A stretch of 63,989 bases of DNA, the filler included, from Licmophora abbreviata (lineage: Eukaryota), in the NCBI GenBank assembly GCA_900291995.1. It is 9 parts of 9 records of this genome, joined end to end, with 100 filler letters (N's around TTAATTAATTAA, not from the genome) between each part and the next. Parts side by side here need not be neighbours in the genome. Positions count along the whole stretch, not along the records: positions 3,410 to 15,877 come from OLMU01004657.1; 8 more parts are not named here. The stretch is one strand, 5' to 3'. Made by a program: the position numbers and the translations under genes. Numbering within the stretch: the stretch's first letter is position 1; every line of letters begins with the position of its first letter. The notes under the pieces were generated by a model. The model had not been told where the DNA came from. It ran no database searches and saw only the letters and a program-made list of their open reading frames with translations. Below are positions 1-63,989 of this stretch, one piece after another.

Positions 1-195
1 GGAATCGGGGCCGCCAAAGCCAAGGCAGCTAGAAACGCCCGAAAGGCTGCTCTAGTGGGCTTCGACAAGTCCAGCAAGGCGAAGGTATCGAACACGGGTA
101 GTGACATCCCGATGAACCGTGTATGCAAGTTCAAGTATCAGAGGGGGTTCACGCAAGCCGTTCGCACTCCATGCATGATACAGGATCTTGTCTGA
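1..195 (+). CDS. CTF18: 3' end of chromosome transmission fidelity protein 18 (alternative RFC clamp loader subunit), 5'-truncated by the window
   Basis: Frame 1 is open from base 1 to TGA at 193-195 and ends ...CKFKYQRGFTQAVRTPCMIQDLV*. This resembles the conserved Ctf18 C-terminal motif (F/Y-x-E-G-F-S-N-A-V-R-x-P...DLL). Confidence 0.7.
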   Translation, partial: GIGAAKAKAARNARKAALVGFDKSSKAKVSNTGSDIPMNRVCKFKYQRGFTQAVRTPCMIQDLV

Positions 196-257
196 AGTCG
201 TTAAATCACTTACGAATATAATGGGTAGCAAAAAAGAGTTATGTAGTCAAAGTATCG

Positions 258-1247
258 TCAACCATTAGCAGCATCGCTATTCGAATTCAATACGACGGCA
301 AATCGATTTCGAAGTTTCTTCCCTCCCTTTTTGAATATAGTTCGTTTTGTCCACTTCGGATCGGTCGTGCGAGATTCGTCCTCGGTTTCTGGTCTCCTTA
401 GTACATAGAAAGCCACTTTAGGCGATTCCTTCGATTCTTCTACATCGAAACCGATGCCACCTCGAGAAGACAACAGTTGTCGAAAGTGACCCGGCGTCGT
501 GTACGGGGACTGATTTAGGCAGAGTCGGGGAAGCGTAAGGAAGCAGAGCCCGCCCGGTCTCAATTGTTGATATATGCGAGTCAGCATAAGCCCACGATCC
601 TCAGCTATCGTGACACAGTTGATCACCATGGAGCAGACGATAGCATCGTATTTGCTACAAGGGTCAATCGGAAGCGTAAGAAAGTCAGCCTCCTCGATTC
701 CTAGATGCGTGGAATGAAGGTCTATTGCTCGAACGTCCATTCGGTACTTTGGCACCTGCAGTAAAGATGAACCATGCGCACTGGAGCCATCAGACTTCTC
801 ATTGGGTTGCACATGGATGCGTCTCGTTTCTTTTGCTGCATCCAGCAGCTCGGTGTTGATAGCTCCCACTTCAAGCAATCTCATTTTCCGTCGATCGGAA
901 GCTCGTCGTTGCTGATTCTTCCCTGAAGCGGCAGTGCTTTCCTTTTCTTGCGGTATTCCATAAAGCCATCCACATCGTGCCAGATACCCAAGCGCCCATT
1001 TGCTCGTCGAGTGAAACTTTGTGCTCAGCTGACTGGCGCGCTGGTACTCTTGCCGTCCTCCTATGGCATGAATCTGTTGATTCAGCTCTTCGACTCGGTC
1101 CGTGTCGTCGTTTCTAATCGCTTCGTCACGCTCGCGCGTGTACTTGTGAAATAGTGTCGTCACAACCCTTGCTTTCTTTCGTGACTTCATGGAAGGAGGT
1201 GGAGCCAGCGGAATGGCCTTTCGCTTGGATCGACTCTTTTTCGTCAT
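258..1247 (-). CDS. BMT2: 25S rRNA adenine-N1 methyltransferase, Bmt2 family
   Basis: Motifs GGRQEYQRASQ, STSKW, LLEVGA (SAM motif I), IDL..IEEADFL, IVCSMVINCV..RG.ML, and LPRLCL. Confidence 0.85.
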   Translation of the reverse strand: MTKKSRSKRKAIPLAPPPSMKSRKKARVVTTLFHKYTRERDEAIRNDDTDRVEELNQQIHAIGGRQEYQRASQLSTKFHSTSKWALGYLARCGWLYGIPQEKESTAASGKNQQRRASDRRKMRLLEVGAINTELLDAAKETRRIHVQPNEKSDGSSAHGSSLLQVPKYRMDVRAIDLHSTHLGIEEADFLTLPIDPCSKYDAIVCSMVINCVTIAEDRGLMLTRIYQQLRPGGLCFLTLPRLCLNQSPYTTPGHFRQLLSSRGGIGFDVEESKESPKVAFYVLRRPETEDESRTTDPKWTKRTIFKKGGKKLRNRFAVVLNSNSDAANG

Positions 1248-1479
1248 GGTCGTGTTGTGATGGAATGTGGCTCGATGTCTCGACGTAGATTCTACGGGAC
1301 GACGAGTAGACCTTCATACCAGGGCATGAGCTACGGATGACGGCCAGATTTCGAGAGTCGAGTCGAGTCTCGCGAGCCCGGCGTCTTTGGACCATGGAGT
1401 TTGGTGTGTGTTGTTGTGTTGTCGATGACCTTGATGATTGCTTCAACGACGTCTGTACTGTTCGAATAGCCTGCTCGCT

Positions 1480-2424
1480 ATGAACGCGTCGTCGGAGTCC
1501 TCCATGGACAGGGTGGAAGATCTCTGCCATGCATTTTCCAAGACGCTTTCCTCTCTCGCGTCTGACGCCTCAGCATTGCGAGAGCTCTCCCACTTGAAGG
1601 TGGCTTGTGGCCCTGCGGACGACTGCGGAACGGACCCGACTGAGAATGCGAATCCCAATCAAGTTGCATCCACTCTTTATGATGTGGACGGTGCTGTGAC
1701 GGCGTTGGAAAGAAAAGTCCGCACGCTCACGGAAATTGTCGCCGAAGAGGGACGCTCTCTGGATGACCTGGAGAAAATGCATGCGGCGGCTCAAGCGCAA
1801 GGCAAGGTGTTGGACAGTATGCTGGAATCATGTCAAGAGCTCAGACAAGAAAGAGAAGTGCGCGATGTGAATGCACCTTTCGAGAGGCGAACATTGGTAA
1901 ATGAGCTGCACGCCGACAGAGTCTCGGAACGCCGCGCTCTGCCGTCTCCAAGCATATCTCGGGAAACGCCTGTAGTTTCGACCGAGTCCTTCGCCGTGTC
2001 GACACCCGTCTCAAGCAAGACTCCGGCAAAACGTCGTGATTCGATAGATCCTCGGCGCCCTTTGACGGGCACCGATCACAGATTGCACCACTTTCGGCCT
2101 GTCGACGAGGTGGAGTTGTCAGCCGTGTCCCGCACCATTCGTGGTCGAATCACGTTGGCAGTCGTCAATGACGCGCTCTTAGACATTGAACGAGTGTGTC
2201 TCAAACAGAAAGACATATCCGTGTTGTCACGAGGGTTGCCATCTTCAAGGGAAGGCATCGAGTCATGGGCTGCAACCGAGCAGGACTTGCGGCAATCATG
2301 CGCCTTCTTTCGCAGCGGCGAGAGCACGGCTCGTGCCATTCTACTTCTACTCCGCACCCTCAAGCGGCTCAAACAGATTCCTGGAAGACATTCGGAAGTG
2401 AACTATGTCCTATCTGGGAAATAA
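1480..2424 (+). CDS. SKA1: Spindle and kinetochore-associated protein 1-like
   Basis: N-terminal coiled coil plus a C-terminal domain (VDEVELSAVSRTIRGRITLAVVNDAL...ARAILLLLRTLKRLKQIPG...NYVL) matching the SKA1 microtubule-binding domain. First ATG is at 1480. Confidence 0.75.
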   Translation: MNASSESSMDRVEDLCHAFSKTLSSLASDASALRELSHLKVACGPADDCGTDPTENANPNQVASTLYDVDGAVTALERKVRTLTEIVAEEGRSLDDLEKMHAAAQAQGKVLDSMLESCQELRQEREVRDVNAPFERRTLVNELHADRVSERRALPSPSISRETPVVSTESFAVSTPVSSKTPAKRRDSIDPRRPLTGTDHRLHHFRPVDEVELSAVSRTIRGRITLAVVNDALLDIERVCLKQKDISVLSRGLPSSREGIESWAATEQDLRQSCAFFRSGESTARAILLLLRTLKRLKQIPGRHSEVNYVLSGK

Positions 2425-2562
2425 GATTGCGTTTTACTAGAGATGTCTTGCCATCCTCGTGTCTTTGCGAATCATGGATTGAGTGCGGGTGAACAGTACG
2501 GGTTACGATCATCGCGTGGCGACTGCCCGTGGTGTTTCATCTATGTTATTACAATGCTATCT

Positions 2563-3132
2563 CTATGCCTCCTTCTGCCTAGAAGCTTCAAACTCGGCAA
2601 TGCGTTTCGCTTGTGCACCCACTTTGAGATGATCCAATTTGAATGCGGCACAGGTCATGCCGTCGAAAGCCATTGGTTGTCTCTTTTCGAGCTCGTCTTC
2701 AGCAAAGTAATGCACAAAGGAGCCTCCTGCACGTGAATCTTGTTCATTTCCAGAAAACTCCACTCGCACTGCCATACCAGGGTCGACTTGTTCGGCGCAG
2801 CAGCACGTCGGGTCCACTTCGCACTTTGACCATGTGTGGACGACTACACCGACCCGTCCTTTCAAGTTCCAGCTCGCTTTAAAGACGTCGTCTACCACCT
2901 CGACTGTATCGTCTTTCGTGAACCAATAAGCACTGGAGACATCCCGCATCGAGAGCTTCTGACGTGGATTGCGGCATGATGCAGTATCTGTTCTTTTCGC
3001 AGCCCTGACTTGATGGCTATTACTTCTGTGTTGCCGTGATGCCAAGCAAGAATTCCGTTGCGACGTAAACGCGAGCGCGGAGCAACGCTCCACAAGAGCG
3101 ATAAGGATGACAAATAATGATAGACTCTTCAT
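2563..3132 (-). CDS. Plastid-targeted ferredoxin-thioredoxin reductase variable-chain-like (SH3-type) protein
   Basis: Signal peptide MKSLSLFVILIALVERCSALA|F (ASAF-type) followed by a basic transit peptide. Core DTVEV...LKGRVGVV...VRVEF...FVHYFAEDELE resembles the FTR variable subunit. Confidence 0.6.
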   Translation of the reverse strand: MKSLSLFVILIALVERCSALAFTSQRNSCLASRQHRSNSHQVRAAKRTDTASCRNPRQKLSMRDVSSAYWFTKDDTVEVVDDVFKASWNLKGRVGVVVHTWSKCEVDPTCCCAEQVDPGMAVRVEFSGNEQDSRAGGSFVHYFAEDELEKRQPMAFDGMTCAAFKLDHLKVGAQAKRIAEFEASRQKEA

Positions 3133-3309
3133 GGAACAATGGTACGAAAGCAAAAAGTGCTCGCTGTCTCTCGTCTCCTTGTGGTCTCATCATCACCGTC
3201 ATGTGTCATGTCGCGCCGACGGCTCTTTCAATTCTGGGTTTTTCGGAGCGCGAGACCTCATTTTGCTGCGTAGAATGCTACGTGTCATCCTTGGTATCAA
3301 AGGCCCAAT

Positions 3310-3409
3310 NNNNNNNNNNNNNNNNNNNNNNNNNNNNNNNNNNNNNNNNNNNNTTAATTAATTAANNNNNNNNNNNNNNNNNNNNNNNNNNNNNNNNNNN
3401 NNNNNNNNN
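3310..3409. other. Artificial scaffold gap linker (first of 8; others at 15878-15977, 20918-21017, 24082-24181, 48107-48206, 51427-51526, 59770-59869, 62884-62983)
   Basis: Each is 100 bp of N with a central TTAATTAATTAA, which gives stop codons in all six frames. Confidence 0.98.
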
Positions 3410-4693
3410 AAATTCTGTCATCGGCGACCTCATGTCGTCACTCGGAAGGTTCAAGAACCTGAACTTGATCAAGAGGTAAGAATACAATACCCCAGTGCTC
3501 TCGAGCTTGAATATATACACCATCGTCAATCCCTCATTGCCGTATGTCTGAGCGCTTTCAGTTGATCATGAGGCAGGCTCTGCCGTTCCTTGACGACCTA
3601 GGTATCAGTTTCATGCTGTCACTCCTTTCGTCTGATCCTAACGAACGCATCTCTGCTGCTGAGGCGCTCAACCATCCCTTCTTGAACATTGAAACGACCA
3701 ACGCTGAAATAGCGCCATTGTCACCGAGTCGCCCTTCGTCGCCCACATGCCCCCGCACTGCACAACTCCGACATCTACTGGCCTTGGAAAAGATCGTACT
3801 GCCTGTGAATCTGGATCAAAGACGTATACAGATGGACCACTGGGCGAGACTTTACGACTGGATCGTAGAAATAGTGGAGGTATTTGATTTGCACCAGCGG
3901 TGCGCTTTCCGGGCGATGTATTTCTTTGATGCGTTCTTGTCCAGCACCAGAGTAAGTTCCCATCTGCTCAATTGCTGTCATTCTTAGTCACCTATCATAT
4001 CTGACTCGCTTGGCTGGTGTCATAAATCTTTCGCTACAGAGTCCCATCAAGCAAAAAAGATACCAACTCATTGCTGGAACTTGTCTCCGACTTGCCTCTC
4101 TCTTGGAAGAAATCCAGCTCACCGAAGAATCTCTCGTGAAATGTGCTGACTACACGTTTGATGAGACCGATGTGCAAAATGTCGAACCTGTGATCCTGGG
4201 AAAGCTTACTTCGCGGATGCTGGCCCAACCTACGGTCTTCGATTTCGTTCTCAGTTACTTGTGCATGATCGAAGCGAGACTTGAGTACCAATGGATGACT
4301 CTGTACGTGTCCGAGCTTGCGATGCAAAGTCAGATGCTTCGATTCCACTCTCCATCTCTTATTGCAGCAAGCGTTATGGCACTGGCTCGAGTTGCTTTGA
4401 GACAGCATTCTGTGGACGACGACGACGACTCTCCCACCCGCCCGGACGATGTGTGGCCAGAGTGCCTGGAGGCGGCGACCAGATACACTTGGGGCGATGT
4501 GGGACCGTGCGTTGTGAGACTTTCCGATGAAATTGAAACTGTAGGGTCGACTATGCCGGATCTTCGAATGGTGATACGCAAGTTCCGACGACGAATCAGG
4601 TGCAATGTGTCTCGCATTCGAATCCCACGGATTACCCCGGTCATGATGGTGCGAATGCAATCGTTAACGTCAAGACCTAAACTTATCACGTAG
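3410..4693 (+). CDS. Protein kinase (CDK-like) C-terminal subdomains fused to a cyclin. 5' end lies in or before the gap. Exons <3410-3475, 3562-3951, 4040-4693.
   Basis: LDDLGISFMLSLLSSDPNERISAAEALNHPFL (kinase subdomain XI) is in the same exon as the cyclin box start LYDWIVEIVEVFDL..AFRAMYFFDAFLS. After a phase-0 GT-AG intron (3952-4039) come YQLIAGTCLRLAS..EE, PTVFDF and PSLIAAS (cyclin N and C folds). Confidence 0.8.
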
Positions 4694-4706
4694 TTCTCTC
4701 CAACTC

Positions 4707-5732
4707 TCATTGATCAAACACCCTCGTTGACTGGCAAAGAGTTACACCAGCGCTTTGCATGTCAATCTGGAACGTCTCGCCATCCTTCTCGAAACCAGGA
4801 ACTGCGGACCCGCAGTCGGTCAACAATGATATCCTATCCGCCTCGGCTTTCGGCCACCTTTCTACAATGTCTCTGAGCGTGTAGTTAACACAATGGCTCC
4901 TGAAGGCGAGAGAATGAGTTGAAGACCTCGACATGAGCGACACGTATACACGAATCGAGCTACGAGTGAAAACGAACAAGCAATCGAAAACTTACATTGC
5001 CTGACCGCAAACGAGTAGACGATCACAAAAGAGCAAGTCGTCCATGAACTCCTGGTTAAAGTCCGTCGATGAACAAAGCGGTACCTCCGCCTGAAGTGCT
5101 GAGTACGCCTCCGTAAGGAGACTCTGGCCCTTGAAGATCCACTCGATACTGCCTCCTGTCTTTGCAGCCCAGTCGTCCATGGCTTCGCGGACTTCATCGA
5201 CGACGCAGTGGCCGAGGTGCCCAATCAAACAGTGCTCTGGCCATATACAAAGCTTGAATCGCCCACGTTGCTCCAACTGGCGCGTATACTCCATACAGTA
5301 CATTTTGAGATCAAACTCATTGTCCTCATTGACCACGCGATCGAGGCCAGTAAAGACATCTGGATCCAACAAGTCTTCATTGAACGGGAGTTTCAAATCA
5401 GTTCGTGGAAGCCACTTTCCCGTCTTTATGTCTTCCGTCGTAATGATAGTAAATGGTTCTGGATGTCTTTGTTCTGCACCTCCTGAATACCAGAAACAAG
5501 GATGAGCAATGTCTAGCTTGTGATGAGAATCCAGTGTCGCAACAATGCGATCAATTCTGTGTCCTTGAGTTCGGATCAGCTCTGCAATTCGCGCGGCGTC
5601 TTGATCAGCCGACGGAATCGCCAAACTCCCACCGGGATGAAAGTCTCTCTGGACGTCCACCAGCAGCAACGTCGTCCCGCGCCCTGAACTTTCTTGCGAC
5701 GGCGACATGGGGATGCTTGCGCTGTTTACCAT
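4707..5732 (-). CDS. Nicotinamidase/isochorismatase-family cysteine hydrolase, intron 4900-4995
   Basis: Motifs LLLVDVQRDFHPGGSLAI, ATLDSH, WPEHC, KG, and GQAM|SHCV (catalytic Cys), which is restored by splicing. Confidence 0.85.
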
Positions 5733-5865
5733 GGAGGACTTTGTCAGAGAATTGTAATCTTTTTGGGAGTTTTGCGGGAATATCAGGATACCACTCGTGC
5801 GTGGATTTTGTACTGACCTCTACGTGCCGCTCCGAATTCTGAATTGACGACGCCGCACTTTTCTA

Positions 5866-7167
5866 ATGAGGCGACACGCGACCACACCGCGATCACATTT
5901 TGCGTTTGACTATCGCCGTCAACACAACTTACGCGCTTCACATCGCTGGCTCTGCATCTTGTTACTATTAGCATTGATACCACCACAGATAGAAAGCCTC
6001 GCAATGCCTGGTCGAAGAAAAAAGGGAGATTCGTCCGAGGAAGAAAGTGAATGGGAGCACGACGACAGCGCCGCCGAATCGGACGACGATGTCTCTGTTG
6101 TGGATTCGGAGGACAGCAACGACGAGGCGTTCGAGCAAGAAGAGGAAGAAGAAGACTATAAGAAACAGCGTCCCCCAAAACCCCGGAAAAAGCAGTCGGC
6201 AAAGAAATCAAAGCGCAAGCCCCTCGTGCAGCAGAGTAGTGACGAGGAGGCTGACTTTGAGCCGACACATACACGGCTGACCGCACGAGGAGGGTACAGT
6301 CATACTCGCAAGAGCAAGTCTCGCATTTCACGTGCAAATCAAGGAAATACACCATGGAACAAAGGTAAGAATAGAAGTATGGCGGTCCGCGCCAAGATTT
6401 CTGCCGGAGTACGTGCCAGGAACAGATCGATTTTGCTCAAGAAACTTGGGAAGCTGGGCATGTCAGAAGAAGAATACAACGAGAAACGAAAACAGATTAG
6501 GTTGGTAAGGGAGCGACTACGAATAACGAAGCTGCAAAAAACAAAAAGAAATCCTGGTCCGAAACCTGTCGCTGTATCGGACGATGCGACGGCGGAAGCC
6601 AAGGGCCAAGGGGACTCAGAGAACTCGCCGAACGACGTGGCTTCGACTCAGCAGGCTAGCGACGACGATTCTATTGAAGAACCATTTGTGGACTCAAGAG
6701 CGCCTGCGCTGCCATCTCAGTCCCCAACGACGGAGATTCCATCGATTTTTGCCCCAGAAATCGAATGGACACGTCATGAGTATGATAACAACAAAGACGG
6801 CGCGTACAAGAAGGCTTGCCCAACTGGCGGCCCCGGCGGCCTCATTTGCTGCCAGGTGTGCATGAAATCGTATTCACAGTACTTGTGTCAGGCTACACGT
6901 GATATGGAAAAGTGCCGCACAGAGAATGCGCGAAAAGAGGTGACAGAACTTCTTGCATTCGCCAGAGAGTCTCGGGTAACGCTACAGAAGCATGTCAGAC
7001 TCGCAAGGCGGCAGCCTCCGCCGCCCATTGATACCCAGGGTGGTGCGACCCGTGTTGTCTCTTCCAAGAAATCTTCAAGGAAAGCTGGGAGTGCTGCCGC
7101 TCCGCTCTCATGGAACGCGACCAGCAGTATTGATATTGGTGCTCTGGGACCCTCTATGCGCATTTAG
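5866..7167 (+). CDS. Signal-peptide protein with acidic tract, NUMOD3-type DNA-binding motifs and a Cys cluster
   Basis: Hydrophobic leader WLCILLLLALIP; motifs HTRKSKSRISRANQG and PWNKGKNRSMAVRAKISAG; Cys cluster CPTGGPGGLICCQVC. Confidence 0.65.
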   Translation: MRRHATTPRSHFAFDYRRQHNLRASHRWLCILLLLALIPPQIESLAMPGRRKKGDSSEEESEWEHDDSAAESDDDVSVVDSEDSNDEAFEQEEEEEDYKKQRPPKPRKKQSAKKSKRKPLVQQSSDEEADFEPTHTRLTARGGYSHTRKSKSRISRANQGNTPWNKGKNRSMAVRAKISAGVRARNRSILLKKLGKLGMSEEEYNEKRKQIRLVRERLRITKLQKTKRNPGPKPVAVSDDATAEAKGQGDSENSPNDVASTQQASDDDSIEEPFVDSRAPALPSQSPTTEIPSIFAPEIEWTRHEYDNNKDGAYKKACPTGGPGGLICCQVCMKSYSQYLCQATRDMEKCRTENARKEVTELLAFARESRVTLQKHVRLARRQPPPPIDTQGGATRVVSSKKSSRKAGSAAAPLSWNATSSIDIGALGPSMRI

Positions 7168-7699
7168 GTTTGTGATGTTCGACTGTTTTCTCGCTTCTGA
7201 AAGACTTATTCTCGTCGGAAGAACGGATGAAACCATCGTTGCGAAAAGCCGGACCAATGTGGATTCGCATTGCATGACAGTCACTCGGAAAGCAACGCGT
7301 AGACCTCATAACTCAACATTTCGCAGGAGTCACGACCACTCATACTTGTGTCCAACTGTCGTACCGGTAGTTTGGCTACGCCAAGAACAGCAACTCTGCC
7401 ATCAAAGGACTCGCATACAGTCATTGCGATATCACACTCGTCACGCATTCAGTCGACGTAGACCTGTAACAAGTACGATCTTAGATGCTTTGTATGATAC
7501 GTATCGAGATTGTGCTACACTGCGCGGGCACTGAAACCATACCTTTTCTCATCCGGGTTCGCCTCCGAATTTTGAGGGCGTACGATTTCGAAGTCGTGAT
7601 AGCAACACGCCTCCTTGACCTGCTGATGGGTTCAGGGGTGTAGAGAATCGACATACAGTCGACCACCTCCTTTCCACCACCGGCCTTCTTTATAAGAGG

Positions 7700-8554
7700 A
7701 TGACGGCCTCAACCGTTTTGACCGTCAAGATTCGTGGCATGGATTGCCATGTGACGGCATGGAGCGCCAGTCCATCTGCGAAACCTCGTGCTGCCGTCGT
7801 CGTCTACCACGGCTTCCTCGCTCATGGAAATTATCCAACAGTTCGTTATGCTGCTGAACTGCTTGCCGCGAACGGATATGCTGTTCTTGGTGCGGATATG
7901 CCCGGTCACGGACGCTCCCCGGGGCTTCGGGGCTATCTCTCCAGTTCAGAGAAGCTCATTCAAGATGGAATCGCGATTGCCAAATATGCCAAAGAGTCGA
8001 AGCCTGACATACCGCTGTTTTTGTTGGGATCCAGTATGGGTGGAACTATTGCCTTGTCGGTAGCCAGAGAGGTTGGTGATATGATTTCTGGGGTTGTCTT
8101 GCTGGCTCCCATGTTGAAGATCAGTGTCTCGGATCCCGCGAGGTATTTGTTGCGTGCATTGACGTTTGTCGTTCCGACGCTGTCTGCGATTCCCAGCTCA
8201 GCTACGTCCGCAGATAAGCAGTATCGTGATCCAGAGAAACGTAAAGAGTGTGAGCAGGATGAACTGTCGGTGTCTGGCGCTCATCTTCGTGTGGCATCGG
8301 CATCGACTTGCGTTGAGTTGGCGAAGCAGATCCAAACTGATTTTTCTAGCATCGATTTTCCATTTCTCTGTATGATTGGCAACGAGGACGTGGTGGTCAA
8401 CAACGAGGGATCATTTGCCTTAGTGGAAGAGGCGAAATCTCTTGACAAGACCTTGAAAAGCTACGATGCGTTACATGGGCTCCTGTGTGAGCCGTCACCG
8501 CTGGTGGATGAAATCCAGAACGACATGCTATGTTGGCTCAACGAGAGAGCATAG
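7700..8554 (+). CDS. Alpha/beta hydrolase, monoacylglycerol lipase / lysophospholipase (Hydrolase_4)
   Basis: Motifs YHGF, DMPGHGRSPG, nucleophile GSSMGG, D in EDVVV and H in ALHGLL. Confidence 0.9.
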   Translation: MTASTVLTVKIRGMDCHVTAWSASPSAKPRAAVVVYHGFLAHGNYPTVRYAAELLAANGYAVLGADMPGHGRSPGLRGYLSSSEKLIQDGIAIAKYAKESKPDIPLFLLGSSMGGTIALSVAREVGDMISGVVLLAPMLKISVSDPARYLLRALTFVVPTLSAIPSSATSADKQYRDPEKRKECEQDELSVSGAHLRVASASTCVELAKQIQTDFSSIDFPFLCMIGNEDVVVNNEGSFALVEEAKSLDKTLKSYDALHGLLCEPSPLVDEIQNDMLCWLNERA

Positions 8555-9009
8555 AAATAATTTGGGCGGGAGCCCTGATGCTCAGGAATAGGCACCGTAG
8601 TATTGCATTAGCAACGCTGGCCTTTACGTACCCGGTAAAGGACAAGACAGGCCTATGCGAAAATAATCGAGCCTCCATGAGATGAGAGCTATTTTTGCAG
8701 CGACGAAAAGATTATTTTCGATAGAGCTCGAAACTTTAATTTTCCTGTTCAGCAACGATGAGAGCATATGTAGGGGGAACCGATATAAATACATGAGGAA
8801 GATTTAGGTGACCTCATCCGTTGAGGCTTCCCGCAAAACGCTCCAAACGAGGTCACACAATTGCGACACCACATAGGGTACACAACAAGAGAGAGAAAAA
8901 GGTAATCGCGGTGCCTCATCACCTCTACTCACTCGAGCCCTGAATCGAAAAGATAATACGCCTACTCTGTCGAACCTCTTATCTTTAGGAAAAAAGTACG
9001 GCAACGAAA

Positions 9010-12000
9010 ATGAGCCATAAATTGGCAGGAGGCTCGCCCCATCACGATTTGTTCGAAGAATGGGATGATCGGCGTGGGCGATCTCCTAGTCGACAGTCGT
9101 CAAGGGATCGAAGCCACAGTGCTGAGGGCCGGGCTCGGCTTCCGTCGCCTGATATTCGCCGTGTCCAGTCCCACCAATCTCCCTTGCCCTTGCAAACCAG
9201 AGCAGCTCCACCCCCGCGACAATCACCATTTCAATACAACCTGCCCCCTTCGGAACCAATCTACCATGATATTGAGCAGGAACGGATGCGTCGGACTCGG
9301 TCCTTTTCACCTTCTCGCAGCGCTTCCGACTATGAAAAGCGAGCAGGGTTTGTCTATCCTTCACAGAGTGATCTTCCCCGGATATCTGAGCAGGTTCAAA
9401 CACAGGCTAGACTGGAACCGAAAGCTAAAGACGAATCTGCGATGATAATGTTTAGCGACGCGTTTGGAGAGTCAGGAAGCGTGCTAACTGGGTGGAGTGA
9501 ACAGGAGCTATTGCAGAAACAGAAAAAGGTAGAAAAACGTCGGGATAAGAGCAAGTATGGAAAGAAGAAGAAGAAAGAAAGAATACTGAACATGCCACCT
9601 TCACTCAAACGAATAGCTGAATCTCCGTCTTCTCAACATGCCGTCGAAGCGTCTCCATCTCGCAACAGAGGACGATACATCAAAAGTGGAGATGATTTCC
9701 CACCGAGTACAGGACAAAATGAAGATCAAGCTTTTGACGGAAAAACCACTCGTCGACGGGGTCTTATGTCGCGAATCCAGAAGAGGACCGTGCCGCTTGC
9801 CCCGGCGCAGGAAGGGAAACGAGAGAAATCTCGATGGAACCTGATGAGGTCCCGTTCGAGCGAGGAGCAGGACTCCACTCATAGCTCTCATGGTAGCAGT
9901 GGCGTACCGGAAGTTGACAACGATGTGCTGTACGCCTCGCTGCCAATCAATACCGCCGAGCCGAACGATACGCGGCACGCAATGCAGCAACAAGCCGAAC
10001 ACGAGTGGCGAAAGTCACAGGAAGAGGACGACGAGGAAGAAGAAGCGCCTCTTGCTCCAGGGGCTTTTCCAGTACGACCGTCGGACTTATCTGGACGTGT
10101 CAGATCTAAACCTGTCGAAAGACCCAGAGCTGGCGCCCAGGTGCGGTTTGGTGATGACATTGAACACTTTTACTCTCAAGATGAAATGGGCTTCACGACA
10201 AGCTTCGATATGGATGGATGGGTGATAGATCCCCTTGGCATCGATGAAGATCATGAATCGCCAGTCTCTATCATGGCTGCGGGGACGATCGGCGAGATGG
10301 CAATTCCTAATCGAGGGTCGGATACCGCTTCTACAGGGAGAAAGCACAAGACGTACCCGAAATCGAAATATCCAAAGTCAATCCTGAGGAACGGGCGTGC
10401 AAGCACCTTCACAGGAACAGAGGTTCTGTATGATGGCGTTTCCTTAAGAGACAGGGAAGAAGGTGCTCGATGGGACTCACCCTCTGCCGGGGCGGTGAAA
10501 TCTCGTGAAATTAGTCCCGCGATGTCGCCACAACGGGGATTGTCGCCTCGTGATGTCCAACTCGAATCGCTGTCACCTGACCGTTTCGAACCGAGTAACG
10601 AGGGAAAAGAACGGCACATTGAACACATATATGAGGTAGGCATGAATCTCATGAATCAATGGAACTGCGTGGTCTATCTTCCGGCGTCAGACATCTAACA
10701 CTCCGTTGTTCTCTTATCTTGTAGGACGATGATATATATTCCGATGCGGTCGACTTTATCGACGCCGTTGCATCGGTGGTGATTCAGACTGCAATCCGGC
10801 GTCACTTGGCGAAGATCGCAGTGGAAAAGAGGCGCGCTGAGTGCATGGCTGGCGAGAGTGTACAGCAGTTTGAAAACATGGCTGTGCACATGTTCGATCT
10901 AGCAGCGATTCAGATTCAGTCTACGTTCCGCGGCTGGTGGGTAAGAGACTGCCTCTCTGTTGATAGACTCTGTGCTACGCGAATCCAGAAAGCGTTCCGA
11001 GGCTACGCATGCAGGATGGCGTACCTCTACTCCCTGTATCGCATTATTCTGTTGCAGTCTTTGTGGAGATGTCGCGCCGCTTCACGAATTGTCGGTGAGC
11101 GTCTTTCGAACGTGATTGCGATCCAGGCTTTGTACCGTGGATACATAGCTCGCAGAGCAAGAGCAGGTCTGAGTGAAGACGAAGCGGCTGTTGTCATCCA
11201 GTCGACGTGGCGCATGTACGACGCACAGATGTATTATTTGAGTGACTTGGCTGCAGTCTTGATCGCGCAAAGTGTCTTTCGGCGTTGGGTCGTGAACAGA
11301 AGGGTTCTTCCGTACATGTATGCGAGGCCGATAGGGTCGTCTGATTGTCTAATATTGGATGAGCACAGTCGGAGTAGGGACGAAAAAGAAAAACCTTCGA
11401 TGTACCATGCTAGAGTCCGAGGCTCGCCATCGCCCAGTGCCCCCTTTGACGAGACGAAGAAGACTATGGCAGCGGGAGAGCATATCCAGACGGAGGCATC
11501 CGTGGAGAGCGCGCAAGTTGATCGAGTCCACACCAACAACGAAATGATTACGGCCGACATGGTTCATGCACGGCAGGAACGAGAAAAAGGAAAAGGGAAA
11601 ATGTCGATTCAAGCGGCCAACTTTTGGAAGAAGAAGGAAGCAACTTCCAAAGCCCCAGCTTTGGTCCCGAATTCAGCGAGAGGCACAAGGTATCAAAAGA
11701 GAGTTCCCATCCTGTGACATTGCTCGACAACGCATCGTCGGATACTCTCGGCGACCCACTTAGCCCTTTGAATGCGCTTGCCGACCGCCCCGCCCTGGTA
11801 AGCGGCGGGGGCGATTCTCAGCAAGACCAGCTGTCAGGGTCCACGCCTGTTGAACTCCCGCCTGCACCAAGCGCCTCGCCACACAAGGACCTCGCTAATG
11901 AAGTATTCGGGCAGACCAATCTTGCCAAGTCTGGCGACGTGAAGGTTCTACTTGATCCGGAAAAGGAAACATCAAAAATGTCAACCAATGCATCTAGTTT

Positions 12001-13252
12001 TTGGAACAATATGGCTAGAAAGAAGCAACCCGCCGATGAACCTGTTGTATTCGGCAAGGCGAGTCACACGTCAACGATTGCCAATTTGCAAAGCGAGAAT
12101 ATAAGGCAACCGAGTGCGGCACATTTAATAGTCCCTACTGAGCCGTCGGAAACACCGGAACCAGATGGACAACATGTATCTGTTTCGGAAGCGACTGGAC
12201 AGACTGCAGACAACTCGTCTTCGAAGGAAAGCATGTCCGCAGGCAAAGTTGAGCATCGTGGTGGCGGGAACACGTCCAGTGAAGCTGCCAAGTTCTGGAA
12301 AAACATGGCAAAGAAGAAAGCGTCGTCGCATCCGTCGTCATCGATGAGGGGAAAGATTCCGTCCTCGGAGAACAAGCCTGAGGTTGTTCGTGCCAAGGAG
12401 TGGTCTGAACGAGAAACTACCTCGGCCGCACACAATGAACGCGCAGTTTCAGATGCAAACGACGGGATAGGGACGTCTTTGGCGGAGGAAGGCGATCATC
12501 ATGGAGACACGCCGAGGACGAGAAAATCAGGAATGATCAAGGCCCTTATGACCGGGCCTACGTCGACGGAAGCTAGCGCCATCACCATTCCAGCAAAAGG
12601 TCAAGCTCTTGATGAGATACAGAGCTTCCGGCGTACTATGTCTTTTAATGAGAAGCCAGCTCAATCACCCGAGATTGTATCGGCCGAGATGCCGGCATTT
12701 CGAAGGAGCACTGATTCGCAACTGAATGATGTTTTTCGGGAAGGAGTCGACAACTCTGGCGCTGACTTGACTGGTGCTCAGTCATCGACACGTCCCATTC
12801 ACTTCAACGAAGAGAGAAACGCTTATTCTAGTGTTCTAAGTGAAGCGGGATCGGGAAGAGACGAAGACGAAAATACTGCCACCAGAGGACAGACACATGA
12901 CGACGGAGAACGTAGACCGGAGGACATAATTCCAGTAGCTGTGGGAGCTTCGAACGCATATTCAATACCCTCCCAACATTCGAAGCCGACTGGCTCTGCA
13001 ACTGTCCCCGTTGTCGAGTGTGAAGCTTCAACTCCTCAAGAAGGGCACTCAACCGAACAGACAACTGATAGAGCCGTAGGGTCAACTGAGAATGAGGACA
13101 AGGCCAACTCCGAGCTGAGTAGTATCGGGAAACAGATCGAAAGTACTTCGACGCCGCCCGCAGAAAAAATGCTACCTCAAAGCAAAGACCGACGGAACAC
13201 GGATATGATGTCGAAGCTGATGGCGATTAAAGCCATGCAAGAGTCGGACTGA
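9010..13252 (+). CDS. Large, mostly disordered IQ-motif (calmodulin-binding) protein. Intron 10636-10724; frame change near 11690-11763 (putative intron).
   Basis: Phase-0 intron with CTAAC branch point joins ORF 9010 to the IQ exon (IQTAIRRH, IQSTFRGW, IQKAFRGY, IQALYRGY, IQSTWRMY). The downstream ORF shares the repeated motif AxxFW(K/N)xxxKK with the IQ exon. Confidence 0.7.
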
Positions 13253-13545
13253 TCGCTCTTGCAACACTATACTGGGACCAGGAAACGTAGCATCACGAAT
13301 AAAGGAAATAGATCAGACTTTTCAAAGTTGAGTGCCTACCATATGCATACTGACAAGGAACGAAAGTCCGATTAGCGTTTGTTGATAAAGCTCGCGCCTT
13401 TTGCACCCGCGCGCCATCGCATCATTCGCCGCATCACGCATCGCACATGATCCGCCGCGGGCTGACGACGATCACACAATATGCTGATGTTGAAGGGGCA
13501 TGTGTATGGCGTTGGAGAGCAATGAGAAATACAGCTTAGTTAAAC

Positions 13546-15747
13546 ATGGCGCTCACTAGATTCGTCGTAAGGTATTCAGCATCTACTGGGTTGCGAATAA
13601 TTCGACGGCGCAATACTTTTTGGATACGAATGATGTCAAGTGATTTGCTCGGAGCCACAAGATTCAAAACGACACCTGCGGTGTTGCAAGAGGACGAACG
13701 ACCGATCTCCGTCCTGACGGATCGGGATTTGATGGACAAGATTCCACTAGAGGATGTGCGGAACTTCTGTTTTATCGCCCACGTCGACCATGGCAAGAGC
13801 TCCCTAGCTTCTCGCGTCTTGGAACTGACTGGGAATTTAGGCGTTGATGACCAATTAGTGGCTCAGTATGCTGCAAACACCAGTGATCCCGACAATACGA
13901 CCAGACAAGAAGATTCGAAGGGGAAGGAACAAATTGAGCTTCTAGATACTTTGGCTGTTGAGAAGGAACGGGGCATCACCGTCAAAGCGTCGGCTGCCAC
14001 CATGCTATATCGACACCCGTCCGCGGTTGGACCCGAGGGCGTTCTGCTTCTCAACATGGTCGACACGCCTGGGCATTCCGATTTCGGCAATGAAGTTACA
14101 CGATCACTTAGCTTTGTCCAAGGGGCGGTGCTCCTCTTGGACGCCACGCAGGGTATTCAAGCGCAAACATGGAGTGTATACGACAAGGCCAAGTCACTGG
14201 AAAACCCACCCGAGCTTCTTCTGGCACTCACCAAGGTTGATCTGGATGCAGCTCGTCCAATTCATGTTGCGTTGACCGTGTCAGAATGGCTAAACTGGGA
14301 CGATCCTGATGCTATTATTCATACAAGTGCCAGAAACAGAGTCGGTGTAAAAGAGGTGCTGGACGCAGTGTGTAGACTCGTACCATCGCCAAAGCCTCTA
14401 GACGATGATGACGGGAACACACTCCGAGCGCAGGTGGTTGACTCTTGGTATGACAGTCGAGGTGTGAATTGCCTTGTACAGATTGTGTCGGGGGTGCTGT
14501 CGGAAGGCGATCGTATCTCGATCGCTGCCTCGGGACCATCGTCGTCCAGTCCGTCGTTCTCTGTCCAGGAGGTCGGTATCGTTTTGCCGAAAGCGACTCG
14601 TACCGGTGGCCTCTCTCGCGGCCAAATGGGCTACGTCCGTTTCGGGCTTCGAGATCCACGCCAAGCGCAGCCGGGCACTATCTTAATTTACAACAAAGAT
14701 GAAGGAAGGGTCATGACTCTGCCTTCGCTTCCTGACTCTTCGACGTCGAAATCGGTCTTGTACGCTTCGGTTCATCCCATGGAACGTGATGGATTCGATG
14801 ACTTATCGCACGCGGTGGATAAGCTGGCTCTCAACGATACTGGTCTGGAAGTCAGCATGACGGCTTCGCTTAGTGGTACTGCGGGGGGCGAAGGTGGTGG
14901 CCCGTTCCTTGGCCCTGGCCTGCGGGTTGGGTTTCAAGGGTTGTTGCACGTTGAGGTATTTCGACAGCGTTTGAAGGACGAGTTTGGCTTGGAAGCGATA
15001 GTCACACCACCGAAAGTGCCTTATAATATCACATTCTTGCCGGGAAAGAAGTCGCAGGTTAAGGAGGAGTACACAGAGGTAGTGGAAGATTTGGCACTCT
15101 GGCCAGAACCTGGAATTCGGTTCAGAGTGCAGGAACCAGTAGTACAAGTGCGTGTCATGGCTCCCGTGGACTACGCTGGGAATGTGATGGAGCTGATCAA
15201 ACGCAAACGTGGAACTGAACTTGAGAGTAAGCCTGTTGACGAAGACACGTGGTTATTTGAATCGCGGATGCCATGGGGCGAAGTTGTGACGGACTTTCAC
15301 GACGAACTGAAAAACTCGACGGCTGGGTTCGGCAGCTTGGATACGTCAGAAGCAGACCCGCCATTACAAGAAGCCAATCTGAGCAAAGTGGACATAATGC
15401 TAAATGCAGAAGTGGTTGAGCCCCTCGCATTCGTGTGTCACAAGGATTTCGCACAGACTGAAGCGCGTACAGTGTGCAAGAAGTTACAGGAGGTTCTACC
15501 ACGTCAACAATTCGTGACGGTTATCCAGGCAAAGGCCGACGGTCGAATCATTGCAAGCGAGCGCATCAGAGCATTTCGAAAGGATGTCCTTACGACTGGA
15601 GGCAGCAAGTCAGTGGGTGGTGGAGATATCTCACGAAAGAAGAAGTTGCTCGAAAAGCAGAAGAAGGGCAAGAAACGACAGCAGACAACAGGTCGAGTGG
15701 CACTGTCGCAGGCCGCTTTCAACAGCGTAATAACTCGTTCTTCATAA
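13546..15747 (+). CDS. GUF1: Translation factor GUF1/LepA (EF-4), probably mitochondrial
   Basis: Motifs RNFCFIAHVDHGKS, ERGITVK, DTPGH, GFQGLLHVEVFRQRL and GGDISRKKKLLEKQKKGKKR; Arg-rich N-terminal presequence. Confidence 0.95.
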   Translation: MALTRFVVRYSASTGLRIIRRRNTFWIRMMSSDLLGATRFKTTPAVLQEDERPISVLTDRDLMDKIPLEDVRNFCFIAHVDHGKSSLASRVLELTGNLGVDDQLVAQYAANTSDPDNTTRQEDSKGKEQIELLDTLAVEKERGITVKASAATMLYRHPSAVGPEGVLLLNMVDTPGHSDFGNEVTRSLSFVQGAVLLLDATQGIQAQTWSVYDKAKSLENPPELLLALTKVDLDAARPIHVALTVSEWLNWDDPDAIIHTSARNRVGVKEVLDAVCRLVPSPKPLDDDDGNTLRAQVVDSWYDSRGVNCLVQIVSGVLSEGDRISIAASGPSSSSPSFSVQEVGIVLPKATRTGGLSRGQMGYVRFGLRDPRQAQPGTILIYNKDEGRVMTLPSLPDSSTSKSVLYASVHPMERDGFDDLSHAVDKLALNDTGLEVSMTASLSGTAGGEGGGPFLGPGLRVGFQGLLHVEVFRQRLKDEFGLEAIVTPPKVPYNITFLPGKKSQVKEEYTEVVEDLALWPEPGIRFRVQEPVVQVRVMAPVDYAGNVMELIKRKRGTELESKPVDEDTWLFESRMPWGEVVTDFHDELKNSTAGFGSLDTSEADPPLQEANLSKVDIMLNAEVVEPLAFVCHKDFAQTEARTVCKKLQEVLPRQQFVTVIQAKADGRIIASERIRAFRKDVLTTGGSKSVGGGDISRKKKLLEKQKKGKKRQQTTGRVALSQAAFNSVITRSS

Positions 15748-15814
15748 TATAGATAGAGAACCCGTGAAAGCTGACGTTTCCGTCAAAACCTGTTTTATGA
15801 TGTTGATCCATAAC

Positions 15815-16060
15815 TTTCGCGCCGCTTCAGGTTGAATCTGAAAGCACCAAGTCGACATGCGCGTGAACATGAGTTTGNNNNNNNNNNNNNNNNNNNNNNN
15901 NNNNNNNNNNNNNNNNNNNNNTTAATTAATTAANNNNNNNNNNNNNNNNNNNNNNNNNNNNNNNNNNNNNNNNNNNNCATGAGTTTGAATGAGATGCTCA
16001 ATGCCCGGCAGCCATCGATCGGCGCGCGCGAGACGCGGCTTTGCCTGAAATCTTTGGCGC
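15815..16060 (+). promoter_or_regulatory. E2F-consensus sites upstream of NDC1
   Basis: TTTCGCGC at 15815-15822 and TTTGGCGC at 16053-16060 match TTTSSCGC. Confidence 0.35.
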
Positions 16061-16169
16061 GGCGCCGATGTGACCATGACGAAGGTCGACGACGTGTCGG
16101 CGGAAAACGACGAGCAAAGAGGAAAGAACCATTCAGTAAAGAGAGTGACGAAAGAGCTAGTCTATCTTC

Positions 16170-18297
16170 ATGATGAAAGAGACCGGCACGTCGCTATGCG
16201 AAGTCGTTGCACTGATGGCGGCATGTCGCCGTTTGATCGTCGTCTCTGTCGGACCTCCTCTTGTCGTGGTCGCCATTCCATGGTTCCTTGAGATCTATGT
16301 ATGGCTCATGAACGGGATAACAGCAGGGCATGGGATCCTCTGCTCGATGCTGACTCTCGTACTCACGTATCTTGGTATAGACGCCATCCGACGCTACGCC
16401 CCGACCCCAAAGCAGTGCGACGACGCGTTCGAGCAGTCCAAGATCATCCTCCCGATTCTGAGTTTTGTTCTGGCGCGTACGCTTACTTTTATTATTGCGG
16501 AATGGAGAGCACTCGACACCATACTCATGTTCACACCGAGCTTCCACGCTGCTGTCACCTTTCGTGTCTCCGCGTGCATGCTGCTACTCAACGTGGCGGT
16601 GGTCCTTCGCTTTGTTGGCTCGGTGTCTGTTGGTAAGTCGCTTGCAGATCGCTGGTCTTGTATTGCCCCGAACGGCGTCATAACAGTGACACAGCTTGGT
16701 CTCTCCTCTCACATTCGCGGTTTCGTACTACACAGTCCGCTGCTCTTCGGTCCCGCTTAGATCGCATCCAATGACTTCTTCCATTGTTTCATTCTTGACG
16801 GCGTTCACGTCAATCCACGCCTTTGTTGATCTCATTGCCAAGCCAAGCGACGCACATGGAACACTCCTTGAATCGTCCTTCGCAGCGGAGCAGTACGGGG
16901 GACTTCGACGATACCAGCGAGCATCTAATGCGGCCTATGTGGCACAGTATTTGGTTTCCATCGCGATCGGAACACTCGTAGCGATCGTCGCTCCTTTACG
17001 AGCAGCAGAGGACGAAGCGAGCATCTTGACCCTGTTCCGTTTCGCGTCTTGCATTTCTGCTGTTGTGATAAGCCTGTCGCTTACGTCCTTGGATGGGGTC
17101 TCCCATGAACTTGATCCGAAGGAGTACATGGCTGGTTTCTGGGGCGCCGGCAAGTCGGAGCTGCCCTTTCCCGAACAGAAAACTCTTGTCGTCTCAAGCT
17201 CCATGATTGTTGCACTGTCTGTCGCATCGACGTACCTCGCGCGTGACAACTCAGTTCCACTGACGAGTTCAATGTGCGATATTGCGTCCGCCTTGGTTCA
17301 TCTCGCTGCTCCTTTCTTCATCTTCGTCTACTTGTTCTTTGTGGAGGAGGCAGCGCGGCGGATGCTCTGTGTGCCGAACGTGAGTTTGAAGAGCCTCCTC
17401 ATGGCACTTTCGGAAGACACTTCGCTTGAGACGCGCTTGGAAGTCGCTCTTTACAGCTTACTTTATGGTGACGAGTCGCTTCTACGATCGGTGTCTACAC
17501 GAACGGAAAAGCCTGGCATGGCGTACGTCGAGGTTGAAGAAGTCAACAAGAGCGAACAATGTAAAGATCACATGGCTCGTATCCTACTTGGTATGGATTG
17601 GCACCACCTGGTACGTAGATCGCAACTTGAGCTCGACATGCTACGCGTGTATCTTTTGCAATCGATCGGAGGGAACGACGCTGTCATTGCAAGTAAGGCC
17701 GTCGGAGAATGGATCAATCCTCACCCGACCATGAGTGTCAGCTCTGCCGCTCTCGAGCCTGCAGCCGTCCCTTTGCTTCGAGCACTATGTTCTTATGCCG
17801 GGGGATTGGGCAAGGCTCTGTCGCTATGTTCGCTGCCCACGAATCATCCGCGCCGACTGGAATTCGAAGACTCTTCAACTGCCTTCTCTACGTGGTATCT
17901 ACCTCCTGGTGCTCGAGCCTGCGGAGAATGGGCTGTTTTGGGCGCCGCGCGTCTGCTGGTCTCCAGCCTTACCTCGTCCAAGGTAGCAGTTGCGGATTGG
18001 AAAGCCAGCTCTCTTGCAATTCTTATCCCGACGGTGCTGCAGACTTTTCACACCTTGCGAGAAGGAGTTTTGAATTACATCCTCGCAGGAAAGACAGAAG
18101 TGTCAAGCGCGGATGGCGACATCGATTTTGATCTTCTCGTAGCCGACAAGAAGAAACTTCGTCCGCTCTTTGTGGCATGTGATACGGCAGCTCTAATGAT
18201 TATTGATTCTATCCACTCGCACGAGGGATCACGTACGCTCAAGGTTCCCGTTCACCCCGACTGTCGGCAGTGGCTCGATGGGCTAACGTCTCGATGA
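16170..18297 (+). CDS. NDC1: Transmembrane nucleoporin NDC1-like, intron 16633-16735
   Basis: Several N-terminal TM segments. C-terminal WAVLGAARLLVSSL...IPTVLQTFHTLREGV resembles the Ndc1 C-terminal signature. A phase-1 GTAAGT..CACAG intron joins the two ORFs. Confidence 0.6.
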
Positions 18298-18420
18298 AAT
18301 GGGGAAATGGAAGAGTGGCAGCCTAGTAAAAATACAAGAATTACAAGTCTATAGAACAACCGATTGGCAATCGAGTAGAATCTGTTAGTCGAGTGCATGC
18401 GAAACCACTGAAACAAGGGC

Positions 18421-20585
18421 TTATGACCGCACAATCGGGATGTAGACGCAAGCCGAAACAATGGCGCAGCTTGATATCGTCAACAGCGCATAGTAGTATG
18501 GTTTTGCATGGTACGGGTGTTCCACTCCAATATCAACAATCTCTTTCGCCATTGAGGATACTGTTGACAAGCTGCCAGCAAAACCCACCTTCAATCCACG
18601 CAGCAGAGGAGTCGCCCATTGGCTATCTGTGTTGGCGAAGTAGCGTGTGTTGATAGCGGTAACTAGCACGGAAACAATGCTCCTAGCACATTCGCCGTAA
18701 AGGTGCCCCATTCTATCCACTGAAATAATTTCCAGCCATCACTTGACATTGGCAGTCTTCCCGTCCACGTTATGAGTTTCCACCTCAGAATCACTCCTGC
18801 TGGCGAAAGCAGTGCCGACAGCCACATCGTTCGGTAGAAATGATTGTCCATGACTGCGTCTGCCACTGCGTATAGGATCCACAGACACACCAGCAAGACA
18901 AAGGGTAGCTTAGCGCTTCCAAAAATCTTTTGTACGCTTCGGAACCACTTCATATCACGACCCCAGGACGGAAAGACAATAATCGATCCACTCAGTGGCG
19001 GTGCATTCGCGTCGCCCTCGCTTCTAAGATCCTCTCGGACGAGATTACGTGACAGAGGTGTGCTTTCTCGGCCCTCATCCACAACAACTAAAGGTTCCGT
19101 CTGATAGGCATGGACCTGTCGCTCCTTCATAGCAGGATTCTTCCATCGGTTCAACCAAATGGATACTTGCGTTCCGAACGTGAAACTACCAACGGCGGTC
19201 AAAAGACCCAATACATAGCCACACAGCGCCGGTATGATTTGGGGACCAAGTTCTGTATCTGTTCCATCCATCATGACAATCATCTGGGTATTCCAAGATG
19301 AAAATGATGTCAGTGCTCCACAGAAACCTGTTTTCAGTGCAACGTGCAGAGCATCGTTCGATTGCAACGGATGATCCGCTCGAAACCATGGCAGAGCCGG
19401 CCATAAATCTCGCTCCAAGTTTGACATCAGCCCCATGATAAAACATCCGATCATATTGGGAGGAAGCGATAAGAATAGTGCGCCTCCGGTTTGTTCAGTT
19501 GTTCCGCTCGCAGTCACACAAATGTTCCGAAACAGAGGAGAAAAAATGTCGTTGACGGCCCCATTGTCTTCACAGTCCAATCCGAAAAATCGTTCAGAGT
19601 ATAAGCGGAAAGACATTCCAAAAATAGCGAAGGTAGACAAGTACATTATATATCGGCCCTGCTGTCGCAGAAGTATTCCACTGTCGCCTTCGTGGGACGA
19701 CGAAACATCCGTGTGGTGTTGACGTTCGTCGTCGTCGCTCACGTCGATCCTAGTTCGCCGTCGCGTTACTGACGGGGACAGAGCCATCTGCCGAGTTTTC
19801 TCTGCATCTGATTCATCCATGTATGACATATCAGCGTTCGATGGAGAAGCCTCTGTGTGTGTCCCGCGAAACGAGTTTGCTCGAAAGACGCTAGCTCGAT
19901 TCGGTCTCGTTGGGGAAGCAGCTTGCAAGGCCTGGGAAAATCGACGAAGATCCACCGCTTTCTCCCTCAGTATTTTATTATCTGGACTCTGATTTGTGGC
20001 TGGCAGTGACAGTTGCCGCTGAAGAGCATAGGGAGGCTTGGACAAGCTTGGAGACCCTGATGATGAATTCGTTTGAGGCTGAGCAATCCATTTATCATTC
20101 TCGCGTTCAAGAGAAGAAACTGAATCTTCACGAGGGGTCAAAGGAGAAGAAATCATTGCCGATGGAGTAGAGTAGACGCGTCGCATGGGTACCGGTGCAG
20201 GGATGACCTGTGGATCGTTTTGGATCAAAATTGGGGTAGGCCGCATCGTCCCTACAGAAGAAGGACTCGGGCGAGGTCTTAAACGCGGAGAGTGTATCTC
20301 TCTAAGCTCATCCTCTTCCTCGCTGAGATCGAAATCAACAGAAATAGTTGGCTCAATAAACTTGAGAATCGGCAGTGCCGGACCTTGACGGTCTGTAGAT
20401 TGTTTAGTCAAAACGGTCCGATGTTCCTGATGACTAGAGACAGAATTAGAAGGTTCTGTAGCCGCCGTTTCGTCGAACGCAGCGATCCTCAGCGGGGAGG
20501 TTTCTTCCGATGTGTCGCTGTACACGAGATTGACGTTGTTGGAGCTGAAGGAGCGTCGAGAGCTGTTTTCCGTTGGCGATTCCAT
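18421..20585 (-). CDS. FEX: Fluoride exporter FEX (two fused CrcB/Fluc domains) with a 1-nt frameshift near 18681
   Basis: Domain 1 has PNMIGCFIMGL and KTGFCGALTSFSSW. Domain 2 has GTFTANVLG and KVGFAGSLSTVSS, split between two reading frames. Confidence 0.85.
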
Positions 20586-20819
20586 CTTCTTTTCTCCTTC
20601 ATCACCTTCTTTGGTAGTGTGTGGTGGGGTGCGTCTTTTTGTGGCGCTCTCGTCCCGGAGTGAGTGGTCAGGCGTCTGCTGGACGAAGCGGCACTCAACG
20701 CTCTAAAAACAATATGTCAATATGTTATACATGCTTACGCGTATGAATACCCCTATCTGCTTTTAGCCAAATAATTGACGTCACTACGAACAGGTTAGAT
20801 CGCGCCATTCGGAAACGAC

Positions 20820-21102
20820 AAACACAATCTCATGTTATCAGTTACTACGATCACGGATCATGGCATCACGGCGCGGCGAAGCGTCGAGATCTCCATCATC
20901 ATACAGCATCAGCGGAGNNNNNNNNNNNNNNNNNNNNNNNNNNNNNNNNNNNNNNNNNNNNTTAATTAATTAANNNNNNNNNNNNNNNNNNNNNNNNNNN
21001 NNNNNNNNNNNNNNNNNAAACACAATCTCATGTTATCACGGATCATGGCATCACGGCGCGGCGAAGCGTCGAGATCTCCATCATCATACAGCATCAGCGG
21101 AG
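20820..21102. repeat. Duplicated sequence on both sides of a scaffold gap (98 bp vs 85 bp copies)
   Basis: 20820-20917 equals 21018-21102 except for 13 extra bases (GTTACTACGATCA, 20841-20853) in the left copy. Confidence 0.95.
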
Positions 21103-21181
21103 CGAACCCGATGTTTGGCGTTATTGAAGTTGCAAGGGCCGGTATCTGTCTTCACTCGTCACTCGTGAATCGGCTGCTACA

Positions 21182-23838
21182 ATGCAGGCTGCTCCACCGT
21201 CGCCACCCGATCTTAGTCAGGAGCAGAAAGAGGACTTGGACCGGATCTGGAAAACTCACAATCGACAACTAGTAGACGTTCCAGCCAGCGCGGAGGCCAA
21301 TGCCAAAAGCGAAATTGGCGACCACACGTTTCGCTTCTTGCTTCGACTTCATGCCTTCTTTCTCGCCTTTCTTGAACAGAAGAATCTCGTGAAACCGACC
21401 TCTGAAAGCTGTTTGAAGGAGCTAACCAACATTTTATTTTTGCCTGAAGGGACCCTTTGCCTTGTGGAAGGACGGCGAGTTATTTCGGTTCACTATGAAG
21501 CCTTCCTGAGCGAACTGAACTACTTTGAGCTCAAGGGGAGAAATCCGACCGACGAATTCATCCGTCGATTTTCATTTGGGGCGTTCCTCTATCACATGCC
21601 GGAACAAGCTCTTCCGGCGCTCGGCGCTGCATTGTCATTGGCAGTCGCTACGCTGTTTAGACAGACGAACTCCTCCGAGACGACACAGCTCTGGCGCTTT
21701 ATTGATGGCTGTCAGTGGTCACTGCGTTTTTATCATGTCAAACCTCAGGTGCCAATGATGGATATACGTACAGGACTCGCGTACAAGTTCCTAACAATCA
21801 AAGGGCACGTCGTCAAGGCACGACCGAAGCGCCTGAGAGTCGTGACTGGCGAGTTTACCTGTGCCAAGTGCGGTGCACTTAGCACACACACCTTTGTCAA
21901 TGGAAGGTTCTCAGTACCATCCAAGTGCGTCACGCAGAACTGTCGCTCCAAGAATTTTTCTCTGGTCAGACCAACGGCTCGGTACATTAATGCACAAGAA
22001 CTTCGACTGCAAGAAGCACAGGAAGAGAGCACGGTACACGCCGGTCGGACACCGCGGCAGATGGAAGTAGAAGTGACGCACGATCTGGTTGACTGCTGTT
22101 GCCCAGGAGACATTGTTTTGCTCGCATGCGTCGTTCAAGCCGTCAATTCGGCTGTCGCACAGGGGAAAACTGGCAAACGGGCTCTGGAGACCAGTACGTA
22201 CAAGCTCTTTCTTGAAGCTCATTCCATAACGACAATGTCGGAGAGTAGTCGACGCGATACGGGTCAACAACAAGCAGGATCGACGGTTGTTTACACGCAA
22301 CAGCAACTACAGAGTATTACACAACTGGCGCACGCGGATCATCGATATTTCGGCATGATTGAACGAAGGGCGTTCCCATTCGACTTGCTCGTTCGGTCAC
22401 TGTGTCCGTCCATCATTGGCCATGATATGGTCAAGGCTGGTCTTCTGCTGTGTCTGTTGGGAGGTACTCCCCCGACGTCGCACTCATCCGAGAAAGCAAA
22501 TGCCATAAGAAGTAACTCTCATATTCTCGTCGTAGGGGATCCGGGCATGGGGAAGAGCCAGATGTTGTTGGCTACGACGCAGATTGCGGCTCGAAGTGTC
22601 TATGTGGGAGGTAACACGGCCTCGACGACAGGTCTTACGGTATCGCTGACCAAGGAAGTTGGAGGAGAGACTGGTATCGAAGCGGGTGCGCTCGTCTTGG
22701 CTGACCAGGGTGTGTGTTGCATTGACGAATTCGACAAGATGGCAAAGACACACCAGGATGGTACGTAGCCACCGTTCTATTCAATAAAGAGAGGCCGTAA
22801 AACTCACGTTTCTTTGCTTTCATGTCAGGCCTTTTGGAAGCGATGGAGCAGCAGCAGATATCGATCGCCAAGGCGGGCGTCGTTGCCTCGCTTCCAGCTC
22901 GATGCAGCGTGATTGCGGCTGCAAATCCAAAGCATGGAAGCTACAACATGGGAAAGACTGTTGCCGAGAATCTCAACATGGCGACTCCAATTCTATCGCG
23001 GTTCGACTTGGTCTTCATCCTTCGCGATCGTGCCGATCAAGAGCAAGACCGAATGGTATCGAGCAATATCATGAATCTCTACCGTGACGGAGGCGCAATG
23101 TCGAACAGAGGTTCTGCTGGCAATCAGCGATCGCACATCATCCCTCAGAATGATTCGCATGCTCAGAATAGGATGCCTATGATCGACCGTCTCAAGTGGG
23201 TGGCAAATATGCAAAAGGAGCCCCTACCTGCCGAGCTGGTACGCGACTATGTCGCGTACGCTCGCGAGTACTGCAAACCGAAACTCTCCCAGGAAGCCGC
23301 CGCCATTCTAAAAGACTACTTTATGACTCTAAGGTACTTGGAGTGAGTTTGTTTAATGATTCGTCCGTGCTTACAGAAACTAATGTGAGTTTCGCTCTCG
23401 TCTTGCAGATACCCCGCGGACGGAGGCACCCGCAAAGATGCCGTGCCATTGACAACACGTCAGTTAGAGGCCTTGATTCGGCTTTCTCAGGCCCGTGCAA
23501 AAGCCTGCCTCCGTGAATACGTTCTAAGAGAAGACGCTTTGGACGTTGTGGAGCTCATGACTCAGTCGGTCGACCAAGTTCATTCCGATGAGTTTGGAAC
23601 TGTGGACAAGTCAAGAGGCGGAGCAGGTGGCAAAAGCAATCGCAAAATGAAGAAGGCGTTCTTGAATGAGCTTCATCGTATTGTCGGTCCCGGAGCTGAG
23701 TGTTCTCTAGACGACTTGCGTCGAATTGCAGACAAAGTCAATTGCGGGCTTCACGAGTTTTCGACGATGGTAGACAATATGCGAAACGACGGAATGCTCG
23801 TGAAGAATGCAACGGGCACCTTCAAAGTACTGTCGTAG
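21182..23838 (+). CDS. MCM8: DNA helicase MCM8, introns 22761-22828 and 23334-23408
   Basis: Zn finger CAKC..CVTQNC, Walker A GDPGMGKS, CIDEFDKM, IAAANP..YN.GKTVAENL, SRFDL and TTRQLEALIRL. Confidence 0.9.
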
Positions 23839-24360
23839 CTTAGCGAATCTACACAGCTAGATGAGCGGTTCATAGCTACACCGTACTTTTATTGTAGCTC
23901 TACCGGGTTCTAAAGTAATGTCTAGTCAGTCTGAAAGCCGAGCTATTCTGCTTCGTCACGTCGCAATATCAGACACTGGATCGGCGTGGTTGCGCTCACC
24001 ATCACGATCGGGCTGATTGATGCGAAATTTGTCCAATCGTTTCCCCAGTTGTCGCGATTGCACTCCACTCGTCTCCGCACTNNNNNNNNNNNNNNNNNNN
24101 NNNNNNNNNNNNNNNNNNNNNNNNNTTAATTAATTAANNNNNNNNNNNNNNNNNNNNNNNNNNNNNNNNNNNNNNNNNNNNAGTATGCGTGACATCGACA
24201 GAAGTTGAAAGTGTGTTGAGTGTCGCGCCGTGTGTGAGTTAGTTGATCTGCCATGGCGAAATGCAACCCGCCGCCAAAGCCGACGAGATGGAAATGAAAA
24301 CATTCACTGTCGACATGAGTACCGGCACATGTATGAAATAGGGAACTCCTTCTTTCGTCG

Positions 24361-27273
24361 ATGGATTGGCTGCTTAAATCATCCCGTCCAGGCGTTTGGT
24401 CGGTCGAACGCCTAATGGAGCTTTACGCTGACCTGCTGTTTCATGTGGTCATTGCAAAAGAGAAAGATCTTGGGAGACGGCGGTCGGACCTTGGGTGCCC
24501 TGGCGATCAGTTGTCGAGTCCATCGTTGAGAAAATCACTTGTTCGGAAATTAATCGGAGAGCCCCAGGGACCGAAGAGTCCGATGAGGACTCGTGATCTT
24601 GCGACCGCCTTCAACATGCTATCGGCGACGCCAGCATTTGACAGGGAGGGGATCAATGCTAGTGCCGCGAGTGCCATACGCGACACGGGCAAAATTTCGG
24701 CTTTGTCGTCGGCTAGGCATAAGGAGTCTCACATCGTAAAGCTGATTCGCAAAATTGGAGAAATTGTTGTACATGGCGATCAGCGAGGAACGGATCTTCG
24801 TCGTGATGCTATCTTTGAATACTTTTGCGACAAAGATATGCTAGCTTTGATGGTTGACATAGCGAAATCGCAGCCATCGAATGTCCGGTCCACAAAATAT
24901 GAGTACCACAAGGTTGTTTGGAGTCCACGTGTCAAGGCGCAGGTACTACAAACAGTCTCTACTCTCGTGGCCAACACACGAGATACGCCCTCGTTGTACT
25001 ATCTCCTGTCGAACAATCATCTAAACGAATTGGTCGACTCTATGTTACCATTGAATCAGTGGTCGGAACCAGCACTGGAAGAAATGCTTCCTGTTTACAC
25101 GTCCTTCCTTAGAAGCATCGTTGTACACCTCAGGTCCGCTCCTGGTGTCTTCTCATTCCTCTCAGTCAAAGGGGCCGACGGAGACAGTCAAACGCTTCGA
25201 TTTCCAGCATTCTCGGCGTCGATCGAGGTGCTAACGAATTCTCTTGGTCAGTCTGATTCACGTACATACGATATGTCACTCGGTATGATGATCGATGTCA
25301 TGCGACTGTCGGATCCATCGGTGTGCGAGTGGGTGTCTTCAGCTACTGCCGAGCATCACAGACTGGCACTTCACATTTGCCATCGTCTTCTGAAACGTTA
25401 CGAGCGCTTGTCAATGCTTACGACTGGACCCGTAGTTGATCCCGTTCGGTCGGACGCAATAGCTGGACAACTGTCGATCTTGCAGGGGTATCTTGACTCT
25501 CTGAATGACATGCTAGCATGCGGGGTACGGGCGCTCAACGTGCGCATCTGTGACTGCTTACTCCAGAGAGTTATTGGCCCACTCCTCCGTAATCTTGCTC
25601 CAGAAGGGCATCGCCTAGCTGTCGGGGGGACTGATGTGGATGTAATACCCGGGCAAGAAGCAATGGCGCAGACTTCTGCCATGTTTTTGGCTTACTTCTT
25701 TACGTGCCTAGAGTACGTTCCTCTACTTCGCATGTTGGCAGTCGCAGTTTTTCATCCTTACTCGCCTTCCGTGTTGTCAAATCCCGGAGCGAGCCACACG
25801 TTGAATGATGGACAGTATAGTTTGACAAAAGCCTTGAATAAAGTCGTCTCGATAGCTCCCGGCAGCGTTGGAGGTAACCTTCAGAATGACGACCTGCACG
25901 CAGAATCGAATCCGTTTCGAAAGGAGATTTTCAATATACTGTGTGGGCGAGAAGGAGATTGGCGTTTCATCCCTGTATCTCTCTTGTTCGAAAGCGCGCT
26001 AAACTCTGCAGCCCTCGATTTGAAAACTCTGGTATCATTCGACTTGCTGCCTGAGATCGATGTTCGAGCAGAGGAATACCCGCAGTCTCGGATCGAGGAA
26101 GCGTTGACCGTATTCTTTCAGTCGCACCAACTGACAAAGGCTTCTTTTATCTCTGGTCTGGCTCTGGAGCGTGCGGGGGCACTGTCCCAAACGACCCTAT
26201 CGCGCATGTCGTGGATAGCGTCGGTATCAGAGCCTCAAGTGTTACGTGAATCTACTCTCCTGACGAGTCTTCATCGAACACGGTCCCAGCTGTTCGCGAT
26301 TGCATGGAGCTTTAAAGGACAGACAGGTGTGTCTCAATTGTATGTTGAACTTATTCAGTACGCTGTTGCGAGCCGGTACCAGAAACTCAGTGAAGACGGC
26401 TTGGCGAACGGCGGGACGTTCTATGGGTGCCCAATGAATAAGTTTTCGTGTGCAGAGAACATTGGTTCCGCTGACAGTCTCATTCGAAAGCTTCGAAATC
26501 TTAATTCACACGATGTAGAAGATGCAAAGTTCGCAATAAGAATGGCCCTTCACTTTCGAGCTGTATGCAGAGCGGCTGAGCTTCACTTTTACGAGAGTGG
26601 TACTTTGGAGCCGCACCTACGGTCAGCTACACAGTATGGCATCGACATTGCCGACGATTTGCTCATTGAGATAGGAGATCTCAAGATCAAACCGCTGGTT
26701 GGTACGGATCTTGATCTGCGCGGAAGAATGACCTTTCGGTTCTTTGCGCCGTCAAAACGGATAGAGCCGTACAAGGCAGATTTGCTGGACACAAATGATG
26801 GTAGTGGCCAGCGGACCTTTTCGGAAGAGCTGTCACTTCGACGAACCTCGCACTTACTTCTGGTGTTGGATCCAACAGACCTGTTTGTCGTAAAGCCCAT
26901 TAACCGAAGCGACGTGAGTCGCGGATCGATCGTTTGTGAAACGTCTTTGCGCAGCTTGATTGGATGCGCCACGGACGGGGAATGGCTACACATAGCAATT
27001 CGAAACGTACCTGACGTAGGATCCTTGATCAAGAATGGCAATATGGCTCTTCGATTCGAGAGCGTCGGCACGTGCCTGATTGTTCGTCAGTATTTAGAAC
27101 GCTTGCAGTCATCGTTGCGATATGACTTGATGGAGAAGATTCGAACGCTGTTTGAAGAAGAGAGTCTGACTTCGACTGGGGATGAGCATGCCAATGGCAC
27201 TGATGCTAACCTTGGATACGCAATTGGCCAAGGTGACCATGCTAATGGACAGCACGACTCTGTGTCAGTTTAA
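24361..27273 (+). CDS. CLEC16A/TT9 (FPL-domain) endolysosomal trafficking protein
   Basis: Motifs IRKIGEIVVHGDQ, FEYFCDKDM and VKAQVLQTVSTLVAN..SLYYLLSNNHLNEL; PH-like C-terminus. Confidence 0.85.
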   Translation: MDWLLKSSRPGVWSVERLMELYADLLFHVVIAKEKDLGRRRSDLGCPGDQLSSPSLRKSLVRKLIGEPQGPKSPMRTRDLATAFNMLSATPAFDREGINASAASAIRDTGKISALSSARHKESHIVKLIRKIGEIVVHGDQRGTDLRRDAIFEYFCDKDMLALMVDIAKSQPSNVRSTKYEYHKVVWSPRVKAQVLQTVSTLVANTRDTPSLYYLLSNNHLNELVDSMLPLNQWSEPALEEMLPVYTSFLRSIVVHLRSAPGVFSFLSVKGADGDSQTLRFPAFSASIEVLTNSLGQSDSRTYDMSLGMMIDVMRLSDPSVCEWVSSATAEHHRLALHICHRLLKRYERLSMLTTGPVVDPVRSDAIAGQLSILQGYLDSLNDMLACGVRALNVRICDCLLQRVIGPLLRNLAPEGHRLAVGGTDVDVIPGQEAMAQTSAMFLAYFFTCLEYVPLLRMLAVAVFHPYSPSVLSNPGASHTLNDGQYSLTKALNKVVSIAPGSVGGNLQNDDLHAESNPFRKEIFNILCGREGDWRFIPVSLLFESALNSAALDLKTLVSFDLLPEIDVRAEEYPQSRIEEALTVFFQSHQLTKASFISGLALERAGALSQTTLSRMSWIASVSEPQVLRESTLLTSLHRTRSQLFAIAWSFKGQTGVSQLYVELIQYAVASRYQKLSEDGLANGGTFYGCPMNKFSCAENIGSADSLIRKLRNLNSHDVEDAKFAIRMALHFRAVCRAAELHFYESGTLEPHLRSATQYGIDIADDLLIEIGDLKIKPLVGTDLDLRGRMTFRFFAPSKRIEPYKADLLDTNDGSGQRTFSEELSLRRTSHLLLVLDPTDLFVVKPINRSDVSRGSIVCETSLRSLIGCATDGEWLHIAIRNVPDVGSLIKNGNMALRFESVGTCLIVRQYLERLQSSLRYDLMEKIRTLFEEESLTSTGDEHANGTDANLGYAIGQGDHANGQHDSVSV

Positions 27274-27318
27274 AATTTAGAATAAAAGAGCTACCTGGCA
27301 GTTCTTATAAAAGAAGGA

Positions 27319-28368
27319 CTACTTTTTTGCCGACGCTTTGTTCATCATCTTGACGCCGAAGGCGACCACTGCAGGTGCTGACAAAATGAGCGCCGATCCC
27401 AAGATGCAATGGAACGGAACCCAAAAATCATACGAAGACCCCAATCTCTTCTTCACGGTCAAGTCAACAGGTGGAAGATCGGGGAGCGCAGGGAGAATGT
27501 CCTTGCTGAGATTCGAGACGATTCGCTTCACAAGAGACTGCATCTTGATACCCCGCTTTCCGACCGCCTCGAGCACTTCCTCATGGTTGGCATCAGGTCC
27601 CTCGTCGCCCTCAAAGATCACTTTGTTGGTAATGAGCGATAGGCAAAGTACCTTCATACCACTGTGGTGTGCTGCAACAATCTCGGGAACCGTCGACATG
27701 CCGACAGCGTCACCGCCGAGACCGCGGAGGAGTGTGCACTCCTGCTTCGATTCAAATTGAGGGCCAGAAACGAAGCAGTAACATGCCCCTTCGGCGCGGA
27801 CAAAGTCAAAACCGAGCTCCTTCGCGGCCCCTACAGCAACGTCACGAAACTCCTTTGGATAAGCATTGCTTGTTGCTGGAAACCGAGGACCCAGCTCGTC
27901 GTCATTCGGTCCAACAAGTGGGTTCTTCCCCGCCATCATTGGGATTGCAATGTGATCCGATAGCGGTACGACATCTCCGACCTTGTAATCTGGATTGATC
28001 CCGCCCGCAGCATTGGTAAGCAAAAGAAACTTGACGCCGACGCACCGCATAACTCGAACAGGCAAGATGAGTGTCGACATAGGATGTCCTTCGTAAGAGT
28101 GGAAGCGGCCCCTGAAACACATCGTTGGTACACCACCTAGGGCCCCGATGACAACTTCGCCTTTATGTCCCGACACAGTACATTCTGCGGGGAATCCGGG
28201 AATATCGCCGTACTTCACGGTCAAGGTCTTGCCCTCAAGTGCTTTGGACAGTCCTGCTAAACCTGAGCCACAGACGATGCCCACTGAAGGAAGTGGAAGA
28301 CCAGCCCGTTCCACCTGCTTCTTCAAGTAGGCAGCCGCAACTCGATACGGAACAAACGAAGGGTCCAT
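27319..28368 (-). CDS. PNP: Purine nucleoside phosphorylase (trimeric type) with a C-terminal hydrophobic tail
   Basis: Motifs GIVCGSGL, GHKG, GRFHSYEG, TNAAGGIN, GPQFES, DAVGMSTVPE and NHEEVL. Confidence 0.95.
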   Translation of the reverse strand: MDPSFVPYRVAAAYLKKQVERAGLPLPSVGIVCGSGLAGLSKALEGKTLTVKYGDIPGFPAECTVSGHKGEVVIGALGGVPTMCFRGRFHSYEGHPMSTLILPVRVMRCVGVKFLLLTNAAGGINPDYKVGDVVPLSDHIAIPMMAGKNPLVGPNDDELGPRFPATSNAYPKEFRDVAVGAAKELGFDFVRAEGACYCFVSGPQFESKQECTLLRGLGGDAVGMSTVPEIVAAHHSGMKVLCLSLITNKVIFEGDEGPDANHEEVLEAVGKRGIKMQSLVKRIVSNLSKDILPALPDLPPVDLTVKKRLGSSYDFWVPFHCILGSALILSAPAVVAFGVKMMNKASAKK

Positions 28369-28691
28369 GGTTGCGTATTCTCTGCGACTGAACGCTGTCT
28401 TCCGTTCTGCAGCGGGAACAATGCTATGTAACCTTTCGCCCGAACCCTGAACCCTTTGCCGTGTTTTGTGTTTTGTGTTTTGTTCACCCGGATGTAGTGC
28501 AGTGACGTACTAAGTAGGACAGGCCAGTCCTATCGCGGGCTTCACTGTATTTCTCAACGATCGCGCGATGAATCTTCAACTACGGCTCTCAGCCACAGAA
28601 TGTTTGGAAGATTGCAGATCAAGATTGCACATCGCAACAAACATCACAGTCATCATCACCACACACATATATCGTCCAAAAGAGTCCCACA

Positions 28692-30215
28692 ATGTCGCCA
28701 TCGTTGTGTCAGGCTGCCACAGCTACGTCTCTTCTACTTCTCGCAGCAGAGGCTTCCAAGGATTTCAATCCCAACCACGCTCGCACTCCCGCTGGCCCCC
28801 CGGTGCCGCGTTCCGATCAGTTCACCTTTAGCCAGCATCTTTCAGTGGATCCGGTGGACGATTCGGTGAATGTGTCTGCTGAGACGGAAGCTCTGACATT
28901 TTATAGTGACGCTGATGAGTCATTTACAGATGAGTCGACTACGTCTGTTGTAAGCTCGTCGCTGCTGTACGATGGAGGCTGCTATGTGTCATCACAAGCC
29001 ATGATGTGCAATGGAGGAGCTGGCGACGGCAGTCAATTCTTTCTGTCCGGGCTTGGTATGCACTTCGATGATTCAGATCAAGAAGATAGCGACGATGATG
29101 ACGATGAAGATGACGAGGATGACGGCCATTCCTCAATGTTGTCAAATGCGTCGATTCGACGATCACGTGTGCCTGCCATGGGCGATGATGTCGACTCTCG
29201 AAGAAGTCAAGGCGCTCCTACAGCATCGTGCTCGGATGCGCCCTCGACGAATCGAAGCTCTCCTACTTGTTCTGGTAGCGCTGCACTTTCCGTTCGTGGT
29301 GGTGCGGCGTCACTCTCGTTGGGCTCAGAGTTTGCCAAGAAACTACTCGTAGCCGCTGTTGTCACGCTTGCCTACGAGGCTTGCTTGGGTCACTTGCTTG
29401 AGTTTGTCAAGATCTCCATGCAAACATCTCCACCAGGGACAACTTATGGCGATGTCTTAAGTGCCATCACAGCGGAGAAGGGGCTTGCCGGAATTTGGGA
29501 TGGTTTCGTACCATGGGGTGTCGTACAGTCTATCTTCAAAGGTGGAGTGTTCGGCCTAGCTCATGCAATTGCCACTCAACTTTTGCTACCTATGGCGGAC
29601 GACGGGAAACTACCAAAGCAACTGGCGCTTACCCTGGCGGGGGGCATCGCGGGTGGGTTTCAAGGATACGTCCTCTCTCCAACGCTTTTGCTCAAGACAC
29701 GAGTCATGACAAACCCAGTATTTCGCGAGAGCATGTCAATACTCCGATCCACTATGCTTAGTTTCCGAGTCGGTATCGATGTTGTCGCCGACGAGGGTAT
29801 TGGTGCGCTTATGAAAGGATCGAATGTGTTTGCTACAAAGCGAGTGTTCGACTGGGCAACACGATACTTCTTTGCGGATGTCTTCGAATCAATGATTAGT
29901 GCAAGAAAAGGCAGTGAGACCTTGACGGCGACAGAAAAAATTGGTGCATCTCTTCTGGGAGGGACAGTGTCGACTCTGTGCACACTCCCGTTGGATGTAC
30001 TTGTTGCAAAGACACAAGATGCAAAGAAGGCTGGTGTCAAGGTGTCACCACTGCAGCTCTTCCGAGACGAGCTCAAGGAGTTGGGACTGGGCGGGCTCTA
30101 CAGTGCGTACATGCGCGGCTTCGAAGTAAGGCTTGCTCACGTTTGCTTCACGACGGTGGCCATGAAGACTGCATCGCCCTATTTGTTTGATTGTTTATTT
30201 GGAGCAAAAGTGTAG
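28692..30215 (+). CDS. Mitochondrial carrier family (YHM2-like) protein with a long signal-peptide-bearing N-terminal extension
   Basis: Carrier repeats GHLLEFVKISMQ, SPTLLLKTRVM and LPLDVLVAKTQ; GIWDGFVPWG; hydrophobic leader ATSLLLLAAEA. Confidence 0.8.
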   Translation: MSPSLCQAATATSLLLLAAEASKDFNPNHARTPAGPPVPRSDQFTFSQHLSVDPVDDSVNVSAETEALTFYSDADESFTDESTTSVVSSSLLYDGGCYVSSQAMMCNGGAGDGSQFFLSGLGMHFDDSDQEDSDDDDDEDDEDDGHSSMLSNASIRRSRVPAMGDDVDSRRSQGAPTASCSDAPSTNRSSPTCSGSAALSVRGGAASLSLGSEFAKKLLVAAVVTLAYEACLGHLLEFVKISMQTSPPGTTYGDVLSAITAEKGLAGIWDGFVPWGVVQSIFKGGVFGLAHAIATQLLLPMADDGKLPKQLALTLAGGIAGGFQGYVLSPTLLLKTRVMTNPVFRESMSILRSTMLSFRVGIDVVADEGIGALMKGSNVFATKRVFDWATRYFFADVFESMISARKGSETLTATEKIGASLLGGTVSTLCTLPLDVLVAKTQDAKKAGVKVSPLQLFRDELKELGLGGLYSAYMRGFEVRLAHVCFTTVAMKTASPYLFDCLFGAKV

Positions 30216-30262
30216 ACTCATTAGCTAACGAACACTACCGGTTGACTATGTTTAATTTTTCA

Positions 30263-32676
30263 TTACAGTGACTCGTCCACTAGCTCCCCATCACTGTTTC
30301 CAGCCTCATCGATCGTCTCGCTTTTATCGGTAGCGTCACCATCAACGTCTTCTGCTTGGTCGATTGACTCGCCATCGTCCATAGCCTCACCATCGACATC
30401 ATCTAGCTTGTCGATCGCTTCCCCTTCATAGATAGCCTCACCATCTACGTCTTCTGATTTGTCGATCGCTTCGTCGTCATCGATAGCCTCACCATCGAAG
30501 TCTTCCTCTGCAACTGGTTCGGCGTTGTCCACAATCTCTTCACGATCGGGTTCTGAAAGTAGCGGCTTAGAACCAGCGACCGGTGCAAAAGTCGAGTCAG
30601 CTTCGTTGGTGACCTCTACCCAGTCGCCCCGAGGTTTGCTGGTTACCGGTCCGATGTTGTCCGCATTGTCTACATCACTTGCGCGTTCATTTTCGTCCGT
30701 TGCGGCATTGTCTGCTTCTTGTGCAGGTTCGTCTTTCGGCGGCAGCTCACGCCCTTCAAATCGCATCTCAAGCTCGTCCATGAACGCGGAATTGTACACA
30801 CTCCAATTTGTCCAAGCACTCAGTACTGAGCTCACTGCCATGCGCAGCTTGTTCAATGTCATTCGTCCAACTTTCCCGCCACCATGCTTACCAAGACTAG
30901 TAAAGACATCAGCAGCCATCCGTTCAATCGCGTCACGATAGAGAAAAGCGTTCCGCACGCCTGGCTGCTGCGAGTTGAACAGAATATCGGAGAGTAGAAA
31001 CAAACGCGCAACACGAGAGTCCAAGCTGGCTCTGTCATCCAACAGAAGCTCCTTGAGTAAGTCAGATATTTGCTTGGCGGCACCGCTCTTTTCGAAGCAG
31101 AACGCCATCGCTTCACAGATCGCGTCTCTAGAGGAACAGAGCCGCGTTCGAGTTAGCTCATTGAACTCCATAAGTTCATTGTCGGTGAGTTGCGCCCCAC
31201 CATCAGAGCCAACACTCCGCCCTCGGCCAGACGTTTTGAACTGTTCGAGCTGCCGCCCAGTCATATAGTCCTTGCGACCAGCAAGACGTCGACGCTGTGC
31301 CTTCTGCTGACGGACGAGCTGGTCCCGTTCCATATTCACCTGCTCTTCTCTCAACGCAGCATCACGGTCTAGCATCGGTGGAACCCACAAGACGCCATGG
31401 GGCTTCATCATGACGAATGGCTCGGTCCTCCAGTTGTCGAAGCCATCATCGCCTTGGCAGAACGCATATACTCTCCAACGATAAAAGATGTGCTCCTCTC
31501 GTTGTTGAATGGGTGCATCAGCCCCAGCAGTCAAAAAGGAAAAGTGTGGATTGCCTGTCTCTCTGGCAATCAGTTTCTGTTCTAGCGCAGAACCGTCTTT
31601 TGCAACAAACGAAGCAATCGCTACAATAAATCGCCTGCGTCTCTGATCAGGAGGCACCGTAACACGAATCGCTCCTGCACCAAGAACGGACGGATCGCGC
31701 TTGATCGCGTCTCCACACGAGGGACCTCCGCCGCCATCGCCATTCACGCCAAAGCGCGGACGCTTGGCATCCGGCAGGAGGGAAGAGCCTTCCCCAAGTG
31801 AATTCTTTCGTACCGGTCGAGGAGCACTAATTCCGCCGGTCCCGCGCCGGACAATCTTCTTGACTTGCTTTCCCCATCGTAACATGAGACGTCGACCAAC
31901 ATTGAATGGGTCCGTCTCAGCAAGAGTATCCATTGCTTCTTCAGCATCTGTTCGATGCATAAAGCAGACGAAACCAGTGTTTCGATTGCGCGCACGTTCC
32001 TCCGGAGTCCGAGGCCACATGATCTTCAACGAGTACAAATCTCCTGTTGTAGTTCATGTTTCATTTGCAATTGACAAAAAAGAAGGAAAGACCAGAAACA
32101 GCTAGCCGAGCGGTGTTAGTGCTAAGCGCGGGATGACTTTCCCAAAGCAAGTAAACAAGCCGTCGACCCGAAAGACACATGGGCACGAACAGCACACACG
32201 AATAGCGCTGCCGACCTCATGACAATAAGATGCTCACCAAACTGACGAAATAGCTCAGTCACTTGCTCTTCTGTGACACTGGGTGCGAGATTTCCGACAA
32301 AGATGTTCGTCGTCAGGTGTTCTTCTCCCGGTTGTACATAGCTGCCTTTCTTTTCTGGCACGAAGCGATCCCGCCGAGTGCTACTAGTGGATACCTTTTC
32401 CTCTTCCAGCTCCTTCAGTACAGCATCCATCGCGGCCTTCCGAGCACCACTTGTCCCATGATGTCGTTTCATTGAAGAAGTATTGCTCACAGGAAGAGTG
32501 GCCGACTGAGGCGTCTTCGAATCATCCGTACTACTAGGACGGCTTGCCGCGGATACCCTACTGCTAATCGACGATGAATCGTTGTTCTTTTTGTTCTTTG
32601 ATGACAAAGCCGAAAACGCATCTTCTTCTTCCGACGAAGACTCGTCCTCTACAGGATTCCCCCTTCTACGGATCAT
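30263..32676 (-). CDS. U2SURP: U2 snRNP-associated SURP-motif protein (SR140), intron 32044-32237
   Basis: RRM (TTNIFVGNLAP..FG|DLYSLKIMWPRT..RNTGFVCF), SURP (HIFYRWRVYAF) and CID (ARLFLLSDILFNS) domains. Confidence 0.92.
30266..30510 (-). repeat. Coding tandem repeat, about 5 x 51 bp (17 aa, EDxDGEAxDxxExID)
   Basis: Units EDFDGEAIDDDEAIDKS / EDVDGEAIYEGEAIDKL / DDVDGEAMDDGESIDQA / EDVDGDATDKSETIDEA / GNSDGELVDESL. Confidence 0.85.
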
Positions 32677-33006
32677 GCTTGACAAATCGAAATTATGATA
32701 AACCCATCAAGCTATGCTGAAGTCGTCGCAGTCGCTCATCATAGTCGCATCCATCGTCGTTGTCACACAAGAGTGTGTCCGGCGAAAAAGAATACTCCTC
32801 AGCTCTTCTATTGCAACAACAATACTCACATCTGACTAATTCGTCTTCGTAGACGCGAGGAAAATGGATGCGATGCGACACACACGCGCGTGTGTGACGA
32901 TGTGTGTTTTGCTTTTCTTGTGATGAGCAACAAGCATACACAAACAGGCCTCTCCGTCGAGCCTGAAACGCCTGGAGCAATACCATCAGCTGTTTCGTTA
33001 ATTAGA

Positions 33007-33857
33007 ATGCTGCGTATCTTCAATGCACTTTGGTGCCTACTGGGAATAGCACAAGGAGTCAATTCTTTCACTGGCGTTGTGCGACATCATGCCACCGCTC
33101 GTCGTGGATCTGCATCTGGCGCAATCCGTCTCGATGCATCGACCGGGCCAAGTTCCTTCAGTGCGACCCCTGACGATGCCATAACTTTAGAAGAACGTTC
33201 ATGTGATGCGACGTCGCTTTCCAATCGTCGGCGAATCATTCAATCATCAACACTCTTGCTTGCATCTGCTGTCTTCCAACGTCGTCCTGCATGGGCTGAA
33301 CGCAGCTTAGGGACTGTCACAGAGTCCTACCGACGATACGTTCCGAGAATGGAAGCAGGCTTTAGCTACCTTGCTATTGATCTCAAAGACATGATAAAGA
33401 AGGGAGACACAGAGGCGGTGGCTGCTGAAATTACAGCTGAGAAAGGAACGAAGATGAGCGCCATGAAGGGCACAATGAAGGTGAGTGAACAAGAGGAATT
33501 CAAGTCTGACAGTATGTTGAGCTTTGTTCCACATATGTCCACTCAGCAAGCCCTTTCCACACCCATGTTCAGATCTTTGCGACTGCCTTTTCTGATTCAG
33601 TCCTTAGTGCTTCTACAAGAGAACTTCAGTTGGCGGAGCTCAAGACGTCGGAAGAACTCAACGACATTGTGAAGGCCCTACAATCGGCCGACGTGAACAA
33701 GGCGCTTGAGTCTCATCGTCGAGCCGTCTACTTTGCGCAGGTTTACGCCGAAACTGCGAACGGCCTTATCCCAAGATCTCTTGATCCCATAGTTGGACCT
33801 TTAGGAGTCGGGAAACGACTTGCCGATCGCGATCAAAGTGTAACCGGGGCGTTCTGA
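33007..33857 (+). CDS. Thylakoid-lumen-targeted helical protein (possibly PsbQ-like), intron 33481-33572
   Basis: Tripartite targeting: signal peptide ..GVNS|F, transit peptide, then twin-Arg lumen signal NRRRIIQSSTLLLASAVFQRRPAWA|E. Confidence 0.65.
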
Positions 33858-33973
33858 GAGACTGACTCTTCGAGCTAACAATACTCTAACTACAATGCAG
33901 CAACTCTCGATTCCATTCTCTAGTAGCTTGTGGCGAATTGCACTTTCCAGACGAGAAGAATTCCAGAGAATCT

Positions 33974-34542
33974 CTACCACCCATCATCGGCTTCCTCTGC
34001 GATTCTCTTCTTCTCTTCTTCCGTCATCTTGAGCTCATCTGCCTCTGCGCCTCCACTCTCCTTCAGAGCGGCCTCCAATTGGCTCGTCAACGATCCCAAA
34101 TCTGACACAGAACTGACCTCTATGTCTTCCATGAGCTTACCAGCGAGCTGGGTGGACATATTGTCGGACAGTCCGCCCCCGCGCTGCTTGGAACGCTCTC
34201 CTTGTGCTTCCGTAAACGCAACCAGTCCAACTCCAGCGGCAAGGCCGGCCACAGCGATTCCGGCTCCCATGACGACGTTTTCTTGGGAGACAAGGGGAGA
34301 ACAGCGCGTCAGACTATGATACATGACCTAGATGATACAAAGCTGTAATGGCACGGTGATGCGAGGCACTTACGATCCACCATCTGCAAGGCCGTCGAGG
34401 TACGACGTGTGATGTGGGAAGTCGACGACGGCATCATTCGTCGCTGCATGGAAGGGATTCCATTGCCTTTTGGGACAAAAGCGAACCCAGAAGTCACCGA
34501 CGGCGAGGCAGCAATACAACAAGCAACCAAGAGGGATTTCAT
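33974..34542 (-). CDS. Small plastid single-TM membrane protein of unknown function, intron about 34282-34373
   Basis: Signal peptide MKSLLVACCIAA..TSG|FAF, transit peptide ending ALQM, TM segment GAGIAVAGLAAGVGLVAF. Confidence 0.7.
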
Positions 34543-34873
34543 GGTTCTGACTGTCTCTGTATCTGATGCTGTGGTGGAGCCACCGGTCTGAGAATTATGA
34601 GAAGATGTGCCATTGTGATGCTCTGGTCGATGACATCAGTCACAGCATGAATTTTGTCGTAGAATGTACGGATCCCTTCCGTACTAAAATTCCGGCGCGG
34701 GTTTTTTCTGGATTCCTATCCCCGTAACCTATGGTCTACAGCTTCTACAGGAACAAGGAACTTTATGTTCAACAGATTCCGCGCTCTGTCAACCATCACA
34801 CCAGAGCATCACAGCTTTCAATCAAAACACACAACCAGCACACGCCCAAATCACACCATGACGGAACGACGGC

Positions 34874-36918
34874 ATGTCGGTCACTTCGTCGTCGCCCAGG
34901 ATCACCACTGCAGTAGCTCGCTACCACGATGGACACTTTCAAATTGCAGCGCAAGAATTTCAAGATCTGTCCAACGAACCGAACTTGCGGAAACAAAGCA
35001 AGAAGCGACCACGCGAGAACATTGCCAATGACGCCGTCAGCAATTGGACTAGGCTCATGCTTGTCGCCGACGCGGAGCTGTCTCGGGCAAGAGCGAGTGG
35101 GATCATGTCAGACTATGAAAGAGCGTTAGATGCGAACCGACGCTTTACACAGGCTCTGCGGATATCCAGCGGTAGTCCGACCTCCGATCTAATTTCGCAG
35201 GTATTGCTCGCCACTGTGTCTGAAGTGTGGCTGCACGCTCGAATGGACCAGATCGACATGGCACGGCATTCTGCCTTGGAATGTCTACAGTGGGCTGCGT
35301 CAGCGGCTCTTAACTTGAAAGATCGCATGCTGACTGAGCATGAGGCGTTGATGTTGCTAGGGGCAAACCTTTCCGACGAAACACGGGACAATTTTCTTCG
35401 ACTCCTGCACGCGCTATCAGTCGTCAACCTCCATGCATCGCAACGAGCTCATACACATTCGTCGATAGAGACGGAGGATGAAGAAAATGATAGCACTCTT
35501 GAAGTTCAGAAATCTATCGTTTATGCACTGTCGTTTCATGGTTTGCCGAGCAAGAAGGACAAACGCAATGCTCTTCTGGAGCGAGCAGCCGCGACCGACA
35601 AGCAATCGAGAAGGCTACGGGCACTGGTCCATGCAGTGGAATCGATGGAAGGCGAGAACAGTGTCGATGAGTCTACAGTATACTCTCTAGACCAACTGGC
35701 CAGTCGAGTTTCTGCTTCAGAAATGAACCTGTTGGGCTGCCTGTTGGCTCGTCGAGATCTGCAACTTGCCTTGCAGACGTTGGATTCTTCCAGACGAACG
35801 CGCGGGGCAACAAATTGTGAAATGTGGAGAGGTACGTCGAGAACAGGACAATGTCTTGCTTGCTTGTCGCGTGAGCTTCAGCTTGTTTGTCGTTGTTCAC
35901 ACTTCCGAACCGATACTCCTTAGAAACTGCTTCAAACACGGCCGAATGTTTGCTGCTGAACGGAGAGCCACGTCGCGCGAAATTGATTCTTCTTGAGTCG
36001 TCGTGTCGCGTCGATGCAGACTTGACTCATACTTCCAATAGAGTCGGTGCGCAATTTTACTTGTCCCAAAGACCATTGGCTTTGCGGGCATCATCTTCCG
36101 ACCTATGGAGGGCATACTGCGCGGCTTCTCTGGACCAAGACCACGCTGCCGCCCTCGCTTTTGCCGAGACGCTAAATTGTCAGTCTGAATCCGAGAGCTC
36201 TGTTGCTGCTTATGCCTTTGCGCTACTACAGGGGCAGCGACCAACGATAGCCTTTGAAGTATGTCAACAACACCCTCCAGGTGACTGTCCCGCGTTGGCG
36301 GTTGCTCTTCGTAGTTATCAAGCGCAAGCGGCGCTTTCACAACACATGAGTAATACCTCTTCTTTCTTCGCAGCCGATGCCTGCTGCCTTGCAATGGAGA
36401 GTGCTAAAGTCGCTGCGAACGGACTTGATGCCGCGTGCTCGTTTGAAGCACTGACCTTGCGCGTATGCACGCAAAGCAATTTGGGTGTAGCAAAATTGAT
36501 GGTCGGCGACAGCGATGTCGCCCTCGATTGCTTTCGAGATGCCATAAGACTATCGGACTCACCAACAAGTTGCAACCGTGACATGCGACCTCATTTTAAT
36601 CTTTGTTTGCTTCTCTGGCGACGAGGAAACGTGGAGGAGGCAGCTTCGGTGTGGCAGGCCGCTCGCCAGTTCAACGTCGGAGGTGAGAGTCTAGTCACCA
36701 CTCTGCAACGGACTGCCAGTATGCTTCGCCAGAGCCAACCGGACAGCCCTAGCATGCAATTGCAATCTCCTGTGAAGCCATGGTGCGCAGGCGCGGTACA
36801 CGGAATCGATTCGAAGCAAATATTTCTGATGGACTGTCTCGTATTGCAGACATTGGTGGCCGCCAGAGAGTTCCAAATTACGAGCAACTGTGTCGACGAA
36901 CTTCTACTCCATAGCTAA
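34874..36918 (+). CDS. TPR/helical-repeat protein, intron 35832-35923
   Basis: A phase-1 GTACGT..TTAG intron joins the two ORFs. TPR-like segments NLGVAKLMVGDSDVALDCFRDAI and FNLCLLLWRRGNVEEAASVW. Confidence 0.6.
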
Positions 36919-37045
36919 GAGTTCTTTTTTAAGAGAGAATGCCTGCTGTACGTTATCAATTCCGTCGTCTGCAACATGTTGAGAACGTATCGATGCTTAG
37001 TCGCATATAGTGCCCTTCGACTGCATCCTAGCAATACGAAGACTG

Positions 37046-37635
37046 CTACAACATGCAGCTCACAAATGCCCCCGATGCTAGACCCATTGTTGCCATCCGC
37101 TCCTTATTCATCATGCCGTCAAAGGATTCGCGAAACCCCTCTGGCTTCAAACGTCGGCGGACCTGCACCCTAAAGTCATCCACCACGTTCACAACGCTCT
37201 GCTTTACCATCTGAGCCGTCTGCATATTTTCCTTCGGGATTCGCTCCAGAGCACCGGCGGCATTTAGAGCCTCTGATCTAACTTATGGAAAAGGAAAAGA
37301 CGTGAGTCAGTCAGCAGCGACGGCGCCGGTCTACGTACAAGTAACATAGCGCGCATCAACATAACGTTCAGATATGTAACTCACGCGATGAAGCAAGCTC
37401 CCGCGACCTTGACAAAGCCAACTGCCTTGTTGATGACAATTCTGGTCCCTGTGAAGCCCAGGGCCGCACCGCAGGCGAACTTTCCTGCCGGCGGAAGCTC
37501 ATCGTATTGTTCTTTCACCGACTCAAAGATACCGAGGCTCGATGTTTCGTCAGCCTTCGAGTACGAGATCTTTCCCGAGACACTCAGCATCGCCAAGCAA
37601 CCGATTGCGATCGTTCTCAAACTAGCGATCTTCAT
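37046..37635 (-). CDS. FUN14-like small membrane protein, intron about 37278-37384
   Basis: GAALGFTGTRIVINKAVGFVKVAGACFIA plus a C-terminal MGLASGAFVSCML; hydrophobic N-terminal leader. Confidence 0.5.
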
Positions 37636-38276
37636 GGTAGTACGATAAAGGACAATGCTTGTGGAAGAAGTCAACGTGGCTTGTATGACACCGGCAGCGG
37701 CTGTACCGTTAGTCTATGTGCTGTGTTTCTTGACACGCGTTTTGTTGGCGCACCTCTCGTGTGCTCATATCCCGTCGATACCGCTGTACGAGAAGCGAAG
37801 CGTCAACTTCTGAAAAGCAAAGTGACTGGGCCCTCTCTGCAATAGGTCTCTATCGCCGGTGATCCATCGGCGGCAAACATGTAGTCCACAACTGGCTATC
37901 CTATCAACCTAGTGTTATAAATCAGGACGGTATAGACGCTACCAGCGGAACGCTAAATTGGTCTACAGCGGAACAAGTTGTAGTCTCTGGCGACTTTACT
38001 TCAATCCTTCCATCCTCTGTACTACAGAACTAAAATCCAGGTCAGCAGTTCAGCAGAAGTCATCTACGACGAGTCTAGAGAATTGAAGAGAACAAGCGGG
38101 GCCGTTTGAGTTGGATGCTCGGGCTGTTACTTTTGGCGACAACTTTCTTACATTAAAGGGGGCGCGGACGCTGTTGTGGCGGTCTCATTTACCATGACAC
38201 TGACAGGCAGTACGTTCACATACTTCTTCCCGGCAAGTCTTCATGGACATGTTCGCATAACCGTCCCATTTTTAAT

Positions 38277-41200
38277 CTAACCAGTCTTTGGACGCTTCGA
38301 ATCCTTCGTACTCTTGTCGTTGGGATTTTCATGCCTCTTCGCCCCTGATCGTATACTCCTTCCAAGCTTACCAAACGATGGCGAAAGTAGATCCAGCAGA
38401 AGGGCGTCGTCTCTTACCCAGATCTTTACTCGAACCTTGTCGAATACTTGGATCGTGGTGACAGCACCATCAAGTTTGTACAATAGTCGATGGTGTTCTG
38501 CGTCACGGTGCAAATTCTGGTCGTTCGAGGAGATATTCGATAGCAAGACCCTACCTTCGATACCGTAGCGAGGTACAATGACAGTAAAAGACGGGTCATT
38601 GACTTCGTCAGTTTCAACATCCAACACGTACGCATCTTCCTCCTTAAAGCCGTCACCCGAAAAGAACATAAGAGTATGAAGCTGCACACTTGCTCTACCT
38701 GCGAGCTGCGCGGAGCGATGCCTTCGATTCATGTTTGCGGCAATGTCATGCAAATTTGACTTGGAGGATAGGTGCACAGGCAGCGGCGAGACGCCAATGG
38801 CAGACGCGAGCAGTCGATGTACACAGACATCGGCATATCTGAAAGTGAACGAAAAGAGTGTAAGCGAAGAGTAAAATTTTGGCATCTACGACTACAGCTG
38901 TTGGCGTTTACCTTCGAATCGGAGAAGTGAAATGGGTGTAAACTGGGGCAGCAAGTCCATAGTGGTGCCACTCGGTCGGTTTATACTCACCAGAGCAGAA
39001 GTACTGCGCTGGTGACATGCATCTTGTCGACAAGATACGTAAGAGCTTGTTGAAGTAAGGGTCAGACTCCATTTGCGCGGCATCGAGCGAGTCAGCGAGC
39101 CGCTTCGAGTCTTCGATATCAAGCTCGAAGCCACGACATCTAGCCTTGCTAATCAAGGTATCGAACATACCTCGATTTGGCGCAGGGTGTCGTCGCAGAA
39201 TTGACAGCGTGGGATAGTGCCTAAGAATCTTCTTTGCCACTGTGACGTTGGCGAGTAGCATGAACTCTTCAACAAGGGCATTCGCTTCCAGCAATGCGTA
39301 TGCCTGCACGTCAGTGGGATTCAACGATTCGCTGTCCAAGACGAACTTCACCTCCGGACTTGCGAGAGTCAAAGCCCCCGCGGCAATTCGCCGTGCGCGA
39401 AACTTCCGTGCGAGCGAAGCAAGTCGCTTCACAGCGCCAGCTTGGATACTGGTCTCGCCTTCCGGTTGGTCAATCAGACTTTGTGCCTGCTGGTACGTCA
39501 GCGCCGCTATGGAATGGATTATTGTCTTCTTGAAGTCGACCTGAATGATCTCAGCCTCAGGCGTAACTTCCCATAGGACAGAGAACGCATATCTAAGAAA
39601 CAATAGAACAACAGCGTGAGGTCGCGAATGCTAGACAGCAGGCATCGGTGAAGTGTCATACCTGTCGACTTCACACTTCAAGCTGCATAAATCGGTCGTG
39701 AGCAGTCCTGGAAGCATATCTAAGCGCTTGTTCACAAGATAAGTCGACGTGGATCGATTCGCTGCTTCTAAATCAATAGCTGTCAAAGCTTTCACATAGT
39801 GAGTCACGTCCGCAATGTGTACGCCCATCTGGTAGTTACCGTTCGGGAGAACGACGCAGTGCAGCGCATCGTCAATATCTTTACACCCTGGAGGATCAAT
39901 AGACAGCACGGGCAAGTGTCGCAGATCAGTCCGGCCTGGACTACTCTCCATATCAATACTGTAGTCTTCAGGGGGTAAGCACGCGAGAACCTTTCGCGGA
40001 GAATCGCACATCCGGTGAGCAAAAGTAGAACTAAGCGAGCGACATCTCTAAGACTTTCTCCAGGCAAACTCACCTTTGCAGGAAACGCTTCATGGGGAAT
40101 TTTGTGCTGTTGAAGAAGCACCTGTGTTTCAACGTCTGTCGACCCTGCTTCGCCCATAGACCGAACGTAGTGGCCGATCGGGTATCGAGAGTAAGCAGGC
40201 CACGAATCCATGGACACCAGGATTCGCTGCCCTACAAGTCGATCTCTCTGCATTGTGCGAATAAGAATTGGTGGAATTTTTGTATCCACTGGGAAGAATA
40301 CACACGACGAGCTCCCATCAGCGTGCTCAAACTCATGATCAGCTGCAATGTTATCTCGTTCCGACGATGGCTCCATAGAAGTCAACGACCGCTTTGCATA
40401 AATCGATCCACAGTACGACGCAAAGCTCCTTCGCAAGATTCCCACGACAAAGCCAGTGGGATGAAGCATCTTGGCAACATGTTCGACTGATAGTTCGTCT
40501 GGGACATTATCCATATCTTTCGCTGATGGTTCCGCAGTTTCGCTAGCTATCCCTACATGCGCAGCCTGGGGCACATCATCCTTCGGTCTAGAAGTCGAAA
40601 TCCACTGCGAAAGAGGATGCAGGGAAATGGCAACGACGTCACCATCGATTGCTCGATTTCGCTGTTTCCATCCTTCAATAGTTACAGCGATGCGCTCTTC
40701 ACCACGACGGATAGTAACAATTGCAGTTGACGGGCCTGTTGATCGAATTACACCTCGGTGATACTGACCTGACTTGACGCCATGCGATAGCTGCATGGAG
40801 TCTACATGTTGTTCAAAGTGCAGCTGCTGTGGCTTGTCCTGATCAGCTAGTCTCTGACCATCATACTGCGCTACCAGATCAGAAAGTGCCAGACCTGGAC
40901 TATGCCTCTCGAGCTCCCTGACATAATGTCGCACAGATAAGGCTTCATATCCATCATCCTTCTCTACCTTCGCCCTAGAGCCGGCATCGTCAGTGAGAAG
41001 AATAACGCGAACATTCGATCCTTGCAGTTGCCCTGCATAGAATTCAGCAACGTTTCGGATTCTCTCGTCGTTCACGTCGTTGATTGAGTCACCTTCCGAC
41101 TCGTCGACGTGTGCTGTCTCCGCGTGATGCGGGTCTGCAAAGAAAATTACGAGTCTATGCTTACTCGCTGCGCGAAGAAGTTCCACAGTTCGATCATACG

Positions 41201-41603
41201 CAGTCAACTGGTTGGCCCTGCACTCCACGAGCGCTGTCTGGGGGATAACAAGATTGGGAATGGCGTCCGTCGACTGCTCCAATACGTCAAGGTTGTGTAG
41301 CAAAACGTTGGTATCGCAAATGACTAGTGGGGCAGACTCGTGGAGTAGTGATATCAGCTCAGTAGTGGTCTCAATGGCCTGCGGCTTCCCCACCACCGCT
41401 TCTTTGACGCGTCGTTTTGCGCGGCTCTCTTGATTGTCGACATAGTACGAACCCAGTCCCAGATCATCCCGAATGTATCGTTCGGTCACGGTCTTGAGAA
41501 CTTTTCCTCGCTTTCTTGTCTGGCGAAAAAAAGAAAGACGGTCGTAGAGCAGTGGCGCGTTTGCGCTTTCGATTCCATCAGGACCGGCACTTTCACCGTC
41601 CAT
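38277..41603 (-). CDS. DIS3: Exosome catalytic subunit DIS3/Rrp44, three introns (about 39992-40072, 39594-39661, 38840-38911)
   Basis: PIN domain ([14 protein letters not shown]), RNB motifs [24 protein letters not shown] and [14 protein letters not shown], and an S1 domain. Confidence 0.96.
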
Positions 41604-41920
41604 TGTGTAGATATTGATGTATCAGTCTTCTTGTGGATGTGACACACGCAGCCGCCATCATCATCGTCGTGTGGTAATGAGAGAGTTGGATTCAACTTCC
41701 TGTCGTCGTCAGGATTTGTGTGGCCCTGGAACCATACGTTCGTCCTCATCCGCATCGCTCAACTTCAGAAACTCTTCCGTGTCGTTTCAAACAGGGTTTC
41801 CCGCGCTCTCGGAACATTCGTTCAAAGGCAGGAAAGGCACGGGGATACTATATTGTAGAATTATAAATTAAGTTCACTGTAGGATCCAATTGATGATGGA
41901 TTCCCGTAGAGCAGCGCCGT

Positions 41921-43936
41921 TCAGTCAGACTCAGACGACCCGTCGTTGGAGTTGTCGTTGCCGTTGGTGGCACTAGCAATCAGCCCCGCCAATGCCATGC
42001 TCCCGGAGTTGCGCTCGTCAGCAACATCGCTATCGCTCCTATCCTCCTTATCCGTCTCCGATGAGCGAGGTGTCGATGTATCATCTGTAATCCAGGATCG
42101 CTTCGTCGCAGTTGACGTTGGCGCTGCATGACGTTGATCAGTAGGTCGGCCCCGCTTCCTTTTTCGAGATGCGCGTGCTGTCCCAGCCGGTTCCTCTGCG
42201 ACAAAAGACAGTAGGTCACGCAAAGCATTTTGCCCTGCAGTCATTGAGTATATAGATTCATCGTCAGAAGACGCATGAATATTGCTTGTGACTGCTTCAT
42301 CGTCAACGCTAGTATCATAGAGAAGAAAGTTTACTCCGGGACGAGTTCTTCTACCAGCCTCTGACGCACTCACTCCGCTGCTGCCTCCCGTCACGCCGGT
42401 CAATAACGCATGTAGAGCAGCGCGACCATTTCCAATAGAGTAATCGGTTTCAGAATCGTCATCACGAACGGTAGCATTGACGGTTGTAGTGGGTGTTGCG
42501 TGAGGGAATGGTGCGAAACAGCCCCGTTCTAACAATGTATTCATCGAAACCCGAATCCCACGTTGCACCTCAGCGGTTATATCTCTGGGGAGAACAACCT
42601 CATAGGGGACGGCGGTCGGTATAGCTGCGGCGTCATGCGTTGACGTTGAGTCCCTCGATAGTGAAACACTTGCTGCGCCATGTTCTGTATGATTGGCTGG
42701 CGGAGAGTTGTCGACCGTTGTCCCGTTGAGTTCATTATAACGAAGCTTCTGGGAGGGCAATAAATGGACGACGTTCGTATCGCTTGCAGCCGGCGGAGCA
42801 TCTTCGATCGGCATCGGGCTGTCCCGGAGCGTATGCTCGACTGCGGCCCACTCAGCGACGGAGGACGGTCCGTACAAGGGCTCCATGGCTGATTTTATTC
42901 GTTCTTTTTGCCTTGCCGCAGGATCGTTCTGTATTGATCTGATTTGAAGGGACTTGATCTGAGCGCGATAGTTTGTCAAAGTTGATTTCAACTCGTTGGG
43001 GAGTGTAGTCGGGGCGTTTGCTGGCAACACAAACAGCGGCATGTGCATCGGCGTATCTCTATTGTTGCCGACACCCTCCGTTGTAGTATCTTTCTGTAAA
43101 GAGCTTCTGAATCCATAAGGATAGTCCGCATGACCAGCCAAAGCTTCAAGTCCACACGGGCCAGTGTACTCGCAAAGATCCAGCACGGGAAGCAGTCGAT
43201 CAATAATCGAAATGACATCCATCGCCACTCCACAGTTGCAGTTCCATTCATCGTGTTCCTCCTTTCTACAAAAACGTTCCCACAGTGACATTCTACATTC
43301 TTGACAGTCCGCTTGTCGTGCCAGCGACTCATCCCGGACGCGCTGCATCATCGCATAGTGCTTTCGCGCCACACGGATCCTGCTCTGAAAGGAACGTCGG
43401 TGGAGAGCCTTTGGATTCTCCCCCTGGATGCCAAGAGGAAGCATTTGCAACTGACGAGTCGTTTGTCGGGGCAGCGGAGACGTTTCGTACAGGGAATATA
43501 GACAAAAGATCGCATACGAAGCTTGATCCAACATGCAGGAGTGCGAATGGTGAGACTTCGAGCATGCGACTTCGAGTAGTGACAAGCAGGATGCAAACAT
43601 GAGCTGAGCATAGGAGTCCCGATCACATCTCGGCGGAAGTGTCCTCGTGTGAAGGAACGCCAAATTGGCGTTCCCAAAGACAGTTCTGAACATGGCAAAG
43701 ACTTCTCCGGTCGCACTGTGCTGTAGGCTTGGCGAAAAGGGATGAGTCCTCTGTCCCGTCTCATGGCGTACCACAGCCTCCAGGAACGCTGGACGCGTCT
43801 CAGTAAGGTCTTTTTCGATTGCTTGTTGAACAGGACCTCCACGATCAAAGGCGTCGTTCGCATTTGAAGAATTATTGGTCTCCTCTGGACTGCGTTTGTT
43901 TCCGTAAATGGGCTGGCGGAGCCGATAGGGCAACAT
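41921..43936 (-). CDS. SNAPC1: snRNA-activating protein complex subunit 1 (SNAP43)-like
   Basis: N-terminal pattern FAMFRTVF..NLAFLH...AIFCLYSLYETSP...RIRV matches the SNAPc_SNAP43 domain; disordered C-terminus with NLS RKRKR. Confidence 0.6.
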   Translation of the reverse strand: MLPYRLRQPIYGNKRSPEETNNSSNANDAFDRGGPVQQAIEKDLTETRPAFLEAVVRHETGQRTHPFSPSLQHSATGEVFAMFRTVFGNANLAFLHTRTLPPRCDRDSYAQLMFASCLSLLEVACSKSHHSHSCMLDQASYAIFCLYSLYETSPLPRQTTRQLQMLPLGIQGENPKALHRRSFQSRIRVARKHYAMMQRVRDESLARQADCQECRMSLWERFCRKEEHDEWNCNCGVAMDVISIIDRLLPVLDLCEYTGPCGLEALAGHADYPYGFRSSLQKDTTTEGVGNNRDTPMHMPLFVLPANAPTTLPNELKSTLTNYRAQIKSLQIRSIQNDPAARQKERIKSAMEPLYGPSSVAEWAAVEHTLRDSPMPIEDAPPAASDTNVVHLLPSQKLRYNELNGTTVDNSPPANHTEHGAASVSLSRDSTSTHDAAAIPTAVPYEVVLPRDITAEVQRGIRVSMNTLLERGCFAPFPHATPTTTVNATVRDDDSETDYSIGNGRAALHALLTGVTGGSSGVSASEAGRRTRPGVNFLLYDTSVDDEAVTSNIHASSDDESIYSMTAGQNALRDLLSFVAEEPAGTARASRKRKRGRPTDQRHAAPTSTATKRSWITDDTSTPRSSETDKEDRSDSDVADERNSGSMALAGLIASATNGNDNSNDGSSESD

Positions 43937-45621
43937 GATTTAGTGTTACGATTGCGTGCACCCGTCGTTGCGATTCTCCGAAATGATCCAAGCCTTATTA
44001 TGATACTCCTTCCTCACAATCAACCCCATGGTGTGTAAATTAGAAAAAGGTTGACAGAGACGGAGAGGCAACGCAATTGAGCTGAGTTATGATACACAAC
44101 ACATCTCGCCATCGTCAATTTCAAGAGTAGTCGCGCGCAGCAAAAAAATAAGGGTCGTGACTTCATCATCAACCGCGGCGCGCGGCTAGACTCTATCATA
44201 CGATTCGCAACCACATCACATTATAAGTCATCACTAAAACCCCCGTCGGCGTGTACCGTGTGATTCGGCGGACGGTATGTGATGGCTTGGTGGTCCATCA
44301 TACCTATGCGGTCAGAAGAACATTCCAACATGATGATCTAGTCCAATGTGTCCAGTCAATATTTTTGTCCCGGAGAACCCCGACCGGAGTGCAACATCAC
44401 GGCACCACAGCGGCCACATCAGCTACGCGATGGTTCCTTTCTGGAGAGACTCTATACTTCCGCCTTCTTCAGTAGCCTATACTGCACCGTAGTTCATGGC
44501 AAATCGCGAGGTCTCGAATGAGTCGGAGTTTGCTTGGATGACGGCTCTGGATTAATTTTATGCAGAACACTCACTCATTGACGCTCTTGACGACCACACG
44601 CGACTATACCACGATGTCGATTGCATAGAACCGCATATGTACCAGGGAGACCCAGTCGCTCTATATTTCACGGCTCTCGAGAAGGGGTCATGATAGTGAG
44701 GCGCAGGAACGAAACTCGACATGCTTCAATTTCGTTCGTGTCCAGCAGAGCCAGCACACTGATAGCAGCAGTCGAACGAAGGCGATCATTGTCGTAGGAG
44801 GTATGACTCCTCCACCCTCAGCACCGCCACGGTGGACGAGGTGGCTACGGTGGCAGATATGATCGTGGGAGATTCCTTACTTTCCCATGGAAGTCGAGTG
44901 GGCATCGGAGCAGGGGTAAGTGGCCTCGCGACACCCAACCCGCACCAACTCAGCGTACTATCTATTGCTGTGGATCGCAATGGGGAAACGAATTCGTTCT
45001 AGTAAAACAGAGATTCACAAACAAAAAATCAAACTATACATGGTTCTATCTCGCAAAGGACCAATCCTGACTAGCGGCGTGGGATGGCTCGCTTCTGCGT
45101 CGCACGCTCTGGGGCAACATCGGTGGTATTACTGCCCGGATCGGGAGACAGCTACTGTATCGGATTTGAAAGGTTCACGATTAGGAGCGTTCCTTCAACT
45201 TCCGACAGCTGAGCATATCACATCTCTTCTTCAGACAGCTTCAGACATCAGACAAATCATATACCTATTTCATACATCATGCAGGCGAAAGAAGTGCGAT
45301 GGTCTACCAGGCATACCGTGGTGATAGACACCGTCGCATTGGTTTGTACTCAATCCATCCTGATATTCTGATAAGGACGTTCTTGATTTATGCGCATTCT
45401 GACCGGCTCGCTTGAATTATGTACTCTATGAAACTGGCTCAAGCTGACAAAACCTCGACATCAGCGGGGATCAGCGGAGGACATCATCAATCTTTTGCAG
45501 GGCCGAAACACGCAACACCGTAACCGAACTATCTCGCAATCATAATTGTGCTTATCGATTCGTCGTCGAGTCCGCGTTGTCCTGGGAAAACAAAGAATCC
45601 TTCCTATTCACAGGCGGGAAG

Positions 45622-47085
45622 ATGAAGCTGGGGACTATTTCTGTGGACGAGCTGTGCAATCTACATTCACGAGTCGACGATGAGAAACACACTGCGGTCG
45701 GGCTCTTCGTGATGTACGGTTCGTGGCAACGAGCGCTCAAGAATCTATCTAGAGTGCTCGCTGATGATTCCTTGGAAGAACTGATCGAACGCAGCACTGC
45801 TAGTATGTCTTCGTCGTCAGACGCTTTTGTATGCTACTCGGGAGCGGTTCAGATCGACGAGTCGGAAGAGTCGCTACAACATTGCCTCGGCGACAACGAC
45901 GTCAGCAATCAACGTGCCACATTCCCTTGCCCTCCGGAGGACCTTCCTGCCTTGCTGGTGGCTGCACAAGCTGCCGACTCTGCTCATGCCCACGTTGAGT
46001 TCGTCACAGAAATATCATCGTCAGAACTCATTCGAAAGTGTGCTCCCGAATCAACCTGGATCGACATCATTCGCAGCCATATTCAGGCAGCGGTCTTGTA
46101 CCGTGCTCGCAATACCGCCCCGCATGTCAGTGTCGTAAGGAAGAATGCCGCCGCGATTCGAATATTTGTTGCTGGGGATCGCTCTCAGGTGGGAAAGACC
46201 AGCATGTGCCTCGGACTGCTTGGAAGCCTTGTTTCCATTGGGTACGACCCTTCAACACTGGCCTACATTAAACCAGCGACGCAGAGCGAGTCTCCACAGC
46301 TAGTACAAGCATATTGTGAGAAAGTAGGCATAAGTTGTGTACCTATTGGACCAATTGTCTACTACAGAGGCTTCACGAGGGCGTTTCTCGCGGGGCAGAC
46401 TGAGACTTCTGGACAGCTACTCCAGAAGGCAGCCGACGCGGTGGACGAACTTGCCGAAGAGAAACAGGTGATAATCATTGATGGAGTTGGCTTTCCGAGC
46501 GTGGGGTCGATTTGTGGTACTGATAATGCTGCTGTTGCCAGAGCATGTGGCCATAGAAGGGAGAGTGGAGACGTCATGCCTGCTGGAGTCGTTGTCATTG
46601 GACCGCCAGGCGTCGGCGGAGCTGTCGACTCGTTCAATCTGAATGCTACCTACTTTGATTTTCACAAGGTTCCTGTACTAGGAGCCATATTCAACAAATT
46701 ATCACTGGACGGTTTCTATTCTTTGGCAAGCTGCCGAGAGCAGGTGAACTCATACTTTGCTCAGAATCCGAAGGGAGGGCGGTCCTTTGGGTTCGTTCCG
46801 CTGGCTCCACAAATCGCTAGCGAAGCTCCATTGGATCACATCGACAGCTTTATCCAGCTGTTTCGGGACCACGTGGACATCAAGGGCCTCGTTGAAGCTG
46901 CCAGTCGAGTGATGTATGCTGATGATGGTGCGAAGCGACCTGTCAGCCATGTCGACAATGACGACGACGCGCCTTTGTCAGTAAAAAAGGCGAAGCGATC
47001 CGTCCCACTACCGGTTCGCAGTGCAGTATCACGCGAAGAGATCGAGCAACGGGCTATTGCTAGTGGAGCAGCTCCATCAGCTTGA
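45622..47085 (+). CDS. P-loop protein with a BioD/Pta-N-terminal-like (AAA_26) domain and an unassigned N-terminal domain
   Basis: Motifs RIFVAGDRSQVGKTS, AYIKP, IIIDGVG..VGSICG.DNA and VLGAIFNK. First ATG is at 45622. Confidence 0.75.
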   Translation: MKLGTISVDELCNLHSRVDDEKHTAVGLFVMYGSWQRALKNLSRVLADDSLEELIERSTASMSSSSDAFVCYSGAVQIDESEESLQHCLGDNDVSNQRATFPCPPEDLPALLVAAQAADSAHAHVEFVTEISSSELIRKCAPESTWIDIIRSHIQAAVLYRARNTAPHVSVVRKNAAAIRIFVAGDRSQVGKTSMCLGLLGSLVSIGYDPSTLAYIKPATQSESPQLVQAYCEKVGISCVPIGPIVYYRGFTRAFLAGQTETSGQLLQKAADAVDELAEEKQVIIIDGVGFPSVGSICGTDNAAVARACGHRRESGDVMPAGVVVIGPPGVGGAVDSFNLNATYFDFHKVPVLGAIFNKLSLDGFYSLASCREQVNSYFAQNPKGGRSFGFVPLAPQIASEAPLDHIDSFIQLFRDHVDIKGLVEAASRVMYADDGAKRPVSHVDNDDDAPLSVKKAKRSVPLPVRSAVSREEIEQRAIASGAAPSA

Positions 47086-47726
47086 GGGTAACTTGAGGGC
47101 TTGTCGTAGAACTGCACCAAGTGGGAGAATCGAGCTATTTTCATGTGGTTGTAGCACAGACGACTTTCGATCGTTTGACGCTACGAATGACGTGCGACAC
47201 AACTATTATTCACTTTGTGGCTCACTGAATAACACCCCATGTATTGATAGGCTTTACGGTTGATTGCATCCCCAAAAATACGACGTATCGGCCTACCTTC
47301 TATTTACGATGACGCTCTCATCGTCTCTAGGTCTAGTAGAGTGCTACCTACCAACAATCAACTTAAAAAGTATGATTTTTATCTAAAGTAAATATCAAAC
47401 GCATCGAAAGGAAGGCGACTCGCCATAGCATGCCGTTGATTAAGCGTTGCTAATCATTCTTTCTGCGATGTATGCAAGCAATCTGTCGGGATTGCGCCGG
47501 TACCTGAGGTTATTGTCTATCCATCCCGCGCTCTCACAGTTACGCTGACGACAGACAGACAAAATGCATGAGAACCACACACACACGGGCGCCCTCACAC
47601 ATGCCAGAGCAAAACATTGTGGTGCTACGCTGATGCTGTTGAACATGCTGTGGATGTCCCGTCACATTGCTTGACGGCGACCTCTCATCCCTTTGGAGCT
47701 GCAGCGAAATAATAGCCGACTTGGCC

Positions 47727-48384
47727 ATGGCGGCAAGACAGGATGTACTACTGGATGCGTTACCCTATGTGGAAACAGTGCATGAAGATTATGAGGCTTA
47801 CGCGCTGACGCTCGTCGAGGAAGAAATGGCCAAGATCTCGCCACCAACTGCGCCCGAACTACCGCCGATGAAGCTGTCCAATGTTGCTCAACTTCATTAC
47901 GACCAACTTTTCAGTGGTCAAGATATCCCAAGATATCAGCCCAATAATGTATTGCCACCACCCGACGCCGATGACGCGGAAGGATGGAAGCGAAGCATTG
48001 AAGCGGCTCGAGCTGCCTACGAATCCGAGAGATTGCGCAGAATGGTACTTGACTTGGAAGCTGATCACGGAGCACAGCAGTGGAAACATTATACGTCTAG
48101 TGTCCTNNNNNNNNNNNNNNNNNNNNNNNNNNNNNNNNNNNNNNNNNNNNTTAATTAATTAANNNNNNNNNNNNNNNNNNNNNNNNNNNNNNNNNNNNNN
48201 NNNNNNCGAAGACATCAATGTACAGCGACAGCAGCAGCAACAGCAGGCAGGGCAAACGTTGCAGGCTCTAAGTAACCAGTGGCACGACCTTGTGCAGAAG
48301 AAATACGCGTTGAAGCTTGCGACACAGGAGCTTGAAGCGGAAGTGGCGAGTCTGAGACGACAGTTGCCCGCGGAGGATAGCTAA
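47727..48384 (+). CDS. BCAS2: Pre-mRNA splicing factor SPF27/BCAS2, spans the gap 48107-48206
   Basis: LDALPYV, LVEEEM and WKRSIEAARAAYE before the gap; INVQRQQQQ..GQTLQALSNQWHDLV after it, with stop at 48382-48384. Confidence 0.9.
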
Positions 48385-49030
48385 GGGATTTGTGCATCGC
48401 ATTCTGCCGCGTGCTCCTTTGCTGCAGTACATCTTCCATATGTATGATATGTTAGACGCTAAAAGGTGTGGTCATGGTCAAACAACCACATTGATTATTA
48501 GCATTACACCGGCAGCGACACGTGAGATATAGGTTGTATCGATATGGTTCCAGGTCTCACACGTCTCGATTTATGATACTATCAAAACAAAGAAGTGTAT
48601 TAAACTACTGATGGGACCTGCACATAAGTGAAAGCGCCTGTGGCGCTCTTTCCGAATTGTTTGACTGATCCTAGTCACCTTGGTCGTGCCTAGTTGTAGG
48701 TTGTCTTGTCGCGTAGCGCTGGTTTGGGTGGAGATGTTGTTGTCTCGATTGACCGCGACAATCGAATGATAGAAGTCCACATCAACAGCTCCCATGGAAT
48801 AACTCAGTCATAGCTCGCCTAAATAATGAAATGTCTATTTGGTCAGAGGGCATATATCAATATGTCCTCTTTGTGACCCAGCGAGTCATGATATTCAGTT
48901 CAGAATTATGCCCCGACGGTCTGAATCCTGCCTCACAATTTTCAAGTCGCAATAGGTGTCGACGCCGCAATCTTGATGCTGACCTCTTTCAGCCTAGTAC
49001 ACACCCCGAAGAAGTGAACAACGTAAAGAC

Positions 49031-49852
49031 ATGGAGCATTCACGCAGGTCCAACGCGCACAAGAGGATGCTTTGGGAAGCAAAGCCTGTAGCTCCAAAGC
49101 GAAAAAGCAACAGCGTGCCCGGGAGAAAGAGAGGCTGGAAGAAGCCAGAAGGAAAACCAAAACGTCCACTCTCGGCTTACAACTTGTTCTTTCAGGAGGA
49201 GAAAAAGCATGTTCAAAGAGAAGGGAAAGTCGGATTCGCTGCCCTGGCCAGAAAGATCGCAGCAAAGTGGAAGACGCTATCCACCGAGGATCGATCCCCG
49301 TACAAGGCCAAAGCCGAGGTCGAGAAGGCTCGCTACAAGAAGGAAGTTAAGGCTTGGGAAGAGCAAACAAAAACTTCCACCGAAAACGTTTCTTTCGTGG
49401 AAATGAAGTTACCTAGCATTGAGAAGTGCTTGCCGGTAGGTATATCGACTTTGGGCCCAGGACATCTAGCCTCTACCTCGGCTTACTTTGCCAAGAATAT
49501 GTCATTGCTTGGGAGCGACGGTCTTCCTACTGTGTTAGCCGCTGGGGCTTATCCACCGAGAACAAAACCATCTCCTAGCTTCATGGATGAACTCGATTCC
49601 GTCATTTCCGAAATAAGCGACGATATCGACGAAACGACCAAGTCATTTGAGCCGCTTCCATTGTTTGCCGACGACATAAAGCTTGCCCCAATCGCGCGCT
49701 CTTCAGACAAGAGCCAACTAGGTACGATGGAGGACTACTCATCTCCAGAAGAAGCTATCAGTACCGTTAGATCGTTGCACCGTCTGGCTTCTGTCATGGA
49801 TGAAGAATGCTTTGATTTGATGCGATCATTGCTGAAGCCGACGGGGTCTTAG
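49031..49852 (+). CDS. HMG-box protein
   Basis: KPKRPLSAYNLFF..FAALARKIAAKWKTL..YKAKAEVEKARYKKE. Confidence 0.92.
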   Translation: MEHSRRSNAHKRMLWEAKPVAPKRKSNSVPGRKRGWKKPEGKPKRPLSAYNLFFQEEKKHVQREGKVGFAALARKIAAKWKTLSTEDRSPYKAKAEVEKARYKKEVKAWEEQTKTSTENVSFVEMKLPSIEKCLPVGISTLGPGHLASTSAYFAKNMSLLGSDGLPTVLAAGAYPPRTKPSPSFMDELDSVISEISDDIDETTKSFEPLPLFADDIKLAPIARSSDKSQLGTMEDYSSPEEAISTVRSLHRLASVMDEECFDLMRSLLKPTGS

Positions 49853-49901
49853 AAGATAGGCTAGAACAAAACTAACAGGGGGGTACCATGTTACTTTAAT
49901 A

Positions 49902-51092
49902 TCATTCATGGGTTACATTGCTGCAATAGCGAGTGAGACCATCCAAAAGTGCTTTGATGTCAGATGGCTGGGTGTCGATGTAGGGCGAGATCCGAAAGAC
50001 ACCACAGCGTACGGCGATGTAGACACCGTCGCGCTGAAGAGATGACACGACCTCGACCATTCGATCGGGTGTCATGTTGCTCTCGACAGGCTTGATTCCA
50101 ATCAAATGCGAGCAGTGAGGCCCGGGCGAAAGAACAAAGTTATTTCCGATGGCCCAATCTATAATCGGCCTTGTCAACTCATTGAGTTCGTTCTGCACTT
50201 CGTGAAGGTCAAGCTGAACGACCGTTTCCATACTAGTTCTTAGCATGGGCAACAGAATGGCATTGGGCTTCCCACCAGAGTCAAACTTGCGCGCATCGGT
50301 GACGAATTTTTCGGGGTATCCGTTCGGACCCATTTGGTCTCTGGAAGCATCCCACGAGCTCGGATCGTCAGCTTCGGAACGCCGTGCGCGTCCGTGCTGG
50401 TCCAGCGGCTGCCACTCGTGCTGCACGTCCTGGGAAATGTACACCAAAGACATTCCCGAAGGCCCACGTAGCCACTTATGGATACTACACGCCACCATCG
50501 CTGGCTGAATCTCCTTGACGCTGAAGGGCATGATTCCAATCGACTGCGTGGCGTCGACAATCAACGTGACGCCGTGCTGTCGACACTTCTGGCCAATGAT
50601 CTGCAAGTCAAGAAGAGCACCGTCAGACCAATGGAGAGGCGGTAGACATGCTACGAGCGTGTCATCGCCAATGTGATCCAGAACGGCTTCGGTCCAGCCA
50701 GTGGTGGTCGGATATGGAACAATATCCAAATTGAAACCTGCACATCCGTGGCAAGCAGCCTGCCAGCCGTACACTGCCGAGTTCATTTGGTCTTCCAACA
50801 AAAGAATTTTCCCGCCCAATTTACGTTTCATTGCATTCTGTTGAATGTTTGTCGCCGCCACAGTGATTGCGAACGCCGTACTCGGCATGATGGCAATATC
50901 CGTGGCATCCGCGTCGATCAGCGTTGCATACAAAGACCGCACCGCCGCTTGATGTTCCCCCGTGTGAATCTGCTCCCATGGGGAACACTGTACCGCGTCT
51001 ATGCCAGATGCTTTCACTTCTGGCGTCAATGGAGCCTGTCCAGCGTTGTTCAGATAGCACACGCCCTCAAAGGAGGCGTTCTTCTCCACCAT
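49902..51092 (-). CDS. PLP-dependent class V aminotransferase (cysteine desulfurase/C-S lyase-like)
   Basis: Motifs YLNNAGQAP, IVDATQSIG, CSIHKWLRGP (PLP Lys) and RISPY. Confidence 0.88.
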   Translation of the reverse strand: MVEKNASFEGVCYLNNAGQAPLTPEVKASGIDAVQCSPWEQIHTGEHQAAVRSLYATLIDADATDIAIMPSTAFAITVAATNIQQNAMKRKLGGKILLLEDQMNSAVYGWQAACHGCAGFNLDIVPYPTTTGWTEAVLDHIGDDTLVACLPPLHWSDGALLDLQIIGQKCRQHGVTLIVDATQSIGIMPFSVKEIQPAMVACSIHKWLRGPSGMSLVYISQDVQHEWQPLDQHGRARRSEADDPSSWDASRDQMGPNGYPEKFVTDARKFDSGGKPNAILLPMLRTSMETVVQLDLHEVQNELNELTRPIIDWAIGNNFVLSPGPHCSHLIGIKPVESNMTPDRMVEVVSSLQRDGVYIAVRCGVFRISPYIDTQPSDIKALLDGLTRYCSNVTHE

Positions 51093-51407
51093 GGTCTTCG
51101 TCCGAGATCGGAGATGTGGGGTTACTTGCTGTGTGCTTGTTGCTGTGCCCGTGTTGATGTTGGCGTAGGCGAGTTCATCGATTCATTCGATTCGAATAAA
51201 TCGAACGAGCTCTGAGCTCTACTATCAATAGTATCAGTCCACGTCACACGAGACCCGGACGACGTTCCACGCGTTGAAAGTCGCGCGTGTGTCGTCGTCG
51301 TCATCAACCTGAAATCTGAAATCGCAATTTGACAATGAGATGATGTTGATCTGAGACGTGAACGGTGCTGCGCTTCAGTCTCATCAAGAGCTACAATCAA
51401 AGGAGAA

Positions 51408-54400
51408 ATGACTATCCCACGAATATNNNNNNNNNNNNNNNNNNNNNNNNNNNNNNNNNNNNNNNNNNNNTTAATTAATTAANNNNNNNNNNNNNNNNNN
51501 NNNNNNNNNNNNNNNNNNNNNNNNNNTACACGTCTTGGTTCTTACGTGGGCGTTTGTAGCAGTTTTCCCTCACAGATTCCCAGTTGGAAGCATCACCCGC
51601 CATGTTTTGTCTCCGTTGCGTCCAGGACGGCATCCGTCAGAGGCGTTTGCCCTCGCTGCGCATGAGGCTCATCGTGTGACATTAAACTTGCGTGGGGGAG
51701 AGAAACAGACTTCCAGTGATGAGGAAAGATACAGTAGACAGTTGTACACCTTGGGTGCCCGAGCACATCGACTGGTTCGCTCGTCCACTGTATATTTAGA
51801 CGGCCCCACCGAATCGGGGCTCATGTACGAGTGCGCCAAGAATCTTGCACTGTCAGGCGTGGGACGCATCGTGCTGGTGACATCTGGAAGAGAAGAATCC
51901 GATAATGAAAATCCACCCGAGTTGCTTTACTTCAACCCACACCTGGACGATCTGGGCATGGCGTACGGCCGGGCGGCACGTGCAGAACTTGATCGCGATG
52001 GCAGTAGCGAAGAAGGATCCGTTGTACTGTTGGAATTTATCAAAAGACTGAATCCGTCGGTTCAGGTGTCGAGCTTGCAAAGATCTGAGCTACAATCTGA
52101 ATCGATCGAAGGCAGGGGCATACTGGTTGCAGTGGACAGACCGCAATCAATACAGGTAGCTCTGAATGAGATGGCCCGCAATGGAGAACTCGCATTCGTC
52201 GCTGTTGAGACCGCTGGAGTGTATGGGCGCATCTTTTGTGATTTCGGCACTTCGTTCGAAGTGTTCGACGCGGATGGGGAGACACCGCTGGTTGTGCCGC
52301 TCGATCATCTTGAGAACATGGAGGCTTCCGAAGAAACTCTGGTGGTTCATGTATTGGAAGGCGAAAAGCACGATGTGTCGAAGGGCGATTTAATTCGCTT
52401 TCAACTGAGCTCAGGGGACCTATCGTCGGTGAGCTGCACGGTTCAGCATGTGGACAATCCACGTCGCTTCACTGTCAGGTGCGATTCCGTCGTGGCCAAA
52501 GACTTCGCGCAGACCATCAATGGCGAGGGTACATCCTTCAGTCGAATAAAAGTCCCTCAACGAGTCAGTTTCATGTCGATGCGAGATGCCTTAGGGGAAA
52601 TACATGACAATGAATCTTTATTCACGCCCTGTGATCTGGACAAGAGCTTCGACCCTATCCGTCGAAGCGCTCTCATGTCGGCCTTTGCGAGTATCGAATC
52701 ATTCGTTCTAGAACACTCGCGTCTGCCCGGCAAACAGGATACGAAAGCCTTTCGGAAGCTCGCTCGTTCTCGTGTTGAGAGTTCAATGGCAGACATGAAG
52801 AGCTTTAAGTCAATTGTCAGGTCAGTTTGTAAGACATGTGCGGCCAAGTTGGCTCCGATCCAAGCTATTCTTGGAGCAATCAGCTCGCAGGAGGTCCTCA
52901 AGGCAGCGAGTGGTCTGTACAACCCCATCCAGCAATTCATATTGTACGATTGCGATGAACTGTTGTCACCACGCGACAAGAGTAGTCCCGAGAGGGGTCA
53001 TGATGCTGTGAAAGTGAATAGTGGACAGAGCTATATTCTTGGCAAGAGTTTCTGCGACTCGCTGGCTGAGAAGCGATTGTTCGTTGTTGGCGCTGGGGCG
53101 ATCGGGTGCGAGCTGCTCAAGAATCTTGCGGCAATGGGAGTGGCTAGAGGGAAAGGGAGGGTCATATTGACTGATATGGATACGATCGAGCAGTCCAACC
53201 TCAGTCGACAGCTCTTGTTCCGTGATGCCGATATTGGCAAGTTTAAGAGCACTGCAGCAAAAGAAGCCGTCCTTCGTTTTGATCCCTCGATTCAAATAGA
53301 TGCTCACACTAGCAAAGTCGGAGATGGTGAGCATGGGCCGTTTCGTGGGAAATTCTGGTCGGAGAAGGTGGACACAGTTCTTAATGCTCTTGACAATATT
53401 GAAGCAAGATTGTTCATTGACGGGCAATGCGTAGCGAACCGAAAAGCCCTCGTCGACTCGGGGACGCTCGGACCGAAAGGAAATGTGCAAGTTGTCGTTC
53501 CATTTCAAAGCGAGTCTTATGGCTCGAGTGCCGATCCGCCCGATCCTGCGATTCCATTGTGTACGCTGAAAAACTTTCCGTACGCAATATCACATACGAT
53601 ACAATGGGGCCGAGACCAATTCGACGGATACTTTCAGCGACGGCCTAAACAGGCAAATGATTTCATAGTCGAGTTCTTATCCGAGGGTAGTGAATCTTTC
53701 TTTTCCAGACTTGAACAAGATCTCGGTGACGCGGAAGCTCGCAACGCGGCATCTGAACTTGTAGAGGACTGGGCTCTACAATCTTTGGCGAGGAGTGGCG
53801 CTCCTCATGAACTGCGCGAGGCCTCGTTACAGTGGGCAGTGTCGTCCGCGCGTCATTTGTTCCGAGAATCTATTCTCGATCTTCTTGATCAACATCCTAT
53901 TGACAGTCGCGACGAAGATGGTGAACTGTTTTGGTCTGGATCTCGTAGGGTTCCCACAGCCTTGGCGTTGGTGGAATCTGCCGCAAGCGATACCCAGCAG
54001 GCTACGGTTAACGAAAACCTAATCGATTTTGTTCGCACCGCAGCGCGTCTACGGATCGAAATGCATCAAGCCGCAAGTGATGTAGCCATTGACACAGGAT
54101 TCACAAAGGCCGACGCGACAGAAGCGCTTCGCGACAATTGGGAATCGATTAAGGATGAGCAGAGCTCAGAGACTGGCTGCATTTTTGACGGCTTGTCTGC
54201 GCCCAGCCTCAAGGAAGCATCAATATACCCACTTAAAACGGCCGAGTTCGAGAAAGATGAGGAAACTAATGGACATGTTGCCTTTGTGACCGCTGCGAGC
54301 AATCTCCGGGCGCTTTCCTATGGTATCGCTCCAGTCGACTCCATGGAGACCCGACGAGTAGCAGGTCGGATAGTCCCTGCGATGATTAGCACAACAGCGT

Positions 54401-55017
54401 TTGTTTCAGGACTTTCTTGCGTCGAGTTCCTCAAACTGGCGCAAAACGCGCGCCTCGCCTCCCATCGGAATGCATTCATCAACTTGGCACTCCCTTTCTT
54501 TGCATTCACCCAACCGCTTCCGGCTGAGAGGATGGAGGGGTTGAAAGGAACAACTTACACCATTTGGGACAAGATTGTATTGAAAGAGTCAAAGAGGGAT
54601 GCTTCGGAAGGTGGATTGTCTTTGTGTAAATTTCTCAGACTGGTTTTGAAGAAAGCAGATGCTGACCCAAACTCTTTTTCTGTCTCGAGCGTGTCGTACG
54701 GGCCTTACTTGATCTTTACCAATTTCCTCCATGAGGACGACGAAAGTGTTCTGCAGAAGCCTGTTGTTGAGCTAATCAAAGAAGCAATCCAACTAGGTGG
54801 CGACGACGATTTTGCCGGTAGGGATGAGAAGCTTTCAGCAACATATAATACAGCTAGAGAGGTCGAAACTGTGTTCGATGCATCTTCGGTTCAGCTCGCT
54901 GTGATTGTTGAAGACCTCGAAACAGGCGATGAGATCGAAATACCTCCTGTGATACTACAGAAAAGGCGGTCTGACATCGTCAATAGAACAGAATGTAAGC
55001 GAAATTCGCTGCAGTAG
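51408..55017 (+). CDS. UBA1: Ubiquitin-activating enzyme E1 with a signal-peptide extension (likely the periplastid SELMA sUba1). Probable ATG at 51408, before the gap.
   Basis: Motifs ERYSRQL, VGAGAIGCELLKNL, DMDTIEQSNLSRQ, catalytic PLCTLKNFP and FEKDEETNGH. Leader HVLVLTWAFVAVF followed by LNLRGG. Confidence 0.9.
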
Positions 55018-55046
55018 AGATTAAAAAGGAAAGCTGTGGATATCTA

Positions 55047-58000
55047 TTAAAAGCCCACTGGGTTGACGAGCGGGTACCTTTCGCCTGCGGGTCCACCGTA
55101 GCCGGGGTACGAAGAAGATAGCCCCCGATTATGGTCAATGTTGGCTTGTTCCTCTCGCGCCTTCTTCGCTTGCTCTCGCTCGTATCGAAGGTAACGTCCA
55201 TTGAATGTTGCAAAAAATACGGTTGCCGCTGCGTGTATGACTATCAGCAGGTAAAATGAGAAAGTGTACTCGGGTTTTTCGTACATTTCTACATCCTCTG
55301 CCGCTTCCGTCCCGATGTCCTTCAACGCCTTGAAAAAAGGAATAAACAGGGCACTCAAAAGATTCGAGAACAGTTGCTGAATAACCAACACAGTGTTTTC
55401 GCTGAGCGGGTAAGCAACTTCGACGCCAAGCTCAGTAGAAACGGGCTGCAATGGCCCGACCAAAAGAGCCACCACAATGAGCGACCATCGTAGGTCAACC
55501 CCGCGATCGGCGTCAAGGTCAACGCCACATTCTGCGAGCGCGAACGCACCAAGCACCAACATTCCTATTGCCACCGAGTAGTACGCTCGGGTGCGGTCAG
55601 TTAGCTTACCAATGATCAAGCTCGATATCATGATGATAAATTGAAAGGAGCCCCCAACGATACCAACATACTGTCGACCAGCACCGTTCAGACGAACGAG
55701 GTAGTCCATGAATGTCGATAACGTATTAATCACGATACCACTGACGGTGAAGGAGGTCAAGGCATGCACAAACCCAGGACGGGAGAGGCACGCTCTTGTT
55801 GACAGGATGATCTGGTCGTCGCGAATATGGATGTCGAGATGATGAGGCGTGATGGTGACAACTGGTTCTACTCCATCATCAAAGGAGCCCCCATTCGATC
55901 CATCGTAGTGGTACGGATAATACGCAGGGTTTGCCTGGGGCGGATAGTAAGGCACGTGAGGTCCTGGAGGGTAGTAATAGTAGCCTTGACTAGGGTACCC
56001 TGGGGGTTGGTATACCATTGAAGGAGGTTGCTCATATCCCTGAGAAGCGCCATAACCAGGATACTGAAAGTTGGGATTGACGTACCCAGGAGGCCATGAC
56101 GGGTACGGCATCGGAGAGTGCTGGTACGCCATAGGCGGGTGAGGTTCAGAGTATGCAGCGCCGTGGGGAAAATTAGGATAGTCACTATCGGGAGACTCTC
56201 CCCCGTCCGGAAAGTCGTCGTAGAACAGAGATTGGTTTTGATCCCGGGAGTTCGCTGAATCAGCGGTCTCTACAGGGCCTGGCATCATTGGAGACGGAGG
56301 AATAGCCCGAGCCATGGACGTTTCCCAGTCTGTCTGGGCTCTTACTATAGCAACTCGAGTCGGTTCCTCCGTCGGTGCCGGGGCTGGTGCCGTCGCCAGG
56401 ACAGGCTGACCGGCCCGTCGTCCACTATCCGTGGAAGCGGCCTTTTTCTTGGAGGAGGTACTGGATCTTCGCCGAGTCCCAGCACCAGTAGGGTCTCCCC
56501 CGATAGATTGTCGAATATGTCGTTCTTGGTTAGTCGAAGAAAAGCGTGGACTTCTACTTCTCCGCGAGGAACGTCGATTCCGTCGAGATGCGCGTGCTCC
56601 GTCTTGATTGGATCGGCGCCTCTGAATGTCTCCCTGCCGGGACGATGAAGTTCGTGTATCGTCTTCGCCGGTGGACGCATTGCCAACCGCATCCTTAACG
56701 TCGCGTCCTGAGCCTAACGAACGGACTGATCGCCAAATTGTATCGACAGCGTCCGGAAAATTGAGCTTGAGATCGCCCCGCATCGCACGTGCTGTGTCCG
56801 ACGGAGGAGTGGGCGGTGCGTCGTCGAACTGTATGAGACAGCCGATGAACGTGAGGGTCGAGATGATGCTAAGAACACCGAAGTAGCCCACAATGTCATC
56901 GCTCGTTGCAACGAGTAGGGTTCCAAAGATGAAGGCGAATCCAATGCCAAGCTGATTGGCGTTCAAAGCAACACCGGTCGCTAATGTTCGTTCTTGTTCC
57001 GGAAACCATGACGCGGAAAGCAGAGCAGGCGTACACTGGTATAGAGGCTGCGAAAGTCCTACGAGAAAGAATCCAAGGTACACTCTCCACTCTCCTTGAC
57101 CTTTTTCCAAGTTCGACTCAATAAGCGGTGGTAGGCCTCCACTCTTTACCATGCTTCCAACCATGAGCAGAAGAGCGCCAAGAATCACGGTACGCCGAAG
57201 CCCCAGTCGAGACAGTACGATAGGTTCGCAGGCTGTTGCGATCGCATTTGCACCAAGGAAGACAACCACGAGCTGTTCGGGGTCGATTTGCCCAAACGCT
57301 TCCATAGTCAAAACAGCAATCGGTGCCACTGAGTAACATGTCCAGTCCGAAAGTAAGTTGAGAATCGACATGTACATGAGCATCAGCCATCGCTGCCAGT
57401 AGACTGTGAACTCTTTTCCGGAAGATGAGTCTGATCGAAGCTCCGAGTCTCCCCGTTCAAGGCTCGATGAAACGGGGACCGAGCCGGCAACTTGTCTCCC
57501 CTGATCTATGACCGATGCGCCATCTACCCGGCGGTATCCCCCTCGATCCGACAACGATTCTTGGCGTGTACTGTGAGCAAATTGCATCTTTTCCGAAGAA
57601 CCAGCCATGTCGATTCCCTTAGCCAGCCGCTGACCAAAAGAATGAGTTGCATCAATGTCCTCGTCTTCACTGTAGACAAGAGGCAATGTGCCGTGACTTA
57701 CGTCCCCCACTGATCTGCTATGTTCACCACCCGAGGTACTCCTCTCCACTTCGCTAGATGAAATCATCTGCGTAGTTGTCATACTCTGGTCAGTGCCCAT
57801 CGCCATTGGTGCATATCTAGCTGGGTTCGGGTTGAAGAACGGTGGTGGAGGCGGGGGGATCGGTCGAGGTTGAAAGGACTCGTATGTCATCCAAGCGGCC
57901 ATCTGCTCATGCGTCATCGGAGGGCCCAGCATTTCCGCAGAGACATCGTCCACCTTTTGATGAGACAGGGGGCCCATATAATGACTGACTTGCGGATCTC

Positions 58001-59009
58001 TACCGTCAGCGTTCGCGCTGTCATCGGGACTACTCCTGGAGCTGGTACTTTCGAGTGACGACGTGCTGGCACTGAACGATGACCCAAGCGTAGGGCTGGT
58101 GCCGTGTCGGCGATTCTCTCCTTCGTCACGCCTATGGGCATGTTCGATGTCGCTTTCGGAGCTGACGAGAGAGCTCACTGAGTGTGCACGGGTTATACGC
58201 TGCGGGTACATAGGCGAGCTATCGGATGTCTTCTTTCCGACTGGCGGCAAAAGCATGGGCGCACGCCCCTGTCCAGAAACCGAGTAACTCGCCGTCGTCC
58301 GGCGCTTCTCCTCTTCGTCAGTTACACTGTCGTCGTCTGAAAACGATAGGCTTGCGTCGCTTTCCCGATTCAGGCTCGATGCCGAGCTGTTGTAGAAGCC
58401 GGATCGGGCGGGAGCTGAGCTAATGGAACCTGCATCGTAAGAGAATCGACGTCCGCTTCTTGGGCTTGGAAGATTCTTTGCAAAATAGGAGCTTTCGCCG
58501 TCAGATGAATGAGAGCCATAGCTACGCTCTTCATCGTCGTCGTAATTCTTATCGTCGTCTTCCCTGGAAGCTCGTGCGCCTGACCCATTTTTCTTTCGGG
58601 GAGTTCTGGTTTCGTGTTTCAGATCTGCTAAAGTCAACGATTCGTGCCACTGCTCTGCATCAAGACTTGTCAAGAGATCCCGTCCTCTATCCAACGAATA
58701 CACTCGACCTCGAGTGACAGATGTGAATTCGTGAATGAGTCTCCTCTTCACGTCGGTCCTGGGCGGAGACGGTGGATTGGAGTTTGGCGCCGGCGTGACG
58801 ATCGTGGGTGACAAAGATTTGTCAGGACTTCTGTTGCCATCAACCAAGTGCGTATCATTATCATTCTTGTCTACTCCTTGGAATTGATCAACTTGCCCCT
58901 TGCGGGGAGGAGTCGGTTCCGTTTCCTCTTCGTCCAGTTCATGCGATCCGTTCTCAATCGGATCCATGTCAGCCACCGAGGTCACGGAAACGACAGTGTT
59001 CGACGACAT
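55047..59009 (-). CDS. FLVCR/SLC49-like MFS transporter with very long disordered N-terminus and central loop
   Basis: VYWQRWLML, LSASWFPEQERTLATGV..NQLGIG, PPTPPS, ELGVEVAYPLSE; two TM bundles. Confidence 0.88.
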   Translation of the reverse strand: MSSNTVVSVTSVADMDPIENGSHELDEEETEPTPPRKGQVDQFQGVDKNDNDTHLVDGNRSPDKSLSPTIVTPAPNSNPPSPPRTDVKRRLIHEFTSVTRGRVYSLDRGRDLLTSLDAEQWHESLTLADLKHETRTPRKKNGSGARASREDDDKNYDDDEERSYGSHSSDGESSYFAKNLPSPRSGRRFSYDAGSISSAPARSGFYNSSASSLNRESDASLSFSDDDSVTDEEEKRRTTASYSVSGQGRAPMLLPPVGKKTSDSSPMYPQRITRAHSVSSLVSSESDIEHAHRRDEGENRRHGTSPTLGSSFSASTSSLESTSSRSSPDDSANADGRDPQVSHYMGPLSHQKVDDVSAEMLGPPMTHEQMAAWMTYESFQPRPIPPPPPPFFNPNPARYAPMAMGTDQSMTTTQMISSSEVERSTSGGEHSRSVGDVSHGTLPLVYSEDEDIDATHSFGQRLAKGIDMAGSSEKMQFAHSTRQESLSDRGGYRRVDGASVIDQGRQVAGSVPVSSSLERGDSELRSDSSSGKEFTVYWQRWLMLMYMSILNLLSDWTCYSVAPIAVLTMEAFGQIDPEQLVVVFLGANAIATACEPIVLSRLGLRRTVILGALLLMVGSMVKSGGLPPLIESNLEKGQGEWRVYLGFFLVGLSQPLYQCTPALLSASWFPEQERTLATGVALNANQLGIGFAFIFGTLLVATSDDIVGYFGVLSIISTLTFIGCLIQFDDAPPTPPSDTARAMRGDLKLNFPDAVDTIWRSVRSLGSGRDVKDAVGNASTGEDDTRTSSSRQGDIQRRRSNQDGARASRRNRRSSRRSRSPRFSSTNQERHIRQSIGGDPTGAGTRRRSSTSSKKKAASTDSGRRAGQPVLATAPAPAPTEEPTRVAIVRAQTDWETSMARAIPPSPMMPGPVETADSANSRDQNQSLFYDDFPDGGESPDSDYPNFPHGAAYSEPHPPMAYQHSPMPYPSWPPGYVNPNFQYPGYGASQGYEQPPSMVYQPPGYPSQGYYYYPPGPHVPYYPPQANPAYYPYHYDGSNGGSFDDGVEPVVTITPHHLDIHIRDDQIILSTRACLSRPGFVHALTSFTVSGIVINTLSTFMDYLVRLNGAGRQYVGIVGGSFQFIIMISSLIIGKLTDRTRAYYSVAIGMLVLGAFALAECGVDLDADRGVDLRWSLIVVALLVGPLQPVSTELGVEVAYPLSENTVLVIQQLFSNLLSALFIPFFKALKDIGTEAAEDVEMYEKPEYTFSFYLLIVIHAAATVFFATFNGRYLRYEREQAKKAREEQANIDHNRGLSSSYPGYGGPAGERYPLVNPVGF

Positions 59010-60087
59010 AGCCAGCGGATTTTACAGTGGTGCGGGACTTTCAAATGCGAGAGCACCCAAAAGGTAGTCGAGAGGCAAGGTAGGAAGTTCTGCGCGTCAG
59101 TCAAAAATACTGGTAGTGCACGGGGAGATCTCGACAAGCCGAGTTCAAAGTTGGATCAAGTCTGTCGTCTCTGAAATAGTCTCTACAGACCCAGATGAAC
59201 AAACGACACTACAGCTTCAATAGCAGGGTACCAGAGCAATTCGACACGACCCGAGTTGAAAGATCGAATCGAAACGTTGAATGGAAGCAGGCGTGCGATA
59301 TCATCCATGTGCAAAAGTTCTCCAATGTTTCGCCCATTTCATGGATATTGCTGATCATCCAAAGTGCGAGCATTTTTTTCGGAGACTCACACTCTCCTCG
59401 ATCCAACTGAAGCTTCATGACGTGTGATGAGAAATACAAAAATCATCAGATCCGTAGAGTATTCAGTATATCATACGCGTGAGGCGGGCAAATAGATATT
59501 TTCTCATGCCGCCGTTTTATCATAGCCCTTTACTGTCCATCGCCATTAACCGGTACCAGTTAATCTGGTAGTCTATCTGTAAAGAATACGGCCACATAGT
59601 TGATGCACGGACATCAGCATGCCTCTATCGACTATTTACGTTCCCACTTGATTCTCGGAGCAGCCTACAAAACACTGTCAACAGGCAGCTCATTCTCCCA
59701 GATCTGCTCCAGCTGTTGCCTTCTGCGAATGAGATGGACCTTGCCTTCAACGTCCACCAAAACTTCCGGNNNNNNNNNNNNNNNNNNNNNNNNNNNNNNN
59801 NNNNNNNNNNNNNTTAATTAATTAANNNNNNNNNNNNNNNNNNNNNNNNNNNNNNNNNNNNNNNNNNNNCCGATTTGAGGGAGAGTGTTGGGATAACAAG
59901 GTGATCACGAGCTCTGAGCTCCACCTCGCAAGTCGCCATGCGCCGACCATCGTCCATCATCCGTCAATCGCCTTTTCAGTGTTGTGAGTTCAGTTGTGTT
60001 GAGCGCCTGATGTCGCAGCACCAGTGAGTATGCACCACTGTCCTTCTCAAGTGTCTCCAGGAGCTTAGACCATCGCAGAAAAAGATA

Positions 60088-61632
60088 ATGAGCACGGGGA
60101 GCGATTCGAAGCAATTTGCGGCGAAATCCGATGCTCAGCGGTCGCAAACGCAACATCAGGCCGCCGCCCAGCACTATCAATCCACGCCGGGTACAGTCGG
60201 TGCTGGAAGCGTTCCACGACAGACTCCTGGACACGCCGGGCGTAGGACTTCTTATGACATGACTCCTTTGGAAAATGGATCCCCTAGTGACATGGCACAA
60301 CAGCCGAAGTTTCGAGTCACGGATTCAACCGGAGCTTCGTCGATTACAAATTCACCCTCCTACCGGGGGCACGTGATCCACCCAGCGCATGCAAAAATGG
60401 AGGTAGGAGGGAACGTTGCGAGATACCCTCCCTTCGGTAGTCCGAGTTCAACTGGGCATCATCCAGCGTACATGTACCCGTATGGTGGAGGTGTGGCTCC
60501 TGGGTGGTCACCCGGTATGGGACCTCCGTCGGCCTCGTCATCTCCTGGCGCTCCCCGCGTCAAGCAAATGCAGTTGAATGTGGCGCCAACTTCCCGTGGC
60601 AATGCGTCGTCTATGAAATCAGATTCTCAGCACCCAACTGCGAAGAATGACGTGCTACCGAAGAAGACGCCCAGCCCCACCCCCAGACCCGGCGGTGTGA
60701 CCGCGACGCCACCGGTTCCACCATATCCCTACTGGGGAGGCCACCAGCGTATGGCATACGGTCGGCCATCTCCTGACGGATTGAGTTCAGCGTCGATTCC
60801 ACCTCGGCCGCCTCACTCCAGTCCTCATCATGTGCAGTCGCCCGCATATTCTTCTCAATCTTCCACAGGACCAAGCCCGGGGTTGCCACATCACCACGTG
60901 AAAACTCCAGTGGCACCTTCAGATTCCGTAGCCATGGCCAGAAGCGCGGCAAGTGCTATCGCTGCTGCCGCCGCTGCCAGAATGAACGGCCGAGCTCACC
61001 AAAAAGCCCAAACGCCCTCGGCGCCTCAATCGAATCCGTGGAGACGAAATGAGGGGACGACGACGGACAACTACTCAAGAGCATTCTTGCTATACAACGC
61101 TCCCTACGAAAGCCAGACTATCAAGCCCATCACAGAAGAAGAGATCCGCAAAGCTATCCCCGAAAACGCGTCTTGCATATTTCATGTCTTAGATCGACGA
61201 ATCAATATGGACGCTCATCCGGTGGACACGTCCTTCTACTCGTTGCTTCGCTCATGGATCCAGGACGACCCATACCGCCAAGTCCCAGCTCCTGGTTCGA
61301 ACGTTTTAGAGTTTAGTACACTCCCTAGCGAAAGAATGGGGAGCGGCGCGATGTCATCTGCGAGGTCAACTCCTCGCTCTCTTTTAGAACCGGTTGATAC
61401 TCTGGCAGCGCTGGCTTCGGGGACAAGGAAGGTTCCATCGTTGTCTGTCTTACAAGAGAAGCTTGTTACTGGTGCGCTGAAAGAGAAGAAGAAGAGACGA
61501 AAGAAACGAGCACGCGAAATCGAAGCAACGCGAGACGGCCTCACGAGATTTGGGATCTATCTGCAGGTACCCAAAAAGCGAATTGGAGGGATTGCCGCTC
61601 AGGGAGAAAAGGAGGAAGATAACGGACAGTGA
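60088..61632 (+). CDS. LIN37: LIN37-domain protein (MuvB/DREAM subunit)
   Basis: LDRRINMDAHPVDTSFYSLLRSWIQDDP matches the LIN37 conserved block; Pro/Ser-rich N-terminus and basic C-terminus. Confidence 0.7.
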   Translation: MSTGSDSKQFAAKSDAQRSQTQHQAAAQHYQSTPGTVGAGSVPRQTPGHAGRRTSYDMTPLENGSPSDMAQQPKFRVTDSTGASSITNSPSYRGHVIHPAHAKMEVGGNVARYPPFGSPSSTGHHPAYMYPYGGGVAPGWSPGMGPPSASSSPGAPRVKQMQLNVAPTSRGNASSMKSDSQHPTAKNDVLPKKTPSPTPRPGGVTATPPVPPYPYWGGHQRMAYGRPSPDGLSSASIPPRPPHSSPHHVQSPAYSSQSSTGPSPGLPHHHVKTPVAPSDSVAMARSAASAIAAAAAARMNGRAHQKAQTPSAPQSNPWRRNEGTTTDNYSRAFLLYNAPYESQTIKPITEEEIRKAIPENASCIFHVLDRRINMDAHPVDTSFYSLLRSWIQDDPYRQVPAPGSNVLEFSTLPSERMGSGAMSSARSTPRSLLEPVDTLAALASGTRKVPSLSVLQEKLVTGALKEKKKRRKKRAREIEATRDGLTRFGIYLQVPKKRIGGIAAQGEKEEDNGQ

Positions 61633-61715
61633 AAAATGAGCAGACCACAATGTCCATCGCTTAACAGGTACTGCAAGTTAAAGCTTCTAGCCCCCATAAT
61701 GCTTCTTGTTCCGCT

Positions 61716-62883
61716 TCAATCTGCATCTAGAATGTCAATGTAGCGTTTCTCGACGATGTTTGACCTTTCGAGTGCGAACCGCAGCGGTGCTAGCATGGCG
61801 ATTACGACCGGAAAAAGCACACCCATAGGACTTTCTTTGACCCAGAACATGGCTGCAAGACAAGCAACTTGTATCTTAGTGAAGCGGCCGACAATCTTGT
61901 CTGGAACTTCGGACCATCGTTCTTTCGGGGCGATTGCTTTGTCCTTGAAGTATCCCGCAATACGCTCCCACATTTCGTTGCCAGGAAGCGCAGAAGTACC
62001 TAAATACATGAACAGTCCCATTAGCACTGGAAGCGGTACCTGCGTGAGTAGCTTTCGGGGACCGGCGAAAAGCACGCAGCATCCAATTAGAGCGTGGATG
62101 CCAATACCCGTAACTCGCTGCTCGATCGATCCTACCGCCTTGCCGTTCTCGTCGTACTTGGTCAACGCCCGGACATGTGAAATGCTTCGCACCGTCGCGG
62201 CCACGAGCCATGGCAGGCCAATCAGAGACTGAATTGCTGTCAGAATTGAGATTACAAGGAGGTCGGCATGCATACCGTCAATTAGATTGCCCTTCCTTCG
62301 CCCTTTTTTCATATTGTACTGCGGATTGTTAACAAGGCGTACAGTAATATTCTGGTCCAAAAAGAGGAGTACAGTCGCCATAAGCGCAGGAACGACTGCA
62401 GCCCAGCGGGCCCAAACGGGCAAATCAAAGATCGGAATAAGCCAATTTCTCCCCGAAGTGGTGCCAAACTTCATTGGAAGGGCTAATGACGGCAACCCTG
62501 CTGCGCCTATACCTTGTGCGACTCTTGCCCATCGAGCCACGAGCGACGCTGTGATGACTCCAATCGTCGGTGCAAAGCTCGATACGGTATCACGAATTCG
62601 TTTGTTAAAGTACACGGAGTTTCGCAATCCTTTGAGCGTTGTCGCTATTGAGTATGTAAGAGTAGTGCAGACAAGAGTGAGCAAAGCCTTGGTAAACGTC
62701 GATGCAGGCGACACAAAGGTCCTTCCAACGTCACTAACGGCCTCAATGACAAAGATGGCACTGATAAGAGTCGAGAATATTTCATCGGTAAAGCGGGTGA
62801 GGAACTTGACGAGGCTGGATGACGAAGTCGTTGACGCAATGAACAGAATGAGGGCCGTCCAAAGCCCAGTCCAGGAGTAGAGC
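61716..62883 (-). CDS. SLC4/BOR-family bicarbonate (or borate) transporter. N-terminal part lost in the gap; possible ATG at 63002.
   Basis: YSWTGLW, TRFTDEIFS, LFLDQNIT, GLPWLVAATVRSISHVRAL, EQRVTG and GLFMYLG. Confidence 0.92.
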
Positions 62884-63446
62884 NNNNNNNNNNNNNNNNN
62901 NNNNNNNNNNNNNNNNNNNNNNNNNNNTTAATTAATTAANNNNNNNNNNNNNNNNNNNNNNNNNNNNNNNNNNNNNNNNNNNNGTGACCTTCGCGAGACC
63001 ATATTGAATATTAGAGGACGACGAGAGCGAGCACGCCACTGTATTTAGTTTGCAAACAAACGAGCGTGCCTAAACGCATCATGAGGCAAGTAAGCTCACA
63101 AATTGAACTAGTCTACGAGCAGGGTCGATGATGTGCAATGCCATCACGCGAACAAGGAGATCGCTCTTGATTTGACACGCTTCTTGCTCCATTGAGCTTG
63201 TTATATAAGCTGATCAAAACTAACGATTCGGCAGAACAGAAAGGGATGGTAACAGCCGGCTTGAAACGAATTGAGGGAGGCAATACTGAGGCAGCCCGGT
63301 ATAAGAGTGATCTGCAACAGGAACATTCCAGGCAACGAGGATGTCAGTGAGCTCATGTCCCTTTCACTAAGTGCTGCTCACTCTTACGCCTGGTCGTATC
63401 ACCAGTTACAGCGAGATGCTGATATATTGTAGTCTCTGTACTCCAG

Positions 63447-63989
63447 TCAGAGGATGCATTTATATGCCAGTGCGGCCGCGCCAAAGCCATTGTCGATATT
63501 GACGACTCCAACTCCAGGCGCACAGCTATTTACCATGGTCAACATAGCGCTGACGCCTCCGAACGCCGCTCCATACCCAATACTTGTCGGACATGCAATC
63601 ACTGGGACGTTTACAAGTCCACCAACGACACTTGGAAGCGCCCCGTCCATCCCAGCGCAAACAATGACACATCCAACTGAGGGATCACGAAGCCTCGGCA
63701 ATGCTCGTACAATTCGGTGCAGACCCGCGACCCCGACATCGTACACGCGATCCACAGCGCACCCCGCTGCCTCCAGAGTGACCGCAGCTTCCTCAGCAAC
63801 AGGCAAATCAGTCGTCCCTGCGCACGCCACGAGAACTTTCCCGCGTTTCTCTTCAATTGCAGCATTCGGACTTTTCCCATTGCCTATGTCTAGAGATGAC
63901 GCGGTCATCGAAACAATCCGAGCGGTTTCGTGATAGGTAATCTTTCCATTCACCAGCGGGAACTTGGACAGTTCGGCGAACTGCTCTGC
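63447..63989 (-). CDS. larB: LarB/CpmA (NAAD carboxylase/hydrolase, PurE fold), 5'-truncated by the window
   Basis: [47 protein letters not shown] and [19 protein letters not shown]. Confidence 0.93.

What the first reader, a model, noticed from the sequence alone, without database searches (positions are those of the whole stretch)
3410..4693. CDK-like kinase C-lobe fused in frame to a cyclin
Seen in sequence: one exon (3562-3951) encodes kinase subdomain XI (PFLDDLGISFMLSLLSSDPNERISAAEALNHPFL), an SP/TP-rich linker (LSPSRPSSPT) and the start of a cyclin box with no stop or intron between them. A phase-0 intron leads into the rest of the cyclin fold. Established knowledge: CDKs and cyclins are normally separate genes, and diatoms have expanded cyclin families. 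Inference: this is a single-chain kinase-cyclin, either self-activating or a cyclin carrying a kinase remnant. The linker has proline-directed phosphosites that could regulate it.
Basis: partly seen in the sequence, partly recalled or inferred. Interest (0 to 1): 0.8.

Follow-up and report, generated by a model that had tools for sequence, protein, structure and literature searches.

The report
Truncated diatom pseudokinase-cyclin fusion gene
This is the rear part of a diatom gene from an already described protist family that joins a CDK-like but probably inactive kinase to a cyclin in one protein; the front of the gene is lost at an assembly break.

Summary
Exon 3562-3951 encodes, in one open frame, the last about 40 residues of a CDK-type kinase, an unconserved Ser/Pro-rich linker and the start of a cyclin box. 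An 88-nt phase-0 GT..AG intron (3952-4039) leads into the rest of Cyclin_N and Cyclin_C, with the stop at 4691-4693.

The gene is cut at 3410 by an artificial contig linker, so the kinase core is not in the window.

Relatives decide what it is. 25 of 58 database hits align across the junction, and 22 of 30 scanned hits have Pkinase followed by Cyclin_N, many with an N-terminal F-box. Transcript-derived proteins of the diatom Ditylum have the same layout.

This is the "CDK with integral cyclin domains" family published for Phytophthora in 2010. That paper did not find it in two model diatoms.

None of 31 aligned members has the catalytic aspartate, and the window's nearest relatives are more degenerate still. 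"Self-activating kinase" is therefore unlikely. A non-catalytic CDK-cyclin module on a cyclin-F-like ubiquitin-ligase adaptor is my inferred mechanism.

The scan has seen related layouts before on other DNA (a red alga, giant viruses). Verdict: new member of a known kind, modest interest.

The parts
3310..3409 (.). Artificial contig linker (44 N + TTAATTAATTAA + 44 N). It marks the 5' break of the gene.
   Evidence: 8 such linkers in the window; 0 expected by chance; N runs.
3410..3475 (+). Possible fragment of an upstream coding exon. Frame and coding status are unresolved.
   Evidence: The frame starting at 3410 is open and joins exon A in phase 0 through the donor at 3476 (GTAAGA) and the acceptor at 3561. 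A second frame would need the acceptor at 3572/3573. Neither the family HMM nor codon usage (scores 0.02 and 0.38 over 22 codons) decides between them. The third frame has stops.
3476..3561 (+). Putative intron 1 (86 nt, GT..AG). Alternatively 5' UTR, if the gene starts at the in-frame ATG at 3544 or 3568.
   Evidence: It is similar in size to intron 2. There is no transcript evidence.
3562..3951 (+). Exon A. Kinase subdomain XI (about 3574-3687), unconserved Ser/Pro-rich linker (about 3688-3813) and the start of Cyclin_N (about 3814-3951), all in one frame.
3952..4039 (+). Intron 2, 88 nt, phase 0, GTAAGT..ACAG.
   Evidence: In one search the relatives' open frames lose similarity to one another just after the residues aligned with the end of exon A, which fits an intron at the same site.
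4040..4690 (+). Exon B. The rest of Cyclin_N (about 4046-4219), Cyclin_C (about 4229-4618) and a family-conserved C-terminal tail.
   Evidence: family HMM positions up to 711 of 724; cyclin A2, E 4.6e-7.
4691..4693 (+). Stop codon TAG.

Best explanation
Window 3562-4693 (perhaps from 3410) is the 3' part of a diatom gene of the F-box / CDK-like pseudokinase / cyclin fusion family. Judelson and Ah-Fong (2010) described these as 'CDKs with integral cyclin domains', and UniRef names the oomycete members 'Cyclin-F'.

Shown:
- The kinase tail, linker and a complete two-fold cyclin are encoded in one reading frame across one intron.
- The spliced product matches a family profile collinearly.
- The contig is of diatom origin.
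- The 5' end is lost at an assembly break.

Inferred from relatives:
- A whole but catalytically dead CDK1/2-type kinase domain and an F-box lie upstream.
- The dead kinase packs on its own cyclin through its alpha-C helix, as CDK2 does on cyclin A.
- The protein then works not as a self-activating kinase but as a cyclin-F-like SCF ubiquitin-ligase substrate receptor or scaffold that offers a CDK-cyclin-shaped docking surface.

Odds: family membership and truncation by assembly about 0.85-0.9. A full-length kinase domain upstream about 0.7. The non-catalytic SCF-adaptor mechanism about 0.35.
For: Membership:
- A profile of 32 family proteins matches the spliced product at 256 bits, E 1e-79, over profile positions 375-711 of 724.
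- 25 of 58 phmmer hits span the junction.
- 22 of 30 scanned hits have Pkinase then Cyclin_N, and 11 of 30 have an F-box-like match at E<=1e-3, 5 of them above Pfam's cut-off.
- Ditylum brightwellii transcript proteins have the same order.
- 17 of 19 metagenome loci have kinase then cyclin on one strand.
- The named family members are oomycetes, other stramenopiles and dinoflagellates.

Diatom origin: the LepA/GUF1 gene on the same contig (3410-15877) has diatoms as its best named hits, at 65-69% identity.

CDK type: the family profile hits CDK3, CDK2 and CDK1 over their full length at E 1e-104 to 1e-111. The window's tail matches CDK2 250-287.

Dead kinase:
- 0 of 31 informative rows have the catalytic Asp (30 Asn, 1 Tyr), and H and N are invariant in 29 of 29 rows. 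The paper reports the same Asp-to-Asn change.
- The nearest relatives, P0004 and P0011, also lack the DFG motif.
- A sister group, P0009 and similar proteins, has lost the whole C-lobe.

Intramolecular packing: for the Ditylum protein split into kinase (250-600) and cyclin (620-879), the score was 0.75 against a best control of 0.00.
- That mark was reached by 51 of 78 solved complexes and 2 of 108 mismatched pairs.
- The runs agree in at least 75% of their contacts, and the partner's pLDDT is at least 81.
- The interface is the alpha-C helix against cyclin helices.
- Solved CDK-cyclin complexes exist, so this pass may be memory. It shows likeness, not that this copy binds.

Full-length kinase upstream: P0004 (48% identity) and P0011 carry the kinase region in the same open frame. 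A 309-nt contig of run X1 runs 223 nt beyond 3410.
Against: - The window holds no kinase core and no F-box, so the catalytic state and the F-box of this copy are unseen.
- The upstream mini-exon gains no score from the family profile or from codon usage. In-frame ATGs at 3544 and 3568 would allow a short gene.
- There is no transcript evidence for this locus.
- The window's cyclin differs from the family at several predicted interface positions. The family Lys (29 of 32 rows) is Leu, His (31 of 32) is Arg, and Phe/Trp (28 of 32) is Ser. Packing on the kinase may be weakened in this copy.
- The core family keeps the ATP-binding Lys, the alpha-C Glu and the DFG Asp, so residual activity is not excluded.
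- The SCF-adaptor role rests on domain content and on recalled knowledge of human cyclin F. Nothing functional is published for the family in the library searched.
Confidence: 0.75

Rival explanations
1. An active, self-activating single-chain CDK-cyclin. The tethered cyclin holds the kinase permanently in the active conformation.
For: - Core family members keep the ATP-binding Lys, the alpha-C Glu, the DFG Asp and a CDK-like activation segment.
- A canonical CDK-cyclin interface is predicted: score 0.75 against best control 0.00, a mark reached by 51 of 78 solved complexes and 2 of 108 mismatched pairs.
- Some kinases with Asn at the catalytic-base position are said to keep weak activity (recalled, not checked here).
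Against: - The catalytic Asp is absent in 31 of 31 informative rows. The catalytic-loop Asn is His in the core family.
- The window's nearest relatives lack further motifs, and a sister group has no C-lobe at all.
- The window's cyclin has lost the family-conserved interface Lys.
- The authors of PMC3019232 also suggest inactivity.
Confidence: 0.08
2. A stand-alone cyclin that keeps only a roughly 45-residue kinase remnant at its N-terminus. Translation would start at the in-frame ATG at 3544 or 3568, and nothing coding lies upstream.
For: - In-frame ATGs exist at 3544 and 3568.
- The stretch 3410-3475 gains no profile or codon-usage support.
- Relatives show that the kinase part can be partly deleted in this lineage.
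Against: - The tail matches the family consensus over its whole length, without gaps, in the profile alignment. That is not expected of a functionless remnant.
- In the relatives with deletions, the C-lobe is what is lost and the N-lobe is what is kept, the opposite of this model.
- The two closest relatives with upstream sequence have a kinase region in the same frame.
- A canonical donor at 3476 is in phase with the acceptor at 3561.
- The contig simply ends 152 nt upstream of exon A.
Confidence: 0.12
3. An artefact: a chimeric contig or a misread pair of adjacent genes.
For: The record is a low-coverage patchwork of contigs joined by linkers (depth 2-3).
Against: - The tail and the cyclin start share one exon without a stop.
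- The same junction is found in 25 of 58 independent hits and in transcript-derived proteins.
- A contig of another study's run (X3) covers 3504-3732 without a difference.
Confidence: 0.02

Closest known systems
Oomycete 'CDKs with integral cyclin domains' (four Phytophthora infestans proteins, including PITG_21617; Judelson and Ah-Fong 2010, PMC3019232, passages read)
   Same: A kinase followed by Cyclin_N and Cyclin_C in one chain, with the Asp-to-Asn change in the catalytic loop. Oomycete members are in the family alignment that matches the window product.
   Different: The window copy sits in a fast-evolving, diatom-type group apart from the conserved oomycete/ochrophyte clade (quick tree). 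The paper found none in Thalassiosira pseudonana or Phaeodactylum tricornutum. The term F-box occurs 0 times in that paper by the counts.
Ditylum brightwellii transcript proteins (UniRef A0A7S1VZA2, 'Cyclin-dependent kinase 2 homolog'; longest cluster member P0070, 879 aa)
   Same: A diatom protein with the same order (F-box-like region, HRN pseudokinase, linker, cyclin). It is collinear with both window exons.
   Different: Only 33-36% identity to the window exons. It keeps the family interface Lys that the window copy has replaced.
Unnamed metagenomic relatives P0004, P0011, P0003, P0006 and P0008
   Same: These are the closest sequences (39-48% identity). The kinase tail, linker and cyclin start lie in one open frame, and similarity among them ends just after the residues aligned with the end of exon A.
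   Different: Organisms unknown. P0004 and P0011 show strongly degenerate catalytic motifs.
Human cyclin F (F-box plus cyclin box; substrate receptor of an SCF ubiquitin ligase; biology recalled, not checked)
   Same: An F-box and a cyclin fold in one chain in the family. UniRef names the oomycete members 'Cyclin-F'. Exon B matches the cyclin F chain 9cb3_A weakly (E 0.0015).
   Different: Cyclin F has no kinase domain. The window's cyclin is closer to cyclin A2 (E 4.6e-7). The F-box of the window copy is unseen.
CDK2-cyclin A2 complex (two separate proteins)
   Same: The family kinase profile is CDK3/2/1-like over the full length. The cyclin is cyclin A-like. The predicted contact uses the alpha-C helix.
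   Different: Here the two are one chain, and the catalytic Asp is missing in the family.
Giant-virus kinase-cyclin fusions
   Same: Kinase and cyclin in one chain.
   Different: According to the earlier, unchecked notes these are viral, shorter and apparently active kinases. They were not compared in detail here.

Membership tests
Kinase-cyclin fusion family (F-box / CDK-like pseudokinase / cyclin) | Cyclin_N and Cyclin_C domains at the C-terminus | tested here: met
   Cyclin_N in two halves on exons A and B (E 2.6e-6 and 1.5e-6, both above the cut-off). Cyclin_C at E 5.6e-11.
Kinase-cyclin fusion family (F-box / CDK-like pseudokinase / cyclin) | Kinase domain directly N-terminal to the cyclin in the same reading frame | tested here: inconclusive
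   Only the last roughly 40 residues (subdomain XI) are present and in frame. The rest lies beyond the contig break at 3410.
Kinase-cyclin fusion family (F-box / CDK-like pseudokinase / cyclin) | Collinear match to a family profile across tail, linker, cyclin and C-terminal tail | tested here: met
   256 bits, E 1e-79, profile positions 375-711 of 724, in a single domain hit.
Kinase-cyclin fusion family (F-box / CDK-like pseudokinase / cyclin) | Catalytic-loop Asp replaced by Asn (HRN) | not testable with these tools
   The sequence is missing from the window. In relatives 30 of 31 informative rows have Asn and 1 has Tyr.
Kinase-cyclin fusion family (F-box / CDK-like pseudokinase / cyclin) | N-terminal F-box | not testable with these tools
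   The sequence is missing from the window. Among relatives 11 of 30 have a match at E<=1e-3, 5 of them above the cut-off. Many named members carry PF12937.
Active cyclin-dependent kinase (CDK) | Complete catalytic core with the catalytic Asp | not testable with these tools
   The core is not in the window. It is absent in every informative relative.
Canonical CDK-activating cyclin (A/B/E type) | Conserved Lys of the first cyclin fold that contacts the kinase | tested here: not met
   The window has Leu where 29 of 32 family rows have Lys and where cyclin A2 has Lys in the pairwise alignment.

The most novel reading that the evidence does not exclude
The family is a ubiquitin-ligase adaptor built from a 'frozen' CDK-cyclin. 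An F-box docks to Skp1-Cul1. A catalytically dead CDK1/2-type domain is locked on its own cyclin and acts as a trap for CDK substrates or CDK inhibitors, sending them to degradation.

In diatoms this module is evolving fast. It ranges from full pseudokinase (this window, P0004, P0011) to forms that keep only the cyclin-binding N-lobe (P0009 group). The kinase part would then be kept only as a structural partner of the cyclin. This would be a cell-cycle control device of stramenopiles and alveolates with no counterpart in animals, fungi or plants.
Probability: 0.3. Interest if true: 0.7.

Novelty: new member of a known kind. Interest (0 to 1): 0.35.

Why it matters
Natural kinase-cyclin fusions are rare and functionally unstudied. 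The one paper found in the library (2010) reported none in the two model diatoms. This window, together with the Ditylum transcripts, shows that diatoms do carry the family.

The comparison made here adds three points:
- An N-terminal F-box is common in the family.
- The loss of the catalytic Asp is universal among the members aligned.
- The diatom-type branch is shedding kinase parts.

If the F-box / dead-CDK / cyclin protein is an SCF adaptor, it offers a testable link between CDK-substrate recognition and proteolysis in a major group of marine primary producers. For this window alone the gain is small, because the gene is truncated by the assembly and its catalytic region cannot be judged.

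Tried and rejected
- Own genome: none is held, so the missing 5' part could not be sought there.
- Word-index search of P0001 among longer proteins found nothing. The exhaustive search did find relatives.
- Metagenome scan: the best locus is only 37% identical, so there is no same-species contig to fill the gap.
- Sequencing runs: no RNA holder is listed, so there is no evidence on expression either way.
- Laying 4 DNA runs gave only short contigs at depth 2-3, and no piece spans the whole stretch. The parts without cover mean nothing.
- Upstream mini-exon: the family profile and codon usage both failed to choose a frame or to show coding.
- Tree: the careful search did not finish in 288 s. 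Only the quick tree (SH-aLRT) is reported. My intended restriction to the window's span did not take effect, so whole proteins were aligned. The long branches make the placement within the 8-row group unsure.
- A chimeric contig and a stand-alone cyclin were considered; see the rivals.
- The linker phosphosite idea was not testable. The linker is unconserved among 9 aligned relatives.
- Literature: six full-text searches found only PMC3019232 describing a natural kinase-cyclin fusion. Subscription journals are not covered.
I redid the same display by residue numbers.

Full report
**What is in the sequence.**
The window is a chain of contigs joined by an artificial 100-base linker (44 N, TTAATTAATTAA, 44 N).
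- There are 8 linkers, and one occupies 3310-3409. The finding therefore begins at the first real base of a 12.5-kb contig (3410-15877).
- On the + strand, exon A (3562-3951) is an uninterrupted frame of 130 codons.
- An 88-nt GT..AG intron in phase 0 follows (3952-4039).
- Exon B (4040-4690, 217 codons) ends in TAG at 4691-4693.
- Codon usage trained on 11 long frames of the window is coding-like in the stated frame of both exons (+15.9 and +23.2) and negative in the other frames and in the intron.

**Domain content.**
- In Pfam, exon A matches Cyclin_N profile positions 22-65 and exon B matches positions 68-126. Cyclin_C follows at E 5.6e-11.
- The first 42 residues of exon A match the last 27 positions of Pkinase only weakly (E 0.012, below the cut-off). 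Other evidence makes the match solid:
  - CDK2 residues 250-287 in PDB (E 0.0018).
  - A two-kinase protein without any cyclin (P0032) matching query residues 5-59 at the end of its first kinase domain, with whole-protein E 2.7e-6 against 1.84 billion proteins.
  - 25 of 58 hits that align in one stretch from the kinase tail through the linker into the cyclin.
- Exon B is closest to cyclin A2 (E 4.6e-7), then cyclin D1, with cyclin F at 0.0015.

**Relatives and the family.**
I scanned 30 of the 58 hits with Pfam.
- 22 have Pkinase followed by Cyclin_N, mostly with Cyclin_C as well.
- 11 have an N-terminal F-box-like match at E<=1e-3, and 5 of these are above Pfam's cut-off.
- The rest are short exon-like fragments or have a middle region too degenerate for Pfam.

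Other evidence on the family:
- The only named close cluster is from transcriptomes of the diatom Ditylum brightwellii. Its longest member (P0070, 879 aa) has an F-box-like region, a kinase with HRN in place of HRD, a linker and a cyclin.
- A search with that protein finds the family in many oomycetes (UniRef name 'Cyclin-F'), Hondaea, Tribonema, brown algae and their relatives, and dinoflagellates.
- Of 19 metagenome loci, 17 have kinase then cyclin on one strand. The other 2 (one sequence seen in two samples) have only the F-box and kinase N-lobe part before the cyclin.
- A profile of 32 family proteins that I picked and 25 matches the window's spliced product at 256 bits (E 1e-79) over positions 375-711 of 724. 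That covers everything from subdomain XI to the C-terminus.
- tblastn with 11 family proteins finds nothing else in the window, so the kinase core is not on any of the window's contigs.

**Organism.**
LepA/GUF1 on the same contig has diatoms as its best named hits, including Nitzschia, Pseudo-nitzschia, Cylindrotheca and Mayamaea, at 65-69% identity. Its best unnamed hit is at 81%. The runs that hold parts of the stretch are marine, seawater and sediment metagenomes at depth 2-3.

**It is already known.**
Judelson and Ah-Fong (2010, PMC3019232; I read the abstract and 11 passages) report the following:
- Four P. infestans CDKs have C-terminal Cyclin_N and Cyclin_C, confirmed by RT-PCR.
- All four have the catalytic Asp of subdomain VIb replaced by Asn, and the authors suggest they are inactive.
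- Related genes exist in other oomycetes, Paramecium, Tetrahymena and Theileria.
- None was found in Thalassiosira pseudonana or Phaeodactylum tricornutum.

Six full-text searches found no other paper on a natural fusion. By the term counts, the 2010 paper does not mention an F-box. Earlier notes of this scan (unchecked by me) report related layouts in a red alga and in giant viruses. The ESM Atlas also lists Nucleocytoviricota clusters with Pkinase and Cyclin_N.

**How the family probably works.**
- The family kinase profile matches CDK3, CDK2 and CDK1 over their full length at E 1e-104 to 1e-111.
- In my 32-row alignment, 31 rows cover the catalytic loop. None has Asp at the catalytic-base position (26 HRN, 3 HxN, P0004 with Asn, P0011 with Tyr), and the core clade reads HRNLKPKH. 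His and Asn are invariant in 29 of 29 rows of alignment A2.
- The ATP-binding Lys, the alpha-C Glu, the Asp of DFG (as DFA) and a CDK-like activation segment are kept in the core clade.
- Splitting the Ditylum protein into kinase (250-600) and cyclin (620-879) gave a complex score of 0.75 against a best control of 0.00.
  - The mark was reached by 51 of 78 solved complexes and 2 of 108 mismatched pairs.
  - The runs agree in at least 75% of contacts, and the partner's pLDDT is at least 81.
  - The alpha-C helix (302-322) lies on cyclin residues 698-708, 727-743 and 749-756.
  - Many CDK-cyclin complexes are solved, so this may be memory. It shows likeness, not binding.
- Together with the F-box, I infer a non-catalytic CDK-cyclin module carried by a cyclin-F-like SCF adaptor. 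The role of cyclin F is recalled, not checked. This step is inference (about 0.35).

**Where the window copy sits.**
- On a quick tree it groups with P0004 (SH-aLRT 87) and P0024 (91). These lie inside an 8-row long-branch set that includes Ditylum and is split from the conserved clade at 99. The careful search did not finish, and long branches make the inner order unsure.
- In this set the catalytic motifs decay further. P0011 and P0004 lack HRD and DFG.
- P0009 and five similar proteins keep the F-box and the kinase N-lobe, and jump straight to the cyclin. P0009 aligns to P0070 143-350 and 613-682.
- The window copy keeps a well-conserved subdomain XI, so it belongs with the forms that still have a C-lobe.
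- Its cyclin departs from the family at predicted contact positions: Lys to Leu (family 29 of 32 Lys), His to Arg (31 of 32), Phe/Trp to Ser (28 of 32). It keeps Arg, two Glu, two Leu and Asp at others.

**What stays open.**
- The 66 bases at 3410-3475 are open in two frames. One frame joins 3562 in phase 0 through a GTAAGA donor, and the other would need an acceptor at 3573. Neither the profile nor codon usage supports either.
- In-frame ATGs at 3544 and 3568 allow a short gene encoding a cyclin with a kinase remnant. I rate this at about 0.12. The tail matches the family consensus over its whole length without gaps, the nearest relatives have the kinase in the same frame, and the deletions seen in relatives remove the C-lobe, not the N-lobe.
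- The linker has two Ser-Pro sites, but relatives do not conserve it. Its regulation is conjecture.
- No RNA data exist for the locus.

**Verdict.**
This is a 5'-truncated, divergent diatom member of a published but functionally unstudied family.

Noticed in passing
window 3354, 15922, 20962, 24126, 48151, 51471, 59814, 62928: The window is a chain of at least nine contigs joined by identical 100-base linkers (44 N, a 12-base all-frame stop string, 44 N). Gene order across linkers need not be real, and genes at contig ends are cut. One example is the E1-like ThiF/UBA_E1_SCCH frame that starts right at the linker near 51475.
   Followed up: partly
proteins P0009, P0013, P0025, P0027, P0030, P0037; loci L010 5248-6971 and L011 2332-4055: A group of relatives has an F-box-like region and only the N-lobe of the kinase, followed directly by the cyclin. 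The whole kinase C-lobe is missing (P0009 aligns to P0070 143-350 and 613-682). The part that is kept is the part predicted to touch the cyclin.
   Followed up: partly
ESM Atlas clusters: Two Nucleocytoviricota clusters (64-67 members scale) carry Pkinase with Cyclin_N, and a Chlorophyta cluster carries Pkinase with an F-box. These are look-alikes by features only.
   Followed up: no
window 5848-7167 (+): A long acidic/basic open frame with a NUMOD3 DNA-binding motif (E 5.9e-9). That motif is better known from homing endonucleases, and here it sits in a diatom nuclear contig.
   Followed up: no
window 1438-2424 (+) and 258-1313 (-): On the contig before the linker there is an SKA1-like kinetochore protein frame (E 6.9e-9) and a Bmt2 rRNA methyltransferase frame (E 1.2e-36). 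They are unrelated to the finding, and no kinase lies there.
   Followed up: no
window 4992-5819 (-): The convergent neighbour downstream of the cyclin gene has no Pfam match at E<=1e-5. From memory its sequence looks isochorismatase/nicotinamidase-like. Not tested.
   Followed up: no
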